In this document: piece after piece, positions 1 through 64,000 of the stretch
How the letters are laid out: each line of letters opens with the position of its first letter
Numbering within the stretch: position 1 is the stretch's first letter
Program-made: the position numbers and the translations under genes
Notes under the pieces: generated by a model
Database searches by the model: none
What the model was told of the DNA's origin: nothing
Seen by the model: the letters and a program-made list of their open reading frames with translations, nothing else
Sequence record: NC_042093.1
Source of the DNA: Klebsiella phage Sugarland
Length of the DNA stretch: 64,000 bases
Strand: one strand, 5' to 3'

Positions 1-93
1 GCTTAGAGGGTCGGGGGGTGGTATGGTAGTCCGATTACCCCCCTAGCTAACTATTAGTACCCTAACTATTTCGCTAGGGTACTATTAACTTTC

Positions 94-810
94 TTATGAT
101 GCGATGGCTAACGATTGAATGAATTGTTGCGGCTTAATTCCGTAGTCGCTTCTTTCTTCTTCGGTCATACCTTCCCAGCAATGAGCTAAACGCTCGCAAA
201 GATATTGATAATCATTATCATCATCCAGCGCTTCATCTATGAATGACTCACCCGCAAGGCGCACACCAATAGATAGAATGTCATTGATTGCGGTAGCGTC
301 CATCGTTTGAAGGCCAGCAGCAGCAGCAGCAGCCAACACGCCTTTATTATCGTCAATCATAGTGATAGTAGCGTTCGGATATTCAGCTTTAAGCATTTCA
401 AAATAATGCGTTTTATAGATACCGTCTTTTGCATAGTACACCTCTTTGTAATCAGCATCGCCAATATATCGGTGCAATACATCGCGGGATAGTATCTGGA
501 TATTACCACCGCGCCCCGCCCTGATACGTTGTTTCCGTAGGAAATAGTAATCGCTTTTGCTCATATAACGAGCGGTAACAACGATGTTTAATACAGTGGG
601 ATCATTAAGTGATGCCCGCATATATTCAACCAGCGGTAAAAGAGTGTCGGTCATAATTGCATCATGAACGCAAGCCTTTTCCCGGTACATGTTTAAATCT
701 AAGTTACCTTTCTCATCCATACACGGGAACACACGGGCAAAGGAATTAATAACAGTCCCGTCTAAATCCCATAACTTAATTGCCTTAATTGCCAGTTTAT
801 TAAAAGCCAT
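94..810 (-). CDS. dmp: 5'-deoxyribonucleotidase, HAD-family phosphatase (T5 dmp-like)
   Basis: N-terminal DxDGT motif (LWDLDGTV) typical of HAD hydrolases; position at the genome left end ahead of A1 as in T5. Confidence 0.7.
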   Translation of the reverse strand: MAFNKLAIKAIKLWDLDGTVINSFARVFPCMDEKGNLDLNMYREKACVHDAIMTDTLLPLVEYMRASLNDPTVLNIVVTARYMSKSDYYFLRKQRIRAGRGGNIQILSRDVLHRYIGDADYKEVYYAKDGIYKTHYFEMLKAEYPNATITMIDDNKGVLAAAAAAGLQTMDATAINDILSIGVRLAGESFIDEALDDDNDYQYLCERLAHCWEGMTEEERSDYGIKPQQFIQSLAIAS

Positions 811-879
811 TTTTCATTTCTCCGGTTTCGGGGTTGTTGGTAATCAAGCGAGCTATATTATAACTCGCTTTGTTAATTA

Positions 880-1332
880 TCAGAAGAATAAAGTTAAGGC
901 ATCGGCTAATTCAGCCGGTTTAATCCGGGTAGCCATTACCGGGACAATTGCGAGGGGCGGGGTATATTCGCTAGAAGAATAATCCATTACATCGCCTAAC
1001 AGATAAGTATCATCATAATCATTTTCGCTTACGACGATAAACATAAGGCCAGCGGCGGCGGCGTCAATCTCTACGATCTCGTAAATATCAGCTTCATAGA
1101 GAATAGAATCAGCGGCGACTAATTGCGACACAATGCCGGATTCTTTAAAATCAGCGGGGCGCGGGAGGATAGCGGCTAGAGCTTTTAAAACGGTGTCGCC
1201 GTCCACCGTGTTAACTTTCTGGTAGCTAACATGCGGGCGCCCTTCGCTATCGCGGGAAATAACAAGGCTATTTTCTACGACGTTGGACGCGGTGAAAGAT
1301 TTACGATTGTTATAGATGAAAGTAAGTTTCAT
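880..1332 (-). CDS. hypothetical pre-early protein
   Basis: 150-aa ORF with SD GGAGAAACAA upstream of ATG; same orientation as neighbours. Confidence 0.5.
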   Translation of the reverse strand: MKLTFIYNNRKSFTASNVVENSLVISRDSEGRPHVSYQKVNTVDGDTVLKALAAILPRPADFKESGIVSQLVAADSILYEADIYEIVEIDAAAAGLMFIVVSENDYDDTYLLGDVMDYSSSEYTPPLAIVPVMATRIKPAELADALTLFF

Positions 1333-1395
1333 TTGTTTCTCCAGCTTATTTATTTATGGGTTATTTATTGCCGGGGCAATTGCCCCGGCTTTTTG

Positions 1396-3078
1396 TTATG
1401 CAAAGAAAGCGCCGTCTTTAAAGTCAATCAAGGTACGTTGACCGTTTTCATAGGTGATTAGATGAGTCTGTGACCAGCTAGACGCGCCAATGTTGTAACC
1501 CATATCGAGGGAACCAGCGACGCCAGCAGTATAAACGCCGCCGTAAATGCTAGGCGTATGCGTATGGCCAGTGTTCATCTTACCGAGCTTGCGGAATCCT
1601 TTTGGATTGCCACGAGCGCCGTTAATGCCGTTGTGACCGTGGGAACCGCATTCAATGCCCGCGATTTTCATCGATTCATCCGTGGTTAGGAAGATCGCAG
1701 CAAAATCGCAGCCAGCAACATTGCGCAGGGCGTAATCTAGTACGTTAAAAGTATCGTCTTTATTTTCGATTGCCTCATAAATCGCAGCATTCAGGCGATA
1801 ATAAAGATGGCCGTTCGCCGGGTCTTGTTGAATGTTAGCTTTGCTATCATCCAGCCAGCGAGAAAGCGCCAGATCGTGATTAGACTCAACGATGACCGTT
1901 TGACTAAATTCACGTTCCATTTGCTCCAATACGCGCCCGGTATCGATCAGGTCGTCAATTACCTTGTCACGTCCGGCGGCATATTGTTTCGCAAGGAAAA
2001 CGCCACTAGCGCGGTTGTGATGGTTGCGCGACGTGAAATCATGCACATCATGCACAATCTGGTAACGAGGGCGCAGGATATCTACTAGCGCGGTTCCGCT
2101 AGGGTTATATTCCCAGCTTGCCGCCGCGACAGCGTGATCCAGCTTTTCGGCGTGAATGTCACCATATTGCAGCGCGGCAACATGCCCGGTTACTTCTTCG
2201 CCACCGTTAACAGTAAATTTATGATTAAGATCGTAAAACATCCCGCTTTCGTCCATCGTTTCAAGCTGGCGAGCAAAGAAGTTGCCGTTGTCGTCGATCT
2301 CTACCAGCAAAGCGCCGTAATTATGCAGCGCTTCGGCTTTTTGGCCCGCTTTTTGCTGAATATAATTTTTCAGCGTCGCTGTGCCAGTTGAATACATACG
2401 GCGCACAATGTCGCCCTTCATTGCCGGGACACTTTCAGCGGTGATTTTAGCGTGACCAATAGCCAGCCCTTTCAGGCCGTAGGCGGTCGCAGTCTCGCCA
2501 AAGCCGGACAGCGGAAAATCAGCAGTAGGCAGAATGTTAATTTCCGCCATGAATGCGAATCCTGTTTCACGGCTGCCCAAAAACACGTTTTCATTACAAA
2601 TGAAATCTGAGAAAGCATCATCATATTTCAGATCATCGTTGCCTTGCCCATTCTGGAAGCCTTTTTTGTTGTAGGCATATTTGCTAACCAGCAGGGTTGC
2701 GCCGAGGTATTTCGCGGCCTCCTGTAAGGTTTTCCAGAAGTTAGCATGAGGGAAGGTATTATTCTGAATCGACGTTAACAGAAAACGCTTACCCGGAATT
2801 ACCTTCCAGCTTTCGACGCTGGAATTAAGCTGACCAGCGGCAACGGGGCGGGAATCTTCCACCGCAACACGTTGAGCACGCTTTTCGGCAGCAGGTTTAA
2901 CAGGCTTGTTACTATCCAGCCAATCACAAATTTCGCTGGAATGTTTCGCCGTCCCGTAATGCTCTTTGCTCAATTCGTCGCAGATCTCCAGCTTTTTAGC
3001 GCGCAGACGTTTACCCCAAAAATTGAGGTTAGTTGCAGCGGTTAAAATAGCTTTTTGTTTCTCAATTGCAATGATCAT
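1396..3078 (-). CDS. A1: A1 pre-early protein with calcineurin-like metallophosphoesterase motifs
   Basis: 560 aa; motifs GDIHAE, ESNHD, GSHGHNG and NTGHTHTP resemble the D-x-H/GD/GNHD/GH/GHxH phosphoesterase signature; SD CTGGAGAA; size and position match T5 A1. Confidence 0.75.
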   Translation of the reverse strand: MIIAIEKQKAILTAATNLNFWGKRLRAKKLEICDELSKEHYGTAKHSSEICDWLDSNKPVKPAAEKRAQRVAVEDSRPVAAGQLNSSVESWKVIPGKRFLLTSIQNNTFPHANFWKTLQEAAKYLGATLLVSKYAYNKKGFQNGQGNDDLKYDDAFSDFICNENVFLGSRETGFAFMAEINILPTADFPLSGFGETATAYGLKGLAIGHAKITAESVPAMKGDIVRRMYSTGTATLKNYIQQKAGQKAEALHNYGALLVEIDDNGNFFARQLETMDESGMFYDLNHKFTVNGGEEVTGHVAALQYGDIHAEKLDHAVAAASWEYNPSGTALVDILRPRYQIVHDVHDFTSRNHHNRASGVFLAKQYAAGRDKVIDDLIDTGRVLEQMEREFSQTVIVESNHDLALSRWLDDSKANIQQDPANGHLYYRLNAAIYEAIENKDDTFNVLDYALRNVAGCDFAAIFLTTDESMKIAGIECGSHGHNGINGARGNPKGFRKLGKMNTGHTHTPSIYGGVYTAGVAGSLDMGYNIGASSWSQTHLITYENGQRTLIDFKDGAFFA

Positions 3079-3161
3079 TATTTAAATTCTCCAGTTAATG
3101 GGATATAGGCAAAATTGCCAAATATAACGCCGTGTTGCTAGTGGCGTTATAATTTGCGACT

Positions 3162-3389
3162 TTAAACTATTGCGGGAATAATACTAGCTGATATTCCAAA
3201 AGCTACGGCTAGAATAATAAAGATTATTGACCAGCGGCGGCAAATATTCGCTTTCTTAAACCAGAAATCACGGCGGAATAAATCCATTTGTTCACTGCCT
3301 ATTTCCATGAAATTATAGTATCCATAGAGACAAGCGGCGGCGAAAAAGCCAGCGATAAGAATTAAGGATTCAGTAGGGAAAAAGATCAT
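3162..3389 (-). CDS. small membrane protein (2 TM)
   Basis: 75 aa with two hydrophobic stretches; ATGA overlap with upstream ORF. Confidence 0.45.
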   Translation of the reverse strand: MIFFPTESLILIAGFFAAACLYGYYNFMEIGSEQMDLFRRDFWFKKANICRRWSIIFIILAVAFGISASIIPAIV

Positions 3390-3655
3390 TTTACAACCTC
3401 CTTTTCTTCTACGCTGAAAGCGTAATTAAGAAGGTAAATTTCGCGGGAAGATAATTCCAACATTTCCGGCTTAAATACTTCGCGGTTAATAGCCATCCCG
3501 AAAGTATCCGCGTCAGGGTTAACCCACAAAACAATATATTCAGGTACTTTGACGCTGGGAGGCGTCATTACGGCGGCATCTTGATAACCCGTTTGGATTA
3601 ATTCATCCACAACAGTTCCCGTTAATTTAATAACGGCACCTTTAATCAAAGCCAT
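3386..3655 (-). CDS. hypothetical protein
   Basis: 89-aa ORF with SD AACTGGAGAAATAAA-ATG. Confidence 0.5.
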   Translation of the reverse strand: MALIKGAVIKLTGTVVDELIQTGYQDAAVMTPPSVKVPEYIVLWVNPDADTFGMAINREVFKPEMLELSSREIYLLNYAFSVEEKEVVK

Positions 3656-3721
3656 TTTATTTCTCCAGTTATGGGGGACAAAATATTTAATTATGCGCCC
3701 CGCTAGGGAGGCGCATTATAA

Positions 3722-4126
3722 TTATTCTGCCGACTCTTTTACTTCATCCTGAACGCCAACCATACGGGCGATAACGTCCAGTTGGTCGAGCTTCATTTGT
3801 TCCAAACTTGCCAGGCCGTCGGCATCTTCGATCAGGCCGTCGGCAATAGCGTGCTGAGTGAGAACGCGCACATAGTGAGCTTTACGCAGGGAGGAACCGC
3901 CGCCGACTTTGCGCGGCTTATCGGACTTCTGATAAACCTTTGCGCTAACCAGTTTAGAACGCACTTTAACATGCGATTCAGCACCGACAGCCTTTGCAAT
4001 ATCGATAAGACCTTGCGAGTTAGCCACCTCCAGACCTTCGGCAGCAATAATACCTTCATACATAGAAATCGCAGTTGCGGCGTTTGTTTCGTTCCATGCA
4101 AATTTTTCGGTTTTAGTAGCAGTCAT
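3722..4126 (-). CDS. A2: A2-like pre-early protein
   Basis: 134 aa, basic central region, SD AACTGGAGAT; position downstream of A1 as in T5. Confidence 0.5.
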   Translation of the reverse strand: MTATKTEKFAWNETNAATAISMYEGIIAAEGLEVANSQGLIDIAKAVGAESHVKVRSKLVSAKVYQKSDKPRKVGGGSSLRKAHYVRVLTQHAIADGLIEDADGLASLEQMKLDQLDVIARMVGVQDEVKESAE

Positions 4127-4464
4127 GATATATCTCCAGTTTTATTTAAGGGGTTAGGCCAGAAAGTTAGCCGCTATATATTCTAGCTAGAATATATAAC
4201 GAAAACTCTTTATTTTAGTTTTCAATTTAAAGCTATTTAAAGCGGCATTGTATATATACGCTGCCTTTAATAATTACGCTATTACGTCTATTTCACGCTA
4301 TAGATTCGTGTTAACTCACGATTGCCGTTCAAAGCATGATATAAGTTCCAGCACATAAGTTTAATTTGCGCACCATAACATAGCTTGCGCTGCATGGGAT
4401 ATACATCGGAAGTCTAACATAGGGGAAGCATCCCATTATTTACCGGGGTTAAACTTATTGGCTA

Positions 4465-4725
4465 TTAAGCGACAGCCAACCATTTATCATCTTTGCGAAT
4501 GACTTTCACCACGTCGCCGGAATCTACCCGGACGCTGTAAATCCTCGCGTCGCTGTTTTTTGCTTTTTCCGTTTCGGCGTAAACCGCATTAATTTTATCA
4601 AATGGGATCATCGCCGCCCCTTTGATATATCCGATTTTTTCATTTTCGCCCGGCTTACTTACGTCGCCAGTAACGAAAGGAATAAAAACGGAATCACCGA
4701 TCATTGGGGTTTTAACGTTTTGCAT
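4465..4725 (-). CDS. hypothetical protein
   Basis: 86 aa, SD AACTGGAGTAAG. Confidence 0.5.
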   Translation of the reverse strand: MQNVKTPMIGDSVFIPFVTGDVSKPGENEKIGYIKGAAMIPFDKINAVYAETEKAKNSDARIYSVRVDSGDVVKVIRKDDKWLAVA

Positions 4726-4891
4726 GTTTCTTACTCCAGTTTAGTTTATTGGGTTATCCGGTTAACACTCTGATATTTTAGAGTGTTAACAGAAAACTCA
4801 ATTACCCTTACTGAGAGAATCGACTTTTCCAAATTTTTAAAGAGCGGTGTTGCTTATTGAGATTCTATAATAAAGCGTTATCGGCAGATTG

Positions 4892-5080
4892 TCAAACGTT
4901 ATTTTGTAAAGATTTTAGATAACGCATCATGTTATCCCAAATCATCGGCAAGCCTTGCTGGCCTCCGCGCTGGTAAGAACGGTAACGCCGCGCCATATCG
5001 CGCTGCATTTTGACCAATTCCGAGCTTGCCATTTTGTTCAATTTTGCTGCCGGTTTAGATGATATTACAAAGCGTTTCAT
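4892..5080 (-). CDS. small basic hypothetical protein
   Basis: 62-aa ORF. Confidence 0.35.
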   Translation of the reverse strand: MKRFVISSKPAAKLNKMASSELVKMQRDMARRYRSYQRGGQQGLPMIWDNMMRYLKSLQNNV

Positions 5081-5095
5081 GTTGTCAACCTTTAA

Positions 5096-5263
5096 TTAGT
5101 GGAGTGTATGATTTCGTTTAGTTTGCATAATGATTTGACCGTCTCTATGGATGAAGGCTAAATCTACGTCGTACACTTCTTTATAAGTCTTAATGAAGTA
5201 TTCAGCGTCTGCTACTGTGAACTCGTTTACAATCTCGCTACTCATTACGTTTTCTTTTAACAT
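5096..5263 (-). CDS. small hypothetical protein (55 aa)
   Basis: ORF MLKENVMSSEIVNEF... below the 60-aa track cutoff. Confidence 0.25.
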   Translation of the reverse strand: MLKENVMSSEIVNEFTVADAEYFIKTYKEVYDVDLAFIHRDGQIIMQTKRNHTLH

Positions 5264-5690
5264 GTTTTCGGTTCCCTTATAAAGTAAAGAAGCCGATAAC
5301 GCTTTTTATAGAATCCCAAATTTTTAAAGAGCAGTGTAGGGCGGGGGCAGACTATACTTGTTTCGGCCTTTCCGTTCGGGGTAGTCGGGGCTATGTTACC
5401 GCCTCCTGATACCTGACTACTAGTGAAACGCTTTCGTGTTTCCCGTTTCGTCTTGCCGCCCTACGAGATAAATAATAACACAATGACGTTTAGCCGCAAG
5501 CGCAGAATTGTAAAGAAGTGTAAAGAGAAAACAGGCCCACGATAGATAGGAAGCGCGCGCGCACGTGACACAATATTTAAAGAAAGTCAACGAATATTTT
5601 TACTATTTTTCTTCAAAAGGGGTTGACAAAATCTATTTCACACGAGGTGAGGAGATCGCCTCATACCCGGTATGATTCATCGGCTTTTAT

Positions 5691-5720
5691 CTAAAACCGC
5701 TTAGAATCGATTCTAAGCGG
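5691..5720. repeat. 30-bp perfect palindrome AAACCGCTTAGAATC/GATTCTAAGCGGTTT
   Basis: read directly; flanked by T/A runs; bidirectional terminator-like or protein-binding site. Confidence 0.6.
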
Positions 5721-5859
5721 TTTTAGACCCTGTTAATAACTTATACAAAAAGCAAAAATGAAATTTAATTAGTTATCCACTAGACAAATGATTATTTTTA
5801 TGAAAACGCAAAATAATGCTTGCGTTTATTTTATGCTGTACTCCTGTTTTCCGGGCAAG

Positions 5860-5868
5860 TTATCCACA
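5860..5868 (+). promoter_or_regulatory. DnaA box TTATCCACA (exact consensus)
   Basis: exact 9-mer. Confidence 0.6.
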
Positions 5869-5920
5869 GCACAAAATAACTTGACAAGCTGAGAAGCGGT
5901 ATAACGAGATATCCCCAGAC

Positions 5921-5956
5921 TTATCCACAGGTTATCCTACTGTATATTTATACAGT
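5921..5956. repeat. left arm of long-range inverted repeat carrying DnaA box TTATCCACA plus GTTATCCTA and an 18-bp palindrome ACTGTATATTTATACAGT
   Basis: reverse complement matches 9872-9919 apart from a 10-bp insertion. Confidence 0.65.
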
Positions 5957-6069
5957 ATATTCCAGCAGCGGTAATACTCTAATATACCCCTAGAACGCTC
6001 TATAACGCATTCTGAGCGCTTTAAATTTAGAGGCCATATTAAAGGCCATTGCTAGAGGGGCGCAGAAAA

Positions 6070-6110
6070 ACAAAAAGCCCGCTCATTATAAGCAGGCTTT
6101 TAATTCGTTT
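6070..6110 (-). terminator. intrinsic terminator (minus strand)
   Basis: on the minus strand, stem AGCCTGCT/AGCGGGCT followed by TTTTTGTTTTTCTG; downstream of gene 6116..6358. Confidence 0.5.
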
Positions 6111-6115
6111 GCTAA

Positions 6116-6358
6116 CTATTCCGTATAGGTAATGTTATCATGGTCAGTAAATGAAAACGGCGTTTCATCCGTACTCCATTCATCCCATAATTTAGCAGAC
6201 TCATGATTTCGCAGTTTAGCAATAGCAGGCATAATACTAGCTTGCTCATTATTAACAATAGGCGCGGCTAACTTTGCATACTCCTCCGGGGTTAATTCCA
6301 CCTCATAGGTGAGATTAGTAACCCTTTGCGTACTAACTAATACACGTATCTTTTCCAT
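6116..6358 (-). CDS. hypothetical protein
   Basis: 80-aa ORF. Confidence 0.45.
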   Translation of the reverse strand: MEKIRVLVSTQRVTNLTYEVELTPEEYAKLAAPIVNNEQASIMPAIAKLRNHESAKLWDEWSTDETPFSFTDHDNITYTE

Positions 6359-6705
6359 TATCGGAATACCGTTTCAATTGTTTCGCCGCTAGAGCATACC
6401 GACCCGCCGCGATAAAACAGGCGTTCGGTTTTATATTTGGTTAGCAGATCATAGAGATCCAGATCATCGGAAAGCGGGTAAGACTCCCCCAGCGCGGAAA
6501 CGGAAACAGGTTTACCCTCTACCAGATCACGGCAAATTAGAATCAGCAAAGGCCAACTAATATTGATAGCATCGCCTCGCAATCCGATTTTAAGTGTAGC
6601 CACTTCATCAATATGCCTTGCATTCTGGCGGCTAACATATTGGATCACGGTCTCCATCGTTTTATAGTGAGCCAGAAAATATTTGTTGACATAGATGTAA
6701 ATCAT
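6358..6705 (-). CDS. hypothetical protein
   Basis: 115-aa ORF, start overlaps upstream stop. Confidence 0.45.
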   Translation of the reverse strand: MIYIYVNKYFLAHYKTMETVIQYVSRQNARHIDEVATLKIGLRGDAINISWPLLILICRDLVEGKPVSVSALGESYPLSDDLDLYDLLTKYKTERLFYRGGSVCSSGETIETVFR

Positions 6706-7238
6706 AGGTATACGACCCCGCTAACCTTCCAACCGGATTTTAAACCTTCCTCAATATGAAGGATAGTTTCAGCATCCGGGATATAGATAAACGTTTTCAA
6801 TTCGCGCAGATTAATAACTGCCTTTCCGTCAGCTATCTGGATGTAACCCAAATAGATTGCCCGCTCTAGAACGGAATGAAGGGGCGAACCACCATTAACG
6901 AGGTTGCAGGAATGACCGGGCCAGTACATATAAAACGACCCTTCTACCCCAGCATTACAGTATTTTTCGTCGTCGTCTTCTTCCCAATCATCCTCGCCTA
7001 ACATACTTTCGGCATGTTCGCAAGCCTTTTCCCAGGAAAGGGAATCGACGTCAATTCCACGACCTAAAAAATGAAGGTCAGTCCAGCCAGTACCGCAAAC
7101 GTTAGTATCACATTTGAGGACGGCGGCGACTTCCTGAGACTCAATTCGCCCGCCCTCTAAATATAAACCTTCTTCCGCTTCTACCGTACAATTAATGCCC
7201 GGTACGCAAGATTTCATATGAAACATGGTTTTCTCCAA
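6702..7238 (-). CDS. hypothetical Cys-rich protein
   Basis: 178 aa, SD GGAGAAAACC. Confidence 0.5.
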   Translation of the reverse strand: MEKTMFHMKSCVPGINCTVEAEEGLYLEGGRIESQEVAAVLKCDTNVCGTGWTDLHFLGRGIDVDSLSWEKACEHAESMLGEDDWEEDDDEKYCNAGVEGSFYMYWPGHSCNLVNGGSPLHSVLERAIYLGYIQIADGKAVINLRELKTFIYIPDAETILHIEEGLKSGWKVSGVVYL

Positions 7239-7279
7239 TAATGGGGGCGGCTAGAGATTCAGCCGCCGGGAAGGGGATT

Positions 7280-7774
7280 TTACAGCTTATCGCGGAAAGT
7301 ATCAAGCCGGTTGTTTAGCTCTTTAATCGCGTCGGCATGGATTTCGTCATACGTTGACACGATATCCGCCAGCTCATCCATAGTTAGCGAACTAACAATA
7401 ACGGACGTTTTCACCTCCAGCTTTTCCGGTTCCGGTTCCGCTGGTGGCGTATCCAAAAACGTTAGCGAGCCTAAATTAATTAGGAATACTTCGATTTCGG
7501 TAGCGCCGGATTCGCAGTCTATTTCAAAACTGCTATCCCCAATACAGATATCAAAGCCATAGCCATATACCCCGATAATCCGCAAGGGGATTCCCAGCAT
7601 ATCGTCGGTGTCCGGGTAGCAGTCCCGGCGGTCAATCTGGCGGGCCAGATTATCCAAGTTTTTTGGCTCGATGAAAATAGCAAAATTGCCACGATCACCA
7701 TTCTGGCGCAGGCGCTGCCATACATTAGCGATCGTCATCTTTTCGCCTTCGAAAGTAGCGGTTAGCCGTTCCAT
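7280..7774 (-). CDS. hypothetical acidic protein
   Basis: 164 aa, SD AACTGGAGAATGTT. Confidence 0.5.
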   Translation of the reverse strand: MERLTATFEGEKMTIANVWQRLRQNGDRGNFAIFIEPKNLDNLARQIDRRDCYPDTDDMLGIPLRIIGVYGYGFDICIGDSSFEIDCESGATEIEVFLINLGSLTFLDTPPAEPEPEKLEVKTSVIVSSLTMDELADIVSTYDEIHADAIKELNNRLDTFRDKL

Positions 7775-7839
7775 AACATTCTCCAGTTAGTTAGCAGGGT
7801 AATTATTATAGCGCCCCATTATAGAGGCGCTAAATATAA

Positions 7840-8805
7840 TTATTCTGCTACGTCGTTTTCAATCAGGCTAGAAAGATTGACGCCTTTTAATACCTCGTCA
7901 ATCATTTCGCCGACGTTGAAACTTTGTACCAGTTCCAACATGGCGGCTTGCATTGCAGCGTCAGCCGCAATCACCGCTTTGCGGTTGTTCGGCGCATACT
8001 GGCTAACCGCAAAATTCAGCAGGTTAGCAATTACCACACGGCCTACCGCCGTGTCAACATAACCGCGAACCATAAACGGCGCTTTGCTGGCGGCGATGCC
8101 GGAAACTTTTTTCAGGACGATAGAACCAGCTTCCAGTTTAGCGGCGTTTACAGCAGCGTTTTTGTTAGCGGCAACGATAGCGGTAGCAGTAGATTTGATA
8201 GTATTCATTTGTAAAACTCCAGATTCAAAAGTGTTAGGGGTAACTGCATTTTCAGTAACAGCCGGGGCAACATCTTCCAGCTCGCCATCATAACGATAAT
8301 TTCCAGTCCTTGCCCCTTCTTCGATATCAATATCGTAGAAGTTACATGGTAACAGGATACTCCCGTCCTTGTCAAGCACAAAAATCATCATTTCGCTAGA
8401 AATGCGTGCTGGTGGTAGTTCCAGATGATCACAAAGATTTTTAATCCATGCGCGGGCATCAGTGAAAGCGAGCAGTTCGCTTTCATGGTAGCAAAAACGT
8501 CTCGACGCTTGCTTACCCTCGGACGCTTTATACAAATAAGCGTCCGAAGTAGTAGACACTATCAGATCAATAGGCTGGCTGTCAACCAAATATTGATCAT
8601 CGTGATAAATAACAATCGCCGCTCCGGGGGTGGCTAGAGCGTAGTCACGGCAATGCTCAAAGGCATAGCCGGATCTACTTTCCATATTTGCGCGATAAAC
8701 GGCCAAAATATGACCAATAGAGGCGCACTTACTGCCATCTAACAGGTTGCGAGCGCCACCGCGAACCATCGGCAAATTAGCAACGGGGGTAAACTTCTGT
8801 AACAT
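7840..8805 (-). CDS. hypothetical protein
   Basis: 321 aa; SD AAGGAG; preceded by PN25-like promoter. Confidence 0.55.
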   Translation of the reverse strand: MLQKFTPVANLPMVRGGARNLLDGSKCASIGHILAVYRANMESRSGYAFEHCRDYALATPGAAIVIYHDDQYLVDSQPIDLIVSTTSDAYLYKASEGKQASRRFCYHESELLAFTDARAWIKNLCDHLELPPARISSEMMIFVLDKDGSILLPCNFYDIDIEEGARTGNYRYDGELEDVAPAVTENAVTPNTFESGVLQMNTIKSTATAIVAANKNAAVNAAKLEAGSIVLKKVSGIAASKAPFMVRGYVDTAVGRVVIANLLNFAVSQYAPNNRKAVIAADAAMQAAMLELVQSFNVGEMIDEVLKGVNLSSLIENDVAE

Positions 8806-8837
8806 TTTCTGTTACTCCTTTGTTTGGCTGAGAATCT

Positions 8838-8867
8838 ATTATAGCAAGATTCCCAGCTTTTTAGCAA
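8838..8867 (-). promoter_or_regulatory. sigma70 promoter TTGCTA-18-TATAAT with TATAATAGATTC downstream context
   Basis: hexamers read on the minus strand; T5 early-promoter architecture. Confidence 0.55.
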
Positions 8868-8877
8868 GTATTATTTT

Positions 8878-9216
8878 CTAGAAACAGATGCCACGGCCCC
8901 GGCCTACCTCATCCCGATTTTCATCGAAAATGATCACATTGGCATCAAACGTGCTACGGCTAACGATCATTTGAATGCCATCCTTCCCCGGTTCTGGTTC
9001 CACCATAAATCCCCATGTACCGGAATCGACTGTTACAGAATCAAAATCCTGATTCCGTAACAATGCCGTAACAGTTCCCTCTTTTGCAAAGGTTACAGAA
9101 ACACGGCACTCAATAGGCCGAACCTTTTCAGGGGTAACGATAGCCGGGGCGCTAACCTCCGCAAGGGCAGCACCGGAAAGCATAGCAAGGCCAAAGCCAA
9201 TAACGGCAAGTTTCAT
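8878..9216 (-). CDS. secreted/periplasmic small protein
   Basis: start chosen at MKLAVIGFGLAMLSGAALA (signal peptide) with SD CTGGAGAATGTT; track ORF extends 15 codons upstream. Confidence 0.45.
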   Translation of the reverse strand: MKLAVIGFGLAMLSGAALAEVSAPAIVTPEKVRPIECRVSVTFAKEGTVTALLRNQDFDSVTVDSGTWGFMVEPEPGKDGIQMIVSRSTFDANVIIFDENRDEVGRGRGICF

Positions 9217-9303
9217 AACATTCTCCAGTTTTAGGGGTTGTTCCCGTTTGAGAGATTGCATTATGCAGGAATCAGATCTGACTGTCTACCACTAAAAATA
9301 GTA

Positions 9304-9331
9304 GTTGCTTCCTGCTAGAGTTATGGTATTA
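9304..9331 (+). promoter_or_regulatory. candidate sigma70 promoter TTGCTT-16-TATTAT
   Basis: upstream of three-peptide operon. Confidence 0.35.
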
Positions 9332-9360
9332 TTATGACTCTAGACAAAGGAGATCGAAAA

Positions 9361-9474
9361 ATGACTTTTTCAATGTTGGCGCTCGGTTTAGTCGGTTCTA
9401 TGATGGTTTTGGGCTTTATCGCTTTTTGCGGGTATGCCCTTTATGACGTATTATTTAATAAGGAGGCTTTTTAA
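9361..9474 (+). CDS. tiny hydrophobic peptide 1 (37 aa)
   Basis: SD AAAGGAGATCG; MTFSMLALGLVGSMMVLGFIAFCGYALYDV...; TAATG coupling to next ORF. Confidence 0.4.
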   Translation: MTFSMLALGLVGSMMVLGFIAFCGYALYDVLFNKEAF

Positions 9475-9638
9475 TGAGAACTTTGCGCGGTGGTAGCCCC
9501 AAAAGCCGTAGCCACAATACTTACCAATTGAACGTTATTCGTGATGGTCAGAAGAAAGGCGGTGGCGGCGGTGAGTGGGGTTTTCGTGTCATCATGGTTA
9601 TTATTATGACCCTAATCTTTTTGCAGAGTTGCCAATAA
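9474..9638 (+). CDS. tiny peptide 2 (54 aa), basic N-terminus, Gly-run and C-terminal TM
   Basis: SD AAGGAGG; TAATG overlaps on both sides. Confidence 0.4.
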   Translation: MRTLRGGSPKSRSHNTYQLNVIRDGQKKGGGGGEWGFRVIMVIIMTLIFLQSCQ

Positions 9639-9748
9639 TGAGCGGCCTAATGTTTTTGGGCGTGATAGTTATTAGCGCAATCATTACCCTGGTAATAGTT
9701 TCAGTTGTAAACCATTTTTGGCCTGAGTGTTTCCACGGCGATATGTAG
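9638..9748 (+). CDS. tiny hydrophobic peptide 3 (36 aa)
   Basis: MSGLMFLGVIVISAIITLVIVSVVNHFW...; translationally coupled. Confidence 0.35.
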   Translation: MSGLMFLGVIVISAIITLVIVSVVNHFWPECFHGDM

Positions 9749-9871
9749 GAATGTCGCCGCCCTCCTCCACCGCGTGACCCCTTACTAAAATACCTCCACG
9801 AAAATTAAATCGCTTAGAACGCTTCCTAGACCCCTTAAAATCGACATTAGTAGAAAGTGTTGCTGGGAAAT

Positions 9872-9919
9872 ACTGTATAAATATACAGTAGGATAACCTG
9901 TTAATAAGTCTGTGGATAA
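9872..9919. repeat. right arm of inverted repeat with DnaA box TGTGGATAA and palindrome ACTGTATAAATATACAGT
   Basis: mirror of 5921-5956; further DnaA-like GGGGATAAC at 9973. Confidence 0.65.
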
Positions 9920-10012
9920 CTCGTCTGCGACCTTCTCAAGCGTCAATCTAATTTACAATTTTGTATAACTCTGGGGATAACTTAAATGGTAGTGTTTCTC
10001 ACTTCCTTTTAG

Positions 10013-10108
10013 AAATGCGAATCATTCTCATTCGCATTCAGCTTATCAAACGAGAATAATTATCATTCGCATTCAACTTCTCAAATGCGAATCATTCTCA
10101 TTCGTATT
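10013..10108. repeat. three copies of hairpin repeat AATGCGAATCATTCTCATTCGCATT (9-bp arms, 7-nt loop)
   Basis: copies at about 10013, 10052 (partial) and 10083. Confidence 0.6.
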
Positions 10109-10140
10109 TGCATTTCCGACCCCCGGCCCTTCCTGCGCTT

Positions 10141-10710
10141 ATGTGCGAATCCGACAATTTGTCAAGCAAAATATTACGTGAGGCTGCTAGGGTATGTGCA
10201 AATCCGATGAAAATTTATTTTTACCGCCCTGGGGGCATGTGCAAATCCGACACTAATATGTGCGTATCCGACAATAATTTTTAGGGGGAAGGCGCGCAGT
10301 TTGCTGCGGCGCAGCGGTGGGCGCGAGTCTGGGTGAGTATGTGCAAATCCGACGGGTATTTTTGGAGGAGGGATAAACGGGGTTAATTGGGGCAATTCGG
10401 GGATGATGGGGGCAGGGGGCAGATAAGGGAAAATATTATGAGTTAAATGGGGGTAAAGGGGTTGACACAGAAAAAATTCCTGTGGCTCTAAAAAACAAGC
10501 GAACTCACGGTGACACACCGTGTAAAAAGGCTTGAAATTTCAGGAGATATTTTATATTCGCAGAATCGAAGATTTTGATCCACAGCTACCGTTTGCTAGT
10601 ATATATGTGCATATCCGATAGTAGTTTTTATATGTGCATATCCGATAGTAGTTTTTATATGTGCATATCCGACATAGCTAGAGGTTAGTGCAAATCCGAT
10701 GATATTTTGT
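10141..10710. repeat. array of about 10 direct repeats with core ATGTGC(A/G)(A/T)ATCCGA(C/T)
   Basis: copies at 10141, 10195, 10238, 10258, 10339, 10604, 10631, 10658 and 10688; variable spacers; no credible ORF. Confidence 0.65.
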
Positions 10711-10714
10711 GACG

Positions 10715-10870
10715 CTTAGAACTTAGGCGAATGACGTGAGTTTGTGTGGGAACTTCGTGAGGACTTTGTGGAGTGACGCTTAGGACTTGGGAAGCTAGCG
10801 TTTTAATATGGGGATGTGTGAGGACTTCGTGGAATATGTGAAATGGCGTGGAACTTTGTGCAATTCTAGA
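10715..10870. repeat. degenerate direct repeats GACGCTTAG(A/G)ACTT and GGAACTTCGTGAGGACTTTGTGGAG
   Basis: 2-3 copies each, read directly. Confidence 0.5.
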
Positions 10871-11244
10871 AAAAGGCTTTCCGAAAAAGTGAGTTGGAAA
10901 ATAACCGCCCTCCCCTTAGGTGTATGGAAAGAACCGCCCTGTATAGAAAGATGACTAGAGTTCAACCCTAGAGCCGCGAAACGATGGTGTGTAAGGATTA
11001 CCTACTTTTAAACGTGAGTAATCGTGAGTTCATTCCCACGTTTCCTTTGTTTTCTTTATTGTGTCTTTTATTTTAGTTATAGATCCCCCTATTTCTCCCG
11101 ATGTAGCCGTGCTAGGCATCGCAGATTGTATCGTATGGCTGGTCACTCTTTGTACTCGCTTCGGAACTCCGCGCTACTAAAGTTAGCCATGATAATCTGT
11201 GCCTAGCTACATAAATTTATGAATTGTATGTAATCTATGAGATT

Positions 11245-11274
11245 ATTATAACACGGGCATAAAATAACTGTCAA
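11245..11274 (-). promoter_or_regulatory. near-consensus sigma70 promoter TTGACA-18-TATAAT pointing leftward into the ORF-free repeat region
   Basis: minus strand TTGACAGTTATTTTATGCCCGTGTTATAAT. Confidence 0.5.
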
Positions 11275-11290
11275 GAACATTTTGTAAGAG

Positions 11291-11328
11291 TTTGAAAAAG
11301 TGACAGGGACTTGGCGAGAGTCCCTGTG
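11291..11328 (-). terminator. intrinsic terminator
   Basis: minus strand ACAGGGACTCTCGCCAAGTCCCTGT then CACTTTTTC. Confidence 0.55.
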
Positions 11329-11334
11329 ATTAGC

Positions 11335-12072
11335 TTAGAGTTGATCTTTCCTTATGAATCTACCTTGGCTTAACATTGCGATATACAATGCTTCCGGGGA
11401 AGTCTCTAGGTGGTCTAACTCTTTAATGTCGAACGAACCTTTTGGTAACTCGCCAGGCTCGTCATGATCATATAAATACTCGACAGCATCTCCTAGCATG
11501 AGAGCATTCCCGATCTTCTTGATCTTTGAATATCTCTCTTTTACTAATGCTATTAACGCTAAATCCTCTTTGGTAAGGTTTAACTGCCTAGAGAGTTTTA
11601 CTGTCGTCTTCGTTATCTGTACAGCAATATCCAGAACTGAGGCTTGGTAATCTTTCCAGTCCTCAACCTTTTGAGCATCCCGTTGAAGATGTGGAAAATC
11701 GATATAGTCCTGGCATTTTCCATCAGGAATATGGTAACTGGGGAAGTCTTCCACTGCCTGCTGCCACGTAACTGTCTTCACCTTATCATGCGGATATGGC
11801 TCATCCATTATAACGTGGAAGGAGTTAACCATGAACTTCTTCTCAGTAACCGGATACATCTTGTGAACTTTATTCAAGTCCACGTAACCAGGAGCTAACG
11901 TTGTTTTCTTAGCATCCTTAGAATAAACAGGCTTGCCATTCTTCATCTCCGCTGGTCTTAGCTCTCCGGCTATTAGCACAGCGGATTTTTCTTCAAATGT
12001 TAGCTCTGAGAAGTTTTTACCTTTGGACTCCTTGGCTAGGGTGAATATAACCTTCAGCTTCTCTAGATTCAT
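11335..12072 (-). CDS. hypothetical protein
   Basis: 245-aa ORF. Confidence 0.5.
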   Translation of the reverse strand: MNLEKLKVIFTLAKESKGKNFSELTFEEKSAVLIAGELRPAEMKNGKPVYSKDAKKTTLAPGYVDLNKVHKMYPVTEKKFMVNSFHVIMDEPYPHDKVKTVTWQQAVEDFPSYHIPDGKCQDYIDFPHLQRDAQKVEDWKDYQASVLDIAVQITKTTVKLSRQLNLTKEDLALIALVKERYSKIKKIGNALMLGDAVEYLYDHDEPGELPKGSFDIKELDHLETSPEALYIAMLSQGRFIRKDQL

Positions 12073-12506
12073 AGGTCACGTCCTGCTGGTGCCTTAGGGG
12101 CTTTCCCATAAAGGATTTCAATCGCATCTTCCTGAGTTAGCTGACCACCTATAATATCCAGCAAACGAACAGCCTCGTCTTGGAAGTCCTGTATCAGGGA
12201 TGCCTTAAACATACGTTTATTGGTACCTGCAACTTTAGTCAGACGTCTAACCGTACTAACTAATGCGTAGAGCAAATAGTTCTCTTCTAGAGACTCGCCT
12301 TCTGCAGCCCAATCAGACGCGGTTAACGTCCCTGTATTGGTGACGTCAATAATCTCCCGAGAATGCCCGTCTCCGTTGGTGGTGATTAGATGTACTTCTG
12401 CGTACAGATCCTCATTTTCAATGTTGTAATAACTGAAGACACAAACACGGGTTGCAGAGGTTAACATTTCGTTTAAGTGCATTACTTTTTTGATTTCATC
12501 AAACAT
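12069..12506 (-). CDS. hypothetical protein
   Basis: 145 aa, ATGA overlap. Confidence 0.5.
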   Translation of the reverse strand: MFDEIKKVMHLNEMLTSATRVCVFSYYNIENEDLYAEVHLITTNGDGHSREIIDVTNTGTLTASDWAAEGESLEENYLLYALVSTVRRLTKVAGTNKRMFKASLIQDFQDEAVRLLDIIGGQLTQEDAIEILYGKAPKAPAGRDL

Positions 12507-12554
12507 TTTATTTACCTTATCGTCGCCACTTTCAAAGGGCAGTGGCCATCCTAT

Positions 12555-12875
12555 CTAACTTTCTTCACTCCACCTAGAGTGTGAGAACGGCTCTCTACCT
12601 GTCAAGCGTTCAATCATCCTCCGGTGCTCCCGCTCTCTGTGTTCCTTAAACACCTGAAGAGCGGCGAAACTGTCCACTGGCGTGTACGGCACGCCGTTAA
12701 CTTTGAGGATATCCTCGCCTCTGATCTTGAATAGCGGGTTGTCCTGCTGGGCCTTAGCGTGGCATTCGCTCAAGTACTCTGCGAAAGGTTTGCCATCTTC
12801 CCGAGTACACAGGGTGCGAAGAAGATAGCTACAGTTCTCTCCAACCGGAGTCCATACTTCATATTTCTCGTTCAT
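12555..12875 (-). CDS. hypothetical protein
   Basis: 106 aa. Confidence 0.5.
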   Translation of the reverse strand: MNEKYEVWTPVGENCSYLLRTLCTREDGKPFAEYLSECHAKAQQDNPLFKIRGEDILKVNGVPYTPVDSFAALQVFKEHREREHRRMIERLTGREPFSHSRWSEES

Positions 12876-12887
12876 TGTGTTATCCTC

Positions 12888-13397
12888 TTACATAAAGAAA
12901 TCTTCATCGGATTCAGCTATTTCTTTATAAAAGCCGTGATATGCGGCAGCTGCCTCGCTAGGTGCTGCCATGTCGAATAAGCGTGCTCTTTGTTTTAATT
13001 CTGCTTTATTTTGGCACTGCCTAATCATTTCTTCGACTTCTTGCTGCAAGCGTGCATCTACCCGAACCACTAGCTCACCGTCGTGAATCGCCCCGACTTT
13101 GTAAGTTAACATCGTGAGATAGCCCGGGTGCTGTCGAGACTTCTTGAGAACCACGTTAGTATACGCTGTTAACTCATGGACGAATACTGCACCTGGGAAC
13201 ACATAAGGAGTTAGCTTCTTACGAGCTTTTACTGCCTTAATATCTATTAAATGAAAGAAGTCTTTCGGAGTCTTGGATATGTCGTCCGGTACTTCTAATT
13301 GGAACTGATTCCAGAGGATACGTACTTTGCTTTCAGACATACCGTAAACAATGTACGTTTCGTTAGCTTCTTCAAAATCAACTGTACAGAATAACAT
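12888..13397 (-). CDS. hypothetical protein
   Basis: 169 aa. Confidence 0.5.
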   Translation of the reverse strand: MLFCTVDFEEANETYIVYGMSESKVRILWNQFQLEVPDDISKTPKDFFHLIDIKAVKARKKLTPYVFPGAVFVHELTAYTNVVLKKSRQHPGYLTMLTYKVGAIHDGELVVRVDARLQQEVEEMIRQCQNKAELKQRARLFDMAAPSEAAAAYHGFYKEIAESDEDFFM

Positions 13398-13409
13398 ATC
13401 CTAGCCCTC

Positions 13410-13811
13410 TTACTTGTTGTAGAACTCAGTAGCACGATCCCACTTCTGGATGCTCTCGATATTGCTCTGATCCCAGAAGTTTCTGGTATTGGTCAGTGCA
13501 GAAACATGCGGCTGAATAAGTTCGAACTTACCAACGGTAGCCCCACTAGTCAGCAGTAACGAGGTTAACGCTTCGAACTTAACGGTATCGCTACCGGACA
13601 GCTCACTTACTGCTTTAACCTTGTCAATTATAGAGATCATCTTAGCCTCTTCACCCACGAATGTAAAGCGCAGGTTACGGAAGCGGAAAGAGATAGCTGC
13701 TACACTCGGCTTGCTAGAGTCCGGGGAGTAGTTCGGATGGAACTTGATCTCAGATACTGACTGGTCTGTCAGATAGTTGGTGCTCGGATTATTCAGGGAA
13801 TCGTATTTCAT
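13410..13811 (-). CDS. hypothetical protein
   Basis: 133 aa. Confidence 0.5.
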   Translation of the reverse strand: MKYDSLNNPSTNYLTDQSVSEIKFHPNYSPDSSKPSVAAISFRFRNLRFTFVGEEAKMISIIDKVKAVSELSGSDTVKFEALTSLLLTSGATVGKFELIQPHVSALTNTRNFWDQSNIESIQKWDRATEFYNK

Positions 13812-14265
13812 CTTTAACCTCCAAAGGCTTTATCAATTTACTGGAGTTATTATACCAAATAATGGAGTCTCCGTCAATTGAAAATTTGTGATAGTATGCT
13901 GGCACGGTGTAACTTCCATAATCCGTAACTCTAGTAACCATGCGGTGTCTGCATTTTTGGCAACCATTGCCCTCTAGGTGACTTCTAGCAGTTTGCATGA
14001 AGTAATCCTGATGGTCTGGGCACCATATTTCCACCAGCTGATTTAGGCTGTGAAATACTAGCTTCTCATATCCGAAGAATACTCCATGAGCGTCTAGAGC
14101 ACGGTTAATAAAGATGAGGTTCTTAGCATCTTGCCTGAAATCTGGCCTTAGCTGCTTTATTTTATTATGGTTGATCGAACCGTCGCGTTTAAGGAACTGA
14201 TTAATGGGGAAGGATTTAGCTTCCCATACTAGTTCTTGATTTATCTTCTGTCTTAATTCTTCCAC
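13789..14265 (-). CDS. hypothetical protein with Cys/His cluster (possible Zn-binding or HNH-like)
   Basis: 158 aa; CPDH...H...GNGCQKCRH. Confidence 0.4.
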   Translation of the reverse strand: MEELRQKINQELVWEAKSFPINQFLKRDGSINHNKIKQLRPDFRQDAKNLIFINRALDAHGVFFGYEKLVFHSLNQLVEIWCPDHQDYFMQTARSHLEGNGCQKCRHRMVTRVTDYGSYTVPAYYHKFSIDGDSIIWYNNSSKLIKPLEVKDEIRFPE

Positions 14266-14453
14266 TACTCAAATTCCTTTTTCAACCTCTCGTATAGGTC
14301 TCTGGATTGCTTCCAGTTAAGGTATACTCGATTAGGCTGATTGCCGCCTCCACGTTGAGTAAGTATAAAACACTCTTTCCTAACCTTCTCAACAGTAACT
14401 GCTGATTGATCTACAGGATTTTCTCCCCGTAAATAGTTGTCTATAGATTTCAT
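14265..14453 (-). CDS. small hypothetical protein
   Basis: 62 aa. Confidence 0.4.
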   Translation of the reverse strand: MKSIDNYLRGENPVDQSAVTVEKVRKECFILTQRGGGNQPNRVYLNWKQSRDLYERLKKEFE

Positions 14454-14471
14454 TTAACATCCTTAAACCAC

Positions 14472-14500
14472 GAAAGGCCAGAGCAATTAGCCCTGGCCTC
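14472..14500 (-). terminator. intrinsic terminator
   Basis: minus strand GGCCAGGGCTAATTGCTCTGGCC then TTTCGTGGTTT. Confidence 0.45.
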
Positions 14501-14504
14501 TTTG

Positions 14505-14792
14505 TTAGGTGAACAGATCCAGAAACTCCTCTGGATAATCGGAAGGATCTCCAAAGTCGATGTGATCTGCGTTAATCGGGTAGCCTTCCTTCGTCTTGAT
14601 GCCCTGAAGAACATGGGCCAACACATCAAAGTCTACGCTGCTGTTGTTAGTGCAGCTTGCCCAGGCTTCCTGACGGTGGACGCATTTGCCGTCCACCATA
14701 ACCTCAACACCGTAGCCAGTATTCCAGCAACCGTATTCGCAATCCCCAGAATCTTCTTCCAGGAAGTTTACCACAACGTGTTTCTTAGCCAT
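14505..14792 (-). CDS. hypothetical acidic protein
   Basis: 95 aa. Confidence 0.5.
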   Translation of the reverse strand: MAKKHVVVNFLEEDSGDCEYGCWNTGYGVEVMVDGKCVHRQEAWASCTNNSSVDFDVLAHVLQGIKTKEGYPINADHIDFGDPSDYPEEFLDLFT

Positions 14793-14803
14793 TTGTCACC
14801 CTC

Positions 14804-15235
14804 TTAGTGAATAGTACCGTCGATGCCTTCCACATGGATATCAATTGCCATTTTCAGCATTGACTCCGATTTATCAAACTCTTTCTTTGAAGCCAAGAGA
14901 GCTTCACCACGAGCTTTCCCATACTCTGCAATAGCGTTCAGCGTGTGTTTCAGGATATCATCGGTAGATAAGCCCTGGGTTTGCCAATGGACTTGAGCTG
15001 TGGCGATGTTCACCATAAACTTACTCAGCTCAACACGTTCTTCGTCTAGTGCCTGCATTACATGAGTTTTGCAGTTATAGAAGGAGTTCAGACAAATGTC
15101 TTCTTCGGTCAGACCTTCAACCAGAAGCATCTTCTCTACTTGCGCCAGGCGATCAAGCCACGGATTTTGGAGCATCAAATTTTTCACTTGCATGGTATAA
15201 GTTCCCGTCGTTAATTGGTGCGAATGATTTTGCAT
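14804..15235 (-). CDS. hypothetical protein
   Basis: 143 aa; true start may be an internal Met. Confidence 0.45.
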   Translation of the reverse strand: MQNHSHQLTTGTYTMQVKNLMLQNPWLDRLAQVEKMLLVEGLTEEDICLNSFYNCKTHVMQALDEERVELSKFMVNIATAQVHWQTQGLSTDDILKHTLNAIAEYGKARGEALLASKKEFDKSESMLKMAIDIHVEGIDGTIH

Positions 15236-15620
15236 TGCGTTCAGGACGTTGTTTAGCGATCCAGCCCAGCATCATTTGTCGAGGTAAGACAACTGCTGTG
15301 TTCAGCAGCACTTCGTAGATCCAGTAGCGTGCGTTCTGATACTTACCGAACTCATACGCTTTCTTGAACAAGCCCCAAACCACGCTAAGCTCTAGCGTCT
15401 CTGCATTTGCAGTCTGCCGGAATGGTATCACTTTGGAGCCAATGAGTTCTTTCAGAGCGGAGTTGATATCCTGATGGCTGAACGTGGTCTCATGGAACTC
15501 GTTGAAGAAACGATAATCCAGGGCGTTATTAGCGTTGACAAACATCTGGATGAACAGATCGCTGAACTCTTGGTGCTCACGATTAAAATATTGATTTAAA
15601 ACTTCAGTTGATGCGGCCAT
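15153..15620 (-). CDS. hypothetical protein
   Basis: 155 aa. Confidence 0.5.
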   Translation of the reverse strand: MAASTEVLNQYFNREHQEFSDLFIQMFVNANNALDYRFFNEFHETTFSHQDINSALKELIGSKVIPFRQTANAETLELSVVWGLFKKAYEFGKYQNARYWIYEVLLNTAVVLPRQMMLGWIAKQRPERNAKSFAPINDGNLYHASEKFDAPKSVA

Positions 15621-15831
15621 CTTTCCACCCGTTAATTGCTACGAGATACATCTCGTAAATGAATACAGTGACTGGTTGAATTGCTTCCATGTAGAACGTC
15701 GCCGGGACGTTATGGAAGACTGAAACCACCATGGAGAGGAACAATGCCCAGCCTAGGAAACGGCTGGGGAGTTCTCGCCAGACCTGGAAGTTACAATCCA
15801 GGAAGTTATAGATTCGAAGCTGATTAAGCAT
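15604..15831 (-). CDS. small membrane protein
   Basis: 75 aa, hydrophobic core. Confidence 0.4.
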   Translation of the reverse strand: MLNQLRIYNFLDCNFQVWRELPSRFLGWALFLSMVVSVFHNVPATFYMEAIQPVTVFIYEMYLVAINGWKDGRIN

Positions 15832-16165
15832 TGGTCAGTCTCCAGTAATAGTGACGAGTATTAAACTCGAAAGGTTCGTCGGTGATCTTGGTGTGCAGAG
15901 TGATGATATCTGGAGAGTAGGACTTTGCCAGATCTCTGCGAACCATCACAGTGTTAAACGGAGCGCCGTCAGCACGCTGAACCACGATTGCCAAGCCTAG
16001 AGGAGGAAGCTCACTCAAAGGACGCCATGAGTCCTTCTCAGCAAGCTCAATTTTGGCGATTAAGGCAATTGACTCAACGATATCTTCATCACAAAGCAAA
16101 TCGTGGTCTACTACCTGACGCAGAGCATCTACTAACACTTGGCGTTCTTTGGAGTTAAGATTCAT
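15824..16165 (-). CDS. hypothetical protein
   Basis: 113 aa. Confidence 0.5.
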   Translation of the reverse strand: MNLNSKERQVLVDALRQVVDHDLLCDEDIVESIALIAKIELAEKDSWRPLSELPPLGLAIVVQRADGAPFNTVMVRRDLAKSYSPDIITLHTKITDEPFEFNTRHYYWRLTNA

Positions 16166-16410
16166 TTTTCTTCCTTCTTAATGGTGTTTTCAATATCGTC
16201 CAGCAATGCTGTGCAGTTATCGTAGTTAACTTTGCCCCGGCCAAAGATTCTTAAAACACAGGCGTAGTACCCGGTTAACAGAATTGCCAGAGGATACAGA
16301 GGAACCAGCATTGCTGCCTTGATAGTACCTTTTAAACCGAAGCCGTGGTACTTCCCGGACAGGTAGCCAACAACTACTAAGTAAAGTGCTGCTACAATTG
16401 GTGAGATCAT
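16162..16410 (-). CDS. small membrane protein (2 TM)
   Basis: 82 aa. Confidence 0.45.
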   Translation of the reverse strand: MISPIVAALYLVVVGYLSGKYHGFGLKGTIKAAMLVPLYPLAILLTGYYACVLRIFGRGKVNYDNCTALLDDIENTIKKEEK

Positions 16411-16688
16411 TTCTTAATCTCCGTGATCAACCGCATTTTGGTTGTCTTCGACATTGTGGAATCCTGACCGATAATCTCTTCAATCTTAGCCAGGCGAACT
16501 AAGAGTCGTTCAGCCGCAGCAGAGAACTCATCGGCGTCCTGTACTTGACTCATCAACTTCTCATGGAGTCCGTTATTGGTCAATCTCATTCTGCGATTAT
16601 TTTCCCGCAGTATTGATACCCAAACCGCCAGACCCGTTCCAGTTACGAGGGCTGCTATTAACAGCCCGGAGAGAATTTCTAGTACCAT
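16407..16688 (-). CDS. membrane-anchored protein (N-terminal TM)
   Basis: 93 aa. Confidence 0.45.
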   Translation of the reverse strand: MVLEILSGLLIAALVTGTGLAVWVSILRENNRRMRLTNNGLHEKLMSQVQDADEFSAAAERLLVRLAKIEEIIGQDSTMSKTTKMRLITEIKK

Positions 16689-16993
16689 TACTTTTTCTTC
16701 GCCTTTTCACGTTTCAGGTCACGTTCGAAGCTCTCAGCACGACGCTCAGCAACCTGCTGGTGTTCTTTGGCCCAACGTGCCTCATTTTTAGCGAGGTTGT
16801 AGGCCGCAGCATTTTTGTTAGTACCTTCGTACAGAGCACGAAGTGCCGGGAGAGACAGTTTAGCAAGCTGACCTTCGAACCCATCCATATCCAGCAGGAT
16901 TACCAGTACCGCAACCATTTCGTCTTTGGTCAGGGTGTTAGCTTGTTCGTCAGCAGTTTTACCAGTGGTGTAAGAGATAGTGTTCTTAGCCAT
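16688..16993 (-). CDS. hypothetical protein
   Basis: 101 aa; promoter at 17028-17056 just upstream. Confidence 0.5.
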   Translation of the reverse strand: MAKNTISYTTGKTADEQANTLTKDEMVAVLVILLDMDGFEGQLAKLSLPALRALYEGTNKNAAAYNLAKNEARWAKEHQQVAERRAESFERDLKREKAKKK

Positions 16994-17027
16994 AATGATT
17001 TCCGTCCGTTTCGTTAATTTATGCGTA

Positions 17028-17056
17028 TATTATACCGAAATTCTAACTACTTAGCA
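17028..17056 (-). promoter_or_regulatory. T5-type early promoter TTGCTA-17-TATAAT
   Basis: minus strand; AT-rich UP region. Confidence 0.55.
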
Positions 17057-17075
17057 AGTGAATTTTTTAAACTTT

Positions 17076-17504
17076 TTACCAATCGATCCGGTAAGCGTAA
17101 ACTTCAGAATGGATGTGTTCTTCTACCAGTTTCTTAATTTCCGGCCAGTTCTTTTGAATCTCGTCTAGAACATAGTCATTCGAAGCGTCTTCCCATTCGT
17201 CAGGAGTGCGCATGAAAGAGTTCGCATACTCCAGTACACTCTCCAGAACATCGGTCAGGTAAACTATTTCCCCACGATTGCAGTAGGCGTGCTGATAATC
17301 CCGGCGACTTTCATTAAACGGGGAGTCGCTGAGGTAATCTCCCATATGAAGGAGTTCATCGGCGAACTCCTCAAATGCCTTGACACGAGCGGACAGCGGT
17401 ATGCTTTCATCGCGCATCAGCAGGTTAAAAGAAGCACGGGCAGTGTTAACTGCGTGGCGAAGGGATTCCATATTTGCATTCAGTTCGATCATTGCGTTTT
17501 TCAT
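17076..17504 (-). CDS. hypothetical protein
   Basis: 142 aa. Confidence 0.5.
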   Translation of the reverse strand: MKNAMIELNANMESLRHAVNTARASFNLLMRDESIPLSARVKAFEEFADELLHMGDYLSDSPFNESRRDYQHAYCNRGEIVYLTDVLESVLEYANSFMRTPDEWEDASNDYVLDEIQKNWPEIKKLVEEHIHSEVYAYRIDW

Positions 17505-17532
17505 ATTTGCTTCCTCATCAATTTATAAAGCT

Positions 17533-17561
17533 ATTATACAGAAAAATTGGCTCGGAAGCAA
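17533..17561 (-). promoter_or_regulatory. T5-type early promoter TTGCTT-17-TATAAT
   Basis: minus strand. Confidence 0.5.
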
Positions 17562-17567
17562 CTGAAT

Positions 17568-17687
17568 TTAAAATACAAATGCTACGAGCGCCCAGATTCC
17601 GCCTACAATTGCTGCACCGACTAACGCAGCCAGGATTAAAAGGCCAATAAACATCTTGGCCATATCATTTCCCATTCCAGTATACAT
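17568..17687 (-). CDS. 39-aa single-TM peptide
   Basis: MYTGMGNDMAKMFIGLLILAALVGAAIVGGIWALVAFVF; SD GGAG; TAA-CC-ATG coupling to upstream gene. Confidence 0.4.
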   Translation of the reverse strand: MYTGMGNDMAKMFIGLLILAALVGAAIVGGIWALVAFVF

Positions 17688-17689
17688 GG

Positions 17690-18058
17690 TTACTCCTCGA
17701 TTACCAGTCTTCTCATGTAGTCGTTCCACCCTGCACAGAATGGAGAAATACCCCGGAGTAGTTCGGTGGACTGGTGCTGCTTATAGTGATCTTCTGCAGC
17801 CTTAGCCCCGCGTTTCTTCTCCGCCCTTTTATTAAACTCTTCCAGCACGATACGTCCTTCTAGGGCTTCTTTAGCGATAGGATACTCCGGCCAATCCTCC
17901 TCTAGAACGAGGTAGTTTGGAAACCCTACCTTACCGTCAGCTTCCCGACCTTTATAAATCAGGGATAAGCTGTCGTTTATTTCCCGAATAGCAGTGCTGG
18001 TTAGATACTTAGCGGCATCTGACTGCTTAAATACAATATAGCGAGATTCGAGTTTCAT
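17690..18058 (-). CDS. hypothetical protein
   Basis: 122 aa. Confidence 0.5.
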   Translation of the reverse strand: MKLESRYIVFKQSDAAKYLTSTAIREINDSLSLIYKGREADGKVGFPNYLVLEEDWPEYPIAKEALEGRIVLEEFNKRAEKKRGAKAAEDHYKQHQSTELLRGISPFCAGWNDYMRRLVIEE

Positions 18059-18066
18059 GATTTACC

Positions 18067-18300
18067 TCAGGCAGTGAATAGAATGTCGTCCAGTAGATCG
18101 CCCATTGGGCGATCTTTATGGATCTCCCAGAACTCTTTAGGTTCCCAGGTTTCAGTGTCCGGGGCAACCAGAACCGAGATATTCGCGTCATCTGTAAACA
18201 CGGAGTTGCCGTTGTCCAGCATTGCGACACATTTCTGCAACTCGAAACCACCAGCAACTACGAATACTTCACCTTCTTCCAGATCTTTGAAAAGTTTCAT
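18067..18300 (-). CDS. hypothetical protein
   Basis: 77 aa. Confidence 0.45.
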   Translation of the reverse strand: MKLFKDLEEGEVFVVAGGFELQKCVAMLDNGNSVFTDDANISVLVAPDTETWEPKEFWEIHKDRPMGDLLDDILFTA

Positions 18301-18310
18301 GCTTCACCTA

Positions 18311-19141
18311 TTAAATAATGTCAGCGGAACCACATGGATCGTCACGATCTGTGGTGAATGTGTATAATTGACCTAAAACCGGCGACGCCACGGTCATGCG
18401 ACCGTTAAAGGTGCCACCTGTGTCAAGATAGACGCGGTTCTTCCAGCGAATTGGGAACGGGACACCAGTATGGCCATGAAACGTGTAGTCTACTCCCACG
18501 ATTTCAGGAACATCGACTGCGCACTCCTTGGAGAAGCTAGAGTAGCGATCGAAGTACGGATGCTTTTCCCCACTACGATACAGGTTAAACCCAACTTCCT
18601 GGATTACATCACGATCCCACAGCAGTACACCCAAACGATGTAGAACTGGGGCAGATTCGTGTTCATGCACAATATCGTCCCACACCGGTACATTTACACC
18701 CATACCTTGAGACTGGTAGCGCAGAGGGATACCAGCATGAACTACCCCGTAACGCTTGCCACGGTGTTCAACGGTCATCATGTACGGCATCTTGCTGTCC
18801 ATGTCCTCTGCAATACCTTTCAGGGTGTCCGTATCGAAACCTTCCGTGATAGTCCAGCTGCCGCCATTATACATCCAGTTAGCATAATCGTCTTGGATCA
18901 TGAACTCGTCATGATTCCCTCGGACAGAACGGAATTTCGGGTTGTACAGGAACTTCGCTAGAACCTGTAAGTTTTTCGGGCCACGGTCGATAAGATCCCC
19001 TACACAGAACACGTAGTCACGACCTTCTTCATACCCAGCAAGTTTCAGGGCATCCATCATCATATCGTACTCGCCATGAATATCTCCGATGAAGAAGATA
19101 TTAGCACTGTCGGGCACGGTAACTGTTTCATGAACGTTCAT
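18311..19141 (-). CDS. Ser/Thr protein phosphatase (lambda-PPase-like metallophosphoesterase)
   Basis: GDIHGEYDMMMDAL, GDLIDRGP, GNHDE motifs. Confidence 0.85.
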   Translation of the reverse strand: MNVHETVTVPDSANIFFIGDIHGEYDMMMDALKLAGYEEGRDYVFCVGDLIDRGPKNLQVLAKFLYNPKFRSVRGNHDEFMIQDDYANWMYNGGSWTITEGFDTDTLKGIAEDMDSKMPYMMTVEHRGKRYGVVHAGIPLRYQSQGMGVNVPVWDDIVHEHESAPVLHRLGVLLWDRDVIQEVGFNLYRSGEKHPYFDRYSSFSKECAVDVPEIVGVDYTFHGHTGVPFPIRWKNRVYLDTGGTFNGRMTVASPVLGQLYTFTTDRDDPCGSADII

Positions 19142-19512
19142 TAATACCTCGTCTCTAAATAATAACGTTTTGGCAGCGAGAAGTCTGTGGGCTGCTGCCT
19201 GTGATCCCTTACATATTCCCCTCTATAGGGGTCGTATATTACGTATTGCACTAGACCTTCGGGTTCCCAGGCAATCAGTATTTCATTGCCTATTCGTTTA
19301 AATGCGTACCCATTCTGCTTAGCCCACATTATGCACGAGTAGTCCAGGCTTCTAGCGTCTACTTTTATGCCAGAAAAGCCCCTCTCTACATTGTAGGTGA
19401 TGCCCTTTATTAACTTATCGAGCTGTATTTTCTTATTATAGTAGGCAGCAGCTCGATTTTTACGGGCCATATCAGAAGACCAGTCTCTAGAGAATTTTTG
19501 CATTATGCACAC
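19141..19512 (-). CDS. hypothetical protein
   Basis: 123 aa. Confidence 0.5.
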   Translation of the reverse strand: MCIMQKFSRDWSSDMARKNRAAAYYNKKIQLDKLIKGITYNVERGFSGIKVDARSLDYSCIMWAKQNGYAFKRIGNEILIAWEPEGLVQYVIYDPYRGEYVRDHRQQPTDFSLPKRYYLETRY

Positions 19513-19925
19513 TCCACGTCGTCGTGTTCATAGCCATAGTTAGTGCAGGTGTTGGCTCCATCATCGTCCTTACAGAACGCAACGTAGCAGTCTACAACTT
19601 CCCAGAACGCTTCGTTGATCAAAGCATTTTGGTGGGTTAGATCTAATTCATCCCACTCTTCTTCGCTCTGGAAGTCAGTATGTACGTGAGCATCACAACC
19701 TACGGCACCAAGGGAAACGACAATAACTAACTCGTCATCTACCATTTCCACATAGGCTTCTGCGTACTCCCAGGCGGCTTCATTAACAAGCTGATTCTTT
19801 ACTTCGGGGCTGAGAGCTTGCCACTCTTCTTTTGTATACCCCAGATCAACGAAGGTAGTGCCGACCGCAAAACCGTTATTCAGGATAAGATATGCTTGCT
19901 TAGTCATTATGTAATCCTCTCTCAA
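19503..19925 (-). CDS. hypothetical acidic protein
   Basis: 140 aa. Confidence 0.5.
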   Translation of the reverse strand: MREDYIMTKQAYLILNNGFAVGTTFVDLGYTKEEWQALSPEVKNQLVNEAAWEYAEAYVEMVDDELVIVVSLGAVGCDAHVHTDFQSEEEWDELDLTHQNALINEAFWEVVDCYVAFCKDDDGANTCTNYGYEHDDVECA

Positions 19926-19937
19926 TTCAATATAAAT

Positions 19938-19966
19938 ATTATATCAAAATTTTAAGCGTTTAGCAA
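19938..19966 (-). promoter_or_regulatory. T5-type early promoter TTGCTA-17-TATAAT
   Basis: minus strand. Confidence 0.5.
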
Positions 19967-19971
19967 ATAAT

Positions 19972-20000
19972 AAAAAACCCCGGTCTCGTATTGAGCCGGG
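19972..20000 (-). terminator. intrinsic terminator
   Basis: minus strand CCCCGGCTCAATACGAGACCGGGG then TTTTTTATTATTT. Confidence 0.6.
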
Positions 20001-20008
20001 GTTAGGTA

Positions 20009-20293
20009 TTATTCTTCTACGTAGTCGATAAAGTCTTGGATAGCTTTACTAACTACCGCAGAACGGAGCGTGGCACCACTCAAGATATGGTGTGCTTCTT
20101 CACGTCCGTTCTCCACGTCTACCAGGACTACTGCGGGTACAGTGCGAAGGCCGAACTTACGTAGGGAATCTACGTCGTCCGTGCGTTTTTCAACGGGCAG
20201 GTTGAACTCAGCGGTGAGCTTATCAAAAACAGGTTCAAACTGCTTACAAGGGGCACAGTTAGAACCTTTAAGGAATACAATCTTCTTAGACAT
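20009..20293 (-). CDS. thioredoxin/glutaredoxin-like protein
   Basis: CAPC redox motif (GSNCAPCKQF), 94 aa. Confidence 0.7.
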   Translation of the reverse strand: MSKKIVFLKGSNCAPCKQFEPVFDKLTAEFNLPVEKRTDDVDSLRKFGLRTVPAVVLVDVENGREEAHHILSGATLRSAVVSKAIQDFIDYVEE

Positions 20294-20690
20294 TATTAAT
20301 ACTCTCCAATAGTGTTTTCATTGTTTTTACGGTTGCGGTATCTAGGTCTAGCTTTTCTCCGAAAGCTTCCATTACAGCTTCCTGATACGGCTTTTTCAGA
20401 CGACCCTCAGGCACTGCTACTTTTTTAACATCTCCTGCCTTGACTTTTGCCAAAATAGTGGTTAAAGTTGGCATAGAAAGTTTCTGGCCCTCAATGTTAA
20501 CGCCGAGCAGTTCAGTTAGCGCATTGTTAAGGTCAATTCGGGTCATTTTCTTACCGTTGGACATAACACCCTCCGATTTCTTAGCAATTTTCTTAAACTC
20601 CGGTGACTCACGATCCCGCAGAGCTATATTTAACTCGTAGGGAGCTACTTTAAAATGCTCGCACATCTGAGTGTAGAATCTGTCCGACAT
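20286..20690 (-). CDS. hypothetical protein
   Basis: 134 aa. Confidence 0.5.
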   Translation of the reverse strand: MSDRFYTQMCEHFKVAPYELNIALRDRESPEFKKIAKKSEGVMSNGKKMTRIDLNNALTELLGVNIEGQKLSMPTLTTILAKVKAGDVKKVAVPEGRLKKPYQEAVMEAFGEKLDLDTATVKTMKTLLESINNV

Positions 20691-20721
20691 TTTGTATCTC
20701 CTCTCTCGAATTTATAAATAT

Positions 20722-20751
20722 ATTATACGCTAAATCGAGCGGAAAGTCAAT
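20722..20751 (-). promoter_or_regulatory. early promoter TTGACT-17-TATAAT
   Basis: minus strand. Confidence 0.5.
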
Positions 20752-20762
20752 TGAATTTTTCA

Positions 20763-21185
20763 TTAATTGCAGTGCTTACCCCTTCTTACGAAAAACAGTG
20801 TAATTGGGTAGACTGAGTACATCAACACAGGGGAAGTTAGGGTTAGAATAGATGTCACCCCACCAGCGTACATTAGGGGTATAAACGCCAGCGTTATAGC
20901 TAGGACTATCATACCAAATAGTAGTGCCAAGGATAATGAGAAGCAATTCTCTAGCTCTAGCCAGAGCCAGCAGAACCCTGTACCCTTCTTTTTATCACAC
21001 GGGCAGCGAAACACGCCAAAAATACCAAATACGAAGTGTAAGAGCCATCTAGCAACCCTAGCTAAGCGTGTTCTGCGAAAGTAAATGGCACCGCGTATTA
21101 AAATCCATGTTGCGGAAAAGAATACTATACCGAATTGAAATATCTTGAGTAGCATTATAGTTACTAAACTTGCAAACATAACCAC
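20763..21185 (-). CDS. polytopic membrane protein (about 4 TM)
   Basis: 140 aa, strongly hydrophobic. Confidence 0.5.
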   Translation of the reverse strand: MVMFASLVTIMLLKIFQFGIVFFSATWILIRGAIYFRRTRLARVARWLLHFVFGIFGVFRCPCDKKKGTGFCWLWLELENCFSLSLALLFGMIVLAITLAFIPLMYAGGVTSILTLTSPVLMYSVYPITLFFVRRGKHCN

Positions 21186-21238
21186 CTCCTATTTGCTTGC
21201 TCCATACAAAGAAGGGGAGCCTAAAGCTCCCCTTAATG

Positions 21239-21652
21239 TCACAGTAACTCTACGTGTCCGCCGTCATACGTTCCGCGTTGGATTTCATCACGGTAGTCGC
21301 CAGAGTTGTTCCAATCCGCTCCGAAACGAACGGCGATGTTCATCTCATTTGCGGCCTTTTTAAATGCACCGACAATAGCCCAGAATGCTTCTAAGTCGTT
21401 CCAGTCAATCTTACCATTGATATACGGAGCGAAATCAATGGCCTTTCCAGTAACATGCTTAGACTTGCTAGGGTCTTTTAAAAATGAGGTGCCATTGGCA
21501 ATATTCTGGGCACTCTGTTCTACAGTACGTTTGCCCTGAATGATGGTAAAATCGTGTGGTGAGAGTTCCAGAGCACGAATAGCCAGAGCCTTAAGTTTAG
21601 GATCTACAGTATCGAGCTGCTGGAGACTACGGTTTCCAAATCTGAAACTCAT
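21239..21652 (-). CDS. lys: endolysin, L-alanyl-D-glutamate peptidase (M15/VanY-like)
   Basis: 137 aa; HVTGKAIDF and DGGHVEL zinc-ligand motifs. Confidence 0.8.
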   Translation of the reverse strand: MSFRFGNRSLQQLDTVDPKLKALAIRALELSPHDFTIIQGKRTVEQSAQNIANGTSFLKDPSKSKHVTGKAIDFAPYINGKIDWNDLEAFWAIVGAFKKAANEMNIAVRFGADWNNSGDYRDEIQRGTYDGGHVELL

Positions 21653-22311
21653 ATTGATCTCCCTAGTGATCTCTGCGGCGATGCGCAGATTTTTGCCATA
21701 TAGTCATTAAACATACCCATGTCCTCGTCTTGTAGGGGGTACTTCTCCCACGCGACGGCGACATACCCAGCGTAGATGTTATTAAGGTTAAAATATGGGC
21801 ACGTGTACACATACTCGAAGTTTGCACTCTTAAACGGCGGCAAACCCGTTCCAGACCACTTCGATAAACCTTGTTTATTCCTTGCGTCGATCGCAAAGTT
21901 TAGACCGTCTAAGTGAGCTCGGTAGAGCATAGACGTCTTGTCAACTGCTTTGTCGGATACATCGGATTTATCCAACTGAACGTTGCTTTCCCAAGCTATG
22001 ATAGTTTGGTAATCATTTATAGCCTCAGGCTTGTACTTAACCACGAAGACGGCATCAGCTCGAGTCTGTGAGAATAGGATCATTGCCTTCTCTCGTGCCA
22101 CATTTGGAAACTCTAGTGTGCGTTGTATTTTAACATCTTGTAGGACCGCCGAAGTAGAGAAAGTCTTTAAGTACGACATGACTTCACTCGTATTAGCTAT
22201 AAAGAGGTAGATAACTAGACCAACCAGTAAGGTTAGCAAACGTTTAAGAAGAGAAGCTGGATCCTTCGCTTCTTGTAGTAACAGCGATATCAACTGTATA
22301 AATTTATCCAT
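21649..22311 (-). CDS. holin (T5-type)
   Basis: 220 aa with N-terminal TM, immediately upstream of the endolysin, ATGA overlap. Confidence 0.65.
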   Translation of the reverse strand: MDKFIQLISLLLQEAKDPASLLKRLLTLLVGLVIYLFIANTSEVMSYLKTFSTSAVLQDVKIQRTLEFPNVAREKAMILFSQTRADAVFVVKYKPEAINDYQTIIAWESNVQLDKSDVSDKAVDKTSMLYRAHLDGLNFAIDARNKQGLSKWSGTGLPPFKSANFEYVYTCPYFNLNNIYAGYVAVAWEKYPLQDEDMGMFNDYMAKICASPQRSLGRSI

Positions 22312-22336
22312 TAAGAACCTCCTCTAACCATTTATA

Positions 22337-22365
22337 ATTATACCCTTTATTGGAGGAAGTTGCAA
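22337..22365 (-). promoter_or_regulatory. early promoter TTGCAA-17-TATAAT
   Basis: minus strand. Confidence 0.5.
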
Positions 22366-22435
22366 TAAAATTTTATAGTTATTGCTCGGATCATACTTTG
22401 GGACAAATGTCAAGTAGAATTTAGATAAAGAAAAA

Positions 22436-22462
22436 GGCCAGAGCTAAAAAGCCCTGGCCTAC
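22436..22462 (-). terminator. intrinsic terminator
   Basis: minus strand GGCCAGGGCTTTTTAGCTCTGGCC then TTTTTC. Confidence 0.55.
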
Positions 22463-22468
22463 TTAGTT

Positions 22469-23080
22469 TTATTGACCCGCAGCCTTACGAGCTTCTTGCT
22501 CTCGGTGCGCCGCCATACGATCTACACGTTCGTTGATCTCTTTGGAGGTCAGCCAAATATCCTTACCACCTTCTATCATCTCAGTGATCTCTTCTAGAGA
22601 GAAGAACGGGTAGTACAGGTCTAACATCATATCCTCAAAGAATGAGTTGAACTGATCTGCATAGTGCTGGATCTCGTTTTTACCCTTACCATAGTGTGCA
22701 CCACGATAGGTATGGCCCATCAACATAACGTAAGGGTGCACCAACCAGCCGTGGCAGGCTAGGAAGATTGAGCAGGCAGCTGATGCTGATGGCCCAACCA
22801 GATGCCCAATAACGGTTCCCTGGCAGTTCATGATAAGGTTGCACAACTGAACTGCTGTATCAACGTACCCGCCGGGACTATTAATATAAAGATTAAGAGT
22901 GTCTCCCTCTTGCATAGTTGCCAGAGTGACTGATAGGTCGCGGTAGTAGTCTACATCGACTATCGGCCCATCGAGATGATAGTGGTAAATATTATACTCT
23001 GCCTTAGTCGCCACCAGGGAGGCGAAGTAATTAGGAGTCTTATTGCCACCTTTCTGCTCTACGTTATTAATTTGTCCCAT
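22469..23080 (-). CDS. ClpP-like serine protease
   Basis: SPGGYVDTAVQL and GPSASAACSIF (ClpP Ser motif context), 203 aa. Confidence 0.7.
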   Translation of the reverse strand: MGQINNVEQKGGNKTPNYFASLVATKAEYNIYHYHLDGPIVDVDYYRDLSVTLATMQEGDTLNLYINSPGGYVDTAVQLCNLIMNCQGTVIGHLVGPSASAACSIFLACHGWLVHPYVMLMGHTYRGAHYGKGKNEIQHYADQFNSFFEDMMLDLYYPFFSLEEITEMIEGGKDIWLTSKEINERVDRMAAHREQEARKAAGQ

Positions 23081-23089
23081 ATTGTTACC

Positions 23090-23851
23090 TTATATAAAGA
23101 GAATCCTCTCGTCGCAAAACGCGTTTACATTTTTACGGAAATTTTCCAGTCCGTCAAAGTTATTTGTGACCACATCATCAATAAACTCGGGTGCAACACC
23201 TCTAGCAGAGGCATGAGTAGATTGGATAGCGTGGATGTTGTTAGGGGCGTGAACTTTAAGAATACTAGAGTTCTGCGCACCGGGGAAGTTCCGAACTAGA
23301 GCGGCTTCATTATCAAAACGAACATCAGAAATAATACTAATGTCAGCTTTGGTAGCAGTGATACGATCGACCACAATATTTAACCACAAGTTCTCATCCA
23401 CCAGAGCGCGTCCTAACTCCGTGCCAACAAATTCTAGCATTTTACGAGGGGACGTGTATAATGGGTACAGCGGGGTCTCGTGACCCTGATAAAAGTCTGG
23501 AGCAGTCTTAGCAACCAACGGATATAGCGTTGACGCTTCAAACTGAGGCCAAACGTAAGAGAAATCGGCGTACTTGTCGATCCCAAAACGCTTCCAGACG
23601 TTAGCAGTACGCTCAAGGGCTTCCTGAGTCACCCAAAACCACTGCTTAATCTCTTTTGTCCTGCGCTCTGCCAGCTTTTCTGGCGTGACTCCAAGGATTA
23701 CAGCCGCGAGTTCGTAAACTGGAGCCGCAAAACTGAATTTACTGATAGAATACTCCGGACCGAGGACTTCCCAGGCCCAAACCTTAGCCATGTCAGCAAA
23801 GGTGTCTTTGCCTGCACCGGCATCACCAACTAATCCTAAAACGTATTTCAT
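23090..23851 (-). CDS. dnk: deoxynucleoside monophosphate kinase
   Basis: N-terminal P-loop GDAGAGKDT; 253 aa. Confidence 0.75.
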   Translation of the reverse strand: MKYVLGLVGDAGAGKDTFADMAKVWAWEVLGPEYSISKFSFAAPVYELAAVILGVTPEKLAERRTKEIKQWFWVTQEALERTANVWKRFGIDKYADFSYVWPQFEASTLYPLVAKTAPDFYQGHETPLYPLYTSPRKMLEFVGTELGRALVDENLWLNIVVDRITATKADISIISDVRFDNEAALVRNFPGAQNSSILKVHAPNNIHAIQSTHASARGVAPEFIDDVVTNNFDGLENFRKNVNAFCDERILFI

Positions 23852-24177
23852 TTTGTTTCCTTATTGAACGGTTTGCAACGATATTCATTAAGTGACACGC
23901 GATAGGTACACGTTAATGCAGTCAGATTGGCAATGTAGGTGTAGACCTGCTCATTACATTTGCCCATTGTGATCCAATCTTGGTAAGGTATGCGAACATA
24001 CACTTTCCCTTCTTCGTTTATGAACTCAAAATTAAACGGGCAAGTCTGTAGGCTTGCTGGCCACGGTAGGTGTTGCGGCTCTATCCCCGTTACTGTACTA
24101 CTTGGGTCTGGCCGTTCTGCACACCCGGATGCGATAATTGCAGCCGAGAGCAGGAGTCCATATTTCCAGTTACGCAT
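23848..24177 (-). CDS. o-spanin-like outer-membrane lipoprotein
   Basis: lipobox LSAAIIASGC; 109 aa; out of frame inside the 3' end of the upstream coiled-coil gene. Confidence 0.55.
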   Translation of the reverse strand: MRNWKYGLLLSAAIIASGCAERPDPSSTVTGIEPQHLPWPASLQTCPFNFEFINEEGKVYVRIPYQDWITMGKCNEQVYTYIANLTALTCTYRVSLNEYRCKPFNKETK

Positions 24178-24551
24178 GAAAGTCTCTCCTGGAATTCATT
24201 AACTTTGTCTTTTGCCACCTTAGTAGCAAGTTTAGGTTTAGCGGCAACCACGCCCTCTTTGGCTCTAGCTGCATCCAGTTTATTAATACGTCCATCCAGC
24301 TCTTCCTGGTTCTTGGCTAGGTTGGTTATGTAGGTAGTGGTGTTGCGATCTCGATTTCGAATCTCTGTTTGGAGATTACCAACTGTCTTTTCTAGTTGTT
24401 CATTACGGTTTGATAGGGACTGTAAAGAACTGGACATATCTGTTAGCTTATTGGTAATGTAGTAGGCACCCCCGAAGGTGCCTGCTGCAATTGCCAGAAA
24501 CAGAATTGCTCCAGTCTTACCGCTCCATATTCCTGAAAGAAACTTTAGCAT
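24090..24551 (-). CDS. i-spanin-like protein (N-terminal TM plus coiled coil)
   Basis: start moved to internal Met (MLKFLSGIW...); TM then long Q/E/K/R helix. Confidence 0.5.
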   Translation of the reverse strand: MLKFLSGIWSGKTGAILFLAIAAGTFGGAYYITNKLTDMSSSLQSLSNRNEQLEKTVGNLQTEIRNRDRNTTTYITNLAKNQEELDGRINKLDAARAKEGVVAAKPKLATKVAKDKVNEFQERLSCVTGNMDSCSRLQLSHPGVQNGQTQVVQ

Positions 24552-25215
24552 CGAAGCCCTTAGCAATTAACCGATCACGATCAGACGTAGATTCGGTCTT
24601 TGGTTCCCCTTGACCCAGCACACCAAAGATATATGATTCTAGGGTCTGGTGCCAGCGATACAGGTTTGGATCGATCTCCTGCCACGGGAAATCTTCCGCA
24701 TGGAAGTTGAAATCAGTTTTAACGGTAATGTTTACCGTTGGGTCAGTCTCGGACTTTGAAGCATCCCACGCCATAGCAATGGGTTTGTTGAAAGTCTCTA
24801 GGAAGCTGGAAGCCGTGGTAGTTGCGTTACGAACACGAGCGTCGATCTTCTCAATCGTATTCATGTCCCAACCCATCCGCAGGTAGTATCCTTGTTCTTC
24901 CAGTACCTCTTTTACTTTAACTGGATCGAAAGTCTGGATATGCACAGCATCTGCCCCTAGGCCAGTGTGATAACCGTACAGCCAGCGTAGTGTACCACAA
25001 ATCAATACTGGACGAACTTCCAGAGTTCCCATATTAACACCCCCATATCCAGAGGAAGTACGGTTACGCAAGATTTCAGCGTAGAAAATAATTTGTTCGA
25101 AATCAGCGGATACGTTTACAACCTTTTTCACCTCTTCGCGATACCATGCTCTTTCTGCATCATACATAGTACCTTGTAGATCATATACGTCCTTTAATTT
25201 AGAGATAATACGCAT
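24517..25215 (-). CDS. hypothetical protein
   Basis: start at MRIISKLK with SD GAGGAGAA; track ORF over-extended. Confidence 0.5.
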   Translation of the reverse strand: MRIISKLKDVYDLQGTMYDAERAWYREEVKKVVNVSADFEQIIFYAEILRNRTSSGYGGVNMGTLEVRPVLICGTLRWLYGYHTGLGADAVHIQTFDPVKVKEVLEEQGYYLRMGWDMNTIEKIDARVRNATTTASSFLETFNKPIAMAWDASKSETDPTVNITVKTDFNFHAEDFPWQEIDPNLYRWHQTLESYIFGVLGQGEPKTESTSDRDRLIAKGFDAKVSFRNMER

Positions 25216-25242
25216 CTTTGTTCTCCTCTCATTTATAAAACC

Positions 25243-25271
25243 ATTATACAACATTTTAAGCGAGAGTGCAA
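25243..25271 (-). promoter_or_regulatory. early promoter TTGCAC-17-TATAAT
   Basis: minus strand. Confidence 0.45.
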
Positions 25272-25281
25272 GTAATTTTTA

Positions 25282-25312
25282 AAAAAGAAAAGCCCAACAC
25301 CTTTCGATGCTG
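25282..25312 (-). terminator. intrinsic terminator
   Basis: minus strand AAGCCCAGCATCGAAAGGTGTTGGGCTT then TTCTTTTTT. Confidence 0.55.
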
Positions 25313-25323
25313 GGCTTGGATAT

Positions 25324-25716
25324 TTAGCGATTTAGCGGGTGTTTTTCAACACAATAATTATTAAAGATCTGTGCCCTTTTGAGGCTGTCCGGTTTAGGCT
25401 TAGCAAATGGGCCTTTCAAAGCGCCTTGTACAATGAAAATCCCTTTGCAAATTCTGCCGATGATCTTACGATCCATACAGCGGATCTCCGCAGCATATTT
25501 ACCACTACGAAGCTCCAGGAGCTTGTCGAAGGACTTCAAGACACCTTCTGCGTCTTTGGCTCCACCCCTGGCGATTATGGCCTCGATATCTTTACGGGTG
25601 GCGAACTTAGCCAGAAACTCGAAGGCTTTAGCTGACATTACCTTAGCGCAATCCAGACCATGATTGATACCAACTGCCATCCACGCTGCTACTGCCAGTA
25701 AAAATAAAGTAAACAT
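25324..25716 (-). CDS. secreted protein (signal peptide)
   Basis: MFTLFLLAVAAWMAVG; 130 aa. Confidence 0.5.
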   Translation of the reverse strand: MFTLFLLAVAAWMAVGINHGLDCAKVMSAKAFEFLAKFATRKDIEAIIARGGAKDAEGVLKSFDKLLELRSGKYAAEIRCMDRKIIGRICKGIFIVQGALKGPFAKPKPDSLKRAQIFNNYCVEKHPLNR

Positions 25717-25835
25717 TTTGCTTCCTCAGTTTGTCTTTGAATTAGTTAATGGTCAGCGACCAACTCACCACTTCGTTCATCGCGGGCACGACTCCGGATA
25801 GGAACAGGAAGGTGACTCCTATAACGGCCCTACCG

Positions 25836-26285
25836 TTATACGTGTGGATTCATGTTACACATCATCCGAGTCTTCTCTACTTCCCGTCGTGCTCTGCGAC
25901 GTTCCCGCCGTAGTTTGTATTCATTTTCAATAACCTTATGAAAGTGGTCATTAATGTTATCCTCTGGTAACATCAGGCGAATTGTTGCCAACTGCTCGAT
26001 CTGAACCCGAAGGTGGGAGTTAGGCATACAGAGCTCTTGCATCTCCACGAACCCGGATAATCCTAGAGCGGTCATAGAGGCTTTAGCGTATACTTTATCC
26101 TCTTTTAGGCTTAGTTCAACGGTTATCCGGTAGCGATTATCAAACACAGTACACCACTCCGAGGGGGCTGCACCAGCTCTTGCCCAGACACAGTAAGGAG
26201 CTTCCTCAAAAGCACACTCTTCATTAATCCAGTCTAGGGTCTCTTGAAGTTTAGGGTGAAGATTACTCATCGCTATCGTCCTCAT
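25836..26285 (-). CDS. hypothetical protein
   Basis: 149 aa. Confidence 0.5.
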   Translation of the reverse strand: MRTIAMSNLHPKLQETLDWINEECAFEEAPYCVWARAGAAPSEWCTVFDNRYRITVELSLKEDKVYAKASMTALGLSGFVEMQELCMPNSHLRVQIEQLATIRLMLPEDNINDHFHKVIENEYKLRRERRRARREVEKTRMMCNMNPHV

Positions 26286-26589
26286 CTTCTACTTGACGAC
26301 CATAGCGATCCAGTGTCACAGCGGGCTTGCCGTAGGTTTTGTTCGTGTAGATCTTAGTTTCCCCAAAACGGGTTTCAGATTTACGAAACTTACCAGCTTC
26401 TTTAGTAATCCCATTCGTTGTTACACGAACCCGCCCGTTATCAGAGATCTCTACTTTGTTACGCTCTGCGGCCAGAGATACTCCAGAGTACAGCATACTG
26501 AATACGATGATTGCTGCAATTGAACGCTTACTCATAGTCTTCACCTTCGTTATCTTGTTCGTCAACTTCGCCTTCGAGGTCTGGCTCAC
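26263..26589 (-). CDS. secreted protein with signal peptide
   Basis: hydrophobic IAAIIVFSMLYSGVSLAAE segment; SD AAGGTGA. Confidence 0.45.
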   Translation of the reverse strand: MSQTSKAKLTNKITKVKTMSKRSIAAIIVFSMLYSGVSLAAERNKVEISDNGRVRVTTNGITKEAGKFRKSETRFGETKIYTNKTYGKPAVTLDRYGRQVEDEDDSDE

Positions 26590-26851
26590 AGTCCCGGCAG
26601 ATTTCCTCTATTTGGTTCTCCGCCCTTTCAAAAGCAGGACACCACCACCCACAATTCACGCACCGAAAGATCTCCATATCTTCCGCGGTCTGCCAGAAGA
26701 GATCCTCGATAACACCTTCGTGAAGGTTATACCCGTTAGCCACAAGCTCTTCTTCGATAACATTGAGAGCTTCAGTTTCGCTTACACAGGAACCTTGTAC
26801 ATACCCGTGCATCAACGGGCGGATAATGCTTTCAATACTTAGTTTGCTCAT
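26528..26851 (-). CDS. Cys-rich acidic protein (possible zinc ribbon)
   Basis: CVNCGWWCP...CRDCEP. Confidence 0.5.
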   Translation of the reverse strand: MSKLSIESIIRPLMHGYVQGSCVSETEALNVIEEELVANGYNLHEGVIEDLFWQTAEDMEIFRCVNCGWWCPAFERAENQIEEICRDCEPDLEGEVDEQDNEGEDYE

Positions 26852-26891
26852 GAAGCTCTCCCTATCAATTTATGTAACTATTATATCGAAA

Positions 26892-26920
26892 AATCGCCTA
26901 CAATGCAACTGAATTTTTCA
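26892..26920 (-). promoter_or_regulatory. early promoter TTGCAT-17-TATAAT
   Basis: minus strand. Confidence 0.5.
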
Positions 26921-27335
26921 ATTCTTTGGCTTCGGCACGCTTTCTTTTGTATTCGGCAGCTCCCTTTTCGAGTTCCGAATTAAGGTAGTCAACCATGGTA
27001 TCCCACTTACGGTTTATCCAGTGACGAGTACCATAATGCGAGAATACCTGTACGGTATAGTCTACCGGACTGGCGTCTTTGACGCTATACCAGGCCTCAG
27101 GACTAAACTGCTTGAGATCGTCCAGCTGTGGAGTTGGCATATCCAGAGCTTTTTGATGGTACAGTTTTGTCAGGTCAAATACTTTCTGCTGGTAACGTTC
27201 ATGGTCACGATAGTAGCCAGAGAGTCGCTCCACTAGTGATTGGGCCGCTTCCAGATTACGAGAGGTTACAACGCAAATACGATCCGGCAACCCCTGCTCC
27301 ATGAATTCATGTACTACACAATATCCTAGATCCAT
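26898..27335 (-). CDS. hypothetical protein
   Basis: start moved to MDLGYCVVHEF with SD GGAG. Confidence 0.45.
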   Translation of the reverse strand: MDLGYCVVHEFMEQGLPDRICVVTSRNLEAAQSLVERLSGYYRDHERYQQKVFDLTKLYHQKALDMPTPQLDDLKQFSPEAWYSVKDASPVDYTVQVFSHYGTRHWINRKWDTMVDYLNSELEKGAAEYKRKRAEAKELKNSVAL

Positions 27336-27336
27336 A

Positions 27337-27546
27337 TTAACAGCTCCAGCTACACTTAGGACACGGGCAGGACAGTGCGTGTACGCACATCTTGCCGTTT
27401 TTATCAACACCAGTACCGTGACACTTGGTACAGGCAGCATGTAAACACACCGGTCGTTGCTCTTCGACTAACTTCTTAATAAACGGAGCGCTTTCAACCA
27501 TTTTGCATAATTCTTCGTGAGAATATCCAAATCCTGTAGTAATCAT
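27337..27546 (-). CDS. small Cys-rich zinc-binding protein
   Basis: 69 aa; CTKCHGTG...CPCPKCSWSC. Confidence 0.45.
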   Translation of the reverse strand: MITTGFGYSHEELCKMVESAPFIKKLVEEQRPVCLHAACTKCHGTGVDKNGKMCVHALSCPCPKCSWSC

Positions 27547-27875
27547 TTTCTACCTCTGCGTTTCGGAGTGGGCCAGGAATTAGTCTTGCCGTGAGTAACC
27601 TCCTGGTGGGAGCTACGTGGCATAAAGTTATTACCAATCGGATGTTCGTGTTCCATTTCCCGAGCGTAGGATTCTAACTCTAGAAAGCTGGCTTGGGACT
27701 CTCGTTCCATTCTTTCTAGGTCAGTGAAGCTGGGAAATCCGCCGATGCCGCCGTAGCCAATAAGCATTATTTTCGGCACCTCGACATTACGTTCTTCCAG
27801 TCGTTTACGAACAAGTTCTATTGCTTCCCGAGCAATTTTATCGTCCATTGCGTTCCTCCTTCGGTAAGTAATCAT
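27543..27875 (-). CDS. hypothetical protein
   Basis: 110 aa. Confidence 0.5.
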   Translation of the reverse strand: MITYRRRNAMDDKIAREAIELVRKRLEERNVEVPKIMLIGYGGIGGFPSFTDLERMERESQASFLELESYAREMEHEHPIGNNFMPRSSHQEVTHGKTNSWPTPKRRGRK

Positions 27876-28104
27876 GCAGCTCTACATAAGAGATGTTCTT
27901 TCTTTCTTTATACTCTGGCTTACCATACATACCGTGCACTTCTACCACTTTGGCGCGACGAGGATTATTAAACATAACGTTCCCAGGTATGACCACTACA
28001 TCACCTATTTCCGGGGAGTATTTCCAATAACTAGGTACGCGGTAAACATATGTTCTGTTACTGTTGGAGAACTTAATTCCAACGTGGCGAGTAGTTGAAG
28101 CCAT
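27838..28104 (-). CDS. hypothetical protein
   Basis: 88 aa. Confidence 0.45.
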   Translation of the reverse strand: MASTTRHVGIKFSNSNRTYVYRVPSYWKYSPEIGDVVVIPGNVMFNNPRRAKVVEVHGMYGKPEYKERKNISYVELHDYLPKEERNGR

Positions 28105-28453
28105 GATATAAAGCCTTAGCCGCCTGCCGCGGCATGTTAAGTTTTTCAGCCAGTTCAGACCAGAAGTCTTTACCGCTTACCATGTTATATGCTACGATGT
28201 TCCCATCGAAATCTTTGAGACGCTCGGCCTCTGCCTCTAGAGCCGGTCGGTTCTTTTCAACTTCGAGCTGGAACTCATTCAGACGCATGAAGTTACTTTT
28301 GTCGCCTAGAAAACGGACGTAGGCTCCGGCAACACCATCTATTGAGGAGGCACCGCATTTACAGGTCTGCATTTTGTGGTCGACCAGCTCCAGGGTGTCA
28401 CGGCAGCATTTTACGAAATATACAACTTTACTCATAATCATTATATCCTTCAA
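28073..28453 (-). CDS. hypothetical protein with Cys cluster
   Basis: 126 aa. Confidence 0.5.
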   Translation of the reverse strand: MKDIMIMSKVVYFVKCCRDTLELVDHKMQTCKCGASSIDGVAGAYVRFLGDKSNFMRLNEFQLEVEKNRPALEAEAERLKDFDGNIVAYNMVSGKDFWSELAEKLNMPRQAAKALYHGFNYSPRWN

Positions 28454-28655
28454 CTGTAAACCAGCGTTTAACTTGTGTGAAGCTCACCCAAATGCCCTCA
28501 TTTGCGTCGCTTCGTACTTTGTAGCCTGCTCTACTATCGTGTAGCTCGACGAAATAGAGCTTACCCGGGGTGAAGTATTGGAACTTGTGCCCCCCAACAA
28601 TTTTATACTGGAGGCCAACTCCAGGAGTGAAGCGTAAGAGACTAGCTTTCACCAT
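28428..28655 (-). CDS. small hypothetical protein
   Basis: start moved to MVKASLLRF with SD CTGGAGAAGAAAT. Confidence 0.4.
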   Translation of the reverse strand: MVKASLLRFTPGVGLQYKIVGGHKFQYFTPGKLYFVELHDSRAGYKVRSDANEGIWVSFTQVKRWFTVEGYNDYE

Positions 28656-29184
28656 ATTTCTTCTCCAGGCGTTTTTCACGCAGTTCGGCTTTTCTCTTGG
28701 CCACACGTTCCCGCAGTGTGCCGTGTTCTTTCTCATAGCGCAGGTGATGCTTGTTAAAATCACGCTTCATACGAACAGTATGCCAGTACTCTTGGCTAGC
28801 AATGAAGATAGCCGGGCGAGACAGCCTAGGAACATCGTATAGCTCGAACATGCGCTTCATTTCTTTATATTCGGCATAGTTCATAATACGATCACCGGGA
28901 GCAATCTGCTTGTCCCAAACCCACTTTTCGTGCTCCCAATCCGTATAGAACGCTCTGATAACGCCAGGAGTTACTTCAATTTCGTACCACGCCGTCTTAG
29001 ATACACGATCGTGATACAGCCCTGGGCGGCTGAATACGGGGTTTCGCTCTTTTTCTCGCCAATCATAAAACGTACCGTCTAGTGCTTGCTCAACAGTGCG
29101 TCGAGTTGCCTTGCCCCAGATATAGAAGGAATCAACAAGGCTAGAGCGAAAGACTCGGATACCACGTAGAGATTGCTTATTCAT
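28642..29184 (-). CDS. hypothetical basic protein
   Basis: 180 aa. Confidence 0.5.
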   Translation of the reverse strand: MNKQSLRGIRVFRSSLVDSFYIWGKATRRTVEQALDGTFYDWREKERNPVFSRPGLYHDRVSKTAWYEIEVTPGVIRAFYTDWEHEKWVWDKQIAPGDRIMNYAEYKEMKRMFELYDVPRLSRPAIFIASQEYWHTVRMKRDFNKHHLRYEKEHGTLRERVAKRKAELREKRLEKKYGES

Positions 29185-29456
29185 TATTTGATCCCCAATG
29201 CGAGAAGATGGTTGGACAGCTTATCCAGGGCTTCCAGAGCAGCTTTATTGTTTTCGCTCAAGTTGCTAATAGTCTTCTGGAGACTATCAATAACAAAGTC
29301 CCGAACTGCTAACTCCGCAGCAATCGCAGACTTACTATTAAGCCCTTCGGCGGTCATTGCGTTGACGTGTCGGGTATAATAACCACCAGCGAAATCCAGC
29401 TCGTCAATAGCACGTTCAGCGTAATGCAATTCATTCAGTTCATTGAGTTCGTTCAT
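29184..29456 (-). CDS. hypothetical protein
   Basis: 90 aa. Confidence 0.45.
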   Translation of the reverse strand: MNELNELNELHYAERAIDELDFAGGYYTRHVNAMTAEGLNSKSAIAAELAVRDFVIDSLQKTISNLSENNKAALEALDKLSNHLLALGIK

Positions 29457-29459
29457 TGA

Positions 29460-29678
29460 TTACTCCTTATCCATCATTTCGAGGCGTTCTTTGACGTACA
29501 CCAGCCTGTTGTGTTGTTCTTTAGCTAACTCTGCTAATCTGTAGATATCCGCCACTAACTGCATTGTATGGTCGTCCATACCCTCAGGTGGAAGCGTATC
29601 TGCATACGCAGTACAGATAGCAATAAACTCTTCTGTGTTTTCCATTGTTACTTTCATCTTGGAAATCTCTCTCATCAA
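29460..29678 (-). CDS. hypothetical protein
   Basis: 72 aa; promoter just upstream. Confidence 0.45.
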   Translation of the reverse strand: MMREISKMKVTMENTEEFIAICTAYADTLPPEGMDDHTMQLVADIYRLAELAKEQHNRLVYVKERLEMMDKE

Positions 29679-29689
29679 TTTATAAATCT

Positions 29690-29718
29690 ATTATACGGCA
29701 AAATTGGCATTTTTGCAA
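29690..29718 (-). promoter_or_regulatory. early promoter TTGCAA-17-TATAAT
   Basis: minus strand. Confidence 0.5.
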
Positions 29719-29739
29719 GTGAATTTATAAAGAAAAAGC

Positions 29740-29775
29740 CCCTCGCTCAAAGAGACAAGGGGCTTTTATTTAGAG
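29740..29775. terminator. bidirectional intrinsic terminator
   Basis: AAGCCCCTCGCTCAAAGAGACAAGGGGCTT with T-runs on both strands. Confidence 0.55.
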
Positions 29776-29958
29776 GTCAGGAGGTGCCTCAGTGTTCTTT
29801 TCTAAGGATTTTTGTGCCCTCAGAACAATCTGGTTTATTTGCTCCAGAGAGTCGAAGGAAAGTTGCAGGCCATGACCTTCATCGGTGGCTTGTATGAATA
29901 AAACTCTCTTAGAGGCGTCTACGAAGACTTGAAATTCTTGTTCCACTTTACTCTCCAA
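29770..29958 (-). CDS. small hypothetical protein
   Basis: 62 aa. Confidence 0.35.
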   Translation of the reverse strand: MESKVEQEFQVFVDASKRVLFIQATDEGHGLQLSFDSLEQINQIVLRAQKSLEKNTEAPPDL

Positions 29959-30328
29959 AAATAATTACAGGACACTGGTTTTCTCTGGCTATACGAACCA
30001 CGTAAGCGTTTACGCCATATTTAATAGCTAAGCTAGGCTCGTCAAACATGATGCAGCTGAATCGACGACCTATGCGGTAGGTTTCTAGCATGCTATACGT
30101 TGTAATTTTAACGTGAGGTTGAAGTTCATTATACTTCTTCTCTAGGCGTGCCATCTCACGGACGCCGGATGCTACATATACTGCTTGAATACCTTTAAAT
30201 ACTGCAAACTCATAGGCTGTATTAATAGCCTCAAACGTCTTGCCAGTAGCTCGTCCCGGATCTACTGATAGAGGCCAACGAAGGTCAAGTTCTAGGAACC
30301 TGAATAGTTGGTTACGATCTATGTACAT
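29948..30328 (-). CDS. mini P-loop NTPase-like protein
   Basis: Walker A DPGRATGKTF and Walker-B-like CIMFDEP in 126 aa. Confidence 0.5.
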   Translation of the reverse strand: MYIDRNQLFRFLELDLRWPLSVDPGRATGKTFEAINTAYEFAVFKGIQAVYVASGVREMARLEKKYNELQPHVKITTYSMLETYRIGRRFSCIMFDEPSLAIKYGVNAYVVRIARENQCPVIIFGE

Positions 30329-30681
30329 GCTGGCTCCTTAAACCAAACAATGCGAAAACCTGTCTCGTCCTCTAGAGCCTGTACTATTTGCTCTAGTGTC
30401 AGAACCTTATCGGACGAGAATGTCCAGAGAAACTGTTGGAGTTCATTCCAAGACTCGGCCTCCATAATCGGAACACCGATTTCCTGGCCGAAATACTCAT
30501 CAGTACCACGAACGTCAATGCGACCACCGGCATATCGTTTGGCAAATACTTTTCGAGTTAGTTGCCCGCCATCTGCAAAACGATTCGGCTCGGTTACTTC
30601 CGTATACGGAATACCCATACGGGTGTACCAATTGTTGGAGACTGGCCCCATAAAATTGGTGCTATAAGTGATCATGATCAC
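30319..30681 (-). CDS. hypothetical protein
   Basis: 120 aa. Confidence 0.5.
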   Translation of the reverse strand: MIMITYSTNFMGPVSNNWYTRMGIPYTEVTEPNRFADGGQLTRKVFAKRYAGGRIDVRGTDEYFGQEIGVPIMEAESWNELQQFLWTFSSDKVLTLEQIVQALEDETGFRIVWFKEPACT

Positions 30682-30691
30682 TCCTTTAAAC

Positions 30692-30767
30692 TGGCAAACC
30701 CCAGGAGACTCGAACTCCTACTGCACGGTTTTGGAGACCGGCGTGCTGTCCAGTAACACTCGGGGAA
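30692..30767 (-). tRNA. tRNA-like, probable pseudo-tRNA (Trp-like loop CTCCAAA, anticodon CCA); 5' acceptor strand does not pair
   Basis: T-arm AGGAG-TTCGAGT-CTCCT, D-arm and 3' CCA present; abutted on 5' side by ORF 30773..30964. Confidence 0.35.
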
Positions 30768-30772
30768 TAGAA

Positions 30773-30964
30773 TTAGCTGCCGTGGTAGACAGATACTGTC
30801 TTACCGTTCTGATTCATAACGTAAGCTACCTCATCCTCTTTCAAGAAGATATGCTGATCAAGACCGGCAATAGAGATGCTCTTCTGCTTAGGATTAAACC
30901 CAACGCTTGAACCATCGTGAATTTCTTCGCCACCGTTAGGTGACATTACTTTAACTGTTAACAT
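30773..30964 (-). CDS. small hypothetical protein
   Basis: 63 aa. Confidence 0.4.
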   Translation of the reverse strand: MLTVKVMSPNGGEEIHDGSSVGFNPKQKSISIAGLDQHIFLKEDEVAYVMNQNGKTVSVYHGS

Positions 30965-31162
30965 TTGCTTCTCCTATAGTTTGCCATCTCTGGCTGTTAA
31001 GTGACGTCCTAACTACTGTAGAGTCGAGTTCCAGGCAGACGTCGGCACCCTGGACTACATTGGCTCTAGAACAGAGAAATTAGATCGATAAAACGGCCTT
31101 ACCGGCTCCCAGTTCCTTGTTTAATTCCCCGCAACGTCAGGGGACGGTCATTTTATCGAATT

Positions 31163-31238
31163 TGGAGCGACTAGGGGGAATCGAACCCCACTCAGTACCG
31201 CTTGGAAGGCGGACGCTGTAACCCGTACAGTTAGTCGC
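31163..31238 (-). tRNA. tRNA-Gly (anticodon TCC)
   Basis: acceptor GCGACTA/TAGTCGC, T-loop GGTTCGATTCC, loop CTTCCAA, CCA encoded. Confidence 0.7.
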
Positions 31239-31242
31239 GAAA

Positions 31243-31316
31243 TGGTGCCCCTTGATGGAATCGAACCACCAAAGGCTGCTTACAAGGCAGCTGTTATGCC
31301 ATTTAACTAAAGAGGC
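31243..31316 (-). tRNA. tRNA-Thr (anticodon TGT)
   Basis: acceptor GCCTCTT/AAGGGGC, stem GCTGC/GCAGC, loop CTTGTAA. Confidence 0.65.
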
Positions 31317-31321
31317 AAAAT

Positions 31322-31399
31322 TGGTCTCCCCGGTAGGATTTGAACCTACGACCCGATGCATCCAAGGCACCCACGCTGACCAGGCTGCGCTACGGAGAG
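31322..31399 (-). tRNA. tRNA-Pro (anticodon TGG)
   Basis: acceptor CTCTCCG/CGGGGAG, T-loop GGTTCAAATCC, loop CTTGGAT. Confidence 0.6.
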
Positions 31400-31909
31400 T
31401 TATCTGTAAACTGCAAGTTCTTTCATCTTACGGATGATTAATTCTTTAGGAGCGGAAATCCACTCATTGGAGTGTTCAAAACTATCCAGCACCAATTTTT
31501 CATCTCGTCTACGATCGAAGCTAAAGAAGTAAAACTCCAGGGTGTAATCTCGTGCAGGAGAGTACGTCTGGTAAGAATTTAATCGATCTATTACGTCAAT
31601 AGCGGAACCTACTTTAAAACTGTCCCAGGCAGGGTTAGATACTAAGTAAACATACCCGGCATTCAGCCCCTTAGCCTGATTTTCCTTATGGTAAAACTTT
31701 AGTAGGTCTCTAGCCACAATTTGGCAGAAATGTTTTGTATTTCTACGGTATGAACTAGAACCTTTCACATGGGAGGTAGTACGGAAGTACTCTTTATTCG
31801 TAATATTCTCTACTATGAATAGTACGTTTTCCTCGGTAATATCCGGAGTTATAAACCCCGCATCAATAAGCTCTTTTAGCTTATTGGACTCCCCTTTACC
31901 ATGCTTCAT
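31400..31909 (-). CDS. GIY-YIG homing endonuclease
   Basis: GYVYLVSNPAWDSFKVGSA...R...Y...N motif pattern; stop codon directly abuts tRNA-Pro 5' end. Confidence 0.65.
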   Translation of the reverse strand: MKHGKGESNKLKELIDAGFITPDITEENVLFIVENITNKEYFRTTSHVKGSSSYRRNTKHFCQIVARDLLKFYHKENQAKGLNAGYVYLVSNPAWDSFKVGSAIDVIDRLNSYQTYSPARDYTLEFYFFSFDRRRDEKLVLDSFEHSNEWISAPKELIIRKMKELAVYR

Positions 31910-31928
31910 ATTTCTAACCCTATAAAAT

Positions 31929-32051
31929 TGGATACGGGAGTAGGACTCGAACCTACCATCACCTGTGCGGAATTACGAGACCATTTATTTACGGAATCGA
32001 ACCGTATCTCAACCCAAGCCAGGCCGGCTTCCCCATCAGTCGTGCCCCGTA
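31929..32051 (-). ncRNA. anomalous 123-nt tRNA-like element with two T-arm motifs and terminal acceptor pairing TACGGGG/TCCCGTA plus CCA
   Basis: contains GGTTCGATTCC and GGTTCGAGTCC; too long for a single tRNA. Confidence 0.35.
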
Positions 32052-32054
32052 ATT

Positions 32055-32132
32055 TGGTACCCACTCCCGGACTCGAACCGGGAACCCTGAAGTCTTAAGC
32101 CTCATGCCTCTACCAGATTGGACCAAGTGGGT
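32055..32132 (-). tRNA. tRNA (anticodon loop CTTAAGA, possibly Leu-TAA; assignment uncertain)
   Basis: perfect acceptor ACCCACT/AGTGGGT, T-arm CCCGG-TTCGAGT-CCGGG, CCA. Confidence 0.55.
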
Positions 32133-32282
32133 ATTAATCGTTATCCAAGTAGGCTTCTATAGCCTCTAGGGCTTCTAGAGTAGAGATATTGAATCTCTCT
32201 TTAAGCACTACCACTAGAGTTTCCTGATTCCAGGAATCTACGGAATTAATGTAATTCTCGATGAAATTAGAGTAGCCACCCA

Positions 32283-32621
32283 TTATCGAATCTCCAGACC
32301 TTGGAAATACCGCGGGAATGGGCTGCCTACCTCAAAGTTGATGCCCCAGTTGAGTTCCACCAGCTCTGACTTGTCTAAAAGCAGATCATTGCCTTCAAAG
32401 ATGTAACCATATACAGTTGGGAACATCGCCGCTAGATCCTCCATATTGGAGTAAGCATTATGCTCTTCACGGAATTGCTCAAACTCTTCAAAGAACTTCT
32501 CAAGGAAGAACTCTGGTACAATGAACGTTACAACGTCAGTGCTGTCATCAATACGATAGACCGTTGCCTGGAATAGGCCGACACCGACCAGGTTGATAGC
32601 AGGAGTAGTAAAGATATCCAT
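32283..32621 (-). CDS. hypothetical protein
   Basis: 112 aa. Confidence 0.5.
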   Translation of the reverse strand: MDIFTTPAINLVGVGLFQATVYRIDDSTDVVTFIVPEFFLEKFFEEFEQFREEHNAYSNMEDLAAMFPTVYGYIFEGNDLLLDKSELVELNWGINFEVGSPFPRYFQGLEIR

Positions 32622-32623
32622 TA

Positions 32624-32818
32624 TTAATATACCTTGATTAAAGTATTGTCAATGGTGTTCAGGAACTTAACTGCTGCGTCTCTATTAGAGAATGTCTCCA
32701 GCACGATAATGTTGTTCTCAGGATCACCGTTACGCACTCGTACCTGGTACGATACAATCACTTCCCAGCGGAACCATAAAGCTCGTGGATTATATCGCAT
32801 AAGAATTTTTTGATTCAT
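32624..32818 (-). CDS. small hypothetical protein
   Basis: start moved to MNQKILMRY (SD GAGAGGG) because promoter 32840-32868 lies inside the track ORF extension. Confidence 0.45.
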   Translation of the reverse strand: MNQKILMRYNPRALWFRWEVIVSYQVRVRNGDPENNIIVLETFSNRDAAVKFLNTIDNTLIKVY

Positions 32819-32839
32819 TTGGTAAGCCCTCTCATCAAT

Positions 32840-32868
32840 GTATATAAACATTATACAAGAAATAAGAG
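32840..32868 (-). promoter_or_regulatory. early promoter TTGCTA-17-TATAAT
   Basis: minus strand. Confidence 0.55.
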
Positions 32869-33123
32869 CGTTTAGCAAATGAATTTTTCGAACTTTCGGG
32901 AAAATGCCACCCTAAGTCAATGCCACTACTTGAGACGTTATAGGCAATCTATCTCAAGTTGTCTGCCCCATTGCTTTCAGTGATTTCTGCACGCAGAAAT
33001 TCTTCTTGACTGGAGGACTTTACCACGTCAAACGGCCGGAAATCGGTGGCTTATTTTATCCTGTCACCCATCACCTGCTTGTCTGAGTTTAATCAGAGAG
33101 CCTGTAACGGGCTACTTGGGATT

Positions 33124-33258
33124 TGGAAGTATCAGTTGGATTCGAACCAACGCACCGGCTAACCTAGAGATCACCAGACGTTTCCAAGTCTGCTCACTAA
33201 CGGCCAGCTGCTTTACCGTGAGCTTTAGGACTATTCAGCTCCATAAGCTATTGATACT
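33124..33258 (-). ncRNA. tRNA-like 3' half (T-arm GTTGG-TTCGAAT-CCAAC, CCA); 5' partner AGTATCA lies 135 nt away
   Basis: D-arm-like AGCT/AGCT near the distant 5' end; structure unresolved. Confidence 0.3.
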
Positions 33259-33265
33259 ATTAATT

Positions 33266-33343
33266 TGGTGCAACCGGTTCGATTTGAACGAACGACCCCT
33301 GGACTTTCAAACCAGTGCTCTCACCTCGCTGAGCTACAGTTGC
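33266..33343 (-). tRNA. tRNA-Phe (anticodon GAA)
   Basis: acceptor GCAACTG/CGGTTGC, D-arm GCTC/GAGC, T-loop GTTCGTTCAAATCGAAC. Confidence 0.65.
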
Positions 33344-33518
33344 GTAATTCGTGCCTGCTCCTTTGAATCAAGAAGTCCACCCCGGTCTTTGGGTCTTTGC
33401 AGTACATCACGCTGCTCTGATGTTTGGTGGAACTTGGGAGACTACGTGCTACTCCCCTCACAGACCGGGATTCCCCGCTATCTATGATGCTTAACCGATT
33501 AGCTGAAGTCCCATAATG

Positions 33519-33594
33519 TGGTAGACCGCCCGGGACTCGAACCCGGAACCTATCGCTTAAAAGGCGAGTGCTCTAACCATTGAGCTAGCGATCT
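33519..33594 (-). tRNA. tRNA-Lys (anticodon TTT)
   Basis: acceptor AGATCGC/GCGGTCT, D-arm GCTC-AATGGTTA-GAGC, loop CTTTTAA. Confidence 0.6.
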
Positions 33595-33824
33595 AAAATA
33601 GTGTTTACTTCCCATACATGAGCATAGCAGCTTTTCGATACTATATGGGTTTCCGCCTCTGTTAAAGCGGCTTCAAATGTATCATGTAACGTTGTACCTT
33701 CGAATTTAATACTTGAATCTCCTGTTTGGGACTCTCTTGTTACAAACGCCTTATACTTAATCATGAGTACCTCTGGTAATTGGAGCACCATCATGGATTT
33801 TAACCATGCTGCGAGGGTTTGCAA
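33585..33824 (-). CDS. small hypothetical ORF overlapping tRNA-Lys 5' end
   Basis: 79 aa; alternative start MIKYKAFV at 33764 with SD AGAGGT. Confidence 0.3.
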   Translation of the reverse strand: MQTLAAWLKSMMVLQLPEVLMIKYKAFVTRESQTGDSSIKFEGTTLHDTFEAALTEAETHIVSKSCYAHVWEVNTILDR

Positions 33825-34082
33825 GCCTCTGCCTAGTCACTCGGCCAATGATGCATTGTTTAATTAGGGCGCACCGGAGTTCCACCGATTGCTAACGCTT
33901 CACTGCAACCTAAGTCGCTGTTCTTACCCTAATACTGTATTACTGACTAGGATTTTCACCTAGACGGAGTTAGCACCGTAGCGTGTAGCGGCATACCTCT
34001 CCAAACCGGGCCACATCTTTCAATTGCGGTGGCAGTATTCCTACGCGTGCCTAGGTTAATTAAATAACCTTTTCAGTAAAAT

Positions 34083-34160
34083 TGGCGGTTCCTGCTGGAC
34101 TTGAACCAGCAACCCTCAACTTAACAAGATGCCGCTCTAACCAATTGGAGCTAAGGAACC
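34083..34160 (-). tRNA. tRNA (possibly Asn, anticodon GTT; anticodon stem imperfect)
   Basis: acceptor GGTTCCT/AGGAACC, D-arm GCTC/GAGC, T-loop GGTTCAAGTCC. Confidence 0.55.
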
Positions 34161-34627
34161 ATAAATTGTTTTAAGCTCTCATCGTTGAGAGAAGTCAACA
34201 ACGAGGCTAAGCTCTGGTCTAGAGTTACCCATTCATGGTCTGCTTTTAATAGACCGTGGAAACTCTTTTCTGCCTTACGAACATCTAACCAAAAAGACCA
34301 GTGGTACATTTTGTAATCTCTTAAAGGTGAGTAAGTTTGATATTGAGCCAACCTTTTGTGTGGCTGAGTGGATAAGCCTAACTTAACCCTGCCCGGCCAG
34401 GCTGGATTTGTGATCGCGTAGAGGAACCCTGCTGTTCCGTCTTTGTACCCAATAGATCTGTTATACTTAATTAGCGATAAAGCAGACAGCTTTAAGCTAT
34501 AGAGCATGTTAGATCGTTTACCAAAGTTGCCAGTACCACACTTTAAACTTTCTAACAGGACTTCTCTCGTTATTTCTATAGGTTGTCCTATTAGGTTAAG
34601 ATGTTGTGTTATTTTATCTGAAAACAT
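34151..34627 (-). CDS. GIY-YIG homing endonuclease (second copy)
   Basis: GFLYAITNPAWPGRVKLGLS...Y motif pattern; 3' end overlaps tRNA 5' end by 10 nt. Confidence 0.6.
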   Translation of the reverse strand: MFSDKITQHLNLIGQPIEITREVLLESLKCGTGNFGKRSNMLYSLKLSALSLIKYNRSIGYKDGTAGFLYAITNPAWPGRVKLGLSTQPHKRLAQYQTYSPLRDYKMYHWSFWLDVRKAEKSFHGLLKADHEWVTLDQSLASLLTSLNDESLKQFMVP

Positions 34628-34643
34628 ACCTATTACCTTAAAT

Positions 34644-34724
34644 TGGTGGGAGATGGAGGACTCGAACCTCCGTGTGGTATACCCGGTCTACAGCCAGGCG
34701 CCGTCGCCGCTGAGCCAATCTCCC
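34644..34724 (-). tRNA. tRNA-Tyr (anticodon GTA), long variable arm
   Basis: acceptor GGGAGAT/ATCTCCC, stem CCTGG/CCGGG, loop CTGTAGA. Confidence 0.65.
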
Positions 34725-34862
34725 GTATTTGAAGAAGCTCTCGTGAGAACCTCTTCAAATACCTCGTCGAAACGAGATATTTGCTAACTTATTGTAACTA
34801 GGGCTGACCCTTGTGTCCGAGGATACCTCTAGACGGTCATATCTCTTAGCCCAGAGAGAATT

Positions 34863-34939
34863 TGGCGCGGCTAACGGGATTCGAACCCGTGGCTCCGACG
34901 TGACAGGCCGGTATGTTGACCGCTGAACACCATAGCCGC
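34863..34939 (-). tRNA. tRNA-Asp (anticodon GTC)
   Basis: acceptor GCGGCTA/TAGCCGC, T-loop GGTTCGAATCC, loop CTGTCAC. Confidence 0.65.
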
Positions 34940-34947
34940 TTAATTTG

Positions 34948-35061
34948 TTATTCCGGTTCGTACTCCATCAGATCATCTGACTCACACGTCGGACACTCCC
35001 AATGGCATTCACTTAACTCACCGCAATCGGAACAAATGTATAACTTAACTTCATCTTCCAT
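34948..35061 (-). CDS. 37-aa zinc-ribbon peptide (CxxC-N8-CxxC)
   Basis: MEDEVKLYICSDCGELSECHWECPTCESDD...; SD AAGAGGAAAAGCAA; own promoter at 35092-35120. Confidence 0.4.
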   Translation of the reverse strand: MEDEVKLYICSDCGELSECHWECPTCESDDLMEYEPE

Positions 35062-35091
35062 TTGCTTTTCCTCTTTCGTTTCAATATAAAT

Positions 35092-35120
35092 ATTATACTA
35101 AATTTCAGGGTACTAGGCAA
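35092..35120 (-). promoter_or_regulatory. early promoter TTGCCT-17-TATAAT
   Basis: minus strand. Confidence 0.45.
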
Positions 35121-35132
35121 ATGAATTTTTCA

Positions 35133-35348
35133 TTAATCGTCTTCTTCGTCCCATGAAAGGGAGTGCATGAAGATCGGTAGAACTGTAGGTTCTACGTCAA
35201 GCGACGGGTAGAAATAAGTTTTACCTTGAGACAGGTCAATGAACGTAGGAGTTCTACCCTCCTGCATGTGTTCATCAACCTTGTCTAGGGCGTCGTTTAA
35301 CAGTTCGAAGCAGTCAGTATTCGCTCCGCAAACAACGATAAAATCCAT
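35133..35348 (-). CDS. small acidic hypothetical protein
   Basis: 71 aa. Confidence 0.4.
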   Translation of the reverse strand: MDFIVVCGANTDCFELLNDALDKVDEHMQEGRTPTFIDLSQGKTYFYPSLDVEPTVLPIFMHSLSWDEEDD

Positions 35349-35725
35349 TAACGACCCCCGTTCGGGAAACCGGAGGCAAGCAGGAAGCGAACAACGTCTT
35401 CCAGCGACGGGCCTTCGCCATCTTCTTCTTCCAGATGGAAAGGCAGAATAGCGTACTGCATGTCAGCTGGTGCTACCGGGGTGAAAGTAGGCTCTGCGGG
35501 AGCTTCCGCCATGAACACTGCGGTTCCGTCAACCAGACGATCGATCGCTTCACAGACTTCTAGCTGCTCTTCGATCTTGGCCTCGCGTTCGCGCATCAGA
35601 GCCAGCAGTTCAGTGCGGTACTCTTCGATACGGCGGTCTAGAGACTCGATGTTATTGGACAGGTTATCCTGTACAATCATCAGGCGGACTACAGCAGAAT
35701 TTCCATTAGTTGGTCGTGTAAACAT
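35348..35725 (-). CDS. coiled-coil hypothetical protein
   Basis: 125 aa. Confidence 0.5.
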   Translation of the reverse strand: MFTRPTNGNSAVVRLMIVQDNLSNNIESLDRRIEEYRTELLALMREREAKIEEQLEVCEAIDRLVDGTAVFMAEAPAEPTFTPVAPADMQYAILPFHLEEEDGEGPSLEDVVRFLLASGFPNGGR

Positions 35726-35745
35726 GATATTTCCTCAGTTAATTG

Positions 35746-36018
35746 TTAGATAAAGTCGCCGGTAGAAACTACCAGTTTAATGCTTTTACGGAAGATTTCG
35801 TTCATACCGTCGTGAACCATTACTGTCCCGACCATTTTTGGAAGATAGACTTCCACGTCAATAGTTCCGTAGGGCATAGCGTGCTCGTCAGTAAGTTTAG
35901 TCCATAACTCCGGCTGAAGCTCGCAGTTATAGAACACCATCCACTCATGATCGCCATCCCATCCGTCCCAGTTAAGAACCAGTGCGGATTCAATACCTGT
36001 TGCAGTAACCTTTGACAT
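35746..36018 (-). CDS. hypothetical protein
   Basis: 90 aa; PN25-like promoter upstream. Confidence 0.5.
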   Translation of the reverse strand: MSKVTATGIESALVLNWDGWDGDHEWMVFYNCELQPELWTKLTDEHAMPYGTIDVEVYLPKMVGTVMVHDGMNEIFRKSIKLVVSTGDFI

Positions 36019-36049
36019 TTGCTAACTCCTCTCATTAGTTTATGAATCT

Positions 36050-36078
36050 ATTATAGCAATTATAAGAGCGTTTAGCAA
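36050..36078 (-). promoter_or_regulatory. PN25-like early promoter TTGCTA-17-TATAAT followed by TATAATAGATTCATAAACTAATGAGAGGAG
   Basis: minus strand. Confidence 0.6.
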
Positions 36079-36652
36079 ATGAATTTTTGAATTATCCGCT
36101 CCGAAGAGCGGTAATCCAGGCTTGCAGCTGTTAGTTACACTTGGTTTGAAGTTTGCGAGTCAAAGCGAAAGGGGGTCTATTCCTTACGGACGAAAGAGTT
36201 CCAAGCGCTGAGAGCTTTCAGGGACTGAAGGTTGATAGCCTCCCCGTTTCTGCAACTAACAAATCTTAACTTGAACGTTTAACGTGGGGATTGATTAGCC
36301 CCACTACACGCTAACCCCGGAAGGGATCGAACCTTCACAAGATAGACCATTTATCTCAGCCTCGTTTTCGGGTATCTTATGCAGAGTGGATGTTCTGCTT
36401 ACGCCCTTTAGGAAGCCCCGTATACCGATTCCGGCACGGCATCAACGCGCTAGGGCAATGACCGTCTAAAGTCCTAGCTTCTACATTTATACTCCTGGAC
36501 GGCATGGAGTCGATTCCCTAGACTTTTACTCAGCATTGCGCCAAAACCTGTAAAGGTAAGGATGGGGTATTCTTACGAATCTGGGATCGTCCCCATCAGA
36601 AATTACAGCTTCTCGGACGTTTGACGGCCCTGACTGAAGTCTCACTGTAAAT

Positions 36653-36728
36653 TGGTACTTGCTACTGATTTTGCACCAGCTACCATCGACGTGTAAAGAC
36701 GATGATCTCCCGATTGAGCTAAGCAAGT
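36653..36728 (-). pseudogene. pseudo-tRNA-Val, degenerate copy of 37227..37302
   Basis: same acceptor and anticodon TAC, but T-loop mutated to TGCAAAA and D-stem GAGC changed to GATC. Confidence 0.5.
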
Positions 36729-36732
36729 ATTT

Positions 36733-36810
36733 GGTGGTCAATAGGGGGCCCGAACCCACTGGTAATGGAATCAAAGGGCGTTATGTTAACCGTTGCACTA
36801 CTCTTAAAAA
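36733..36810 (-). pseudogene. tRNA remnant (3' end CTATTGACCACCA identical to tRNA-Met 37306..37382; 5' part unrelated)
   Basis: part of a 130-bp segmental duplication. Confidence 0.4.
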
Positions 36811-36815
36811 TGCCA

Positions 36816-37052
36816 TTAACTAGGTGCTATTTCTATCGGCTGAGATACATTAGGCTGTTCTAATGTATCTGGTGCTGATACAGAGAAAAGAGCCTGTAAT
36901 GCTGCAATATCGCGCTCGTAGGTATCAATACGAGTAGTAAGAGTATCTACCATTTGTTTATGGTGGGCTAAGTTATTTTGAGACTCATCTCGAAGAGCCT
37001 GAAGTTCTACAAGACGTGTTAACATAATTTCACTAAGTAAAGCATTACTCAT
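36816..37052 (-). CDS. coiled-coil hypothetical protein
   Basis: 78 aa. Confidence 0.4.
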   Translation of the reverse strand: MSNALLSEIMLTRLVELQALRDESQNNLAHHKQMVDTLTTRIDTYERDIAALQALFSVSAPDTLEQPNVSQPIEIAPS

Positions 37053-37226
37053 TTATTTCTCCTAAGTTTTCGGGTTCTTCTAAACGTTTGCCTTCATGAT
37101 CTACTCGAATAACTCCGCATCCTTCGCAAATCACAACTGCACCATAACCTTCTTTGACTTCGGCTTCTATAATCAAACCAGAAAGATCACCAGTATCTCT
37201 GCTTTAACCGAAGTCTCACTGTAAAT

Positions 37227-37302
37227 TGGTACTTGCTGCTGGTTTCGAACCAGCTACCCTCGCCGTGTAAAGACGATGCTCTCCCGATTGAGCTAAGCAA
37301 GT
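37227..37302 (-). tRNA. tRNA-Val (anticodon TAC)
   Basis: acceptor ACTTGCT/AGCAAGT, D-arm GCTC-AATCGGGA-GAGC, T-loop GGTTCGAAACC. Confidence 0.7.
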
Positions 37303-37305
37303 ATT

Positions 37306-37382
37306 TGGTGGTCAATAGTGGACTCGAACCACTGTAGTCTCACGTATGAAGCGAGTGCATAAACCATCTCTGCCAACTGACC
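37306..37382 (-). tRNA. tRNA-Met (anticodon CAT)
   Basis: acceptor GGTCAGT/ATTGACC, T-loop GGTTCGAGTCC, loop TTCATAC. Confidence 0.6.
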
Positions 37383-37539
37383 CAAAGAATTTGCCTCAAG
37401 AATCTTACGCTACTATTCTTCTCCTACCTATACCTGTTTTGCCCACAAAGTAAATTTGTCTAGGCCTAACAGGTAAGTACTATACTACGTACCATCGCTG
37501 GAGGATATTCCGATGAAATATCCTATAGGGGGCAAAAAT

Positions 37540-37615
37540 TGGTACTCCGAACTGGACTCGAACCAGTGTTTGGCGATTATCGGTCGCCTGTTCTAACCAA
37601 CTGAACTATCAGAGC
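37540..37615 (-). tRNA. tRNA-Ile (anticodon GAT)
   Basis: D-arm GTTC-AGTTGGTTA-GAAC, stem GGCGA/TCGCC, T-loop GGTTCGAGTCC. Confidence 0.6.
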
Positions 37616-37616
37616 A

Positions 37617-37775
37617 TTATTGTTCTTGCTGACGGACGCAGATTTCCTCGTCCGGGTGTATTTGAGCTATTCTAGCATCGTCCTCAGCTTCCTTGTACGT
37701 GTCATGAAAAGCCGGTGCCCAAAATACGATCTCTTTTGTGTGGGTATTAATTAGCATACCTTGATAGCGAATCAT
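37617..37775 (-). CDS. small hypothetical protein (52 aa)
   Basis: start moved to MIRYQG with SD GAGGT; avoids 71-nt overlap. Confidence 0.35.
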   Translation of the reverse strand: MIRYQGMLINTHTKEIVFWAPAFHDTYKEAEDDARIAQIHPDEEICVRQQEQ

Positions 37776-37782
37776 GATTACC

Positions 37783-37977
37783 TCAACGTTTACCGTTTCG
37801 TGGTGCTCCTGGACGTCTAGCAGCCTCTGCCATTCGTTTCTTGATTTTAGCAATGTTCTCTGGTGTTTGTTCTGACTTGCGTAAGCCTGTCACGTTACAC
37901 CAGTTATCGCCATCCCAGGAAGTAATTAGCATTACTCCAGTACCCAGTACTCGTTCTGTAAAAGAGATTTTCATCAT
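37783..37977 (-). CDS. small hypothetical protein
   Basis: 64 aa. Confidence 0.35.
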   Translation of the reverse strand: MMKISFTERVLGTGVMLITSWDGDNWCNVTGLRKSEQTPENIAKIKKRMAEAARRPGAPRNGKR

Positions 37978-37990
37978 CTTCTCCTAGAAT

Positions 37991-38067
37991 TGGATGCTCC
38001 GGCAAGATTCGAACTTGCGATCTCCAGCTTATGAGACTGGCGAGGACGGCCTCTCCTCTACGGTGCA
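37991..38067 (-). tRNA. tRNA with CAT anticodon (Met, fMet or Ile2)
   Basis: T-arm GCAAG-TTCGAAT-CTTGC, loop CTCATAA, CCA. Confidence 0.55.
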
Positions 38068-38069
38068 AT

Positions 38070-38144
38070 TGGCAGGGGCAACAAGAATCGAACTTGTGAC
38101 CTAAGGCTTCAGAGACCTCCGCTCTACCTACTGAGCTATACCCC
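38070..38144 (-). tRNA. tRNA-Gln (anticodon CTG)
   Basis: D-arm GCTC-AGTAGGTA-GAGC, T-loop AGTTCGATTCT, loop CTCTGAA. Confidence 0.5.
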
Positions 38145-38274
38145 AATTATGCGCACTCTGCTGAGTACAACGTTGTGTCTAGGGCCAGAACATAAATGCT
38201 TGCATTTATGGGAGGCGGCTAGAAGAGGGATGTGACCCAGAGGGCTAACCTCGTCACTCTCAGCAGAGATTTTA

Positions 38275-38349
38275 TGGTACACCATCGAGGAATCGAACCT
38301 CAACCATAGAGTTCGTAGCTCTATATTCTATCCATTAAACTAATGGTGC
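38275..38349 (-). tRNA. tRNA-Arg (anticodon ACG)
   Basis: acceptor GCACCAT/ATGGTGT, stem TAGAG/CTCTA, loop CTACGAA. Confidence 0.65.
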
Positions 38350-38356
38350 AGTAACC

Positions 38357-38433
38357 TGGAGGGATATCTTGGACTCGAACCAAGATAGACTCGATCCACA
38401 ATCGAGGTCATTATCCAGTTATGATAATATCCC
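38357..38433 (-). tRNA. tRNA-His (anticodon GTG)
   Basis: acceptor GGGATAT/ATATCCC, stem CTCGA/TCGAG, loop TTGTGGA. Confidence 0.65.
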
Positions 38434-38590
38434 AAATTTGAGTACCATCGAGGGCTGATCAGACCTCCACAAATAGTATGTACATCGCACACACTATCCG
38501 GTTAGACCGCGTATTGGTACGTTGCACTTCGTGCAGCATATAACTCCAACAGGCGACTCATCGAACGATGATACTCAAATTTGGTGGCCC
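38431..38590. repeat. 160-bp element bounded by 20-bp inverted repeats CAAATTTGAGTACCATCGA / TCGAACGATGATACTCAAATTTG
   Basis: read directly; no ORF and no tRNA fold. Confidence 0.45.
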
Positions 38591-38815
38591 TAAGAAACTC
38601 TTCCCACTAACAACTAGTTGATTACTTCTGGATTTTCGCCCAGAAAATTCTCTAGAAAGGGGCAACCGTTACTCGTCGGGCCATTGTGAATGGGCTGGTC
38701 TCTCAGCCCCGGTTACTACTTGATCCTTACGATCTGACGGCAACCACGTGCAGCGACCCTTCATATATTGTATAGTGCTCAGAAGGTCATTAGAAGCACT
38801 ACAACTTTCGTTGTT

Positions 38816-38902
38816 TGGCGGAAAGCGAAGGACTTGAACCTTCATGCCCTTTCGGACTCATCATTAGCAGTGATGCGTGGCTACCAGTTTCACCAGCTTT
38901 CC
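38816..38902 (-). tRNA. tRNA-Ser (anticodon GCT), type II
   Basis: acceptor GGAAAGC/GCTTTCC, stem CATCA/TGATG, loop CTGCTAA, long variable arm. Confidence 0.65.
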
Positions 38903-38909
38903 AGTTGTT

Positions 38910-38994
38910 TGGCGGAGAATAAAGGAATCGAACCCTCACCGTTTCCGATGGCGACTGATTTCAAGTCAGCTTGCTCCCATGAGCACTACTCTCC
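38910..38994 (-). tRNA. tRNA-Ser (anticodon TGA), type II
   Basis: acceptor GGAGAGT/ATTCTCC, loop CTTGAAA, long variable arm. Confidence 0.6.
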
Positions 38995-39225
38995 AGTTAA
39001 TATTTGCTCTACTTCTTTACGGAGTTCATCAGGATCGGCATGATACGTGATTTCCCAGACGTACAGAACTCCGTTAGCACAAGCTAAGTCGAAGATCTCG
39101 CTTTCCGGTAGCACCAGCCCCATACACTTAATATGAAACTCTAGGGCTTCCTTACTCGGAAAGGTATGGACTTTACGGAACTCATTTTTCTTACGATCCA
39201 ACTGCATAATTTCTATGTTCATCAC
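38986..39225 (-). CDS. hypothetical protein; 3' end overlaps tRNA-Ser 5' end by 9 nt
   Basis: 79 aa. Confidence 0.4.
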   Translation of the reverse strand: MMNIEIMQLDRKKNEFRKVHTFPSKEALEFHIKCMGLVLPESEIFDLACANGVLYVWEITYHADPDELRKEVEQILTGE

Positions 39226-39239
39226 GAACTCCTGTTATT

Positions 39240-39326
39240 TGGTAGGGATGGAGGGGGTCGAACCCACACGGATATTTCACCACTAGAACCTAAATCTAGC
39301 GCGGCTGCCAATTTCGCCACATCCCC
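39240..39326 (-). tRNA. tRNA-Leu (anticodon TAG), type II
   Basis: acceptor GGGGATG/CATCCCT, stem CTAGA/TCTAG, loop TTTAGGT. Confidence 0.55.
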
Positions 39327-39333
39327 ATTTGTT

Positions 39334-39412
39334 TGGTGGAGGATAACGGATTTGAACCGTTCTGATTCCCGCATTGCAAGTGCGGTGTCCACTCCCAGCA
39401 GACCCATCCCCC
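39334..39412 (-). tRNA. tRNA-Ala (anticodon TGC)
   Basis: acceptor GGGGGAT/ATCCTCC (G-U), stem CCGCA/TGCGG, T-loop GGTTCAAATCC. Confidence 0.55.
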
Positions 39413-39637
39413 AATAATTTGTTAAGGCAATTAATCCGGTGCGCGTAATACCCTGAGCAATTAGCCATGCGAGGATATCCGCTCTTCACAAATACAATAC
39501 ACTCTACGCTTACCAGGCGTTTCGGAGAGCCACTCCGCTATTCTTGCAAACCCTCAGTTCAATTACCGAGCAAGCTGCAAGCGTGTTTTTTGGTTCCGGC
39601 TCTGTATCAGATTAATTCCTTAACAAACTATATAAAT

Positions 39638-39666
39638 ATTATATCAATTTGTTAAGCATTTAGCAA
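39638..39666 (-). promoter_or_regulatory. early promoter TTGCTA-17-TATAAT driving a 180-nt leader then the tRNA-Ala/Leu/Ser operon
   Basis: minus strand. Confidence 0.55.
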
Positions 39667-39685
39667 CTGAATTTTTCGGTAAATT

Positions 39686-39762
39686 TGGTACTCCCGACGG
39701 GGTTCGAACCCGTGTTCCCACTGTGAAAGAGTGGTGTCCTAACCAGCTTAGACGACAGGAGC
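39686..39762 (-). tRNA. tRNA-Glu (anticodon TTC)
   Basis: stem CCACT/AGTGG, loop CTTTCAC, T-arm ACGGG-TTCGAAC-CCCGT. Confidence 0.6.
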
Positions 39763-39772
39763 ATTTTAAATT

Positions 39773-39848
39773 TGGCAAGGGAAGGAGGAGTTGAACCTAC
39801 CGATCTCGGAGTCAAAGGCCGATGCCGTAACCACTTGGCTATTCCCTT
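39773..39848 (-). tRNA. tRNA-Gln (anticodon TTG)
   Basis: acceptor AAGGGAA/TTCCCTT, loop CTTTGAC, T-loop GGTTCAACTCC. Confidence 0.5.
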
Positions 39849-39859
39849 TCAATACAAAT

Positions 39860-39888
39860 ATTATCTCAAATTCTAGAGCATTTAGCAA
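39860..39888 (-). promoter_or_regulatory. early promoter TTGCTA-17-GATAAT
   Basis: minus strand. Confidence 0.45.
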
Positions 39889-39942
39889 TTGAATTTTTCA
39901 AGTATTTTGGTAGTGACCCGGCAACGCAGGTCACTATGCAAA

Positions 39943-40437
39943 CTACTCGCCGTGGTCTACACGAATGAGCGGACAAAGTTTGTCCTTCTTGTAGATTCGC
40001 ATCTTTTGGTAGATGTTACCGAAGCGAAGCTCTTCATCGCGAGCATTATACTCTTTCTGTGCTCTTTCAAAGGATTTACTCGCGTTCCATTCCTGGATCC
40101 GATCCCCTATCTTAGCGCAGGCCCAGCCGATCCCAGCTATCGCCAGCAGAATCGCTACTATCGTAGATAGTCCTGCTAGACTTAACCCTACAAGCATGTA
40201 CCAGGGAGTAATTCCCAGCTCAAAGGTGAGGCCCAAGAACGTAGATAAGATACTTCCCATCCCCAAGGAGAAGAGTACAGCAATAGCAGTTACGCCAATC
40301 TGTAGCAGGAAATACCACACTGAGTGCCAAAATAGGCTACACAAGGTGACTCTGTTGTCGTTCAGCCGATAGGTGAAAGACGCGGAAGAGAAATTAAGCC
40401 ACTTGTAGAAAAAACCTTTACGTTTAATATTCAGCAT
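39943..40437 (-). CDS. polytopic membrane protein
   Basis: 164 aa, 3-4 TM helices. Confidence 0.55.
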   Translation of the reverse strand: MLNIKRKGFFYKWLNFSSASFTYRLNDNRVTLCSLFWHSVWYFLLQIGVTAIAVLFSLGMGSILSTFLGLTFELGITPWYMLVGLSLAGLSTIVAILLAIAGIGWACAKIGDRIQEWNASKSFERAQKEYNARDEELRFGNIYQKMRIYKKDKLCPLIRVDHGE

Positions 40438-40447
40438 ATTTAGCCTA

Positions 40448-40669
40448 TTACTTGAGTTGATTGATTAGGAAAACTTGTAGCGCGATAATGAATGCGGCAT
40501 AGGAGTCAGAGCCTTTACCACCTTCGTTCTCATTAACTTCTTTTAGTAGGGCTTCAAAAGCTGCTTTGTGACGCTCATAGTGCCCTCTGACTGTCGGGCC
40601 AGCATCCTCTAACATGCCTAAAAGCATATAGTACTGGGTTTGTAATTGGGCGTCCATTAGTCCTCCCAC
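40448..40669 (-). CDS. small hypothetical protein
   Basis: 73 aa. Confidence 0.45.
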   Translation of the reverse strand: MGGLMDAQLQTQYYMLLGMLEDAGPTVRGHYERHKAAFEALLKEVNENEGGKGSDSYAAFIIALQVFLINQLK

Positions 40670-40854
40670 ACGATTTTAATCGAGAGAAGACGATTTACAG
40701 GAATGACCAGCATAGTCTCAGACCGTTTATTAAGAATTTCCAGGATATCCCCATCACGATGGAGCAGACGTTTAGGACTGATATCTGTTACTGTGGACTC
40801 TAGGACGATACCACTGTCATCCACGAAGGATACGATTGCGTTTTTAGTAGACAT
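40657..40854 (-). CDS. small hypothetical protein
   Basis: 65 aa; SD AACAGGAGACTAAA. Confidence 0.45.
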   Translation of the reverse strand: MSTKNAIVSFVDDSGIVLESTVTDISPKRLLHRDGDILEILNKRSETMLVIPVNRLLSIKIVWED

Positions 40855-40875
40855 TTTAGTCTCCTGTTATGAAAT

Positions 40876-40950
40876 TGGTGGGCCAGGGGAGACTCTAACT
40901 CCCACTCGTTGGCTTATGAGGCCACTGCTTTAACTTTAAGCTACCGGCCC
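40876..40950 (-). tRNA. tRNA with CAT anticodon (third CAT tRNA)
   Basis: acceptor GGGCCGG/CTGGCCC, loop CTCATAA, T-loop TTAGAGT, CCA. Confidence 0.5.
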
Positions 40951-40976
40951 AGAGAAAGGCTATTTCTAACCCTTAT

Positions 40977-41250
40977 TTAGTTATACTGCTGCTTCGTCTT
41001 TCGGAGTACCTTCAACTGGGGTTCCTCAGTTGGAGTATCTTCAACCGGCTCAGGATCTTTCACGAAGGCTGCTTCTTCATCGGAGATCGGAGATCACATA
41101 CAGATCCTGAATATCCTCTGTATTGATCATACGAGCTACGCTACCATCTTTATAGAAGATGGATTTAGTGCCCTCGTTGCGAGCCATGTTCGCATCGATA
41201 ACCAGCTCAGTAAGAACCCCTTTCTTTAAATATTCAATTTTGTAAGCCAT
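40977..41250 (-). pseudogene. small acidic protein gene disrupted by a 7-bp tandem duplication (GATCTCC x2)
   Basis: frame 0 gives 57 aa ending DLR*; deleting one GATCTCC copy restores a continuous ORF to TAA at 40977. Confidence 0.45.
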
Positions 41251-41284
41251 TTTATCCTCTACTTTCTCTTTGATTTAAAGAACT

Positions 41285-41313
41285 ATTATACAAAATTTCT
41301 GACAGAATTGCAA
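41285..41313 (-). promoter_or_regulatory. early promoter TTGCAA-17-TATAAT
   Basis: minus strand. Confidence 0.5.
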
Positions 41314-41378
41314 GAAAAATTTTGTAGAATCAATCTCAGTCTGCGCTCTGCGGGCTTTTTAGCGATGGCCACAACAAA

Positions 41379-41888
41379 TTACGTGTGACCTTTCGCTGCT
41401 TGTGGAGGTAGGCCAGTTAGCTTAGTAAATCGCTTTCTAAGCCCATTATCCGATAACCCTAGCTCTTTAGCTGCCCTTGTCCATGAGTAGTTAGATACCC
41501 AATATCTAATGTCCTCCTCTGTTATTTCAGGGAATGATAGGGGTTTGCGGGTTTTGGGTATTACTCTAGTCCTGCCCAAATCTTCTAGGGTTTTATCTAT
41601 GTGGGCTTCTTGCGATAGAACCTGGAGATTACTTAGTGCAAAGTCTGTTCTTACCCTATTAATGTGATCCACTTCTAGTGGTGAATCTAATGTAGGTAAA
41701 TCTTTGAATATAAAGGCTAGTAATCGATGTACTAATAAATTTCTTTGCACACCTTTCTGCTGTAATTTGTAGCAGGGGTACCCTGCTGTATTTATAAAGT
41801 ACTTGAGGTACTTGTTAGACCTGCGAGAGAAGATACTCCCGTCTTCTCGAAGGAAGTATCCTGGGTACTGAGGTATTTCTATTAGCAT
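41379..41888 (-). CDS. HNH homing endonuclease
   Basis: EVDHINRVRTDFALSNLQVLSQEAH (HNH motif) and C-terminal HTH-like region. Confidence 0.7.
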   Translation of the reverse strand: MLIEIPQYPGYFLREDGSIFSRRSNKYLKYFINTAGYPCYKLQQKGVQRNLLVHRLLAFIFKDLPTLDSPLEVDHINRVRTDFALSNLQVLSQEAHIDKTLEDLGRTRVIPKTRKPLSFPEITEEDIRYWVSNYSWTRAAKELGLSDNGLRKRFTKLTGLPPQAAKGHT

Positions 41889-41897
41889 AGTTTATGT

Positions 41898-41980
41898 GGC
41901 CGAGGCGGCAGGATTCGAACCCGCATACTCCAATTACTCGATTAACGACGGGTTAGAAGCCCGTTGAGATACGCCCCGAA
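41898..41980 (-). ncRNA. aberrant tRNA-like element (Arg-like arm ACGGG-CTTCTAA-CCCGT; T-arm GCGGG-TTCGAAT-CCTGC; CCA) without canonical 5' acceptor/D-arm
   Basis: adjacent to the HNH gene. Confidence 0.3.
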
Positions 41981-41992
41981 TAATTCGTTTGG

Positions 41993-42169
41993 TTAATAAA
42001 GTTTAAGCGTTTTTACAACCAGATCGTGAACCTGTTCAGAATACCGGCCAACGCTCTTATGCAGCGACTCTTTAAACTCTAGAGTACGTCTAGCGATTAG
42101 CTGCTTCTGTTCAGGTGTCAGATTAGGTGCCGGACGCTCATACGGAGGAGTATGCACAGATGCCACCAT
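41993..42169 (-). CDS. small hypothetical protein (58 aa)
   Basis: TAATAATG coupling to upstream gene. Confidence 0.3.
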   Translation of the reverse strand: MVASVHTPPYERPAPNLTPEQKQLIARRTLEFKESLHKSVGRYSEQVHDLVVKTLKLY

Positions 42170-42171
42170 TA

Positions 42172-42498
42172 TTATACCTTGATAGAGTTTTTGAGACGAT
42201 CACATTCAGCGGCGAACTGTACGTTTAGGGTTTTGATTGCATCCGTACACTGATCTATTTGTTTGTCTAGAGCTTTGATAAGCCCTAGCTTCACCATATC
42301 GTAACAGGATTTCATTTCGAATGTGTAATCTCGGGTTAGCTCCCCACACAGATCAAATGTAAGATCTCCGGCGCGTAGTGTAAAGCGCTGTTGCGTACCG
42401 CCGCTGATGATTTGTTTAGCCTTAGTCAGCTCACTACGACGAGAGACCATAGACTGAATATCAGAGCGTATCTTAGTTAACATACTTAAATCGTTCAT
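42172..42498 (-). CDS. hypothetical protein
   Basis: 108 aa. Confidence 0.5.
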   Translation of the reverse strand: MNDLSMLTKIRSDIQSMVSRRSELTKAKQIISGGTQQRFTLRAGDLTFDLCGELTRDYTFEMKSCYDMVKLGLIKALDKQIDQCTDAIKTLNVQFAAECDRLKNSIKV

Positions 42499-42499
42499 A

Positions 42500-43800
42500 T
42501 AGACCTCGTCAATTAGTATCTTTAAGAACTCTCGTGAAAGCTCTTAAAGATACCGCCAGTAGCGAAGGACGAATCCCCTCATTAAGCGTCTCATTGGTAC
42601 GCACTACTGTCAGACGTATCTTCCAGTTATAGTCAAGGTGACTAATATACCTTGCCAGATCCCGGCCAACAGATATCCGTTGGCTAATGCGGTCTAGGCG
42701 AGGGCACACTCCAAACAGGGGCACTTCTAGCCTGTGTAAGGGTGCTATAAATAGTGGTTATGCTTTCGCTCGGGGTGACTCCGGTCATGACTCCATTGTC
42801 ACATGCTTACACAGGGTATACGAGCTTCCGCGGAGCTGTATACTCAACCGTGTCCCACTTAGGTCTCGGAGCGACCGCTTGTACGAACGGTTATCCGAAT
42901 ACTCTTTCCCACTTAGAGTCAGGCGAGATCCCACCTCGCCAAAGTTCATACGATCATCATGCCGTATTTAAGGACTAGTTTTGGCACTTCTGGAGAGCCA
43001 TCCTCCACGCGGTCTGTTAAAATCACACCTCCGAATTTTCGATGTGAAGTTTGGCTATCTCTAGCCTTCCAGCGTATGGTCGCTTCGCACCTGCCACTCT
43101 TACGTTCAAATCGGTTTAGGTGGTGGCAACCCTCCGAAGTTCCGAGTTTGGTTGAGGCCGTCAGGTTTCCTCGTGGTTTAGCTGTTTCGTTCCCGCGAGT
43201 CTCCCAAGTCTTTCCCTGGGAGGGGAGGAGGTACTCCAGCAGCGAGTGGTTCGACAATAGAACCATCAGTTATCTAGCTCTTTCCGACCGCAGGATTCGA
43301 ACCTGCACTTTCCGCATCTGGGGATAGCTCCCCGCGTGCAGAAGTCTACCAATTAACTTAGGACGGCAGTGTTGCTACATAAGTGATTTCGACACCCCAC
43401 TATGGTGGCAATAACCAGCACCAGACGCTATACACATGTCTCCAATTTGCAACCTAGGCAGGTCAGCGTGGGAGCTATACGAGTTTCTCAGGCTCAGCTC
43501 CCCACCTCTCCGGCAGGCCACGCACCATGCTTCATTCTGGTCGAACAAGTTAAAGTGAGATTCCACCATTTTTCTACAAATTAGAAGAAGAGTTTAGGAG
43601 AGTGGTTTCAGACGCCACATTTTACAAGAGATCTCTAACCTACGCCCGTCCAATACGCTCCCTGGCCGGTATCCGGACTGGATGCACGAACTTTGTCAGG
43701 TGATCACTCTTAACTCACCGATTCTATTCAACGAATCTTAATGATCGACGAGTCTTACATTAAAACAAGTTCAGCGTAATCGGCCCGCTGTTCTCTCTAA
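42500..43800 (-). ncRNA. 1.3-kb ORF-poor, GC-richer structured segment (candidate ncRNA or decayed tRNA genes)
   Basis: only short Ser/Arg/Pro-rich ORFs on both strands; strong hairpin GTATACGAGCT-tccgcgg-AGCTGTATAC at about 42817; T-arm motif GCAGGTTCGAATCCTGC at about 43285; promoter at 43812-43840 upstream. Confidence 0.3.
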
Positions 43801-43811
43801 TTTATGAAACT

Positions 43812-43840
43812 ATTATATCAACTTTTTAAGCATTAGGCAA
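43812..43840 (-). promoter_or_regulatory. early promoter TTGCCT-17-TATAAT
   Basis: minus strand. Confidence 0.45.
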
Positions 43841-44287
43841 CTGAGATTTTAATTTATAGAACACATGGTTGCCAATTTTACTTGTTCTTTTGAAGTCCTT
43901 GTCTTTTGTCCAGTAAGGTTTAGTATCTTTACTGTGAAAGTACAAAGCTCCCTTCGTCGGATCTACTGGAAGATCCATATAGTAAACTAGTCTAGCTATC
44001 TCTTTAGCCTGTTTCCACTCTTCGTCTTTACGATCGAGTTTCTGTTTCTTTTTACCAACCCAGCTAAATTGCCCTGGTTGATAGACTACTTTACAATATG
44101 TGGACGGGAATTTTCCATAGTTAACACGATTTTTCGTTACTTGTGCAACTGCGGTCATTCCTTTAACTCCTTCCCCTCTAGCTTCAAAGTACGCATTTTT
44201 AGCTATGCACTCTATCTCATGCGCATCAATCTTTGCCTGCGCATGGAAGCTGGTGAGGATGGAGATCATTAGAATGGCTGCTTTCAT
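43826..44287 (-). CDS. secreted cell-wall hydrolase (SleB-like)
   Basis: signal peptide MKAAILMISILTSFHAQA; motif AYFEARGEG...GMTAVAQVTKNR...VVYQPGQFSW. Confidence 0.65.
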   Translation of the reverse strand: MKAAILMISILTSFHAQAKIDAHEIECIAKNAYFEARGEGVKGMTAVAQVTKNRVNYGKFPSTYCKVVYQPGQFSWVGKKKQKLDRKDEEWKQAKEIARLVYYMDLPVDPTKGALYFHSKDTKPYWTKDKDFKRTSKIGNHVFYKLKSQLPNA

Positions 44288-44320
44288 TATTTCTCCTTTA
44301 CTCTTTGATTCAAGAATAAT

Positions 44321-44350
44321 AGTATATCAAGAAATCAGCCATTTAGTCAA
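44321..44350 (-). promoter_or_regulatory. early promoter TTGACT-18-TATACT
   Basis: minus strand. Confidence 0.4.
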
Positions 44351-44351
44351 A

Positions 44352-45356
44352 TCAAATTTTCAATTTCGATTCGATAGTTTTAATACAGTACGCTTCTACC
44401 AGGGCGTCAAACACCGGATCATGTTTCGACGGGTAGACTCCCTCAGGGATCAGGTTGTAACGCTCGATTACGTCATGTGCGTATACTTCAGCACAACGTA
44501 CCAATGCTTTCCAGTCTCCTCCGAGAGCCTCAAAATAGTCACGTGGGTTACGGGCGCTAGAAATATCCCAAAACTTCCACGGAACGATCGCAGGGTCAGA
44601 GGGAGAAAAGACGTTAGCCTGAGCTGCCACTGTTTCGTAGATGGACATGTCGAACTGCGGGCCGTTGCCATAATGGCGCAGAGAACGAGTGTCGATGCCC
44701 TGTTCGTCGATAATGCCTTCGATTACCTGTTTCGCCTCTACGAATGGGCAAATCAGATCCATGAACGTATGCTTGGATACGGGTGATTCATGGGTCGGAT
44801 TGCAGACTAGAACGGTAGACTCACCGTCTTTAGCGTTCAGGGCTTCAATAATGGACAGCGACGGAGCACTACCAGCACGGGCCTCGTTCATCCAGAATGC
44901 AATAGTTCCGGCGGACACTTTAGCACCGAGGGCCAACTGCTGGGCAATGTTCGGGGTGCCTAAAACGATATACGGGTCTAGCGATAGATCTTTCAGCAGT
45001 ACAAAAGCGAAAGACGGCATAGCGATAAAGGTGCTCTTGCAGTCTCCCGGAGTTCCCAGAGATTCGATATCGCAAACAGAGATCCAGCGGTCTTGTAAGT
45101 TTTGCATATTGTTTCCTTTGTTATTAAAGTTGCTTCTAGATGTGCTACCACATTTAGAAGCCACCTCCGGTGGTGGCTTAGTCATATCTTCGGACACATC
45201 CCAGTTTTCTTCCATAGACGGCCAGTCAGCCGCCCAATCTTCAAGTTCTTCGTAGCACGAATCCATCAGTTCCCGGGAGTTGACCCTAGAGTAATCTAGG
45301 GCCGACTTATGTGTCGCTGCACGATTGAAATCGTTTTTAGCTACAAAATTTCGCAT
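44352..45356 (-). CDS. hypothetical protein
   Basis: 334 aa. Confidence 0.5.
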   Translation of the reverse strand: MRNFVAKNDFNRAATHKSALDYSRVNSRELMDSCYEELEDWAADWPSMEENWDVSEDMTKPPPEVASKCGSTSRSNFNNKGNNMQNLQDRWISVCDIESLGTPGDCKSTFIAMPSFAFVLLKDLSLDPYIVLGTPNIAQQLALGAKVSAGTIAFWMNEARAGSAPSLSIIEALNAKDGESTVLVCNPTHESPVSKHTFMDLICPFVEAKQVIEGIIDEQGIDTRSLRHYGNGPQFDMSIYETVAAQANVFSPSDPAIVPWKFWDISSARNPRDYFEALGGDWKALVRCAEVYAHDVIERYNLIPEGVYPSKHDPVFDALVEAYCIKTIESKLKI

Positions 45357-45766
45357 TATGCCTTCTTAGCGGGTTTGCGTTTTTGATTACGGGGTTTATT
45401 TGCCTTGCCCGTAAATTTAATACCTACGCCGTAGCACAGAGCGCGAACATTCTCACGGCTGTACTCGCAGCCAAAGATATTCGGCTTGACGCTACCGAAA
45501 CGGCCCTGGGTCTTACGCAGGACTTCTTTGGTGTCCGCCTTATCCGGCGTACTCCAGCCAACGATCTTCGAGACGTAGCCAGAGGTAGAACCCTTAGTTA
45601 CCGGCTTCTTACGACGCGGGGCCGGTTTGCCTACAGCTGATGCTGCTTGAGTATCAGCCGGATGTTTACGCAGATGACGCTCCAGACGTGCTTTGCGATT
45701 CGCTTCAGTTTTGGGAAAAGTTGCAACTTTGGTTTCTACTGCTTTTTTAGAGGTCTGCTTAGCCAT
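45356..45766 (-). CDS. basic Lys/Arg-rich protein, possibly DNA-binding
   Basis: 136 aa. Confidence 0.5.
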   Translation of the reverse strand: MAKQTSKKAVETKVATFPKTEANRKARLERHLRKHPADTQAASAVGKPAPRRKKPVTKGSTSGYVSKIVGWSTPDKADTKEVLRKTQGRFGSVKPNIFGCEYSRENVRALCYGVGIKFTGKANKPRNQKRKPAKKA

Positions 45767-45811
45767 GATTTATTTCCTTTGTTTTGATTGGTTTCGTTAA
45801 TTTATGAATCT

Positions 45812-45840
45812 ATTATACGTTAATTTTTAGCGTTTAGCAA
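45812..45840 (-). promoter_or_regulatory. early promoter TTGCTA-17-TATAAT
   Basis: minus strand. Confidence 0.5.
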
Positions 45841-46170
45841 CTGCGTTTTTTCATTTTCATCTACAAGCTCATCGAAGATGATGAACTCGTACCTGTTACC
45901 GCCCGATGTGCTTCGCTTGCTCTTCCGAGCTGATGTACTGGTACCCGCCTTTGTTGTACGCTGGGGCGGTACAGAGTTTCTTTCGCTCAATTTCTTTAAG
46001 AGCGGCTCGTTCTCTTTCAGCCATCTCAGGATCCAGGATTTCCCGTGCCTGCGGTCTTGGTGGTAGACGCGTAGAGGGTTCCCCGATTTTGACGCTTCCA
46101 GAAACGCGGCGTAGAGATCGAGCTGGTACTGTGGTACGTTTGGGAACAAATCCCTCAAATCTGGTGCCAT
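45820..46170 (-). CDS. hypothetical protein (frame chosen because of TAATG coupling)
   Basis: 116 aa; alternative frame 45896..46186 cannot be excluded. Confidence 0.35.
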   Translation of the reverse strand: MAPDLRDLFPNVPQYQLDLYAAFLEASKSGNPLRVYHQDRRHGKSWILRWLKENEPLLKKLSERNSVPPQRTTKAGTSTSARKSKRSTSGGNRYEFIIFDELVDENEKTQLLNAKN

Positions 46171-46331
46171 TATAATTCATCTCCACCCCTCAGAGCTTTC
46201 CACTCCGCTTCAAAGATTTGGGCTTCCATACGTGCGATTCGCAGTTTCATTACTACTCGATCCACGCCAGGCTCCATCAGGAGCACCTCATATTTCATTT
46301 CGCTAACTAAGCGGCGTAAATTCTCCAACAT
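46170..46331 (-). CDS. small hypothetical protein (53 aa)
   Basis: SD GGAGGATATGTG; TGATG coupling to rnh. Confidence 0.35.
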   Translation of the reverse strand: MLENLRRLVSEMKYEVLLMEPGVDRVVMKLRIARMEAQIFEAEWKALRGGDEL

Positions 46332-46813
46332 CACATATCCTCCATTTCCAGTTCGGTCATGCGAACATTTAGCAGGTTATCTGCAGCCTCATTACCCTCT
46401 ACACCGGAGTGACCCTTAACCTTAACGAAAGTTGGGATCTCATTATGGTTGAGACGATACTTCTTGAGTTCGTCAATAATCCACTTCCACTGGTCTAAGT
46501 TCAGAGGTGTATCACCATCTGCCTTCTTCCAGCCTTTACGTTCCCAGCCCCAAACCCAGGACTCACAACCATTCTTAACGTAGGTTGAGTCCAGATAGAT
46601 TGTCATTGGTCGGCCAGGGTTTTTGTTAGACCATAGCAGAGCCTCTAGGACTGCTTGAAGCTCCATCTCGTTGTTAGTTGTGTTGCGTTTGGGAGCAGAC
46701 TTGGTGCCGATTTGCTCTTCGCTGGAGTTGTAAACTACCATAGCCCAAGCACCAACGTTGTCTACCCCACGGGTATTACCGCGGCAACCACCATCAGTAT
46801 AAACATGAAACAT
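46331..46813 (-). CDS. rnh: ribonuclease H
   Basis: N-terminal YTDGGCRGN and RNase HI-like fold length (160 aa). Confidence 0.8.
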   Translation of the reverse strand: MFHVYTDGGCRGNTRGVDNVGAWAMVVYNSSEEQIGTKSAPKRNTTNNEMELQAVLEALLWSNKNPGRPMTIYLDSTYVKNGCESWVWGWERKGWKKADGDTPLNLDQWKWIIDELKKYRLNHNEIPTFVKVKGHSGVEGNEAADNLLNVRMTELEMEDM

Positions 46814-47088
46814 TATGCGTGCCCCCAGGAAATGGTAATTGATTCAGTATCACGTTGGTCAAACGGATGATTTACTTTTACTTCATAGCCCGCGTCCTTT
46901 AGGTCTTCCATAATCTGAGACCGTGCGGCGATAGGCAGACCATTCAGTGCGTAAGAATCTACTTCTGTTTTACCTGAGGAAGCTGACCCATCAATATTTG
47001 ATATAATAGATCTGCGAGCTGCTATAACTGCCATATCGTTAGACCTTTTGGCTTTAGCTGCCATTGCTTTTGCATCAGTAAAAGACAT
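46813..47088 (-). CDS. hypothetical protein
   Basis: start set to MSFTDAK, 8 nt after SD AGAGAGGA. Confidence 0.45.
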   Translation of the reverse strand: MSFTDAKAMAAKAKRSNDMAVIAARRSIISNIDGSASSGKTEVDSYALNGLPIAARSQIMEDLKDAGYEVKVNHPFDQRDTESITISWGHA

Positions 47089-47118
47089 ATTCATTTCCTC
47101 TCTCAAATTTATGAATCT

Positions 47119-47147
47119 ATTATATTAGAAATTCACGTGGTTTGCAA
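47119..47147 (-). promoter_or_regulatory. PN25-like early promoter TTGCAA-17-TATAAT plus TATAATAGATTCATAAATTTGAGAGAGGA
   Basis: near-identical to the classical T5 PN25 -10 and initial transcribed region. Confidence 0.65.
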
Positions 47148-47185
47148 ATGAATTTTTAATATAAGTGGCCCGAAGGCCACCTTAG

Positions 47186-47419
47186 TTATAGTAATTTAGC
47201 TGGAGGAACCAGTAAATTACTGTTATAGTCCCGCTTGGCTGTAGGGTTTTCTTTAGGCGGTTTAGGGGCAAACTGACGCATTAGTGCGTCCATGCCCTTG
47301 TACTTTACCATCCCTAGGATAACATCTATGTGCAATCCTGAGGATTGAACCAGAAACTTCAGCTGAGACTCCTCCCTTTCGGAGAAGGTTATTTTGGGGC
47401 GTCTGTTAAATAATCCCAT
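47186..47419 (-). CDS. hypothetical protein
   Basis: 77 aa. Confidence 0.4.
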   Translation of the reverse strand: MGLFNRRPKITFSEREESQLKFLVQSSGLHIDVILGMVKYKGMDALMRQFAPKPPKENPTAKRDYNSNLLVPPAKLL

Positions 47420-47425
47420 AAGTCC

Positions 47426-48280
47426 TCACGCGGTGAACGGATATGCAATAGGGTCATGAGACTTATACCCCACGATTTTAAAGTCGTCCTTAGAAACCCA
47501 GGTGAGTACGTCCTCTAGGGTTTTTATCTCCGGGTTGATCTCTAGACGGGGGGCCGGGAAAGGTTTGCGGTCGAATTGACCATGTTCCATGAGAACCTTG
47601 TACTGATTCTCGTAGATGTGCATATTTACTATACGTTGGTTTGCTCTGATTGCCCGGTTCCCTGTGATCTGGGCCATAAGCGCAAGAAACGTGTAGCATT
47701 GGACCATGTTAAAGGCTTGTCCCAATAGGAAGTCATTGGATCTCTGGAAGGAGTCGAGATACAGATTTCCATTGAGTAGCGAGAACTGGTGGGTATGCAT
47801 GCACGGTCGTAAGCATCCTTGATCAAATTCGCCAGGGTTCCAGAAGGTGAGAATCTCTCCGCGGTCATCAATGCCTCGTCGTAAATTCTCATAGATCTTA
47901 TAGAGTTGGTCAAAGTGGGAGCCATCCGGTCGAAGCCACGTTCTGCCCTGTACTCCATAGACTCTACCCATATCGTCGGTTCCCTTTCTGTTAGGGTTGA
48001 CCAGCCACGCCTCGTTTTCGTTGGCGTTAGCGTTCCACGTATTGCAGCCGATAGCACGGAATTGCTCTGCGGAATCATATCCTCGCAGATATCCGATAAG
48101 CTCCATGATGGCCTGAAGGGCATACGCTTTACGAGTTGTAATAAGTGGGAATTTCTTTCCGAGTACATCATATTCAAAGTTTGACCCTATTACGGTTAAA
48201 CAACGAACCCCCGTTCGAGGGTTCTCCAGCCAGACACCTTCTTCGAGAATGCGTTTGCCTTCATTAATATAGTGAATCAC
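47426..48280 (-). CDS. thyA: thymidylate synthase
   Basis: 284 aa; active-site region [10 protein letters not shown] and FWNPGEF resemble ThyA. Confidence 0.75.
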
Positions 48281-48840
48281 AGATAGACTCCCTCCATAAC
48301 AAAACGATAGCGCTCATTTTCCCCAGAAGCTACATGAGTTACTACAGCATCCGGAGGAGTGGACGTAAGTATCGGGTGCTCCAGATACATAATGTGGTCT
48401 AGGCTTGGTACTGTACCAGCCTTAGGATAAATAGTGGAGCGATAGATCGCATCCAGACAGCCCATAGTTGCTAGAGTTTCTAGCAGAGCTTTCCCTCCTA
48501 TGCAGACTACCTCAACTTCATTACAGAAGTCCCGAATTTTGGGACCCAAGTGGGTGATAAACCGCACATTACGAGGCGGGTTTTTTATCAGAATTGGGGA
48601 TACCGAACCTACTACGTACACCATGGATTTCTTCTCCAGTGCCTTTTTCAGTCGGGGAGGGGCCGTTGTGTAGGTATTATGGCCCAGGATAACAACCTGG
48701 TAGGTATCCAGGATTTTGTAGAACTGTTCTAGCTCCTCGGGAATGGAGCCCCAGGGAAGTTCCCCGTAGGCATCCAGTGTGGCCGGATTAAAAATCCCGA
48801 AGGCTCCATCAACTCGCATTGCGTATAAAGCTGTAATCAT
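48277..48840 (-). CDS. frd: dihydrofolate reductase
   Basis: 187 aa; N-terminal [15 protein letters not shown]; position between thyA and nrdB, ATGA overlaps. Confidence 0.55.
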
Positions 48841-49997
48841 TACAGAAACTCTCCAAATTCGTCAGACAGATCGTCCGGGTTAGCCTGAGATGTTGCACCA
48901 ACACGATAGTTGGTAATCTGTGCTTCTTGTGGTGCTACCTGCTGGTTCTTGGTGTTCAGCCAACCTTTCATCCAGCCAATCGGGTCTTCCATAATTACCG
49001 GGAGATCTTCCGGCCACGGAATGTTGATTGCCATAAACGCCAGGCGTGCGTTGTAATACAGGTACTCTACCAGCAAATCGGCGTTCAGACCCGGAATATC
49101 TTCGCCTTCCGGGAAAATATAATGCGCCCAGTTAATTTCTGTCTCCAAAATGCTGCGCAGGATCTTGGGAGCGTTAGCCTGAGCTGCTGCTACAACATGG
49201 GGAGGAAATTCTCCGCTCTGGATAATACGCAGAACTTCCATCGCCATAACGGTGTGGAGCGCTTCGTCTTTCGCGATAAGCTGTAAGTTCTTAGCGATAC
49301 CCGTCAGAATATCGTTCTCCGCCAGAGCAAAGGTACATGCAAATGATGCGTAGAACATAATGGCTTCTAGGGCGTATACAGCGTAGTAGAACTCCAGGAT
49401 TTTCTGCTGTAATTGTTCGGTCAGCTCTTGGAATTCATGCGGCGACAGGCACATGACGTCATCTTCCTGGGCCAGCTCAATTGCCTCTCGTTCTTTAAGC
49501 CAAATCTCTGCTAGTTCGGCCAGCTCATCGATAACAGAAACCGGCAGTGCTAGACGTGCAAATGCTTCGTCGTTAGCCTGTACAGTCGCAATGAAGTCGC
49601 CCGGATTAGGGAGAACGTTGCGAATAATGTTGGAATACGCACGACTGTGAATATTCTCAAAGTAGCTCCACTGAATAAGCATACCTTCCAGCTCAGGACG
49701 AGATACCAGTTTCAAAATAGCATCTTCTGGAGCACGGGTGATAATGGAGTCGGCTTGAGTTTGCCAGGCTAAGTTCAGCAGGGTCTTGTTTTTAATATGC
49801 TGAGGCAGATTAGGCCATTGTTTTTTGTCGTTTTCCAGGGAGATTTCTGTTTCTACCCAGAACTGAGAACGCTGTAGCAGCGCTAAGTCTTCTAAGCGCT
49901 GGTATTTTACGTTGACATAGTCGGCAATCCCAAGCTCTTGACCCAGGAATAGTTTAGATTCCTTGTGATCCCATTCGCGATTAAATACTGTAGACAT
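48840..49997 (-). CDS. nrdB: ribonucleotide reductase small subunit
   Basis: 385 aa; di-iron ligand motifs (DEALHT..E..). Confidence 0.8.
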   Translation of the reverse strand: MSTVFNREWDHKESKLFLGQELGIADYVNVKYQRLEDLALLQRSQFWVETEISLENDKKQWPNLPQHIKNKTLLNLAWQTQADSIITRAPEDAILKLVSRPELEGMLIQWSYFENIHSRAYSNIIRNVLPNPGDFIATVQANDEAFARLALPVSVIDELAELAEIWLKEREAIELAQEDDVMCLSPHEFQELTEQLQQKILEFYYAVYALEAIMFYASFACTFALAENDILTGIAKNLQLIAKDEALHTVMAMEVLRIIQSGEFPPHVVAAAQANAPKILRSILETEINWAHYIFPEGEDIPGLNADLLVEYLYYNARLAFMAINIPWPEDLPVIMEDPIGWMKGWLNTKNQQVAPQEAQITNYRVGATSQANPDDLSDEFGEFL

Positions 49998-50488
49998 TAG
50001 ATTTCTCCGTTATTTGCAAATTCTCCATGAAGTTCGGCTAACTTGGAGTCTCTCCACTTTATAGCCTCTTCAAGAGTTTTCAGTGTTTTTGTGTATGATT
50101 TGCCCTGCTTCCCGATTCGTACTTGGAATGAATTGCCTTTAGGTCTTATATTTTTCATACCAAATTCGTTGTCACTACGCACCCTAGAGTTCATAGAATT
50201 TTGGGAGCTGGTGGCTTTTCTCAAGTTATCCCACTTACAGTTACGTGGGTCATTATCTTTGTGGTCTATCTTGCCTTCTGGTAACTCTCCAGTCATGTAC
50301 AGAAAAGCTAGGCGATGAGCTAAATACTGAATCCCGTCCACTTTAATGCGTAAGTACCCTAGATGGTCGTAAGTTCCGGCCTCAGCACCCCAATACATCT
50401 TTGGCAGCATCTTTCTAGGTTTCCACGTGAAAACTCCAGTAGAGGGATCGTAGGAGATTAGCTCTTTAAGTTCTTCTCTCGATTTCAT
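49997..50488 (-). CDS. HNH homing endonuclease between nrdB and nrdA
   Basis: IDHKDNDPRNCKWDNLRKATSSQN HNH motif; start set to MKSREEL because the promoter -10 lies 6 nt upstream (leaderless). Confidence 0.65.
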   Translation of the reverse strand: MKSREELKELISYDPSTGVFTWKPRKMLPKMYWGAEAGTYDHLGYLRIKVDGIQYLAHRLAFLYMTGELPEGKIDHKDNDPRNCKWDNLRKATSSQNSMNSRVRSDNEFGMKNIRPKGNSFQVRIGKQGKSYTKTLKTLEEAIKWRDSKLAELHGEFANNGEI

Positions 50489-50494
50489 GTGAAT

Positions 50495-50524
50495 ATTATA
50501 ACAAAAAATCCAACCTACTTGCAA
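50495..50524 (-). promoter_or_regulatory. sigma70 promoter TTGCAA-18-TATAAT immediately abutting the HNH start codon
   Basis: minus strand TTGCAAGTAGGTTGGATTTTTTGTTATAATATTCACATG. Confidence 0.45.
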
Positions 50525-50557
50525 ATAAAATTTTGCTTTCGGTTGGATCGAGCTTAA

Positions 50558-52882
50558 TTATAGAGTACAACCGCCACTGGAACAACCCTGCTCTGCTGCA
50601 GAGCCTCCGGTATCTACGTCAAAGTTTGCGTAGTAGAGGTTCTTAATCCCATATTTAGTGGAGTTAAGGAGATCTTTGATAATCTCAGTACCCGGAATAA
50701 TACCTCCAGGATATTTGTTAAAGTCGTAGTACAGGTTGGCGCTAATAGCCTGATCCGTGAACTTCTGCAGAACCGCTAACCACTTGATGTGCTCAGTACG
50801 GTCAATATCGAACGCATACTTATAGGACTGCATGGTGTCCCAATCGTCTAGACCCGGAGCTACAGTAATTACTTTGTTAACGCCCGAAGTCTTGATAGTT
50901 ACTGCACTGCGAGGAGGCTCTACTGCGTTGGTAACACCAATCAGAACAGAGCTAGACTCTCCCGGCATACTTGCAGTCAGGACAGAGTTGCGCATACCAT
51001 GAGTTTTGATCTCTTCACGGAGGCTCTCCCAGTCCATTTCTAGACCTACGGAAACCAGGTCATCCACAGTCTTCTTGTAAGTATCGATTAATAGCGTGCC
51101 ATCAGAAGTGTGAGTACGGTGGAACCATTCACATGGGCCAACTTCTTTTGCCAGACGTACAGACGCTTTGTGAAGGAAGAACGATGCCTTCTCTGCCTCA
51201 CGGTGGATCCAGTTACGGGCTTCTTCGCCTTCGAATGCCAGGCCTTCAGCGGCCATCGCTCCTGCGGCGTTCATCAGTCCAATACCTACGTTACGGCGGC
51301 GTAATGCCGTGTACTTCATAGCTGGGAACGGATAGTGCTGAATCTCGATAATGGTATCAACGAACTTCAATAGGATGTAGGAGATCTTCTCCCATTCTTC
51401 CAGGGTTTTGATACGACCTAAGGCGAATCCACCTAAGTTGCACAGAGATACTTCCCCATACTCTGAAACATCCATTTTATCCAGTTCTTCGTCTGTACGG
51501 TACAGATCTACTACATGAGGGATCGGGAACGTTGGCTGTACAATCTCAACACAAAGGTTGGACATACGCACCGGATCTTTGTAGCGGCTGTTGCGGTTCA
51601 CTTCACCAGCATCCATAGTGTACAGGCGACCAGTTTCCATACGTACAGTTTTCCAGAACTCAATCAGTTCTGCGGCAGGGATCACCGGGGCTACAGGTAG
51701 AACTTCACCCTTGAAACCACGTTTGGTAACACCCGCTAGACGTTTTTCGGCTGCGATGTATAGACGTTCAAATTCTGCTACGTCGCCAGAGTCAAACGCT
51801 GCGTATACTTCGGGAGCGTACAGGAAACTCATCAGTGTGATGTTCTCTTTACGCAGGAAGCGTTTCAGGAGAATACTGTTAAACTTCAGGTTGTAGTCCA
51901 TCTTATCGATTTTCTTTTCATCAGGGGAACGGTTGCTCTTAGCTTCCATTACCTGAATGATTTCCGGATCGAAGAACGCAGTGTAAACAGTTGCAGAACC
52001 ACCACGAGACTGCTGAGTGTTAGCTTTTACGGAGCGGTCGATGTGTCGATAATATGGCAGTTTTCCAGAGTGTGGGAACGCGCCTTTTCGCACCGGATCA
52101 GCAATTGATCTACTCTCAAGATGATAGCCGATCCCTGCTCGGGCAGCGACCATTTTGAAGACGACGTGCTCTGCTGCGTCAATGGAGTCCAGGGTGTCAG
52201 TACCATCAACAAGACAGCAAGAAGCGAAGCCCCTGTCAGCGCTCCGAAGGCCCACGAGCGGCGGAGTTGGGACGTTGATTTTCTGTAGCGACAGCGCGTT
52301 ATAAAGGTCGATTGCATCGAGCATACTCCAGTGAGGTTGAGAAAGCATTGCCATTGCCATACCCATGTAGGCAAACTGCGGAGTTTCATAGATCTCTTCC
52401 GTATAAATATTACGTCTAGAGTATTTATCCATGAACTGCTTCAGACCAGCATTAGTGAACAGTTCGTCACGGCTATGGTCGATAACTTCGTTTAGAGCTT
52501 CAAACTGGTCGTCAGAGATCCAGCCGCTCATATCTTCCCACGCTCCCAGCTCTACCATGTGGTCGTGGAAGAAACGCAGAGATGGTGGGGTGTAAGAATC
52601 AAACAGGTTCTTACGGAGCTGGGCTAAACGCAGCTCTAGGGCGAATCGGTCGTAACGATGATCACGCTCGATCATTGATTCGGCAGACTTAATCAGCATT
52701 GTTTGCAGATCGTCTGAGTGTACATCACCTTTCGGCAGGTTCTTAACTGCGGCTACCGCTACCGGAGACCACGGCACATCGCTTCGGATTCCGATGTATT
52801 TTGCCCAGTCATTCAGCTTCTGGGCCATGAACGGTTCTTTTGTACCGTCACGCTTGATAACGTATTCAATACGTTGGGTCAT
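50558..52882 (-). CDS. nrdA: ribonucleotide reductase large subunit
   Basis: ATP-cone start MTQRIEYVIKRDGTKEPF with SD AAGGAG; C-terminal CSSGGC; track start extended 20 codons. Confidence 0.85.
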   Translation of the reverse strand: MTQRIEYVIKRDGTKEPFMAQKLNDWAKYIGIRSDVPWSPVAVAAVKNLPKGDVHSDDLQTMLIKSAESMIERDHRYDRFALELRLAQLRKNLFDSYTPPSLRFFHDHMVELGAWEDMSGWISDDQFEALNEVIDHSRDELFTNAGLKQFMDKYSRRNIYTEEIYETPQFAYMGMAMAMLSQPHWSMLDAIDLYNALSLQKINVPTPPLVGLRSADRGFASCCLVDGTDTLDSIDAAEHVVFKMVAARAGIGYHLESRSIADPVRKGAFPHSGKLPYYRHIDRSVKANTQQSRGGSATVYTAFFDPEIIQVMEAKSNRSPDEKKIDKMDYNLKFNSILLKRFLRKENITLMSFLYAPEVYAAFDSGDVAEFERLYIAAEKRLAGVTKRGFKGEVLPVAPVIPAAELIEFWKTVRMETGRLYTMDAGEVNRNSRYKDPVRMSNLCVEIVQPTFPIPHVVDLYRTDEELDKMDVSEYGEVSLCNLGGFALGRIKTLEEWEKISYILLKFVDTIIEIQHYPFPAMKYTALRRRNVGIGLMNAAGAMAAEGLAFEGEEARNWIHREAEKASFFLHKASVRLAKEVGPCEWFHRTHTSDGTLLIDTYKKTVDDLVSVGLEMDWESLREEIKTHGMRNSVLTASMPGESSSVLIGVTNAVEPPRSAVTIKTSGVNKVITVAPGLDDWDTMQSYKYAFDIDRTEHIKWLAVLQKFTDQAISANLYYDFNKYPGGIIPGTEIIKDLLNSTKYGIKNLYYANFDVDTGGSAAEQGCSSGGCTL

Positions 52883-52960
52883 TGGTAACTCCTTTTGGAA
52901 GTTGTCAGGATTTAAAAGATATTCTACTTTGTTTTCGGCCATTTTGCAAATGAGATTTTA

Positions 52961-52996
52961 CAGACAAAAACAGGCAACCCCTTTCGAGGCTGCCTG
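52961..52996 (-). terminator. intrinsic terminator
   Basis: minus strand CAGGCAGCCTCGAAAGGGGTTGCCTG then TTTTTGTCTG. Confidence 0.55.
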
Positions 52997-53010
52997 TGTG
53001 TCGGTCTACT

Positions 53011-53220
53011 TTAATAAAAGTGTAATTTTTTCATTCGACTAACTAACTCTTTAGTACCGAGGGGTTGGTTAGGAAACTCGTTTGCTATCTTGAAAGCGGC
53101 ATGGTGTCGCCGCTCATCCTCAGGATAGTTAGCATTGTATTTATTGACTGTTGCCAGGGATACTGGATGCACTTTCGTTTTACGAGTGCGGAAGTTGTTC
53201 AGTGTAAATACGTTGTTCAT
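53011..53220 (-). CDS. small hypothetical protein
   Basis: 69 aa. Confidence 0.4.
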   Translation of the reverse strand: MNNVFTLNNFRTRKTKVHPVSLATVNKYNANYPEDERRHHAAFKIANEFPNQPLGTKELVSRMKKLHFY

Positions 53221-53235
53221 ACGCGCTCCTAGAGT

Positions 53236-53348
53236 TAGAGGTCAGGACGTTCGTCGTGAGAAGTGATACCTTCACCGAAGCCTACGAAGCCACAGTTTTC
53301 TTCAGAGGTAATACCCTCACCATAACCAATGATCAGTTCAGTAACCAT
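53236..53348 (-). CDS. 37-aa repeat peptide MVTELIIGYGEGITSEENCGFVGFGEGITSHDERPDL
   Basis: internal duplication G(Y/F)GEGITS; weak SD. Confidence 0.2.
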
Positions 53349-53349
53349 A

Positions 53350-54099
53350 TTAGATTCCCATATCGTTAAAGATTGCCTGGAATGCTTTGGATTCAGCGGA
53401 ACGCACGTTATCATGCAACTCTACTAAGGAGAATGGCACATGTTCGTACTGATCGTAGATATCCATGATCAGTTGCAGACCAGAGTCGGATTTAATGTCT
53501 TTCTGCGCTACGTCGCCACAGATTACTAATTTGCAATCCTGACCTACGCGGGTTAGAATACACTTCATTGCTTCTACGGAGATATTTTGAGCTTCGTCAA
53601 CAATTACATAAGAATTGTTGAAGGTACGACCGCGTGCATGTTCGATAGCAAGGTATTGGATTGCCTTGCGTTCAACCAGCCCCTGATAAGAACGTTCCCC
53701 CAAGGCCCATTTAAAGCCATCGGCGATGGGTTCTAACCACGGTGCCATTTTCTCGTTCAGATCCCCTGGCAGCATCCCTAGAGATTTGCCAAGCGGTTCG
53801 TTAGGTCGAACAAGAATGAACTTCTCGTACACAGAACCCGGCTTTGCCAACTCTTGAGCAGCGAGGACAGATGGGATAAACGTTTTACCCGTACCTGCTT
53901 CCCCAATACCAACTGTCACCGTAAAGTTACGGATGGTGCTGATATAGTGCTTTTGCTCAGCGTTCTTCGGCTTGAGTTCTTTTGCGGTTGGTTGAAAACG
54001 CTCCCGTGCTTCAAAATCAACGGGGATGACGTTTTCGTGACGTTCACGTTTTGCGCTACCGTTACGGCGCGACTCCTTACGACGTGCTGCTTTTCTCAT
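53350..54099 (-). CDS. phoH: PhoH-like ATPase
   Basis: Walker A GEAGTGKTF; 249 aa. Confidence 0.8.
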   Translation of the reverse strand: MRKAARRKESRRNGSAKRERHENVIPVDFEARERFQPTAKELKPKNAEQKHYISTIRNFTVTVGIGEAGTGKTFIPSVLAAQELAKPGSVYEKFILVRPNEPLGKSLGMLPGDLNEKMAPWLEPIADGFKWALGERSYQGLVERKAIQYLAIEHARGRTFNNSYVIVDEAQNISVEAMKCILTRVGQDCKLVICGDVAQKDIKSDSGLQLIMDIYDQYEHVPFSLVELHDNVRSAESKAFQAIFNDMGI

Positions 54100-54162
54100 T
54101 GCGATCTCCTTAGAGGTCTACAGAGGGTCAAATTTCGACCATGTTTATCAATTTAGAATACC

Positions 54163-54191
54163 AGTATACCAAGTTTTGGCGTGGATTGCAA
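54163..54191 (-). promoter_or_regulatory. early promoter TTGCAA-17-TATACT
   Basis: minus strand. Confidence 0.45.
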
Positions 54192-54357
54192 CTGAAATTT
54201 TCTAGGATGATATGGAGGACGGATCCTTTCCTTTATTCGCGCGATGCGCGGGCGCACACGAATAATATAAAATGAGGGAGATAAGCAAATAAAATTTTCC
54301 AGTTTTTATTGTTTTGATGATCCAGATCAAGTTACTGTTGATTATAATAAAATAAGG

Positions 54358-54386
54358 TTGACATGGCTGTGTCTATTTGATATAAT
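54358..54386 (+). promoter_or_regulatory. perfect-consensus sigma70 promoter TTGACA-17-TATAAT
   Basis: plus strand, 20 nt upstream of SD CTGGAGGAA of nrdD. Confidence 0.65.
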
Positions 54387-54408
54387 ATATGCCTAACTGG
54401 AGGAATAT

Positions 54409-56238
54409 ATGAACGAATTAGACCTGATTGATAATATCTATAGTATCCTTGATAATGAGGGTGAAGAAGACCTTATGTTTAATAATGCTAATAAGGCAAG
54501 CGAGCAGTTTCCTACACAGAGGGACATGATAGCTGGAGAGGTTTCTAAATATGTGGTAGCACAGGAGCTTCCAGCATACCTATTGACGGCGCATAATAGA
54601 GGAGAGATACACATTCACGATATGGACTACCGCGCACAAGGGTATACTAACTGCTGCCTAGTGGATCTAGCGGGGATGTTTAAGAATGGAACTAAAATTG
54701 GTGGAGCAGAGATTGAAACTCCAAAATCTATCTCTACTGCAGCTGCGGTAACTGCCCAAGTTATTGCCCAGGTAAGCTCGTGTCAGTATGGGGGTACGTC
54801 TATCGATCGTATTGACGAGGTCTTTGCCCCGTATGTCCGTAAGTCCTACGATAAGCACTTAGCTATTGGCCAGCGTTGGCTGCACGATAGTAAGAAGGCA
54901 GCAGTGTATGCTACTGAGATGACAGAAAAAGAAGTATATGATGCGTGCCAGGGACTAGAGTACGAAGTTAATACACTATTCAACTCTAATGGTCAGCAGC
55001 CATTTGTGACATTTGGGTTTGGTCTAGGAGAATCCTGGGAGGCACGCATGTTGCAGAAAGCTATGCTGGAAGTTCGTATAAGAGGCCTGGGTGCTTCAGG
55101 GCATACTGCTGTATTTCCTAAACTTATTTTCGCAGTTAAGGAAGGACTCAATAAGTCCCCAAGTGATCCTAACTACGATATCAAACAGCTGGCGCTCATC
55201 TGCACTTCTAAGAGAATGTACCCGGATTACGTGAGCTATGAAAGAGTATCGGCTGTTACGGGCGATTTTAAGTTCCCTATGGGTTGTCGGTCTTTCCTTT
55301 CGGCTATTGAATCAGGGGAAACTGCTGGGCGCAATAACCTAGGAGTTGTATCCATTAACCTGCCGCTAGTTGCTGTAGAGTCTGAGGGATGCTTCGATAG
55401 GTTCTGGAAGTTGTTGGATGAATACATTGATAAAGCGATGGCTGCCCACGATTGGGCTATTGAGCGGTTGAAGCGTGTTCGTGCTAAACAGGCACCAATT
55501 CTCTATATGCACGGAGCTTTTGGGGTACGGTTGAAAGCCAATGATCTTGTATGGCCCATCTTTGAAGGCAGGGCATCAGTGTCTTTGGGATATATCGGTA
55601 TTAACGAGGTGATTGAGGTAATGTTTGAAGATACCGACCCTATGTCTCCACCTGCGGTTGAATTTGCAGTACGGGTTCTTAATCACATGAAAGACCGTTG
55701 CAACAAAAAAGCTGAGGAAACTAATCTAGGATTCAGTCTTTATGCTACTCCTAGCGAATCCTTATGCAATAGATTCAACACTAAAATTGCCGAACAGTAT
55801 CCGGAGTATGACTGGCTAACGGATAAAGGCTACCTGACTAATAGTCACCACCTGGATGTCCGTACAAAAGTTGCCCCTAACGTGAAGTTTGACTATGAAG
55901 CTAATTTTACTACCATCGCCAATGGGGGTAATATATCCTTTGTAGAACTTCCTGAGATGCGTAAGTTTATCTCTGCACTAGAGTGGGTTGTTGACTATGG
56001 ATTAAGTAAGTCCCACTACATAGGGGTCAACATTCCAGTTGATGAATGTGAGGAGTGCGGGTATTTAGGCGAATCCGTATCCGGAGAGCATGGTTTTGTA
56101 TGTCCCCAATGTGGGTCGGGGAATATCTCAGTTACCCGTCGTGTTTGTGGGTACTTAGGTAGTCCTGGTAGTAGACCCTTTAACCCTGGTAAGCAACAGG
56201 AAGTAATGCAAAGGGTCAAACACATGAATTTGAAATAA
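54409..56238 (+). CDS. nrdD: anaerobic ribonucleoside-triphosphate reductase
   Basis: 609 aa; C-terminal glycyl-radical motif TRRVCGYLGS and CxxC...CxxC zinc site. Confidence 0.85.
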   Translation: MNELDLIDNIYSILDNEGEEDLMFNNANKASEQFPTQRDMIAGEVSKYVVAQELPAYLLTAHNRGEIHIHDMDYRAQGYTNCCLVDLAGMFKNGTKIGGAEIETPKSISTAAAVTAQVIAQVSSCQYGGTSIDRIDEVFAPYVRKSYDKHLAIGQRWLHDSKKAAVYATEMTEKEVYDACQGLEYEVNTLFNSNGQQPFVTFGFGLGESWEARMLQKAMLEVRIRGLGASGHTAVFPKLIFAVKEGLNKSPSDPNYDIKQLALICTSKRMYPDYVSYERVSAVTGDFKFPMGCRSFLSAIESGETAGRNNLGVVSINLPLVAVESEGCFDRFWKLLDEYIDKAMAAHDWAIERLKRVRAKQAPILYMHGAFGVRLKANDLVWPIFEGRASVSLGYIGINEVIEVMFEDTDPMSPPAVEFAVRVLNHMKDRCNKKAEETNLGFSLYATPSESLCNRFNTKIAEQYPEYDWLTDKGYLTNSHHLDVRTKVAPNVKFDYEANFTTIANGGNISFVELPEMRKFISALEWVVDYGLSKSHYIGVNIPVDECEECGYLGESVSGEHGFVCPQCGSGNISVTRRVCGYLGSPGSRPFNPGKQQEVMQRVKHMNLK

Positions 56239-56298
56239 ATCACTTGCTAAATACCTCCGTTTTTGATAAGATAGTTGTAATTGAGAAACGGAGGATTT

Positions 56299-56511
56299 AT
56301 GAAAATCCATAAAACTGATGAAAAGCGTATCTACTTTATGATGGACTCTGGAGCATACGGATCTATTTCCCGAGAAGACGTGGTAAAACTTCTGCGATGC
56401 CGTAACCACTTGTGGAAAGATAAAGTCGATCCCAGAACCTCTGAGTGCTTGTCCGAAAAGGCTGAGCAGTTGCGGAAAGAAGAAATGAGAAACTATATGG
56501 AGTTCCTGTAA
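56299..56511 (+). CDS. small hypothetical protein (70 aa)
   Basis: start at MKIHKTDEKR with SD GGAGGAT; TAATG coupling to the Sir2 gene. Confidence 0.45.
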   Translation: MKIHKTDEKRIYFMMDSGAYGSISREDVVKLLRCRNHLWKDKVDPRTSECLSEKAEQLRKEEMRNYMEFL

Positions 56512-57344
56512 TGCGTAGATTGATTATCGTAAGTGGTGCTGGATTGAGTGCTGATAGCGGAGTGCCAACGTTCCGTAAGGGTGCCATCACTCCCCTGTGG
56601 GATAAATACAAGCTAACCGAAGTATGCAACATTCAGGCATTCGATAAAGGGTTTCACTATCTGGACGACCCTATGCCTCCGTTAGAAGCCCTTTCTGAGG
56701 GATCTGATGATGAGCCTAGTCGCAACCTGTACGAGCTAACCCATGAGTTCTACAACATGCGGCGGCAGGAGCTGGGTACGGTGGAGCCTAACATTGCTCA
56801 CCTGAGAATTGCTGAGTGGTATGAGCGCTTCCCTGGTCAAGTCGTTAACTTTACTACTAACGTGGATGATCTGCTAGAGCGTGCTGGCATTCCCCATGAT
56901 GATGTGATCCATGCTCATGGCTACCTTACGGAGATAATGTATCGCCGAGGTAAGGATGTGATCGTGGAAGATATCGGGTATACTGCGGTTGATTACCGTA
57001 AGTATGAGTGGGTTAAGCCTGCGATTACGTTCTTCGGGGAAACCGCTCCGTGGTATATGGGGCAGATCAACCTGTTTGATACCTTGACAACCCAGGATCT
57101 GGTAATCGTTGTTGGTGCCAGTAACCAAGTAATCGATTTTAATTGGGAGCTATTTCCGGCCCATAGTCGAGGTACTAAAGTGTGGGTAGTAAACAACGGT
57201 ATTAACTACCTGGAGCAGAGTTTGTACGAAGAACGCGGGATCCCCGTTTGGTATGATACTGCTGCCAATGTATTTAGCAACAAACATTTCATAGGTCAAG
57301 TTGAGGCTTGGCTGGAGGAGAAAATTTATGTACCATCCCGATGA
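56511..57344 (+). CDS. Sir2-family protein lacking the zinc-ribbon cysteines
   Basis: GAGLSADSGVPTFR, TTNVDDLLERAG, IHAHG, VVGAS motifs; no Cys between the HG and GAS motifs. Confidence 0.65.
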   Translation: MRRLIIVSGAGLSADSGVPTFRKGAITPLWDKYKLTEVCNIQAFDKGFHYLDDPMPPLEALSEGSDDEPSRNLYELTHEFYNMRRQELGTVEPNIAHLRIAEWYERFPGQVVNFTTNVDDLLERAGIPHDDVIHAHGYLTEIMYRRGKDVIVEDIGYTAVDYRKYEWVKPAITFFGETAPWYMGQINLFDTLTTQDLVIVVGASNQVIDFNWELFPAHSRGTKVWVVNNGINYLEQSLYEERGIPVWYDTAANVFSNKHFIGQVEAWLEEKIYVPSR

Positions 57345-57492
57345 TATCCTGTTATGGCCCAACGGTAGTTGGTGTTATCGCAGTGATGTACAAGATATGA
57401 GTCACCTATCGGACGACTATCAGGTTTTACGAGCGGACTCTGAGCAGTGGCACGAATTCATCCAAATGGGGGAAGAATATGCTGGTCAATGA
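57328..57492 (+). CDS. small hypothetical protein
   Basis: start at MYHPDDIL with SD GGAGGAGAAAATTT. Confidence 0.35.
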   Translation: MYHPDDILLWPNGSWCYRSDVQDMSHLSDDYQVLRADSEQWHEFIQMGEEYAGQ

Positions 57493-57880
57493 AAAGGTTG
57501 TTAATCAAGGGGTTGGGCTAGTTCCCTGGGCTGAAATTCCTCTGGACGTAAAAGAGTCTCTTCTGGACCATCTTCGTGTGTGGTGCGATAATATGGAGGT
57601 CTACTTCGATTATGACAACATGCACCTGGGGCTATGGGTTCCTATGGACGAAGATCAAGATGAAGTCCTAGACTGGGGCGATCTGACTGAGATGGGGCTG
57701 GTATTTGCGCTAGGCTACGTGTGTCTGCTGCGTGAGTCCTATATCCCGGTTGGTGTTACAGGTGTTTCAGCAGGTATTTGGGTCGGACGTAATGAAGATT
57801 ATTATGCTCCGGAAAATATTAACGGTTGGATCCAGGTGCTGCGTCGCTTCGGTTTCCAAGTTGAAGGGTTAACTAAATGA
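57479..57880 (+). CDS. hypothetical protein, paralogue A
   Basis: 133 aa; shares W(A/E)(E/D)IP, DW(G/D)DL(T/S)(E/D)(M/L)GL and YAPE motifs with the next ORF. Confidence 0.5.
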   Translation: MLVNEKVVNQGVGLVPWAEIPLDVKESLLDHLRVWCDNMEVYFDYDNMHLGLWVPMDEDQDEVLDWGDLTEMGLVFALGYVCLLRESYIPVGVTGVSAGIWVGRNEDYYAPENINGWIQVLRRFGFQVEGLTK

Positions 57881-58272
57881 GTATTCCTAAAATGGAACGT
57901 ATCTCCTGGGCGGATATCCCCAAGGAATTGATTGATGTAGCAGAGAATCTGCTGCGAGCCGCGTTGAGGGACGAGGAGCTTTGCTTCATCATCCAGCATG
58001 ACGTGTGTGTAGGCTTGTCCAAAGGCAGTTTGGCCCAGGATTACGAGATCCTCTTTGATTGGGATGACCTCTCGGACTTGGGGCTAATGGTTCTGGTGAA
58101 CAACGTTGTGTTCCACCCCTCTAATTTTGCAGCATTCCGTGAACCGGGGGCAGGTATTTCTCCGGGGTTCTTGGTAGCTGACGAGCCTTGGACGTATGCT
58201 CCAGAGGTTCTTCGTGAGGGCAAACAAAATGCCTCTTCTAACTCGATTAATATTATGGGTTGGAATGCCTAG
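57877..58272 (+). CDS. hypothetical protein, paralogue B
   Basis: 131 aa; ATGA overlap with paralogue A. Confidence 0.5.
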   Translation: MSIPKMERISWADIPKELIDVAENLLRAALRDEELCFIIQHDVCVGLSKGSLAQDYEILFDWDDLSDLGLMVLVNNVVFHPSNFAAFREPGAGISPGFLVADEPWTYAPEVLREGKQNASSNSINIMGWNA

Positions 58273-58282
58273 TTGAACACTT

Positions 58283-58312
58283 AGACCAGGGGATTATCCT
58301 CTGGTCTTTTCT
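58283..58312 (+). terminator. intrinsic terminator
   Basis: AGACCAGGGGATTATCCTCTGGTCT then TTTCT. Confidence 0.5.
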
Positions 58313-58354
58313 ATGCTTAAACCCAGTTACCTACCACGTATTTAAATATTTTAC

Positions 58355-58383
58355 TTGCAATCTCGCCACGATTTTTATATAAT
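58355..58383 (+). promoter_or_regulatory. early promoter TTGCAA-17-TATAAT with AT-rich UP element
   Basis: plus strand; 480-nt leader follows. Confidence 0.6.
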
Positions 58384-58870
58384 ATATTCATAGGTTGAGA
58401 GAAATGATGTGAGTTACAAAACTGACATAATTCCTCTCATTCACTTCCGAGCATACAGAACAGTCCGGCTGCTACATGCTTGGTTGGGTTTGGCTTATTG
58501 GGAAATTGATTCCGAACGGAATTATAGATAATTGATCTAGAATGCGGGTAAGAGAGGTTGGCATCGCGAGGCTCTCAGATATTTGTTCGTTAGTCATGTG
58601 GAGCAAATAGCACCGCGGTCTGAAATGACCAAGAAGTGAAGCTGTAAGTAGCAACGTGCCTCTGCGCAATAGCGACGAATAGGGGTCAACCACATGGAGC
58701 TTAGCGGCGATTACATGCTGTGTGGGAGTTGTGCGAAGCGGCCAGTTCTAGCAATGAGGAAGTGACCACCCCTCCATCTATAAGGAAATTTGTTGAGTCA
58801 GTGGACTTTTAAGCTGTTCTATCCTTGATAGTTCGAGATCGCTTTATTCTTCAACATAGGAGAAAACGTA

Positions 58871-61660
58871 ATGTTTTCTATTCTAGAAGGACACGCGGGT
58901 TTTTCCCGCGATCCCGCTTCCGGCAACTGGAAGGAAGTGAAAACAACTGATTACCTTTTTGCGAAGGAGTTTTCTAACGAGCATCCAGAAGGTAAACCAG
59001 CCTCAATGCCCTACAAATTTAACGTAGTGGATACGGTTGACCCCAAAAATCTTAATGAAGCGTATGAGCTGATGGTTCAGCTCACTCAAGATCCACATCT
59101 CGTAGCAGTACGAGGTACATGCTTAGTTGCAGAGAAGGCCGTGCGTCGTAAACGTACTAACTTCAAAATCGACCATAAGAGCAATATTATTGCTATGGAC
59201 GTCGATGGAATCTCTGATACCGGAGGATGCGGCAGGTTTGACATTGTGGGTATGGGACGTCATGTCATTAAGTTATTAAACAGCATCAGCGAGGACATGT
59301 TCCCGCTTAACGCAGGGTTTATTGCCCATGCGTCGTCTTCGGCTGGGATTAAGCCGGGGATTCGTATGCACATGCTATTAGAGAGTAATATTCCTGTTAC
59401 TCAGGGTCAGTTAAAGTTTCTATTTACGTCCCTCAATGATAGCTCTCGGCAGAAGTATGGTTTTGATATTGCCGACTTAGCTTATTATTCATCTGTACAG
59501 CTACACTATTTCGCTGACCCGATTTTTCGGGATCAGTTTACCGATCCGTTTAAAGCGGAGGGTAAGCCACGTCTGGTTAAAGTTAACGGTGCTAGGATTG
59601 AACTGCCCAATACTATGCCAGATTATGAAGCCACTCGCGGGGAGTTTAAAGAAGAGTTTCTATCTCTGCTCAATCAGATTAAAGGAAAGCGTGTAGCCTC
59701 TGAAAAAGTGGAACAAACCATTGCAGAGCTGGAAGAAGCAGAGGATGGTGTTTATCTGCGTATTATTCCTAAACTGTACCACAGAGCGCTGGAGGACGGT
59801 GTTGATTTCGCCTGGCTTGAGAAAGAGATTACCTCAGCTCTGTCCGATTATATCAACACGAAGGACAACTCCCGTAGTCTTCAGGATTATTTTAATAACG
59901 GGCGTAAGCAGGCGTTAAAAGCGTTTGTGAACAACTCTATGCGAGATATTCCTGAGTCTAATGTTAAAGGCGTTCCTGTGCACAAGTTGACCTCTGATAG
60001 CCCCGATGGGATGAACTATTTGAAGATCAACCGTCCACCACCGGAAGGTCATTTAACATTTATCAAGGCTTCCCTAGGTACTGGTAAAACCACCGCAGTG
60101 ACGAAGTGGCTAGAACGTGATCAGCTGAAAGGTAATTTCCTTGCAGTTACGAACACACGTGCCCTTGTTTCATCTAACGCCAAGAAGTTTGAAGCCGGAC
60201 AGTATGATAAGTCTGTAGATATGTTAAACTTCAAGCGCGGTGCCATTGATCGTATGTCTACTACTATTCACTCAATCCACAAGTTTAAAAACTTTGTTGG
60301 GCAGATCGATGTTATCTTTATCGATGAGTGCGATGCAGTCATGAATGATCTGTTATTCGCCCCAGTTGTTAAACAACGTCGTGAGTGTATCTCAGTTCTT
60401 CGTGAAATTCTGCTATCTGCAAAAGTAGTTATCCTGTCTGACGGGGATATCAGTGCAGAAACCATTGAGGCATATGGATCTCTCATAGATTTTGACAAGC
60501 CGGTCTCTTATTATAAACACCATCGTAAGATGCTCTCGGATGCTCAGGCGTATGAGTTCCCGGATGAATCCAGTATTTGGGTTGCTCTCCAAACGTCCCT
60601 AGAGATGGGGGAGAAATCTATTCTGGTATCCGACTGTGGGCCAGATGAGTTAAACGAGAAAGGCCTGACGCTAAGAAACAATACAGGTGCGATTGTTAAA
60701 GAGATTCACTCAAACTCTACCTCTGATATAGATATTCGTCGTATTTTGGATTATACAACGAATGAGTTAATTGAGCAGCAGATTGATTGCCTGCTGTGTA
60801 GTCCGTCAGTAACGAGCGGCGTTGACTTCAACTACTTCGATAACGTGTTTGTTATCACTCGTACCGCTAACCAGGCGCCGAACATGCGCTTCCAGGCAAT
60901 CAGGCGCGACCGAGGAGCTAAGAATATCTTCTATTTCATCGATAAGTCCACCAGCGGATTCTCTGCGGGTTCGGAGCAGTATAACATCGATGAGGGTTGG
61001 CTAGACTTAGCTCAGCAGCTGTATGTTAAACGTCGTGAACTAGAGTCCCGTAACTTTATCAGCACATTACGATACTATCTGCTAGATCAGGGGGCAACTA
61101 TCGATATCTTCAGTGAAAGCTGGGGCAAGATTGATAGCTCAGCCGCAGAGTATACTGCCGAGCGAGTTTCTGCTATTTTGAGCAGTACCCCAGATTGGTG
61201 TGCACCCCGTCATGCGGATGCATACGAAGCCAAGCTAATGCTGGTCAAGTATTTCCACCTGGACTCTATCAAGAGTATCACACAGGAACATGCGGAGATG
61301 TGGATTAGTAAGAAACCACACAAGCGGGCGGAGTTCTTCCATAAACTCCAAGATATATTCTGGAAGGATATTAAGAAGTGTTCTAACGTGACGATTAGTC
61401 CATTTATCGAAGCCCTGAAGAAACACAAGAAGGACTTCTTTATTAGGACAGGACAGTCTGCCAACCCTAAATATGCCCGTATGTACCTAACCCAAATGGG
61501 TATTAATAAGGAAATGGAAACGGAGCAGATCGTAGACTGGTATCGAACCTACTGCTCTATCGAGGGTATCTCTGTACCGTATGAGTTTATGACGGATGAG
61601 GAGAAGGCGCTGGCTGATGAAGCGCAAAACGAACTTGGAGTACGTAATGAGCAAGCGTGA
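58871..61660 (+). CDS. SF2 helicase-like protein (putative replication origin-binding protein)
   Basis: 929 aa; Walker A ASLGTGKTT and DExx VIFIDECD in the central region; SD AGGAGAAAACG. Confidence 0.55.
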   Translation: MFSILEGHAGFSRDPASGNWKEVKTTDYLFAKEFSNEHPEGKPASMPYKFNVVDTVDPKNLNEAYELMVQLTQDPHLVAVRGTCLVAEKAVRRKRTNFKIDHKSNIIAMDVDGISDTGGCGRFDIVGMGRHVIKLLNSISEDMFPLNAGFIAHASSSAGIKPGIRMHMLLESNIPVTQGQLKFLFTSLNDSSRQKYGFDIADLAYYSSVQLHYFADPIFRDQFTDPFKAEGKPRLVKVNGARIELPNTMPDYEATRGEFKEEFLSLLNQIKGKRVASEKVEQTIAELEEAEDGVYLRIIPKLYHRALEDGVDFAWLEKEITSALSDYINTKDNSRSLQDYFNNGRKQALKAFVNNSMRDIPESNVKGVPVHKLTSDSPDGMNYLKINRPPPEGHLTFIKASLGTGKTTAVTKWLERDQLKGNFLAVTNTRALVSSNAKKFEAGQYDKSVDMLNFKRGAIDRMSTTIHSIHKFKNFVGQIDVIFIDECDAVMNDLLFAPVVKQRRECISVLREILLSAKVVILSDGDISAETIEAYGSLIDFDKPVSYYKHHRKMLSDAQAYEFPDESSIWVALQTSLEMGEKSILVSDCGPDELNEKGLTLRNNTGAIVKEIHSNSTSDIDIRRILDYTTNELIEQQIDCLLCSPSVTSGVDFNYFDNVFVITRTANQAPNMRFQAIRRDRGAKNIFYFIDKSTSGFSAGSEQYNIDEGWLDLAQQLYVKRRELESRNFISTLRYYLLDQGATIDIFSESWGKIDSSAAEYTAERVSAILSSTPDWCAPRHADAYEAKLMLVKYFHLDSIKSITQEHAEMWISKKPHKRAEFFHKLQDIFWKDIKKCSNVTISPFIEALKKHKKDFFIRTGQSANPKYARMYLTQMGINKEMETEQIVDWYRTYCSIEGISVPYEFMTDEEKALADEAQNELGVRNEQA

Positions 61661-61931
61661 TGCCCGCTGGGAAACAAGGAAGTTTCCCAAACGCGATACG
61701 AAAGCACGGAAAGCTAAAGAGATAGAATTGTGTAGAGTAATACCTATTCGCTTAGCACAGATGCCAAATATCTATGATTGGCTAGAGGCTCAGCGAAAGA
61801 CACGCCTTTCTATACGCATCAACATGGAACTAAACATGGGGTATAAGAGTCTATCTGAATTCATGCACGTTACTTTTGACCCTACGTTCTATGAAAATCG
61901 CGATTGCTTAGAAGCTAAATCTGTATTATAA
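61650..61931 (+). CDS. small basic protein
   Basis: start at MSKRDARW with SD GGAG; overlaps helicase end by 11 nt. Confidence 0.4.
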   Translation, partial: SKRDARWETRKFPKRDTKARKAKEIELCRVIPIRLAQMPNIYDWLEAQRKTRLSIRINMELNMGYKSLSEFMHVTFDPTFYENRDCLEAKSVL

Positions 61932-61932
61932 T
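61904..61932 (+). promoter_or_regulatory. PN25-like promoter TTGCTT-17-TATAAT plus TATAATAGTTTCATAAATTCGAGAGAGGA
   Basis: plus strand. Confidence 0.6.
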
Positions 61933-61963
61933 AGTTTCATAAATTCGAGAGAGGATAAAGAAC

Positions 61964-62659
61964 ATGGCAATCCGCAAAAAACTTCATGCGAATAGCATCC
62001 CGGACGAAAAGTTTAAGGAAGCGATTCAGTGGCTAGAAGATGGCAAGACCAAGAAAGGCGCTTGCGAAATCCTCGGAGTAGCATCCAACTCCACGATGGA
62101 GCGTTTGATTGAGGAATGGAAAGATAACCAGCGTGTTTCTGCTGAAATGCGTAAAAAGAAACGTGGTACTAAAATCGAAGGGGCTGAGCTGGCCAACGTT
62201 ATCGATTCGTATCTGTCCGGTGATAGTTTTGAGGCAATCGCCGAGCGTTTCTACCGTTCTGCAAATATGATCCGAATGGTTCTGTCTGCTCACGGTGCTC
62301 TGCTTCGTGTTAATGGTGAGGTTGACCCACTCTTTCCGCCTGCGATTCCAGAAGAATCAATGAAAGAGGTATTTGAAGTAGGCGAACACGTTTGGGTTCC
62401 AGGATACCAGTGTATCGGCGAAGTTAAAAAAGCTCTGGACAATCCGGTAGGCGCATATCGTGTTTACCTGCTATCCGAAGCCCGTCAGCAGTATGTTAAC
62501 TACATGTATTGGGATCTGGCGTCTGTTGAGCATCTGGTAGCACTTGGTGTTGATATCAAGTCTCTGGGATTCAAGTGGGGCAAAGAAGACGTAGCTGAAC
62601 TGGTTAATAACGCTGTTAAAGCAGCCCTGAAATTAGAGAAGAGAGGTAAAGGTGAGTAA
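61964..62659 (+). CDS. hypothetical early protein
   Basis: 231 aa; SD GAGAGAGGATAAAG. Confidence 0.55.
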   Translation: MAIRKKLHANSIPDEKFKEAIQWLEDGKTKKGACEILGVASNSTMERLIEEWKDNQRVSAEMRKKKRGTKIEGAELANVIDSYLSGDSFEAIAERFYRSANMIRMVLSAHGALLRVNGEVDPLFPPAIPEESMKEVFEVGEHVWVPGYQCIGEVKKALDNPVGAYRVYLLSEARQQYVNYMYWDLASVEHLVALGVDIKSLGFKWGKEDVAELVNNAVKAALKLEKRGKGE

Positions 62660-62870
62660 ATATCAACTCTTGAACCTATTCCAGATTTATTCCGAAGGCG
62701 CTACAGCTATCCGGGATCTGCATTATGCAGTTCCTATGGACGAAGCGGAAGATAATGGCTGGCTTACCAAATACGATCGTGGTTTGCTGAAGATGTATCG
62801 TTTGTCCCCCAATGGTTTGGTAGCTGTTAACCAAATCCTAGAAAATTCTGTTTGCTTTGCAGCTCAGTAA
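62652..62870 (+). CDS. small hypothetical protein (GTG start)
   Basis: 72 aa; SD AGAGAGG. Confidence 0.4.
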   Translation: MSKYQLLNLFQIYSEGATAIRDLHYAVPMDEAEDNGWLTKYDRGLLKMYRLSPNGLVAVNQILENSVCFAAQ

Positions 62871-62881
62871 CTTGTTATAAT
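62852..62881 (+). promoter_or_regulatory. early promoter TTGCTT-18-TATAAT
   Basis: plus strand. Confidence 0.5.
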
Positions 62882-62944
62882 ATTCTCATAGTTTGAAACA
62901 AAACTTAAAAACTCTTTTTAACAATAAATAAGGAAGTAATAAAT

Positions 62945-63349
62945 ATGTCTACTCCAACTCAATGGTCTCCTGAACTCGAAGCTGAACTGACTTCTGCCTA
63001 CGTCGCCAAAATCGAACTCTTCCCGGAAGATGAGCGTCCTGGTGTCTCTATGGAGATCGTAGCTGAGATCGCTAAAGAACACGGTGTTTCCCCGAACGGC
63101 CTTCGTATGAAGCTGTCCAAAGCTGGCGTATACGTCAAGAAAGAAGCTGGTAAGTCTACCGCTAAAACTGGTGGTGATGCCCCTAAAGCTGGTGGCCGTA
63201 CTTCTAAGTCTGATGCTCAGGCTGAACTGCGCGCTGCATTTAACGACGCTGGACTGGAAGATGGCTTCCTGGACGAATCGATCGTTGACAAACTGACCGG
63301 TAAAGCTGCCTCTCACCTGGCTGAAGCTATCCGTAAAATCACTAAATAA
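62945..63349 (+). CDS. abundant-type early protein (strong codon bias), function unknown
   Basis: 134 aa; SD AAGGAAGTAATAAAT; uniform highly-expressed-type codon choice. Confidence 0.55.
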   Translation: MSTPTQWSPELEAELTSAYVAKIELFPEDERPGVSMEIVAEIAKEHGVSPNGLRMKLSKAGVYVKKEAGKSTAKTGGDAPKAGGRTSKSDAQAELRAAFNDAGLEDGFLDESIVDKLTGKAASHLAEAIRKITK

Positions 63350-63361
63350 GAGGGTATTGCA

Positions 63362-63658
63362 ATGAATAAAGCACAAGTCGTAGCTATCTGTGAGAAACAC
63401 GGTGAGTTTTGCATGCAATACACCAAACTGCGTACCAAGGGGGTAACTTACCTCTACGGTACGACTGAGTTCGATCCTAAGCAAGATAAATACCTTGCCG
63501 AGCGAATCGTCCGTGAAGGCCTGGAACCCGCTGACAAAGATCATATCCTGGTCTTTAGCCGCTCTAGCGATAAATTCCGCTATATTCCGATTGCGAATAT
63601 TAAGCGCATCACCAGCCTCAACCAAGAACTTGATCGAGCTACTCCAGTAGGTCGTTAA
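63362..63658 (+). CDS. hypothetical protein
   Basis: 98 aa; SD AAGAGGGTATTGCA. Confidence 0.55.
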   Translation: MNKAQVVAICEKHGEFCMQYTKLRTKGVTYLYGTTEFDPKQDKYLAERIVREGLEPADKDHILVFSRSSDKFRYIPIANIKRITSLNQELDRATPVGR

Positions 63659-63667
63659 GACGCAATC

Positions 63668-63690
63668 AGCCCCTTCGGGGGCTTTTTGTT
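63668..63690 (+). terminator. intrinsic terminator
   Basis: CAGCCCCTTCGGGGGCTG-like stem with GNRA-like loop then TTTTTGTTT. Confidence 0.7.
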
Positions 63691-63708
63691 TATCTGAGAA
63701 CAATAAAA

Positions 63709-64000
63709 ATGAATCAAAACATTTGTCAGGATTACGAAGGACATTCGGAGGAACAATCCATTGTAGTATTTGAAGATCCAGGTAGGCAAATCCGTATGAC
63801 GGTATCCGAGTATCGAGGTAATTTATATCTAGGATTTAGGCTCTGGCTATTGGATATCCTAGATAATTGGTTTCCAACAAAATCCGGTTTTTCCTTTCCG
63901 TATACGCTAGAAACCACCTCATCTATGTTTCAAGCCTTTACGAAGATTTTAAGCAAGTCTGAGGTATTACATGAAGTGTACAAACACTCCCAAAACTCTG
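63709..64000 (+). CDS. hypothetical protein (3'-truncated by window end)
   Basis: MNQNICQDYEGHSEEQSIVVFEDPGRQIRMTVSEYRGNLYLGFRLW...; no stop before window end. Confidence 0.35.
   Translation, partial: MNQNICQDYEGHSEEQSIVVFEDPGRQIRMTVSEYRGNLYLGFRLWLLDILDNWFPTKSGFSFPYTLETTSSMFQAFTKILSKSEVLHEVYKHSQNS

Follow-up and report, generated by a model that had tools for sequence, protein, structure and literature searches.

DnaA- and LexA-type boxes in the inverted-repeat arms of a Sugarlandvirus first-step-transfer region, probable counterparts of the T5 IRC/IRD repeats

In the T5 GenBank record AY587007, the elements IRC-spacer-IRD and IRD'-spacer-IRC' are annotated as Repeat Regions 2 and 3. The DnaA boxes of these arms, for which a 1987 report is credited, were described in an analysis widened to 25 T5-like phages, including IME260 and Sugarland, whose genus was placed as 'Type 3' (Davison, bioRxiv 2020); in that work, the same structure carries eight DnaA boxes, the arm spacer is a constant 52 bp, some lineages lack IRC and IRD, and DnaA binding is proposed to halt DNA injection. 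According to the T5 literature, the stop takes place even when no protein is made, an indication that the factors involved are already there, and a minor first-step-transfer band is seen near 5.8 kb. The mechanism is still called poorly understood in a 2026 PNAS paper, and a 2023 paper on BF23 states that experiments are lacking.

The window, that is, the 64-kb stretch of DNA analysed here, is the left end of a Klebsiella T5-like phage (Sugarlandvirus) and is 98% identical to phage Torridgeon. A preliminary description had recognised DnaA boxes in an inverted repeat around a gene module and assigned them to a T5-type first-step-transfer region; this assignment holds, as the region has dmp, A1 and A2 on its left and agrees in coordinates with the 10.3-kb terminal repeat of IME260. 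In the latter phage, which belongs to the same genus, the arms occupy identical coordinates within a terminal repeat of 10,277 bp. The window arms align with the annotated IRC/IRD and IRD'/IRC' of T5, the left arm matching T5 6010-6165 and 9320-9475, and from sequence they are almost certainly the Sugarlandvirus copies of the T5-family IRC-spacer-IRD (left) and IRD'-spacer-IRC' (right). The earlier observation holds true, but what it describes is a known, published element; a near-perfect site for the host SOS repressor LexA in each arm and a gene segment flipped relative to T5 are new. Both the prior publication of the arms and the LexA-consensus match of their palindrome had been missed in the preliminary description. 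The features are collected in Table 1.

Table 1. Features of the two arms, the segment between them and the right flank, in window coordinates
Feature	Position	Strand	Basis or remark
Left arm, T5 IRC-spacer-IRD homologue (Repeat Region 2)	5857..5967	+	inverted-repeat search, T5 alignment, 30 A2-anchored loci
Consensus DnaA box TTATCCACA, IRC part	5860..5868	+	exact-motif scan
TTGACA hexamer in spacer	5881..5886	+	kept in almost all of 60 aligned arms
DnaA-like box ATATCCCCA, 2 mismatches	5909..5917	+	sequence reading, aligned position
Consensus DnaA box TTATCCACA, IRD part, starts 17 bp before LexA-like box	5921..5929	+	
DnaA-like box TTATCCTAC, 3-bp overlap with LexA-like box	5932..5940	+	sequence, alignment
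Near-consensus LexA (SOS) box TACTGTATATTTATACAGTA, 19/20 against TACTGTATATATATACAGTA, T5 'palindrome D'	5938..5957	.	
Intrinsic-terminator-like hairpin ending leftward operon	6073..6101	-	
Six leftward pre-early accessory genes	6116..9216	-	ORFs, Pfam, PHROGs, tblastn
g1	6116-6358	-	
g2	6358-6705	-	
g3	6702-7226	-	
g4	7280-7774	-	
g5 (DUF7566, homologous to T5 ORF011+012)	7840-8805	-	
g6, signal-peptide-like N-terminus	8878-9216	-	
Promoter-like site TAGACA-17-CATAAT for leftward operon	9260..9288	-	promoter scan
Three small rightward ORFs (37, 54, 36 aa), two strongly hydrophobic	9361..9748	+	kept in IME260
Right arm, T5 IRD'-spacer-IRC' homologue (Repeat Region 3, proposed injection-stop signal)	9861..9983	-	
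Near-consensus LexA box TACTGTATAAATATACAGTA	9871..9890	.	CTGT-N8-ACAG scan, PWM
Three tandem DnaA-type boxes, start-to-start 11-12 bp	9888..9919	-	
TTATCCTAC	9888-9896	-	
TTATTAACA	9899-9907	-	
Consensus TTATCCACA	9911-9919	-	
Outer (IRC') DnaA-like pair: TTATACAAA (9960-9968), TTATCCCCA (9972-9980)	9960..9980	-	
Three 35-bp tandem repeats with internal palindromes (AATGCGAATCATTCTCATTCGCATT), match to T5 DRC / palindrome E-H block	10013..10117	+	
CCTGCGC, match to T5 annotated 7.9% nick (T5 9661-9668)	10132..10138	+	
Eight TGTGCRWATCCGA copies, match to T5 direct repeat D	10142..10672	+	motif nowhere else in 64-kb window

The core inverted repeat (5904-5967 / 9861-9924, separated by 3893 nt) is longer than the roughly 40 bp first described, namely 64 nt with 91% complementarity; the runner-up inverted pair in the region has 28 nt and 75%. 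Including the outer box pair (5857-5869 / 9971-9983), the repeat reaches from ~5857 to 5967 and from 9861 to 9983, which amounts to ~110-125 nt per arm. Each arm is non-coding and carries 2+3 DnaA-type 9-mers with 11-12-bp phasing, all pointing inward, and a 20-bp near-consensus LexA operator at its inner end that starts 17-18 bp from the consensus DnaA box. The box positions given previously are correct within 1-2 nt, and all three exact copies of TTATCCACA in the window lie in the arms (0.54 copies expected from shuffling). With several DnaA boxes in two opposed arrays, the arms superficially resemble the halves of oriC, and an origin of this type for the first-step-transfer DNA or the entire genome would correspond to the replication initiation considered in the preliminary description. 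Such a function is scarcely credible: no DUE-like AT-rich 13-mer is found beside either arm, GATC is missing from 5655 to 6446 and from 9353 to 10300, the arrays are 3.9 kb apart, the left one is apparently dispensable (see below), and the T5 origins lie near the genome centre, the replication genes being absent during the first-step-transfer period (Davison).

The palindrome previously reported for both arms is indeed present in each, but it spans 20 bp instead of 18 bp and constitutes a near-consensus LexA box. TACTGTATATTTATACAGTA and TACTGTATAAATATACAGTA are the only CTGT-N8-ACAG sites in the window; with a position weight matrix (PWM) from 18 UV-induced E. coli SOS boxes (PMC3009722 Table 4), both score 27.87 bits, compared to at most 26.6 bits for the 18 training sites and 10.5 bits for the next-best site in the window. 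In a promoter scan, no sigma-70-like promoter overlapping either arm was found, and the TTGACA of the left spacer lacks a suitable -10 element at a distance of 16-18 bp, which speaks against the transcription control suggested earlier. Away from promoters, the usual reason to conserve an SOS box is absent; no paper was found that links LexA to T5-like phages.

Conservation was assessed in 30 distinct loci retrieved via the A2 protein, independently of the motif. In all 30, an arm flanks a segment of 1572-4040 bp on either side, and the LexA-like box of the right arm scores at least 23.8 bits in every locus and 27.9 bits in 25. Left-arm boxes are weaker in many Tequintavirus and Epseptimavirus loci, four of them lacking ACAG (17.9-20.0 bits); the variants seen (CTGG, CCAG and substitutions within the N8 centre) are all tolerated by real SOS boxes. 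The right arm is matched by 534 phage records, so that the arms are not a chance occurrence, and among 2.9 million viral contigs the DnaA/LexA composite is confined to T5-like ones. Since the majority of the 30 loci are closely related, their conservation partly reflects shared ancestry, and five distant loci weigh most: Pectobacterium My1, Proteus RP7 and Vibrio Chester, ValDsh2 and 70E35-3, in which A2 is 36-62% identical to that of the window and the flanking sequence has diverged. In the last four, a consensus DnaA box lies 17-30 bp from the start of the LexA-like box (18.5-25.8 bits); the LexA-like boxes of My1, at 25.8 and 26.8 bits, adjoin TTATCAACA-type variant boxes, the closest consensus DnaA box being 80-100 bp off. 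The comparison with relatives and T5 proposed in the preliminary description yields conserved arms with a variable gene segment between them.

A conserved dimeric protein of the phage itself would account for a conserved palindrome just as well. In that case, phage proteins would bind the palindrome and perhaps the 9-mers, with A2, alone or together with A1, as the prime candidate; A2 would act near the stop and either restart transfer or, if Davison's model holds, cut at that place, and the likeness to a LexA operator would be coincidence or competitive mimicry. According to the literature, A2 is required for second-step transfer, dimeric and dsDNA-binding, and a dimer suits a 20-bp palindrome. 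Moreover, A2 is kept in the same palindrome-bearing phages (890 records), its predicted fold comprises two small helical domains and a basic linker, with weak, non-significant resemblance to HTH, Myb and winged-helix domains, and the boxes are located away from promoters. Nevertheless, this reading is rather unlikely. A phage protein and its site are expected to drift in step, whereas the Vibrio and Proteus phages retain the CTGT/ACAG half-sites although their A2 is only 36-48% identical; the fit to the host consensus exceeds that of each of the 18 E. coli boxes in the PWM, and the adjoining 9-mers agree with the consensus for another host protein, unrelated to LexA. A specific A2 site is not known, and no significant structural relative of A2 was found; the stop function, at least, requires pre-existing factors, as it operates without phage protein synthesis.

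Between the arms, the six leftward ORFs listed in the preliminary description are present, but three rightward ones had been omitted. The last leftward ORF starts MKLAVIGFGLAMLSGAALA-EVS, which is signal-peptide-like as judged by eye; the promoter-like site of the leftward operon lies in a divergent control region (9217-9360), and the hairpin at the end of the operon accounts for sub-threshold Rfam matches. Across the 30 loci, the inter-arm segment (1.6-4.0 kb) holds accessory genes. By tblastn, g5, g3 and g2 keep their order and lie on the strand opposite to A2 in the T5 and Epseptimavirus loci but on the A2 strand in the window and IME260. My1 agrees with the latter two, its g5 homologue sharing the strand of A2, and Proteus RP7 with T5, its g5-like gene being on the opposite strand. 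Judged from these gene strands, the segment is inverted relative to T5, and the contrast of conserved arms with a variable, inverted interior lends comparative support to the earlier idea of a defined cassette.

The pairing of the arms appears non-essential. In the 2026 T5 study, the ΔFST mutant is viable; its primers lie at T5 5360-5392 and 9082-9107, so that the deletion takes out T5 6022-6152 and leaves 9332-9462; by this mapping, the mutant lacks the left arm, which argues against an obligatory looping site, another earlier suggestion. Its viability, the varying size, content and orientation of the interior and the lineages without IRC and IRD (Davison) would also fit arms that are recombination substrates only, leftovers of an inverted duplication that mediate cassette inversion or exchange and whose motifs have no binding function. 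Recombination, however, needs homology rather than motifs, and four Vibrio and Proteus relatives keep only the composite while the remaining arm is unalignable; with the right-arm box at or near consensus in all 30 loci and with box phasing and distance to the LexA box maintained, an exclusive role in recombination is very improbable.

Alternatively, the arms may be transcriptional insulators or roadblocks, at which tightly bound DnaA and LexA block RNA polymerase leaving the module; transcription would be kept out of the A2-A1 operon, or out of the untranslated repeats and whatever DNA is still in the tail. A promoter that escaped recognition might, in addition, be under LexA repression. Both LexA boxes are situated just downstream of transcription-unit ends, the left one following the terminator-like hairpin and the right one the small-ORF operon, between which and the arm the scan gave no terminator-like site, and transcription of the entire module runs towards the right arm in T5-type phages. 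However, the scan revealed no sigma-70-like promoter across the arms, the 2+3 box architecture, the constant spacer and the placement beside the stop site are left unexplained, and My1 keeps the composite despite a good terminator-like hairpin before its right arm; a roadblock function is therefore improbable.

The right flank resembles that of T5 as well. The DRC-like block lies directly right of the right arm, and the CCTGCGC motif, ~150 bp right of the arm, is by sequence match the probable first-step-transfer boundary, which the adjoining DRD-like repeats also mark; the minor T5 band near 5.8 kb coincides with the left arm. Arrest of injection, one of the functions considered in the preliminary description, had already been put forward for these arms (Davison, bioRxiv 2020). 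In the most likely mechanism, host proteins that the cell already contains would assemble on the arms during DNA entry, with DnaA as Davison's candidate and LexA as the one added here. In vitro binding of both proteins to the arm sequences is likely, judging by their motifs, and the resulting nucleoprotein complex may take part in halting or holding the DNA at the envelope. The right arm would be the functional core, and the left arm a second, apparently dispensable copy, the inverted orientation of which would render the accessory-gene segment invertible and swap-prone over evolutionary time. A part of the arms in the injection stop can be advanced only tentatively, with somewhat less than even confidence; it is not obvious physically how a protein on DNA that has already entered stops DNA held in the capsid. 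For the combined explanation, comprising repeat identity, DnaA/LexA binding and the injection-stop role, an even chance is a fair compromise. T5 grows on recA1 cloning strains. In A2 mutants, host DNA is degraded, yet transfer stays incomplete. Cleavage of LexA can therefore not be the obligatory trigger of second-step transfer.

Compared to known systems, the arms are closest to the T5 repeats, with which they share homologous sequence, DnaA-box layout, 'palindrome D', a variable coding segment between the arms and the location within the terminal repeat, where dmp-A1-A2 precede the arms on the left and the DRC/DRD repeats and the 7.9% nick motif follow on the right. They differ in that IRC is incomplete in the left arm of the window (a trait on record for Type 3), both palindromes match the LexA consensus at 19/20 positions whereas the left copy of T5 is weaker (20.7 bits), and the module is inverted with the extra genes g1, g4 and g6 and three small ORFs. 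With gammaproteobacterial LexA operators, including those of colicin plasmids and temperate phages, the boxes have in common CTGT-N8-ACAG, TA flanks, an AT-rich centre, a score above all 18 E. coli PWM boxes and variants that real boxes tolerate; in contrast to those operators, they lie off recognisable promoters with no regulated gene evident, are fused to a DnaA-box array and are candidates in a virulent phage that destroys host DNA. The arrays of oriC, datA and DARS similarly contain consensus boxes flanking weaker ones, with 11-12-bp phasing in one orientation, and two facing arrays; the window, however, has neither a DNA-unwinding element nor a GATC cluster, its arrays are 3.9 kb apart, and the arms are proposed to arrest or anchor incoming DNA rather than to initiate replication or titrate DnaA. 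A more distant likeness exists to the leading regions of conjugative plasmids and to the RNA-polymerase-driven entry of T7: host-takeover or anti-defence genes are on the leading DNA, as in the T5-type region, and cis elements are used by host proteins before the remaining DNA arrives, although the machinery is different and there is no sequence relationship. To our knowledge, a discrete pause signal distinguishes the T5-like phages from both.

The region around the two DnaA-box arms (5600-10200) matched 416 phage records by megablast, with Klebsiella phage Torridgeon at the top (100% coverage, 98.3% identity) and vB_Kpn_IME260 (Demerecviridae, Sugarlandvirus) aligned at nearly equal coordinates (5600-9967). 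Open reading frames occupy the positions at which the pre-early genes dmp, A1 and A2 are annotated in IME260; the A2 product of the window is 99% identical to that of IME260 and 66% identical to that of T5. A terminal repeat_region is annotated in IME260 at 1-10277 and encompasses both arms, a boundary that is taken over from IME260, the window being without its own right terminal repeat. Together, these positions place the start of the window at a T5-like left end and the arms inside the first-step-transfer (FST) region, i.e., the ~8% of the DNA injected first, as the preliminary description had correctly guessed. The genome is that of a Demerecviridae phage, and the arms fall within its long terminal repeat, to the right of dmp-A1-A2. 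The sequence CCTGCGC at 10132-10138, which is also that at the T5 ‘major single-stranded nick 1, 7.9%’ (T5 9661-9668), directly precedes the first DRD-like direct repeat in the window, as in T5, and is a probable FST boundary or nick site of Sugarland. The right arm ends ~150 bp to the left of this motif; the DRC/DRD repeats and the 7.9% boundary adjoin it on its right side.

The long-range inverted repeat extends over 64 nt at 91% complementarity (5904-5967 / 9861-9924), compared to 28 nt at 75% for the runner-up inverted pair, and reaches ~110-125 nt per arm when an outer pair (5857-5869 / 9971-9983) is added. All three exact DnaA boxes of the 64 kb, for which shuffled sequences predict 0.54 copies, reside in the arms, which bears out the claim of DnaA boxes in an inverted repeat. 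One-mismatch boxes are not enriched genome-wide (19 versus 14.4 expected), so that the signal lies in clustering and conservation; matches to TTATNCACA form the clustered excess characteristic of a DnaA-box cluster. The palindrome described for each arm is present, its size being 20 rather than 18 bp, and the two inverted copies enclose a variable coding segment with the six leftward genes as described. A TTCTAAGCG/CGCTTAGAA-type motif recurs at the inner flanks of the arms (5990-6025, 9807-9835) and to the right of DRD (10709-10727, 10773-10791). Its inner-flank copy (…CTAAAACGC.TTCTAACG) is kept in nearly all 60 aligned arms, so that the conserved repeat reaches past the DnaA/LexA part, and may correspond to the T5 inverted repeat B/B'.

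Features of the left end of the Sugarland window (positions in nt; strand where assigned)
Feature	Position	Strand	Remarks
dmp	94-810		ORF at position of IME260-annotated dmp
A1	1396-3078		ORF at position of IME260-annotated A1
A2	3722-4126		ORF at position of IME260-annotated A2
Perfect 38-bp palindrome	5690-5727		TCTAAAACCGCTTAGAATC, GATTCTAAGCGGTTTTAGA
18-bp direct repeat	5771-5788, 5858-5875		AGTTATCCAC(T/A)
Extra one-mismatch DnaA box	5773		TTATCCACT; 87 bp left of left arm
Hairpin	5804-5827		adjoins extra one-mismatch box
Exact DnaA box TTATCCACA	5860, 5921, 9911	+, +, -	all in arms
Left arm, outer box	5860		DnaA box
Left arm, spacer	5881		conserved TTGACA
Left arm, three boxes	5909, 5921, 5932		11-12-bp phasing
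20-bp palindrome	5938-5957, 9871-9890		inner, module-facing end of each arm
Terminator-like hairpin	6073-6101		ends leftward operon
Leftward operon, six ORFs (g1-g6)	6116-9216	-	promoter-like site 9288-9260
g5	7840-8805	-	321 aa, DUF7566; corresponds to T5 ORF011 and ORF012 in a single frame
Three small ORFs (37, 54, 36 aa)	9361-9748	+	divergent from six-gene operon
Right arm, two outer boxes	9960-9968, 9972-9980		mirror image of left arm; read from sequence
35-bp tandem repeats, three	10013-10117		internal palindromes; match T5 DRC/palindrome E-H
DRD-like 13-mer TGTGCRWATCCGA, eight copies	10142-10672		confined to this stretch within 64 kb; match T5 direct repeat D around 7.9% nick
Perfect 27-bp tandem duplication	10602-10655		among TGTGCRWATCCGA copies

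Alignment against the left end of T5, proposed as a check, revealed that the arms are homologous to annotated T5 repeats. In AY587007, inverted repeats C (6022-6060), D (6112-6152), D' (9332-9372) and C' (9424-9462) are annotated, as is a ‘palindrome D’ (9330-9349). Both T5 arms align with those of the window, the four-way alignment displaying the invariant blocks CAGACTTAT, CAGGTTAT and CTGTATA..TATACAG, and at the right arm window 9869-10061 matches T5 9328-9520 with 77% identity (blastn, E=3e-34). The arms correspond to what Davison 2020 (bioRxiv 10.1101/866236) named IRC-spacer-IRD and IRD'-spacer-IRC'; according to this study, DnaA boxes in the arms were reported in 1987, almost all of 25 T5-like phages share a set arrangement of eight DnaA or DnaA-like boxes, and IME260 and Sugarland are included as ‘Type 3’, which ‘lack part of IRC’. 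Between the repeats, the coding sequence was described there as highly divergent, with opposite-strand transcription in Type 3. The DnaA-box inverted repeats are hence a rediscovery of a feature published by Davison for the same clade, Sugarlandvirus included: the observation is confirmed and its interpretation partly supported. Injection arrest, one of the functions initially suggested, coincides with Davison's hypothesis that membrane-bound DnaA on the arm boxes stops injection. A 2023 paper on BF23 notes that experimental studies of the arm DnaA sites are lacking, and a 2026 PNAS paper that the mechanism remains poorly understood.

Two further functions that had been considered for the arms were not upheld. 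An oriC-like origin, and with it replication initiation, is rejected: no DUE-like 13-mer (≤2 mismatches to GATCTNTTNTTTT) lies beside either arm, GATC is absent from 5655-6446 and 9353-10300, and the T5 origins are mid-genome (Davison 2020). Transcription control from a promoter in the arms is likewise rejected; the arms are free of overlapping sigma-70-like sites, and neither in the window nor in T5 does a -10 hexamer follow the conserved TTGACA of the spacer at 16-18 bp.

The palindromes, for their part, resemble LexA operators. Both match the SOS-box consensus TACTGTATATATATACAGTA (PMC3009722) at 19 of 20 positions, and a symmetric position-weight matrix built from the 18 E. coli boxes in Table 4 of PMC3009722 assigns 27.87 bits to each of them, compared to 13.0-26.6 bits for the training boxes and 10.5 bits for the next-ranking site of the 64 kb; the palindromes thus score as proven boxes do. 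Within the window, the pattern CTGT-N8-ACAG occurs at these two sites only. Promoter adjacency, as sought for a LexA operator, was not found: no promoter-like site overlaps either palindrome, and the nearest annotated promoters in T5 are >170 bp from the LexA-like boxes. No paper linking LexA to T5, Tequintavirus or Demerecviridae emerged from the literature searched, an earlier mention in Heusterspreute 1987, Wang 2005 or Davison 2015 being possible; neither ‘LexA’ nor ‘SOS’ appears in the text of Davison 2020. The T5 ‘palindrome D’ matches a LexA operator, and this prediction from sequence would be an addition to the published description.

Conservation of the arms in relatives, on which the preliminary description had staked its claim, was assessed in 30 distinct loci that were fetched via the A2 protein rather than the motif. 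Each of the 30 carries both arms, one on either side of a 1572-4040-bp segment. Across the 30 loci, the right-arm box never falls below 23.8 bits and reaches 27.9 bits in 25 of them, and the left-arm box ranges from 17.9 to 27.9 bits. The variants (CTGG, CCAG and substitutions among the central eight bases) also occur in real E. coli boxes, and the central TT/AA asymmetry flips freely among phages, as recognition by a symmetric dimer would predict. Conservation with substitutions tolerated by LexA extends beyond the 30 loci to My1 and to Proteus and Vibrio relatives. The distance from a consensus DnaA box to the start of a LexA-like box (18.5-25.8 bits) is 17-30 bp in Proteus phage RP7 and in Vibrio phages Chester, ValDsh2 and 70E35-3, where the flanks have diverged; boxes of 25.8 and 26.8 bits in Pectobacterium phage My1 directly adjoin variant boxes of the TTATCAACA type, the nearest consensus DnaA box being 80-100 bp away. 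A scan of 2.9 million viral contigs for the composite pattern returned 42 stretches on 23 contigs, all 23 of which are also A2-positive and T5-like. In RP7, the LexA-like sites are located at 10971-10990 and 6785-6804; a 25.8-bit palindrome ~1 kb upstream of A2 is without an adjacent consensus DnaA box, and the distal site retains the DnaA and LexA composite. The RP7 lineage is probably the type said to lack the A2-proximal IRC/IRD.

The main rival to LexA is the phage's own A2 protein, for which, as a dimer, the palindrome could be the binding site. A2 has no Pfam family in the Pfam copy searched and no sequence match in the PDB. An AlphaFold2 model computed from 28 homologues is confident (pLDDT 86.5) and all-helical and found no significant structural relative in the PDB by Foldseek (best E=0.58), the LexA DNA-binding domain appearing at E=6.5-9.7 only. 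In the distant relatives (My1, RP7, Chester, ValDsh2 and 70E35-3), A2 is just 36-62% identical to that of the window; the sites stay constant while this candidate DNA-binding protein diverges, which argues for a host-protein complex.

The segment between the arms has been reorganized in the course of evolution. The order g5-g3-g2 runs rightward from the left arm in T5/Epseptimavirus loci and leftward in the window and IME260. A reverse-orientation match links window 7869-8179 to T5 7397-7088 at the nucleotide level, and outside the arms the two sequences are collinear. Relative to A2, the g5 homologue is on the same strand in My1 and on the other one in Proteus RP7. From these comparisons we infer that at least one inversion bounded by the arms occurred in the family, so that the suggested ‘defined cassette’ holds as an evolutionary statement; an invertible interior accounts for the opposite reading directions of the pre-early accessory genes in different genera. 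Among the module genes, g5 is homologous to T5 ORF011 (residues 10-229) and ORF012 (residues 226-321), only its C-terminal ~110 residues being conserved in My1 and RP7; g3 and g2 have homologues in T5-type loci, and for g1, g4, g6 and the three small rightward ORFs IME260 is the sole match among the loci examined. Pfam recognized DUF7566 of g5 alone, and the PHROGs families of the module genes are all of unknown function. Of the small ORFs, the middle one is assigned a PHROG family of its own; the first and the third, hydrophobic over nearly their full length, resemble single-pass membrane peptides. The IME260 labels ‘restriction endonuclease subunit R’ (60 aa; 6119-6301, approximately window 6116-6358) and ‘S9 family peptidase’ (112 aa; 8639-8977, approximately window 8878-9216) have no Pfam support and look like annotation artefacts. 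In 4400-11400, no known RNA family reached the Rfam gathering score, and three sub-threshold matches all fall on the terminator-like hairpin. T5 can do without genes 011-017, of which gene 011 is toxic to E. coli and disturbs its nucleoid (2026 preprint).

The same preprint describes T5 ΔLΔR, a mutant deleted from ‘hegG to 017’ that is viable and forms small plaques. Its junction primers map to T5 5360-5392 and 9082-9107, which implies a deletion of approximately 5393-9081 and thereby the loss of IRC-spacer-IRD (6022-6152) and the retention of IRD'-spacer-IRC' (9332-9462); the loss of the left arm is read from this primer mapping, the authors being silent on the repeats. In agreement, some lineages are without the left copy (Davison 2020). 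The left arm thus appears dispensable in T5. The viability of ΔLΔR weighs against a loop, or any pairing of the arms, as an essential structure; a looping site had been one suggestion for the mirror-image arrangement. FST-R, the outer homology primer used in the 2026 work on T5 deletions, anneals at T5 9399-9418, in the right-arm spacer, with three mismatches to AY587007. This spacer is repeated inverted in the left arm, and recombination designs in the region could consequently be affected.

For >50 years it has been an open question why T5 injection stops at 8% of the DNA and by what means A1 and A2 set it going again; the 2023 and 2026 papers still describe it as unresolved. The arms may contribute to this stop in the following manner: DnaA and LexA, which are present before infection, would bind the arms during DNA entry and form part of a complex that stops or holds the DNA, and A1 and A2 would later overcome it. 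A host-protein complex is suggested by the fact that the stop proceeds without phage protein synthesis and by sites that match two unrelated host consensus sequences with a quality at or above that of host sites. The arms would accordingly act in cis as an injection-stop signal, even though a cytoplasmic complex has no obvious physical hold on DNA remaining in the capsid. The part of LexA would be to assist in stopping or holding the first-step DNA, or to indicate where A1 and A2 must act. Cleavage of LexA, mediated by RecA and driven by the degradation of host DNA by A1, was also considered as an obligatory trigger of the second step and has been set aside, since recA1 strains support the growth of T5, and since A2 mutants fail to complete transfer in spite of degrading host DNA.

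It is tentatively proposed, with somewhat less than even confidence, that the stop repeats throughout the Demerecviridae combine a DnaA-box array with a LexA operator of consensus strength at a fixed distance, serving as landing pads for two host proteins, and that LexA is a hitherto overlooked host component of two-step transfer. LexA is a second candidate host factor for the T5 stop, with precisely defined sites, and the absence of the left arm from a viable engineered T5 moves the focus to the right arm. Beyond the description by Davison, the comparison adds a putative LexA operator in ‘palindrome D’, the inversion and a left arm that seems to be dispensable, which together bear directly on the old question of T5 transfer. 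If LexA is involved, a strictly lytic phage would put the SOS repressor to unusual use, apart from prophage induction and promoter control.

Follow-up and report, generated by a model that had tools for sequence, protein, structure and literature searches.

A cassette of three tiny genes on the plus strand of the DNA examined here (the window, a stretch of 64,000 nucleotides from Klebsiella phage Sugarland, NC_042093.1) is, as read from its sequence, the Sugarlandvirus form of the rightward pre-early (first-step-transfer) operon, reduced to these three genes, and the genes themselves are real and maintained by selection, each being predicted to encode a membrane peptide with a single helix. 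We consider it very probable that their products are translated, pre-early membrane mini-proteins, and hold it somewhat more cautiously, though still as the best explanation of the whole, that the operon serves an accessory takeover of the host at its inner membrane. Small membrane genes in the rightward pre-early DNA of T5-like phages were already known; what is new is the set found in these Klebsiella phages.

The three ORFs, of 37, 54 and 36 aa, lie on the plus strand at 9361-9474 (ORF1), 9474-9638 (ORF2) and 9638-9748 (ORF3), and both of their junctions consist of TAATG, with a 1-nt overlap of stop and start codons, exactly as the initial annotation had described. The layout supports the predicted translational coupling of three hydrophobic mini-protein genes. 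A canonical Shine-Dalgarno sequence had been claimed for each ORF, which is correct for ORF1 (AAGGAG at 9347-9352 on the plus strand, 8 nt before the ATG and conserved in relatives) and for ORF2 (AAGGAGG at 9460-9466 on the plus strand, within the final codons of ORF1 and likewise conserved) but not for ORF3, which is preceded only by GCAGAG and must therefore rely on its TAATG coupling to ORF2. No coupled chain of three ATG-initiated ORFs of at least 30 aa arose in any of 3000 dinucleotide-preserving shuffles of 9300-9760, so the arrangement is no chance product, and the minus strand of the cassette region has no alternative ORF longer than 28 aa. The values of pN/pS in frame are 0.14 for ORF1, 0.11 for ORF2 and 0.26 for ORF3 (the last within the Klebsiella phages) and exceed 1 in both other frames, and the variable sites of the three ORFs pooled are distributed 20/16/64 over the three codon positions (p = 3.6e-10). 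A synonymous bias of the substitutions found in relatives, which had been set beforehand as a test by which the ORFs were to stand or fall, is thus clear, and the ORFs survive it. Each peptide has one hydrophobic segment of membrane-spanning length, and the portrayal of the products as mostly hydrophobic, one of them with a basic, Gly-rich N-terminus, is borne out by ORF2, in which residues 1-38 include eight K/R and a GGGGG run at residues 29-33. No homology of ORF1, ORF2 or ORF3 to any characterised protein was detected in Pfam, NCBIfam, the PDB or the PHROGs with assigned function, no match to the cassette was found in the plasmid collection, and literature searches yielded no paper on these peptides or on pre-early expression in Sugarlandvirus.

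The product of ORF2 is predicted to be a tail-anchored peptide, in which a basic N-terminus (net charge +6) is followed by a variable Gly-rich linker, W35 and a C-terminal membrane helix. The family alignment reveals an invariant 16-residue N-terminal motif, R-x-L-R-G-G-S-P-K-S-R-x-H-x-x-Y, and diverged variants of 54-60 aa (36-48% identity) retain this motif as well as the tryptophan and the membrane helix. AlphaFold2 places a helix at residues 33-53, with block-mean pLDDT values of ~78-95, and models the N-terminus with low confidence (54-59). The variable sites of ORF2 by codon position are 7/8/34 (p = 3e-7). The Gly run is encoded by a (GGY)5 triplet repeat at 9558-9572 (plus strand), a tract of hypervariable length in which the number of Gly/Asp codons ranges from 2 to 8 among relatives. 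With a repeat unit of 3 nt, in-frame indels in this run do not on their own count as evidence of coding, and variants of the tract that break the frame are present in KpGranit as well as in three short contigs from metagenomes. The frameshift in the ORF2 of KpGranit may mean that at least one member of the cassette can be lost, or it may be a sequencing error. ORF2 matches phrog_26718 along its entire length (residues 1-54 against profile positions 1-56 of 56, E = 5.4e-41), and a diverged variant of 59 aa matches the same family (E = 2e-9); since this family carries neither annotation nor experimental data, membership in it says nothing about function. The ORF2 family is very narrow: among 5.8 billion proteins it accounts for 46 clusters, and an exhaustive HMM search of 1.84 billion representatives, 4 of which belong to it, recovered only the family itself. 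The label "nucleoside transporter" that is attached to the ORF2 homologues of FZ41, VAC35 and Kpn02 is backed by no Pfam or NCBIfam hit and is contradicted by the nature of the product, a 54-aa peptide anchored by a single helix and not a multi-pass protein.

ORF1 (MTFSMLALGLVGSMMVLGFIAFCGYALYDVLFNKEAF) has a single membrane-spanning segment, residues 1-28 being uncharged, and a short C-terminal tail, DVLFNKEAF; over 17 distinct sequences, its variable sites fall 8/4/20 on the three codon positions (p = 7e-4). The 46-aa form of ORF1 that is annotated in some records, starting at 9334, is unlikely and its annotation appears to be in error, since its ATG lies just past the -10 element (9327-9332) and upstream of the inferred transcription start, and since HS37, Roth37, KpGranit and JIPh_Kp127 either lack this ATG or have it out of frame. 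ORF3 (MSGLMFLGVIVISAIITLVIVSVVNHFWPECFHGDM) has its membrane-spanning segment at the N-terminus and ends in a conserved tail of acidic/aromatic character, NH[FY]WPE..[HD].D. Both ORF1 and ORF3 have almost no positive charges, and their topologies are weakly determined.

The distributions of ORF1 and ORF3 were traced by tblastn within the phage collection. A comparison among T5-like phages had been proposed, and its outcome differs between the genes: ORF1 was detected in 76 phage records, every one of them a Klebsiella phage (identity of at least 86%), with no counterpart outside the Klebsiella phages of the collection, whereas ORF3 has homologues in Salmonella and Enterobacter phages. The homologue in Salmonella phage GSW6 (tblastn E = 2e-6 database-wide, pairwise E = 2e-19) shares 67% aa identity with ORF3 even though the synonymous sites approach saturation (pS 0.78, pN 0.21), and that in Enterobacter phage KKP_3711 is an unannotated ORF of 37 aa with 39% identity (pairwise E = 7e-10). 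Both belong to the ORF3 family by homology, which includes the NH[FY]WPE tail, and by their place, each being the final ORF ahead of the stop signal. In the IMG/VR database, a degenerate DNA pattern of the ORF3 tail found only the two copies in the terminal repeats of phage IME260. The ORFs had also been described as falling below the usual annotation thresholds; they are indeed often missed, ORF1 and ORF3 being absent from the annotation of many records, but all three are annotated in Torridgeon, two in K7PH164C4 and ORF2 alone in Spivey, and ORF2 has its PHROG match.

The left edge of the window is the left end of a Sugarlandvirus genome (a T5-like Klebsiella phage), and Spivey and Torridgeon are ~100% identical to the window in the cassette region. 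Homologues of dmp, A1 and A2, the leftward pre-early genes, occupy 94-4126 on the minus strand, and the cassette lies within the terminal repeat, between these genes and an injection stop signal composed of DnaA boxes and repeats. The extent of the terminal repeat can be read from IME260, where positions 1-10257 are identical at both genome ends and are collinear with ~49 to ~10490 of the window, so that the repeat ends near 10490 here, and from KpGranit, for which PhageTerm predicts a terminal repeat of 1-10100. The region that bounds the cassette downstream, at 9911-10709 (no strand assigned), begins ~150 nt beyond the end of ORF3 and resembles the injection stop signal (iss)/Repeat Region 3 of T5 in its layout, with DnaA boxes at 9911-9919 and 9972-9980, three 35-nt repeats, each bearing a palindrome, at 10013-10117 and eight ATGTGCRWATCCGA repeats at 10132-10709. 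By position, then, the cassette belongs to the T5-like pre-early (first-step-transfer) class, as it is in the terminal repeat, left of the injection stop signal. Its neighbours are a secreted protein of 127 aa, a DUF7566 protein and the non-coding stop region. The initial annotation had pointed to a plus-strand island within a region transcribed leftward, and the large genes around the cassette are in fact all on the minus strand, but the island is no oddity and corresponds to the normal rightward pre-early unit of a T5-like phage.

In T5, the rightward pre-early block T5.011-017 is situated inside the left terminal repeat, is transcribed rightward and ends at the injection stop signal; the cassette, being placed in the terminal repeat between leftward pre-early genes and a stop signal of this kind, is its positional counterpart. 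The homologue of T5.011 in the window (the DUF7566 gene) is on the strand opposite to the cassette, and the rightward unit is therefore reduced to the three mini-genes. The cassette thus shares with T5.011-T5.017 both the genomic slot and the encoding of small membrane proteins on first-step-transfer DNA, but the likeness does not extend to sequence, as ORF1, ORF2 and ORF3 have no homology to T5.002, 003, 005, 007-009, 012-014, 016 or 017. One member of the T5 block, gp013, is a small membrane protein of 59 aa with two predicted membrane helices that is toxic when produced alone and causes lysis-like damage. The peptides of the window, with 36-54 aa and one helix each, differ from it, and membership in the gp013 family was rejected because each has a single hydrophobic segment and the best BLASTP E value was no better than 1.4. 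Given this lack of homology to gp013 and to other T5 pre-early proteins, the functional analogy consists of size, hydrophobicity and position only.

A rightward pre-early promoter can be read from the sequence at 9292-9332 (plus strand), with the A-tract CTAAAAATAG in its upstream part, a -35 element TTGCTT at 9305-9310 and, after a 16-nt spacer, an extended -10 element TGgTATTAT at 9324-9332, from which transcription would start near 9339-9341. It is kept in 18 of the 18 aligned relatives, including ones with a different neighbouring leftward gene. The sigma70 promoter deemed plausible at first inspection accordingly looks real, but it is atypical in having a -35 element with only 3/6 consensus matches, an extended -10 and an A-tract, and it was not listed by our consensus scan on account of this -35 element. 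What the same scan did list is a leftward promoter at 9288..9260 (TAGACA-17-CATAAT), which stands back to back with the rightward one; within 9361-9748 it gave no promoter-like site for the minus strand. A 7-bp inverted repeat around the -10 element, CTAGAGT/ACTCTAG, was considered as an operator and dropped because it is not conserved in relatives. At the other end of the cassette, a hairpin (GGCGAUAUG-UAGGAA-UGUCGCC, 9736-9759, plus strand; -14.6 kcal/mol, z-score -1.65) spans the stop codon of ORF3; it is not a canonical intrinsic terminator, as no U-tract follows it, and a terminator scan of the plus strand found none. In GSW6 and in KKP_3711, a canonical terminator occupies the corresponding place.

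Among relatives, at least six families of tiny membrane peptides are shuffled at the cassette site, and the arrangements seen include A-C-E, A-C-D-E, A-C-D, A-B-C'-E, A-B-C'-D, A-F-C-D and A-C''. ORF1 and a gene of the ORF2 type are present in every intact cassette examined; one KPN4 locus (L016), with a rearranged or collapsed junction and only the 3' end of ORF3, was left out of this survey. The cassette looks like an ordinary, swappable accessory module, and within the terminal repeat of T5-like phages it is the inter-repeat coding block that varies most. In some Markadamsvirinae the pre-early operon ends in a gene pair, of 45 and 36 aa in GSW6 and of 46 and 37 aa in KKP_3711, in which the second member is the ORF3 homologue, the last ORF ahead of the DnaA boxes, and the first shares the architecture of ORF2, its basic N-terminus being followed by a Gly run and, at the C-terminus, by a helix. 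The 45-aa family occurs in 230 phage records, and its homology to ORF2 is not supported: profile-profile comparison (hhalign) gave a probability of 10% over 12 aligned columns, a separate comparison showed a weak local match confined to the GGG-W-helix part, and the RGGSPKSR motif of ORF2 does not occur in this widespread Salmonella/E. coli family. In phage EscoHU1 another gene follows the 45-aa peptide, and the last place before the stop signal is thus not a universal feature.

The most likely role of the cassette, for which the toxic T5 gp013 offers a precedent by analogy, would be an accessory host takeover at the inner membrane. Host RNA polymerase would transcribe the cassette in the first minutes of infection, when only the terminal repeat is intracellular, and coupled translation would yield the three peptides in roughly fixed proportion for insertion into the cytoplasmic membrane. 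ORF2, anchored by its tail, would expose the invariant basic motif to the cytoplasm as a short linear motif for a host or nucleic-acid partner, the conserved NHFWPE-x-FHGD tail of ORF3 would be displayed on the opposite face of the membrane, and ORF1 might be the constant membrane partner; together, the peptides may perturb or inhibit a host protein bound to the membrane, or some other function of the membrane. Similar in build are the type I toxins Hok, TisB and Ldr and the MS2 L-type lysis proteins, peptides of 20-75 aa in which a single hydrophobic helix is joined to a charged end and which disturb the inner membrane. These type I toxins and L-type proteins have no homology to the peptides of the window and differ from them in genomic context, and no Rfam hit of any kind, and so none to the antisense RNA of a type I toxin-antitoxin pair, was obtained in 9100-11300, although a novel sRNA could escape such a search.

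Phage inner-membrane proteins that act on DNA entry, such as T4 Imm, HK97 gp15 and P22 SieA, bring to mind another function, in which the peptides would close or modify the phage's own DNA channel or bar a second T5-like particle. We regard such superinfection exclusion or injection-channel control as unlikely, even though it is the foremost of the alternatives. The peptides are predicted to be among the first made and to be embedded in the membrane, in three genera or lineages no gene stands between ORF3 or its homologue and the injection stop signal, rapid mosaic turnover would fit a competition of phage against phage, and the first-step-transfer DNA of T5-like phages is credited with more functions than it has assigned genes. 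However, the adjacency to the stop signal fails in EscoHU1, the known entry proteins are larger than these peptides and without sequence similarity to them, and searches for superinfection-exclusion families, T4 Imm and others, returned no Pfam, NCBIfam or PHROG match at E <= 1. Moreover, T5 lacking the whole rightward pre-early block (hegG-017) is viable, forms plaques and retains two-step transfer, and the known exclusion factor of T5 is the lipoprotein Llp, which acts on FhuA. The viability of the T5 deletion and the mosaic, variable make-up of the cassette in close relatives speak against a role in core DNA injection, and by analogy with T5 the cassette probably lies outside the essential machinery of DNA transfer.

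The accessory, mosaic and lineage-restricted nature of the cassette is also what would be expected of counter-defence, in which the peptides would neutralise membrane-associated abortive-infection or other defences of Klebsiella and the variable modules would track the repertoire of the host. Expression would precede the entry of the bulk of the genome, and the invariant short linear motif of ORF2 suggests a specific protein partner. Against this explanation, to which we give slightly less credence than to exclusion, stands the near-invariance of ORF1 and ORF2 across phages from many capsule types and strains, which a conserved target fits better than an arms race does; no similarity to a known anti-defence protein was found, with PADLOC and the anti-defence libraries being uninformative or left out.

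It is more doubtful again that the cassette handles DNA at the membrane during two-step transfer. The RGGSPKSR motif of ORF2, which we take to resemble the SPKK/RGG type, would here be a membrane-tethered hook that binds nucleic acid, and ORF2 might hold or shield the terminal-repeat DNA that has entered (the stop signal being ~150-950 nt downstream) or a host factor. The tail of ORF3 would act at the periplasmic side of the entry site, and the ORF2/ORF3 pair might influence how transfer pauses and resumes, or keep out a second T5-like genome.

The high conservation of the promoter and the lack of a canonical terminator between ORF3 and the DnaA boxes in Sugarland would agree with a scheme in which transcription toward or through the stop region, and not the peptides, is what matters (for example, by remodelling or releasing DNA held at the membrane), the ORFs being incidental or leader-like. 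This is very improbable in view of the strong purifying selection on all three aa sequences, the maintenance of ORF3 across genera despite saturated synonymous sites, and the canonical terminators that follow the ORF3 homologue in relatives of other genera. A role for the transcript and a role for the peptides are not mutually exclusive. Least probable of all is a function in lysis, as a holin, antiholin, spanin or single-gene lysis protein, for although the peptides are small and membrane-spanning, the basic N-terminus and hydrophobic C-terminus of ORF2 recall the MS2 L-type lysis proteins and the 59-aa ORF2 variant has a faint PHROG match to a spanin, this match (E = 0.16) is not significant, there are no holin hits in Pfam or PHROGs, the cassette resides in the terminal repeat with pre-early genes and has no endolysin or spanin beside it, and expression in the first minutes would come too early for lysis.

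Accessory takeover of the host at the inner membrane thus remains our preferred explanation, and the outcome is likely to be an accessory function rather than a new principle. The first-step-transfer DNA of T5-like phages constitutes a compact set of host-takeover genes that is naturally isolated in time, and several early functions of these phages, namely the injection pause, host shut-off and the evasion of restriction and of RecBCD, are without an assigned gene. In this Klebsiella genus the rightward pre-early unit comes down to three selection-maintained membrane mini-proteins only, which makes it a small and clean experimental target. Phages of the Sugarlandvirus type are candidates for the therapy of Klebsiella infections, and early membrane-active peptides consequently matter for the assessment of host range and safety. 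The analysis also calls for corrections to existing annotations, in that ORF1 and ORF3 should be added where records lack them, the 46-aa start of ORF1 should be revised and the "nucleoside transporter" label should be withdrawn as unsupported.

The ORF listing and a reading of the sequence over 8700-10400 of the window located three tiny plus-strand ORFs, collectively referred to here as the cassette: ORF1 (9361-9474; 37 aa, MTFSMLALGLVGSMMVLGFIAFCGYALYDVLFNKEAF), ORF2 (9474-9638; 54 aa, MRTLRGGSPKSRSHNTYQLNVIRDGQKKGGGGGEWGFRVIMVIIMTLIFLQSCQ) and ORF3 (9638-9748; 36 aa, MSGLMFLGVIVISAIITLVIVSVVNHFWPECFHGDM). Each encodes one hydrophobic segment, and TAATG overlaps lie at both the ORF1/ORF2 and ORF2/ORF3 junctions, exactly as described in the initial annotation. 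The canonical Shine-Dalgarno sequence that it ascribed to every ORF is present and strong for ORF1 (AAGGAG, 9347-9352, plus strand) and ORF2 (AAGGAGG, 9460-9466, plus strand) and missing for ORF3, which must therefore rely on coupling to ORF2. No ORF longer than 28 aa was listed on the opposite strand at the cassette, and when the region was shuffled 3000 times with dinucleotides preserved, a coupled three-ORF chain never appeared. We rejected the 46-aa form of ORF1 that some records begin at ATG 9334; this ATG falls between the -10 hexamer (9327-9332), which it closely follows, and the inferred transcription start. Of the aligned relatives, HS37 and Roth37 have lost it, and KpGranit, JIPh_Kp127 and pzk-kv7 carry it out of frame. 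The true ORF1 is most probably the 37-aa form, preceded by the AAGGAG site.

The locus was retrieved for 18 annotated relatives and from several metagenomic contigs, the ORF chain was traced in each, and pN/pS was derived from Nei-Gojobori counts over distinct sequences. The in-frame values were 0.14, 0.11 and 0.26 for ORF1, ORF2 and ORF3, respectively, against 1.7, 1.4-3.0 and 1.2-2.7 in the other two frames, and variable sites were distributed over the three codon positions as 8/4/20, 7/8/34 and 5/4/10 (pooled, 20/16/64; p = 3.6e-10). Between ORF3 and its homologue in Salmonella phage GSW6 (67% amino-acid identity), pS is near saturation at 0.78 and pN is 0.21. The initial annotation would have abandoned its ORFs had substitutions lacked a synonymous bias; since that bias is evident, the comparison argues that all three are real protein-coding genes, and the observation of a three-gene operon of membrane mini-proteins was correct.

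Klebsiella phages Spivey and Torridgeon match the cassette region at ~100% identity, and ~70 further genomes of Sugarlandvirus (Demerecviridae, T5-like) match it at 90-95%; the plasmid collection yielded no match to it. The window starts at the genome left end, where minus-strand homologues of dmp (94-810), A1 (1396-3078; phrog 'DNA transfer protein') and A2 (3722-4126) are ordered as in T5. The terminal repeat of phage IME260, which is collinear with the window to ~10490, spans 1-10257 and is the same at both genome ends, and PhageTerm predicts a repeat at 1-10100 for KpGranit; because it lies inside this repeat, the cassette is assigned by position to the first-step-transfer DNA. About 160 nt downstream of the cassette begin repeats of the kind seen at the T5 injection stop signal, with DnaA boxes on the minus strand (9911-9919, 9972-9980), three 35-nt repeats bearing AATGCGAAT...ATTCGCATT palindromes (10013-10117) and eight ATGTGCRWATCCGA repeats (10132-10709). 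Inverted partners of the DnaA boxes, TTATCCACA, occur on the plus strand at 5860-5868 and 5921-5929, within 5773-5929, and the layout of 9911-10709 and 5773-5929 matches Repeat Regions 2 and 3 of T5-like phages.

In T5, the genes T5.011-017, flanked by Repeat Region 2 and the stop signal, run rightward, opposite to dmp, A1 and A2; among T5-like phages, no part of the terminal repeat varies more than this block, which has no DNA homology to the Sugarland/IME260 type. The plus-strand location amid leftward genes that first drew attention to the cassette is real, and the strand switch is explained if the island is, as it appears to be, the rightward pre-early unit to be expected in a T5-like phage, positionally equivalent to T5.011-017 and reduced to three tiny genes. 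A homologue of T5.011 (DUF7566, '37 kD pre-early protein'), the product of which is toxic in T5, is encoded on the minus strand at 7840-8805 in Sugarlandvirus and opens the rightward pre-early operon in T5, GSW6 and EscoHU1, which would imply that the DUF7566 module is inverted in Sugarlandvirus.

The plus-strand promoter proposed ahead of the cassette comprises an A-tract (ACTAAAAATAG), TTGCTT (9305-9310), a 16-nt spacer and TGgTATTAT (9324-9332), and is kept in all aligned relatives, including those in which a different gene, or none, takes the place of the adjacent leftward one. It was unlisted by the consensus promoter scan because its -35 fits only 3/6 consensus positions; an extended -10 lets a promoter tolerate a weak -35. 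A leftward promoter, TAGACA-17-CATAAT, stands back to back with it. After ORF3 there is just a plus-strand hairpin (9736-9759; -14.6 kcal/mol) without a U-tract, whereas GSW6 and Enterobacter phage KKP_3711 have canonical terminators at the equivalent place.

Across relatives, the cassette site holds varied combinations of at least six families of tiny membrane peptides, always linked through overlaps of the form ATGA or TAATG: A (ORF1), B (30 aa, MAPWAILETKW...), C (ORF2 type, 51-63 aa), D (47 aa, MILTILFISLLCILPG...), E (ORF3 type, 32-36 aa) and F (43 aa, MISQLIKTVRWWG...). The arrangements are A-C-E (the window), A-C-D-E, A-C-D, A-B-C'-E, A-B-C'-D, A-F-C-D and A-C''; all intact cassettes examined contain A and a C-type gene. 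A tblastn search found ORF1 in 76 phage records, all of Klebsiella phages, ORF2 in 76 (65 of them near full length) and ORF3 in 70. Peptide F of a metagenomic Sugarlandvirus-like contig (L022 1870-2001) shows 47% identity in the first 17 residues to a 40-aa GSW6 peptide (L018 1781-1903), a resemblance which suggests that tiny membrane genes are swapped between the pre-early operons of different Demerecviridae genera. Independently of cassette type, a minus-strand gene at 8878-9261 is absent or replaced in KpGranit, HS37, VAC51, JIPh_Kp127, pzk-kv7 and K32PH164C1 and kept in some others. It encodes 127 aa (112 aa from a probable start at 9216) with a signal-peptide-like N-terminal segment, MKLAVIGFGLAMLSGAALA. 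Its label in Spivey and FZ41 is 'S9 family peptidase', but it has no Pfam match and its sole match is phrog_24947, a family of unknown function.

Homologues of ORF3 exist in GSW6 (Epseptimavirus; 36 aa, annotated) and, newly recognized here, in KKP_3711 (L025 2486-2599; 37 aa), in both as the final ORF before the DnaA boxes. A preceding peptide of 45-46 aa combines a basic N-terminus with a Gly run and a C-terminal helix; the 45-aa form occurs in 230 records, mostly of Salmonella and E. coli T5-like phages. Since profile-profile comparison gave only a 10% probability of homology between its family and that of ORF2, it is treated as an ORF2 analogue. It does not always adjoin the stop signal: in EscoHU1, another gene follows it. 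Mini-genes missing from the annotation of GenBank records include the KKP_3711 homologue of ORF3, the 45-aa peptide of EscoHU1 (L026 2201-2335) and ORF1 and ORF3 of Spivey.

Comparison of ORF1-3 with a set of T5 pre-early proteins detected no homology, including to gp013, which has two helices where each Sugarland peptide has one hydrophobic segment. We found no experimental work on these peptides in the literature and no functional match in library searches; the label 'nucleoside transporter' on the 54-aa ORF2 in FZ41, VAC35 and Kpn02 is unsupported. The families are uncharacterised but fall within a known class, the small membrane proteins of early phage infection. T5 offers the nearest experimental precedent: a T5 mutant without hegG-017, the whole rightward block, is viable, though its plaques are smaller. 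Given this precedent and the mosaic, lineage-restricted distribution, the best-supported reading is that the cassette might have an accessory, membrane-targeted role in host takeover. On the same grounds, the cassette is unlikely to be essential for DNA transfer; superinfection exclusion, counter-defence and a role at the transcript level are less likely alternatives.

Of most interest in the cassette is the motif RxLRGGSPKSRxHxxY (R5, G6, G7, S8, K10, S11, R12, H14 and Y17), invariant at the N-terminus of the ORF2 family and followed by a variable basic/Gly linker, a conserved tryptophan and a hydrophobic C-terminus. Variants at 36-48% identity retain the motif, the tryptophan and the C-terminal helix, and the variant tested, of 59 aa, matches phrog_26718, as does ORF2. 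The family is very narrow (46 clusters in 5.8 billion proteins; 4 representatives in 1.84 billion). AlphaFold2, run on the family alignment, predicts a helix at 33-53 (10-residue block-mean pLDDT ~78-95) and has low confidence in the N-terminal 30 residues (pLDDT 54-59), a model consistent with tail anchoring and with a short linear motif that is flexible and cytoplasmic. Relatives differ in the length of the Gly run (9558-9572), which is encoded by 2 to 8 codons of a (GGY)n triplet repeat and whose in-frame indels are no independent evidence of coding. It is frameshifted in KpGranit (L008 876-1019) and three short metagenomic variants (P0015-P0017); either sequencing error or slippage-driven on/off variation could account for this. 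A 16-nt near-repeat pair links TATTATTATGACTCTA (9327-9342), the -10 region of the cassette promoter, with TATTATTATGACCCTA (9599-9614), inside the membrane-helix codons of ORF2 and ~25 nt upstream of ORF3; the latter copy may act as a weak internal promoter or be coincidental.

Follow-up and report, generated by a model that had tools for sequence, protein, structure and literature searches.

The repeat field at the inner end of the left terminal repeat of Klebsiella phage Sugarland is, judged by its sequence, the T5-type injection-stop repeat region of this phage. The DNA analysed, here called the window, comprises the opening 64 kb of a Sugarlandvirus genome (99.9% identity with Klebsiella phage Spivey), and its position 1 is the left genome end. 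The field spans 9861-10940 and overruns the right end of the left terminal repeat, mapped at 10,488 bp by comparison with related phages, into unique DNA. This bears out the initial annotation, which had placed the repeats at the injection-stop or terminal-repeat boundary of a T5-like genome: the repeat end at 10488 falls inside the field.

Identity of the region and earlier descriptions

In a blastn search, 9869-10494 matches the segment of T5 labelled 'injection stop signal (iss)' (NC_005859; 75% identity, 49% of the query). The order of elements (Table 1) is identical in the window, T5, Seafire, Erwinia phage KEY and Serratia phage Kamaji. Upstream, the same terminal repeat carries the pre-early genes dmp (94-810), A1 (1396-3078) and A2 (3722-4126), the A1 and A2 products being 73% and 66% identical to their T5 counterparts. 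T5.018, which occupies the neighbouring place in T5, shows no homology to the gene on the right here (11335-12072; phrog_8993, function unknown). Since the flanking genes are non-homologous between T5 and Sugarland, selection acts on the DNA itself.

The injection stop signal region of T5 was reportedly the subject of work by Heusterspreute et al. in 1987. It appears in AY587007 (the annotation of Wang et al. 2005) as the injection stop signal region or 'Repeat Region 3', and T5 records place the iss at 9140-10149, taking in copies 1-6 of the direct repeat D (DRD). Sugarland is among the 25 phages of a published comparison of the region (Davison, bioRxiv 10.1101/866236), so that the finding is already known; the field is described and published for both phages and is no new kind of element.

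The stop of T5-like phages at 8% and the restart of DNA delivery have nevertheless been an open question for some 60 years. Papers of 2023-2026 still call iss position and mechanism undetermined, and even for T5 there is no mutational map of the iss. Comparison separates the LexA and DnaA boxes, which stay unchanged even in a Vibrio phage and are presumably sites for host proteins, from the drifting DRDs and palindromic units, presumably sites for phage proteins, and it shows DRD arrays bracketing the genome end.

Table 1. Elements in and around the Sugarland repeat field (window coordinates)
Feature	Position	Strand	Basis or remark
Upstream inverted partner (T5 'IRC-spacer-IRD' equivalent)	5904..5967		64 nt, 91% complementary to 9861-9924
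LexA-box-like palindrome TACTGTATATTTATACAGTA	5938-5957		19/20 match to LexA consensus
Consensus DnaA boxes TTATCCACA	5860-5868 and 5921-5929		DnaA scan
IRD'-spacer-IRC' module	9861..9990		nearly identical to T5 AY587007 9330-9462
Palindrome D, near-consensus LexA box	9871-9890		LexA scan
DnaA-box pair, 3 bp apart, TGTTAATAA + TGTGGATAA	9899-9907 + 9911-9919		DnaA scan
DnaA-box pair, 3 bp apart, TTTGTATAA + TGGGGATAA	9960-9968 + 9972-9980		DnaA scan
Three tandem 35-bp units (T5 direct repeat C / palindromes E, G, I equivalent)	10013..10117		T5 alignment, folding
CCTGCGC, homologue of T5 'major single-stranded nick 1, 7.9%' sequence	10131..10138		T5 annotation
DRD array A, 5 copies aTGTGCRWATCCGAY	10141, 10194, 10237, 10258, 10339 (10141..10353)	+	inside terminal repeat
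G-run tract, seven runs G>=4, with GGGCAGGG at 10410	10370..10462	+	local GC skew +0.17 to +0.25
Canonical G-quadruplex motif	10370-10402	+	within G-run tract
Terminus motif TTGACA-N12-CTGTGGCTC	10462..10488	+	conserved; terminal-repeat right end 10488
7-bp GC-rich stem-loop CACGGTG-ACA-CACCGTG	10506..10522		z = -3.3; 18 nt outside repeat end
DRD array B, 4 copies at 27-bp spacing	10605, 10632, 10659, 10686 (10605..10700)	+	unique DNA just outside terminal repeat
Degenerate 61-64-bp duplication with GTGACGCTTAGRACTT + RGGACTTYGTGG sub-repeats	10709..10860	+	conserved within Sugarlandvirus
Two AACCGCCCT boxes	10903, 10932 (10903..10940)	+	2-3 copies at same relative place in T5, Seafire, KEY; one in Kamaji
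Weak terminator-like hairpin for leftward transcripts	10955..10971	-	between promoter and field; invariant within Sugarlandvirus
Long imperfect hairpin closed by GCUAGGC/GCCUAGC	11112..11206	-	30 nt downstream of predicted transcription start
Sigma-70 promoter TTGACA-18-(TG)TATAAT	11245..11274	-	12/12 consensus, TG extended -10
Early-operon terminator, preceding leftward promoter	11303-11327	-	

The left module

Conservation across genera is highest in 9861-9990, which is kept even in Vibrio phage VCPH. That phage retains the LexA and DnaA boxes, its DRD is changed to AGTGCGAAATCTA, and its 35-bp units are replaced. By its match to the consensus, palindrome D of T5 is a near-consensus LexA box, which is a new lead.

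The 35-bp units that follow differ in their folding. Units 1 and 3 are palindromes with stems of 9-11 bp (folding z = -3.5 and -4.8), and unit 2 (10049) is degenerate and does not fold. Three copies of a 25-bp hairpin, AATGCGAATCATTCTCATTCGCATT, had been counted here; two stand, one exact (10014) and one with a single mismatch (10084), but the supposed third is the degenerate unit at 10049. A reading of the units as Fur boxes was rejected: they match the box at 13-15 of 19 positions, and matches at 13 or more positions form a background of 48 in the window vs 19 in shuffles. Beyond the units, CTGCGC stands 10 nt before the first DRD in the window, T5, Seafire, KEY, GZ8 and KpGranit, and 8 nt before it in Kamaji. 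The surrounding CCTGCGC is conserved in sequence and is a candidate nick site, the nick itself being a feature of the DNA in the virion.

The DRD arrays and the end of the terminal repeat

The most abundant repeat of the field is the DRD of T5, (A/T)TGTGC(A/G)AATCCGAC, with nine copies on the plus strand. As a 15-mer, ATGTGCRWATCCGAY has eight matches, all on the plus strand within 10141-10673, vs 0.02 expected, and the repeat count is about 400-fold above expectation. The ninth copy, at 10686-10700, is the variant TAGTGCAAATCCGAT. The initial annotation had about ten copies; their presence, location and excess over chance are upheld, and the number becomes nine. The DRD core GTGCNNATCCGA is absent from the rest of the 64-kb window and from the other 50 kb of KpGranit, bar single one-mismatch chance matches.

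Array A is the counterpart of T5 DRD copies 1-6 and array B that of copies 7-9, and T5 and Seafire share the 81-bp gap that separates copies 4 and 5 here. Spacings are 21, 27, 43, 53, 81 and 266 nt, with no helical phasing. Across 41 copies from five genera a 12-nt core is held (positions 0-3, 6, 9 and 11 invariant), and spacers and spacing vary. The initial annotation had made its reading depend on conservation in related genomes; we find the sequence kept, with 7-9 copies, in Klebsiella phages, T5, Epseptimavirus, an Erwinia phage and a Serratia phage. No compensatory pairing or RNA-structure covariation was found among the repeat copies. A CRISPR array was also rejected, since its repeats would be 23 nt or longer and set apart by unique spacers of a regular length near 30 nt, and the repeats here are 15 nt long and irregularly spaced.

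The end of the terminal repeat splits the DRDs, five lying inside it (135-347 bp to the left of 10488) and four outside (117-212 bp to the right), and the two arrays bracket the genome end. In six related phages the record or the repeat ends at, or at most 4 nt from, CTGTGGNTC, which corresponds to window 10488. The KpGranit (PhageTerm) and GZ8 records finish ...TTCCTGTGGCTC, the T5 left terminal repeat finishes ...CTGTGGATC, and Shivani and phiR2-01, placed by read-coverage doubling, finish ...CTTGTGGATC and ...CTTGTGGCTC, respectively. The end in Stitch is 4 nt later than the terminus motif and that in IME260 20 nt later. Other database records put the boundary at the nick (Seafire, AY692264) or elsewhere (saus132). 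The disagreement between nick and CTGTGGNTC bears on the annotation and engineering of Klebsiella phages for therapy. The single-copy array B (10605-10700) is an easy engineering target. No convincing motif common to the left and right genome ends was found. The TTGACA at 10462 was rejected as a promoter, having no usable -10 and not being picked up by the promoter scan.

Two further elements flank this end. The G-richness of the tract before it is kept in T5, Seafire and KEY, but the strict G-quadruplex motif is not; as this motif is missing from those three and from Kamaji, a G-quadruplex was rejected as a conserved feature. Just outside the repeat, T5 has at the place of the GC-rich stem-loop a different GC hairpin, GGGCC-TTCG-GCCC. 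The field contains no Chi sites.

The right flank and coding potential

The degenerate duplication itself spans 10709-10833, and T5 has different, CTAG-rich repeats at its position. The GGAACTTCGTG-type repeats reported earlier, which correspond to the sub-repeats of this duplication, are real but loose, with three copies at up to two mismatches within 10749-10860.

The region of about 1-1.2 kb is, on its sequence, non-coding. The minus-strand ORF 10174..10518 (114 aa, GTG start), proline-rich and dismissed as a repeat artefact in the initial annotation, is indeed not credible: Pfam and PHROG searches with all ORFs in and around the field gave no informative match, and none for this ORF, which 1-nt indels interrupt in the close relatives KpGranit, GZ8 and IME260. 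The annotations of Spivey, KpGranit and T5 show no features in the region.

A leftward promoter and a long hairpin

The near-consensus promoter that had been noticed pointing towards the field from the right holds up well. In the form cTTGACA-N17/18-TGnTAnAAT it is shared by T5, Seafire, KEY, IME260 and the Sugarland group, the -35 of Kamaji being TTTACA, and in a blastn search with 10880-11300 it is the only part to match other genera. It carries no annotation in T5 records, and in some relatives a homing endonuclease gene lies at or beside it.

Downstream of the promoter, a long hairpin is found at the same position also in T5, KEY, Kamaji and IME260. Because the variable interior could not be aligned, hairpins were compared by single-sequence folds: in Kpn13-P1, K7_rec10 and Seafire the interiors are unrelated, and each folds into a structure of 95-125 nt (mononucleotide-shuffle z -3.8 to -7.3). 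MAFFT and RNAalifold gave four compensatory pairs over the promoter-hairpin region, covariation being weak. A test of G·U pairs showed no strand bias, so that RNA-level and DNA-level function of the hairpin are inseparable. A search of Rfam 15 with 9000-12000 on both strands gave no match at E<=1, and a literature search found no transcript map of a T5-like phage. By sequence and predicted fold, promoter and long hairpin form an unannotated module conserved across genera, which is a new lead.

Possible functions of the field

We consider it highly probable that the field is a conserved, non-coding, cis-acting element of T5 type, about 1.1 kb in length, which extends across the inner boundary of the left terminal repeat and would serve as a group of protein-binding sites, being neither a gene nor an RNA. 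The initial annotation had offered a protein-binding landing pad as one option, and the field is a good candidate for such a pad, which fits an invariant core with varying spacers in 41 copies from five genera. Protein binding itself, like the two functions proposed below (arrest and the role of the DRDs), we infer from these patterns.

T5 DNA enters left end first and halts at 7.9%, A1 and A2 being needed to resume. A2 is a DNA-binding dimer, required for second-step transfer and membrane-associated via A1. Two-step transfer has been verified experimentally only in T5 and BF23 (Davison, bioRxiv 10.1101/866236). At the pause, at about 8% of the T5 genome, the DNA of the left module would be just inside, or crossing, the cell envelope, and the pause point would adjoin the conserved nick sequence CTGCGC (window 10133). 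The left module (9861-10117), with its LexA-type palindrome, paired DnaA boxes and 35-bp units, is the likely arrest element. It may be held by host proteins (DnaA in Davison's model, possibly LexA), by DNA structure or by both.

In the right module (10141-10700), the nine same-strand DRDs would be bound by one conserved DNA-binding protein. The invariant core, the varying spacers and the drift of the DRD in the Vibrio relative, where DnaA and LexA boxes are kept, argue for a single binder encoded by the phage. That VCPH keeps these boxes and changes DRD and 35-bp units is consistent with host factors binding on the left and phage proteins on the right. As T5 is commonly taken to form plaques on recA hosts, cleavage of LexA cannot be required for restart.

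The DRD binder might be the small subunit of terminase, marking the concatemer cut and the start of packaging, an assignment we make only tentatively; that it is A2 with A1, restarting DNA transfer, is possible but seems to us rather doubtful. Conservation between the two phage groups does not tell these candidates apart, as it is nearly equal for A2 (66%) and the small subunit of terminase (about 61%). A sequence search of the PDB with both proteins, and of Pfam with A2, gave no match. Since the left end of T5 is ejected first, the right end should be packaged first; the packaging idea would follow by analogy from the general last-in-first-out rule. There is no DRD near the left genome end, so that a cut there would need another signal.

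Classically, the whole field including the DRDs is taken as the stop and restart signal, with the DRDs as the landing pad of A2 (with A1): the two proteins would bind one DRD after another as each emerges, and would either ratchet or free the DNA for its second transfer step. The extent of the T5 iss annotation, which includes DRD1-6, and the DNA binding, membrane association and second-step requirement of A2 agree with this, as does the fact that A1 and A2 are among the few proteins of the left terminal repeat conserved with T5, in parallel with the DRDs. The DRDs moreover begin 3 nt past the nick sequence at the 7.9% stop point and would therefore be the first DNA to enter on restart. However, DRDs are asymmetric direct repeats and A2 is a dimer, which the palindromic 35-bp units would suit better; four DRDs fall beyond the terminal repeat, so that the genome end stands between the two arrays, a geometry that a function in ejection does not predict. 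In addition, sequence-specific binding by A2 is not reported in the literature searched, and neither Pfam nor the PDB offers a match from which a role of A2 could be inferred. We hold this account to be possible, with the balance against it. An unlikely, more elaborate arrangement would divide the iss into three adjacent machines. The near-consensus LexA box and paired DnaA boxes, as an inverted pair 3.9 kb apart, would be a host-factor anchor, and the palindromic units would be operators for dimeric A2. The nine DRDs, unrelated to injection, would be a pac-like pad of the T5-type small terminase, fixing the right genome end at CTGTGGNTC and starting packaging. In addition, the conserved, unannotated sigma-70 promoter would drive a long hairpin RNA toward that end.

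The paired DnaA boxes, the 5+4 same-strand direct repeats, the A/T-rich spacers with a G-rich block, and a strong promoter followed by a long hairpin could also be read as an iteron-type replication origin, in which DnaA boxes and nine 15-bp iterons would work with a primer RNA made from the promoter and hairpin. According to Davison, however, electron microscopy located the origins of T5 close to the middle of its genome, and the replication genes of T5 stay silent in first-step transfer; the spacing of the repeats is irregular, and no conserved initiator (Rep) gene is adjacent, the neighbour being non-homologous between T5 and Sugarland. An origin is thus very improbable. The initial annotation had suggested that leftward transcription from the 11274 promoter may turn the repeats into a non-coding RNA, and this too we regard as very improbable. 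Its merit lies in a perfect-consensus extended -10 promoter aimed at the field and conserved across genera, and in the weakness of the intervening terminator-like hairpin, which would permit read-through. Yet transcription would start about 375 nt from the right edge of the field, with the conserved long hairpin as well as the terminator-like one in between; there is no match to an Rfam family; the DRDs are a fixed 12-mer with free spacers and lack compensatory pairing; DRD1-5 are duplicated in the right terminal repeat with no such promoter adjacent; and the homing endonuclease gene sits at or near the promoter in some relatives. We give virtually no credence to a coding field, whether through the 114-aa ORF or through small plus-strand ORFs, or to a chance or low-complexity artefact. 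ORFs of 37-114 aa can be drawn across it and some deposited genomes have 'hypothetical proteins' here, but against this stand the lack of family matches, the indels in three relatives and the three annotations that leave the region empty, while repeats some 400-fold over expectation speak against chance.

Comparison with known systems

The Sugarland field resembles the T5 iss, or Repeat Region 3, in lying at the right end of the left terminal repeat with an overrun into unique DNA, in its direct nucleotide similarity and upstream inverted partner, and in the succession of palindrome D, paired DnaA boxes, direct repeat C, nick, DRDs, G-rich block, terminus motif and further DRDs. The DRD core GTGCRAATCCGA and the total of nine copies are also shared. 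In contrast, the DRDs split around the repeat end as 5+4 in Sugarland and 6+3 in T5, and array B of Sugarland repeats evenly every 27 bp in tandem and carries an A-to-T change (GTGCATATCCGA). Sugarland has three 35-bp units where the DRC/DRE block of T5 is longer and more complex, a canonical G4 motif is found in the Sugarland G tract only, and the flanking genes are unrelated, those on the left being on the opposite strand.

Lambda cos (cosQ-cosN-cosB, R sites) and SPP1 pac (pacL-pacC-pacR) have short binding repeats on both sides of a fixed cut site. The DRDs likewise lie on both sides of the cut that forms the genome end, and their motif is unique in the genome, a likeness known here from geometry. 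That the DRD arrays bracket this cut site, in the manner of a pac site, is, by analogy, a new lead. The field differs in having no sequence similarity to cos or pac, and the 10-kb direct terminal repeats of T5 type make a second, DRD-free cut site necessary at the left end.

In the iteron origins RK2 oriV, P1 oriR and pSC101, DnaA boxes stand beside same-orientation direct repeats of 15-20 bp, with A/T- and G/C-rich blocks near. The DnaA boxes of Sugarland adjoin direct repeats of one orientation, but the irregular spacing, the lack of an adjacent initiator gene and the location of the T5 origins elsewhere (Davison) set it apart.

The T7 concatemer junction offers a parallel for the leftward promoter. 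There, transcription from the phiOR promoter toward the junction is needed for end processing. Sugarland too has a conserved promoter a few hundred bp from the repeat boundary, firing toward it, with hairpin-forming sequence near. Unlike phiOR, it is of the host sigma-70 type and not a phage-polymerase promoter, and it comes from the unique-DNA side, along the presumed direction of packaging.

Identity of the repeat region

Megablast with 9700-11300 as query matched Klebsiella phage Spivey (Sugarlandvirus, Demerecviridae) over the full length at 99.9% identity, and matched 249 T5-like records. The opening bases of the window align to position 1 of KpGranit, a genome with PhageTerm-defined ends, so the window represents the leftmost 64 kb of a genome of T5 type, from its physical left end. 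At the equivalent place the T5 record AY587007 carries palindromes C-J, inverted repeats D'/C', direct repeats B and C, a '7.9% major nick' and a 'direct repeat D' (DRD) present nine times, whose sequence, (A/T)TGTGC(A/G)AATCCGAC, is the very 15-mer of the initial annotation. In AY543070 and AY692264, 9140-10149 bears the label 'injection stop signal (iss)', and the T5 match in a sensitive blastn search falls under this label; that search retrieved 535 phage records, with cross-genus matches spanning 9869-10494. Pairwise alignment with T5 shows near-identity from palindrome D to the fifth DRD.

As far as sequence can show, the field, an ORF-free repeat region at about 10013-10870, has every feature that defines the T5 iss region. 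Its suggested position at a T5-like injection-stop or terminal-repeat boundary is borne out, both by this homology and by a repeat end inside the field. The element has already been described, since a preprint by Davison (bioRxiv 10.1101/866236), comparing 25 phages with Sugarland and IME260 among them, covers it as 'Repeat Region 3', a 1.2-kb untranslated block that lies largely within the left terminal repeat, overruns into unique DNA and is more conserved than the neighbouring genes. The field is a known, conserved, non-coding control region, correctly observed and well located at the outset. Papers of 2023-2026 still describe the iss mechanism as unknown. Three side observations are worth following up: a LexA box, DRD arrays placed much as in a pac site, and a promoter-hairpin module that is conserved.

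Composition and order of the repeats

Features of the repeat region and of related sites in the window
Feature	Position	Strand	Remark
Palindrome D	9871-9890
Two DnaA-box pairs	9899-9919 and 9960-9980
Three 35-bp units	10013-10117
Nick sequence CCTGCGC	10131-10138		always 10 nt before DRD1
DRD array A	10141-10353	+	five copies
G-run tract	10370-10462
TTGACA-N12-CTGTGGCTC	ends 10488
Small GC hairpin	10506-10522
DRD array B	10605-10700	+	four copies, 27-bp spacing
Loose 61-64-bp repeats	10709-10860
Two AACCGCCCT boxes	10903 and 10932
Weak terminator-like hairpin	10955-10971		after GGGGGATCTATAACTAAAATAAAAG box
Conserved box GGGGGATCTATAACTAAAATAAAAG	11065-11089		past long hairpin
Long imperfect hairpin	11112-11206		about 30 nt past predicted start
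Promoter-hairpin module	11112-11274	-	unannotated
Early-operon terminator	11303-11327
Chi sites	7440, 8408, 14031, 18248, 20860, 29383, 32357, 50207, 60948, 63188

The 15-mer ATGTGCRWATCCGAY is present in eight copies against 0.02 expected, all on the + strand at 10141-10673, with a ninth, variant copy at 10686; the repeat is therefore real, but its count is nine rather than about ten. Its core GTGCNNATCCGA has no occurrence outside the field in the 64 kb, nor in the remaining 50 kb of KpGranit, a related phage. Two of the three 25-bp hairpin copies first reported were recovered, one exact and one with a single mismatch, both within the tandem array of 35-bp units (counterparts of the T5 direct repeat C palindromes); units 1 and 3 fold well, but unit 2 does not fold and the third copy falls away. 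The GGAACTTCGTG-type repeats are present, but only as a looser, degenerate 61-64-bp duplication. GC skew flips locally to +0.17/+0.25 over 10001-11000.

The left-to-right order of elements is identical in T5, Seafire (Epseptimavirus), Erwinia phage KEY and Serratia phage Kamaji. The G tract holds seven runs of at least four G in 93 bp; they are on the strand that ends 3' at the right end of the genome. The window has only two canonical G-quadruplex motifs, and one of them lies in this tract (10370-10402). T5, Seafire and KEY share the G-richness but lack the strict motif. A KOPS-like GGGCAGGG lies within the tract at 10410.

The proline-rich ORF, dismissed initially as not credible, indeed has no family match and is frameshifted in KpGranit, GZ8 and IME260. 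To the right, the genes flanking the field have no homology between our phage and T5: the first early gene (11335-12072, - strand; 245 aa, phrog_8993, no Pfam match) lacks homology to T5.018, the '33.8 kDa early protein' at the same position, and the intervening non-coding DNA is conserved despite this. To the left, Davison reports almost no DNA homology. Lying between unrelated genes on both sides, the field shows, by sequence comparison, selection acting on its DNA itself.

The terminal-repeat boundary

The sequence ...TTCCTGTGGCTC, equivalent to window position 10488, closes the KpGranit and GZ8 records alike, and the T5 repeat ends in the homologous ...CTGTGGATC. Shivani ends in ...CTTGTGGATC, Stitch four bases later, and phiR2-01, whose repeat was set by read-coverage doubling, in ...CTTGTGGCTC. 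Several deposited boundaries thus fall at a CTGTGGNTC motif, and we take the end of the terminal repeat to be 10488. The annotated boundary of IME260 (NC_041899) is 20 nt further right, past the motif, that of saus132 (NC_047884) is 35 nt after DRD6, and those of Seafire (PhageTerm) and AY692264 lie at the conserved nick sequence CTGCGC. Terminus callers may mistake nick-derived read ends for genome ends. A boundary at 10488 leaves five DRDs inside the repeat and four outside, compared with six and three in T5.

Possible roles of the DRDs

Across 41 DRD copies from five genera, core positions 0-3, 6, 9 and 11 are invariant, while spacers and spacing vary with no helical phasing. This pattern, a fixed core with free spacers, is the signature of a putative sequence-specific protein site and not of RNA or coding sequence. 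An iteron-type origin fails for lack of an adjacent conserved initiator gene, and a CRISPR array on repeat length and spacing.

According to the T5 literature, the left end of the DNA is the first to enter and entry halts at 7.9%, beside the nick; transfer resumes only once the pre-early proteins A1 and A2 are made, A2 being a DNA-binding dimer. Following Davison, the left module (9861-10117) is seen as the probable arrest element. The classical explanation for the DRDs, that A2/A1 bind them and so restart transfer, is in keeping with the conservation of both proteins (A1 73% and A2 66% identical to their T5 counterparts), and we regard it as possible but rather doubtful. We slightly and tentatively favour a role in packaging. 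By the general last-in-first-out rule, the end leaving first is packaged last; with the left end leaving first, the right end would be packaged first and, for that reason, the initiating concatemer cut would be made at 10488. In lambda cosB and SPP1 pacL/pacR the sites bracket their cut, and the DRD arrays bracket the presumed cut at 10488 likewise, a likeness of sequence geometry. Between the Sugarland and T5 groups the small terminase shares about 61% identity, so conservation cannot choose between packaging and restart.

LexA-type and DnaA sites

The 'palindrome D' of T5 comes close to the consensus of a LexA (SOS) box. In the window, TACTGTATAAATATACAGTA at this palindrome and TACTGTATATTTATACAGTA at 5938-5957 each match TACTGTATATATATACAGTA at 19/20 positions, and no other CTGT-N8-ACAG site occurs in the 64 kb. 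They lie one per arm of an inverted repeat pair 3.9 kb apart, adjoining DnaA boxes: 5904-5967 is a 64-nt inverted partner of 9861-9924, with two further consensus DnaA boxes, and corresponds to the IRC-spacer-IRD of Davison in T5. His preprint mentions neither LexA nor SOS. The site is kept in T5, Seafire, KEY, Kamaji, IME260, Stitch, phiR2-01 and Vibrio phage VCPH.

VCPH, a distant relative, has the same layout with exchanged parts (2497-2975). It retains the LexA-type palindrome and a set of two DnaA pairs spaced 62 bp apart. After these, tandem units of GTTGCnnnnGCAAC type (GTTGC...GCAAC), each 15 bp long and about ten in number, replace the 35-bp hairpins, and four AGTGCGAAATCTA repeats then lie where DRDs would be. 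Since VCPH keeps the left-hand LexA-type and DnaA sites and changes the others, we infer that the former are probably read by conserved host proteins, and the palindromic units and DRDs by co-evolving phage proteins.

The leftward promoter and its hairpin

The near-consensus leftward promoter holds up well, scoring 12/12 with a TG extension, and sits after the early-operon terminator. The form cTTGACA-N17/18-TGnTAnAAT is kept in every genus examined (the Kamaji -35 is TTTACA), is the sole part of 10880-11300 with blastn similarity outside Sugarlandvirus, and is without annotation in T5 records. Downstream lies a long hairpin. In Kpn13-P1, K7_rec10 and Seafire the hairpin interiors are unrelated, yet each forms a 95-125-nt hairpin closed by GCUAGGC/GCCUAGC (z = -3.8 to -7.3 against mononucleotide shuffles); T5, KEY, Kamaji and IME260 have a long hairpin at the equivalent position. 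Across genera these span 95-130 nt, the interior being swapped between phages and the fold retained. G·U counts show no strand bias, and Rfam gives no match.

The idea that this promoter transcribes the repeats is not supported, as the long hairpin and the weak terminator-like hairpin intervene. The promoter more likely makes a short structured RNA or acts at the DNA level near the repeat boundary, and the module as a whole could be either such a small RNA or such an element. Homing endonuclease genes are inserted at or adjoining the promoter in several relatives (FFH1, T5_ev219, SCF and K7_rec10), in K7_rec10 (1279-1668) replacing the -35 box, and the junction looks like an insertion hot spot.

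Fur-like and Chi sequences

Fur-box-like sequences occur at 201-225, 1002-1026 and 10011-10099. The stretch at 201-219, inside dmp, matches GATAATGATAATCATTATC at 18/19 positions and encodes DDDNDY (T5, same place, 16/19); the 35-bp units match at 13-15/19 (T5 up to 16/19). All matches of at least 15/19 in the window are within the terminal repeat. The likeness may be a coincidence of coding and A/T-rich palindromes.

Chi (GCTGGTGG) has ten exact sites in 64 kb, against about two expected for random sequence, and none in the repeat field. The terminal repeat holds two, both on the + strand, an orientation that would be readable by RecBCD entering at the right genome end.
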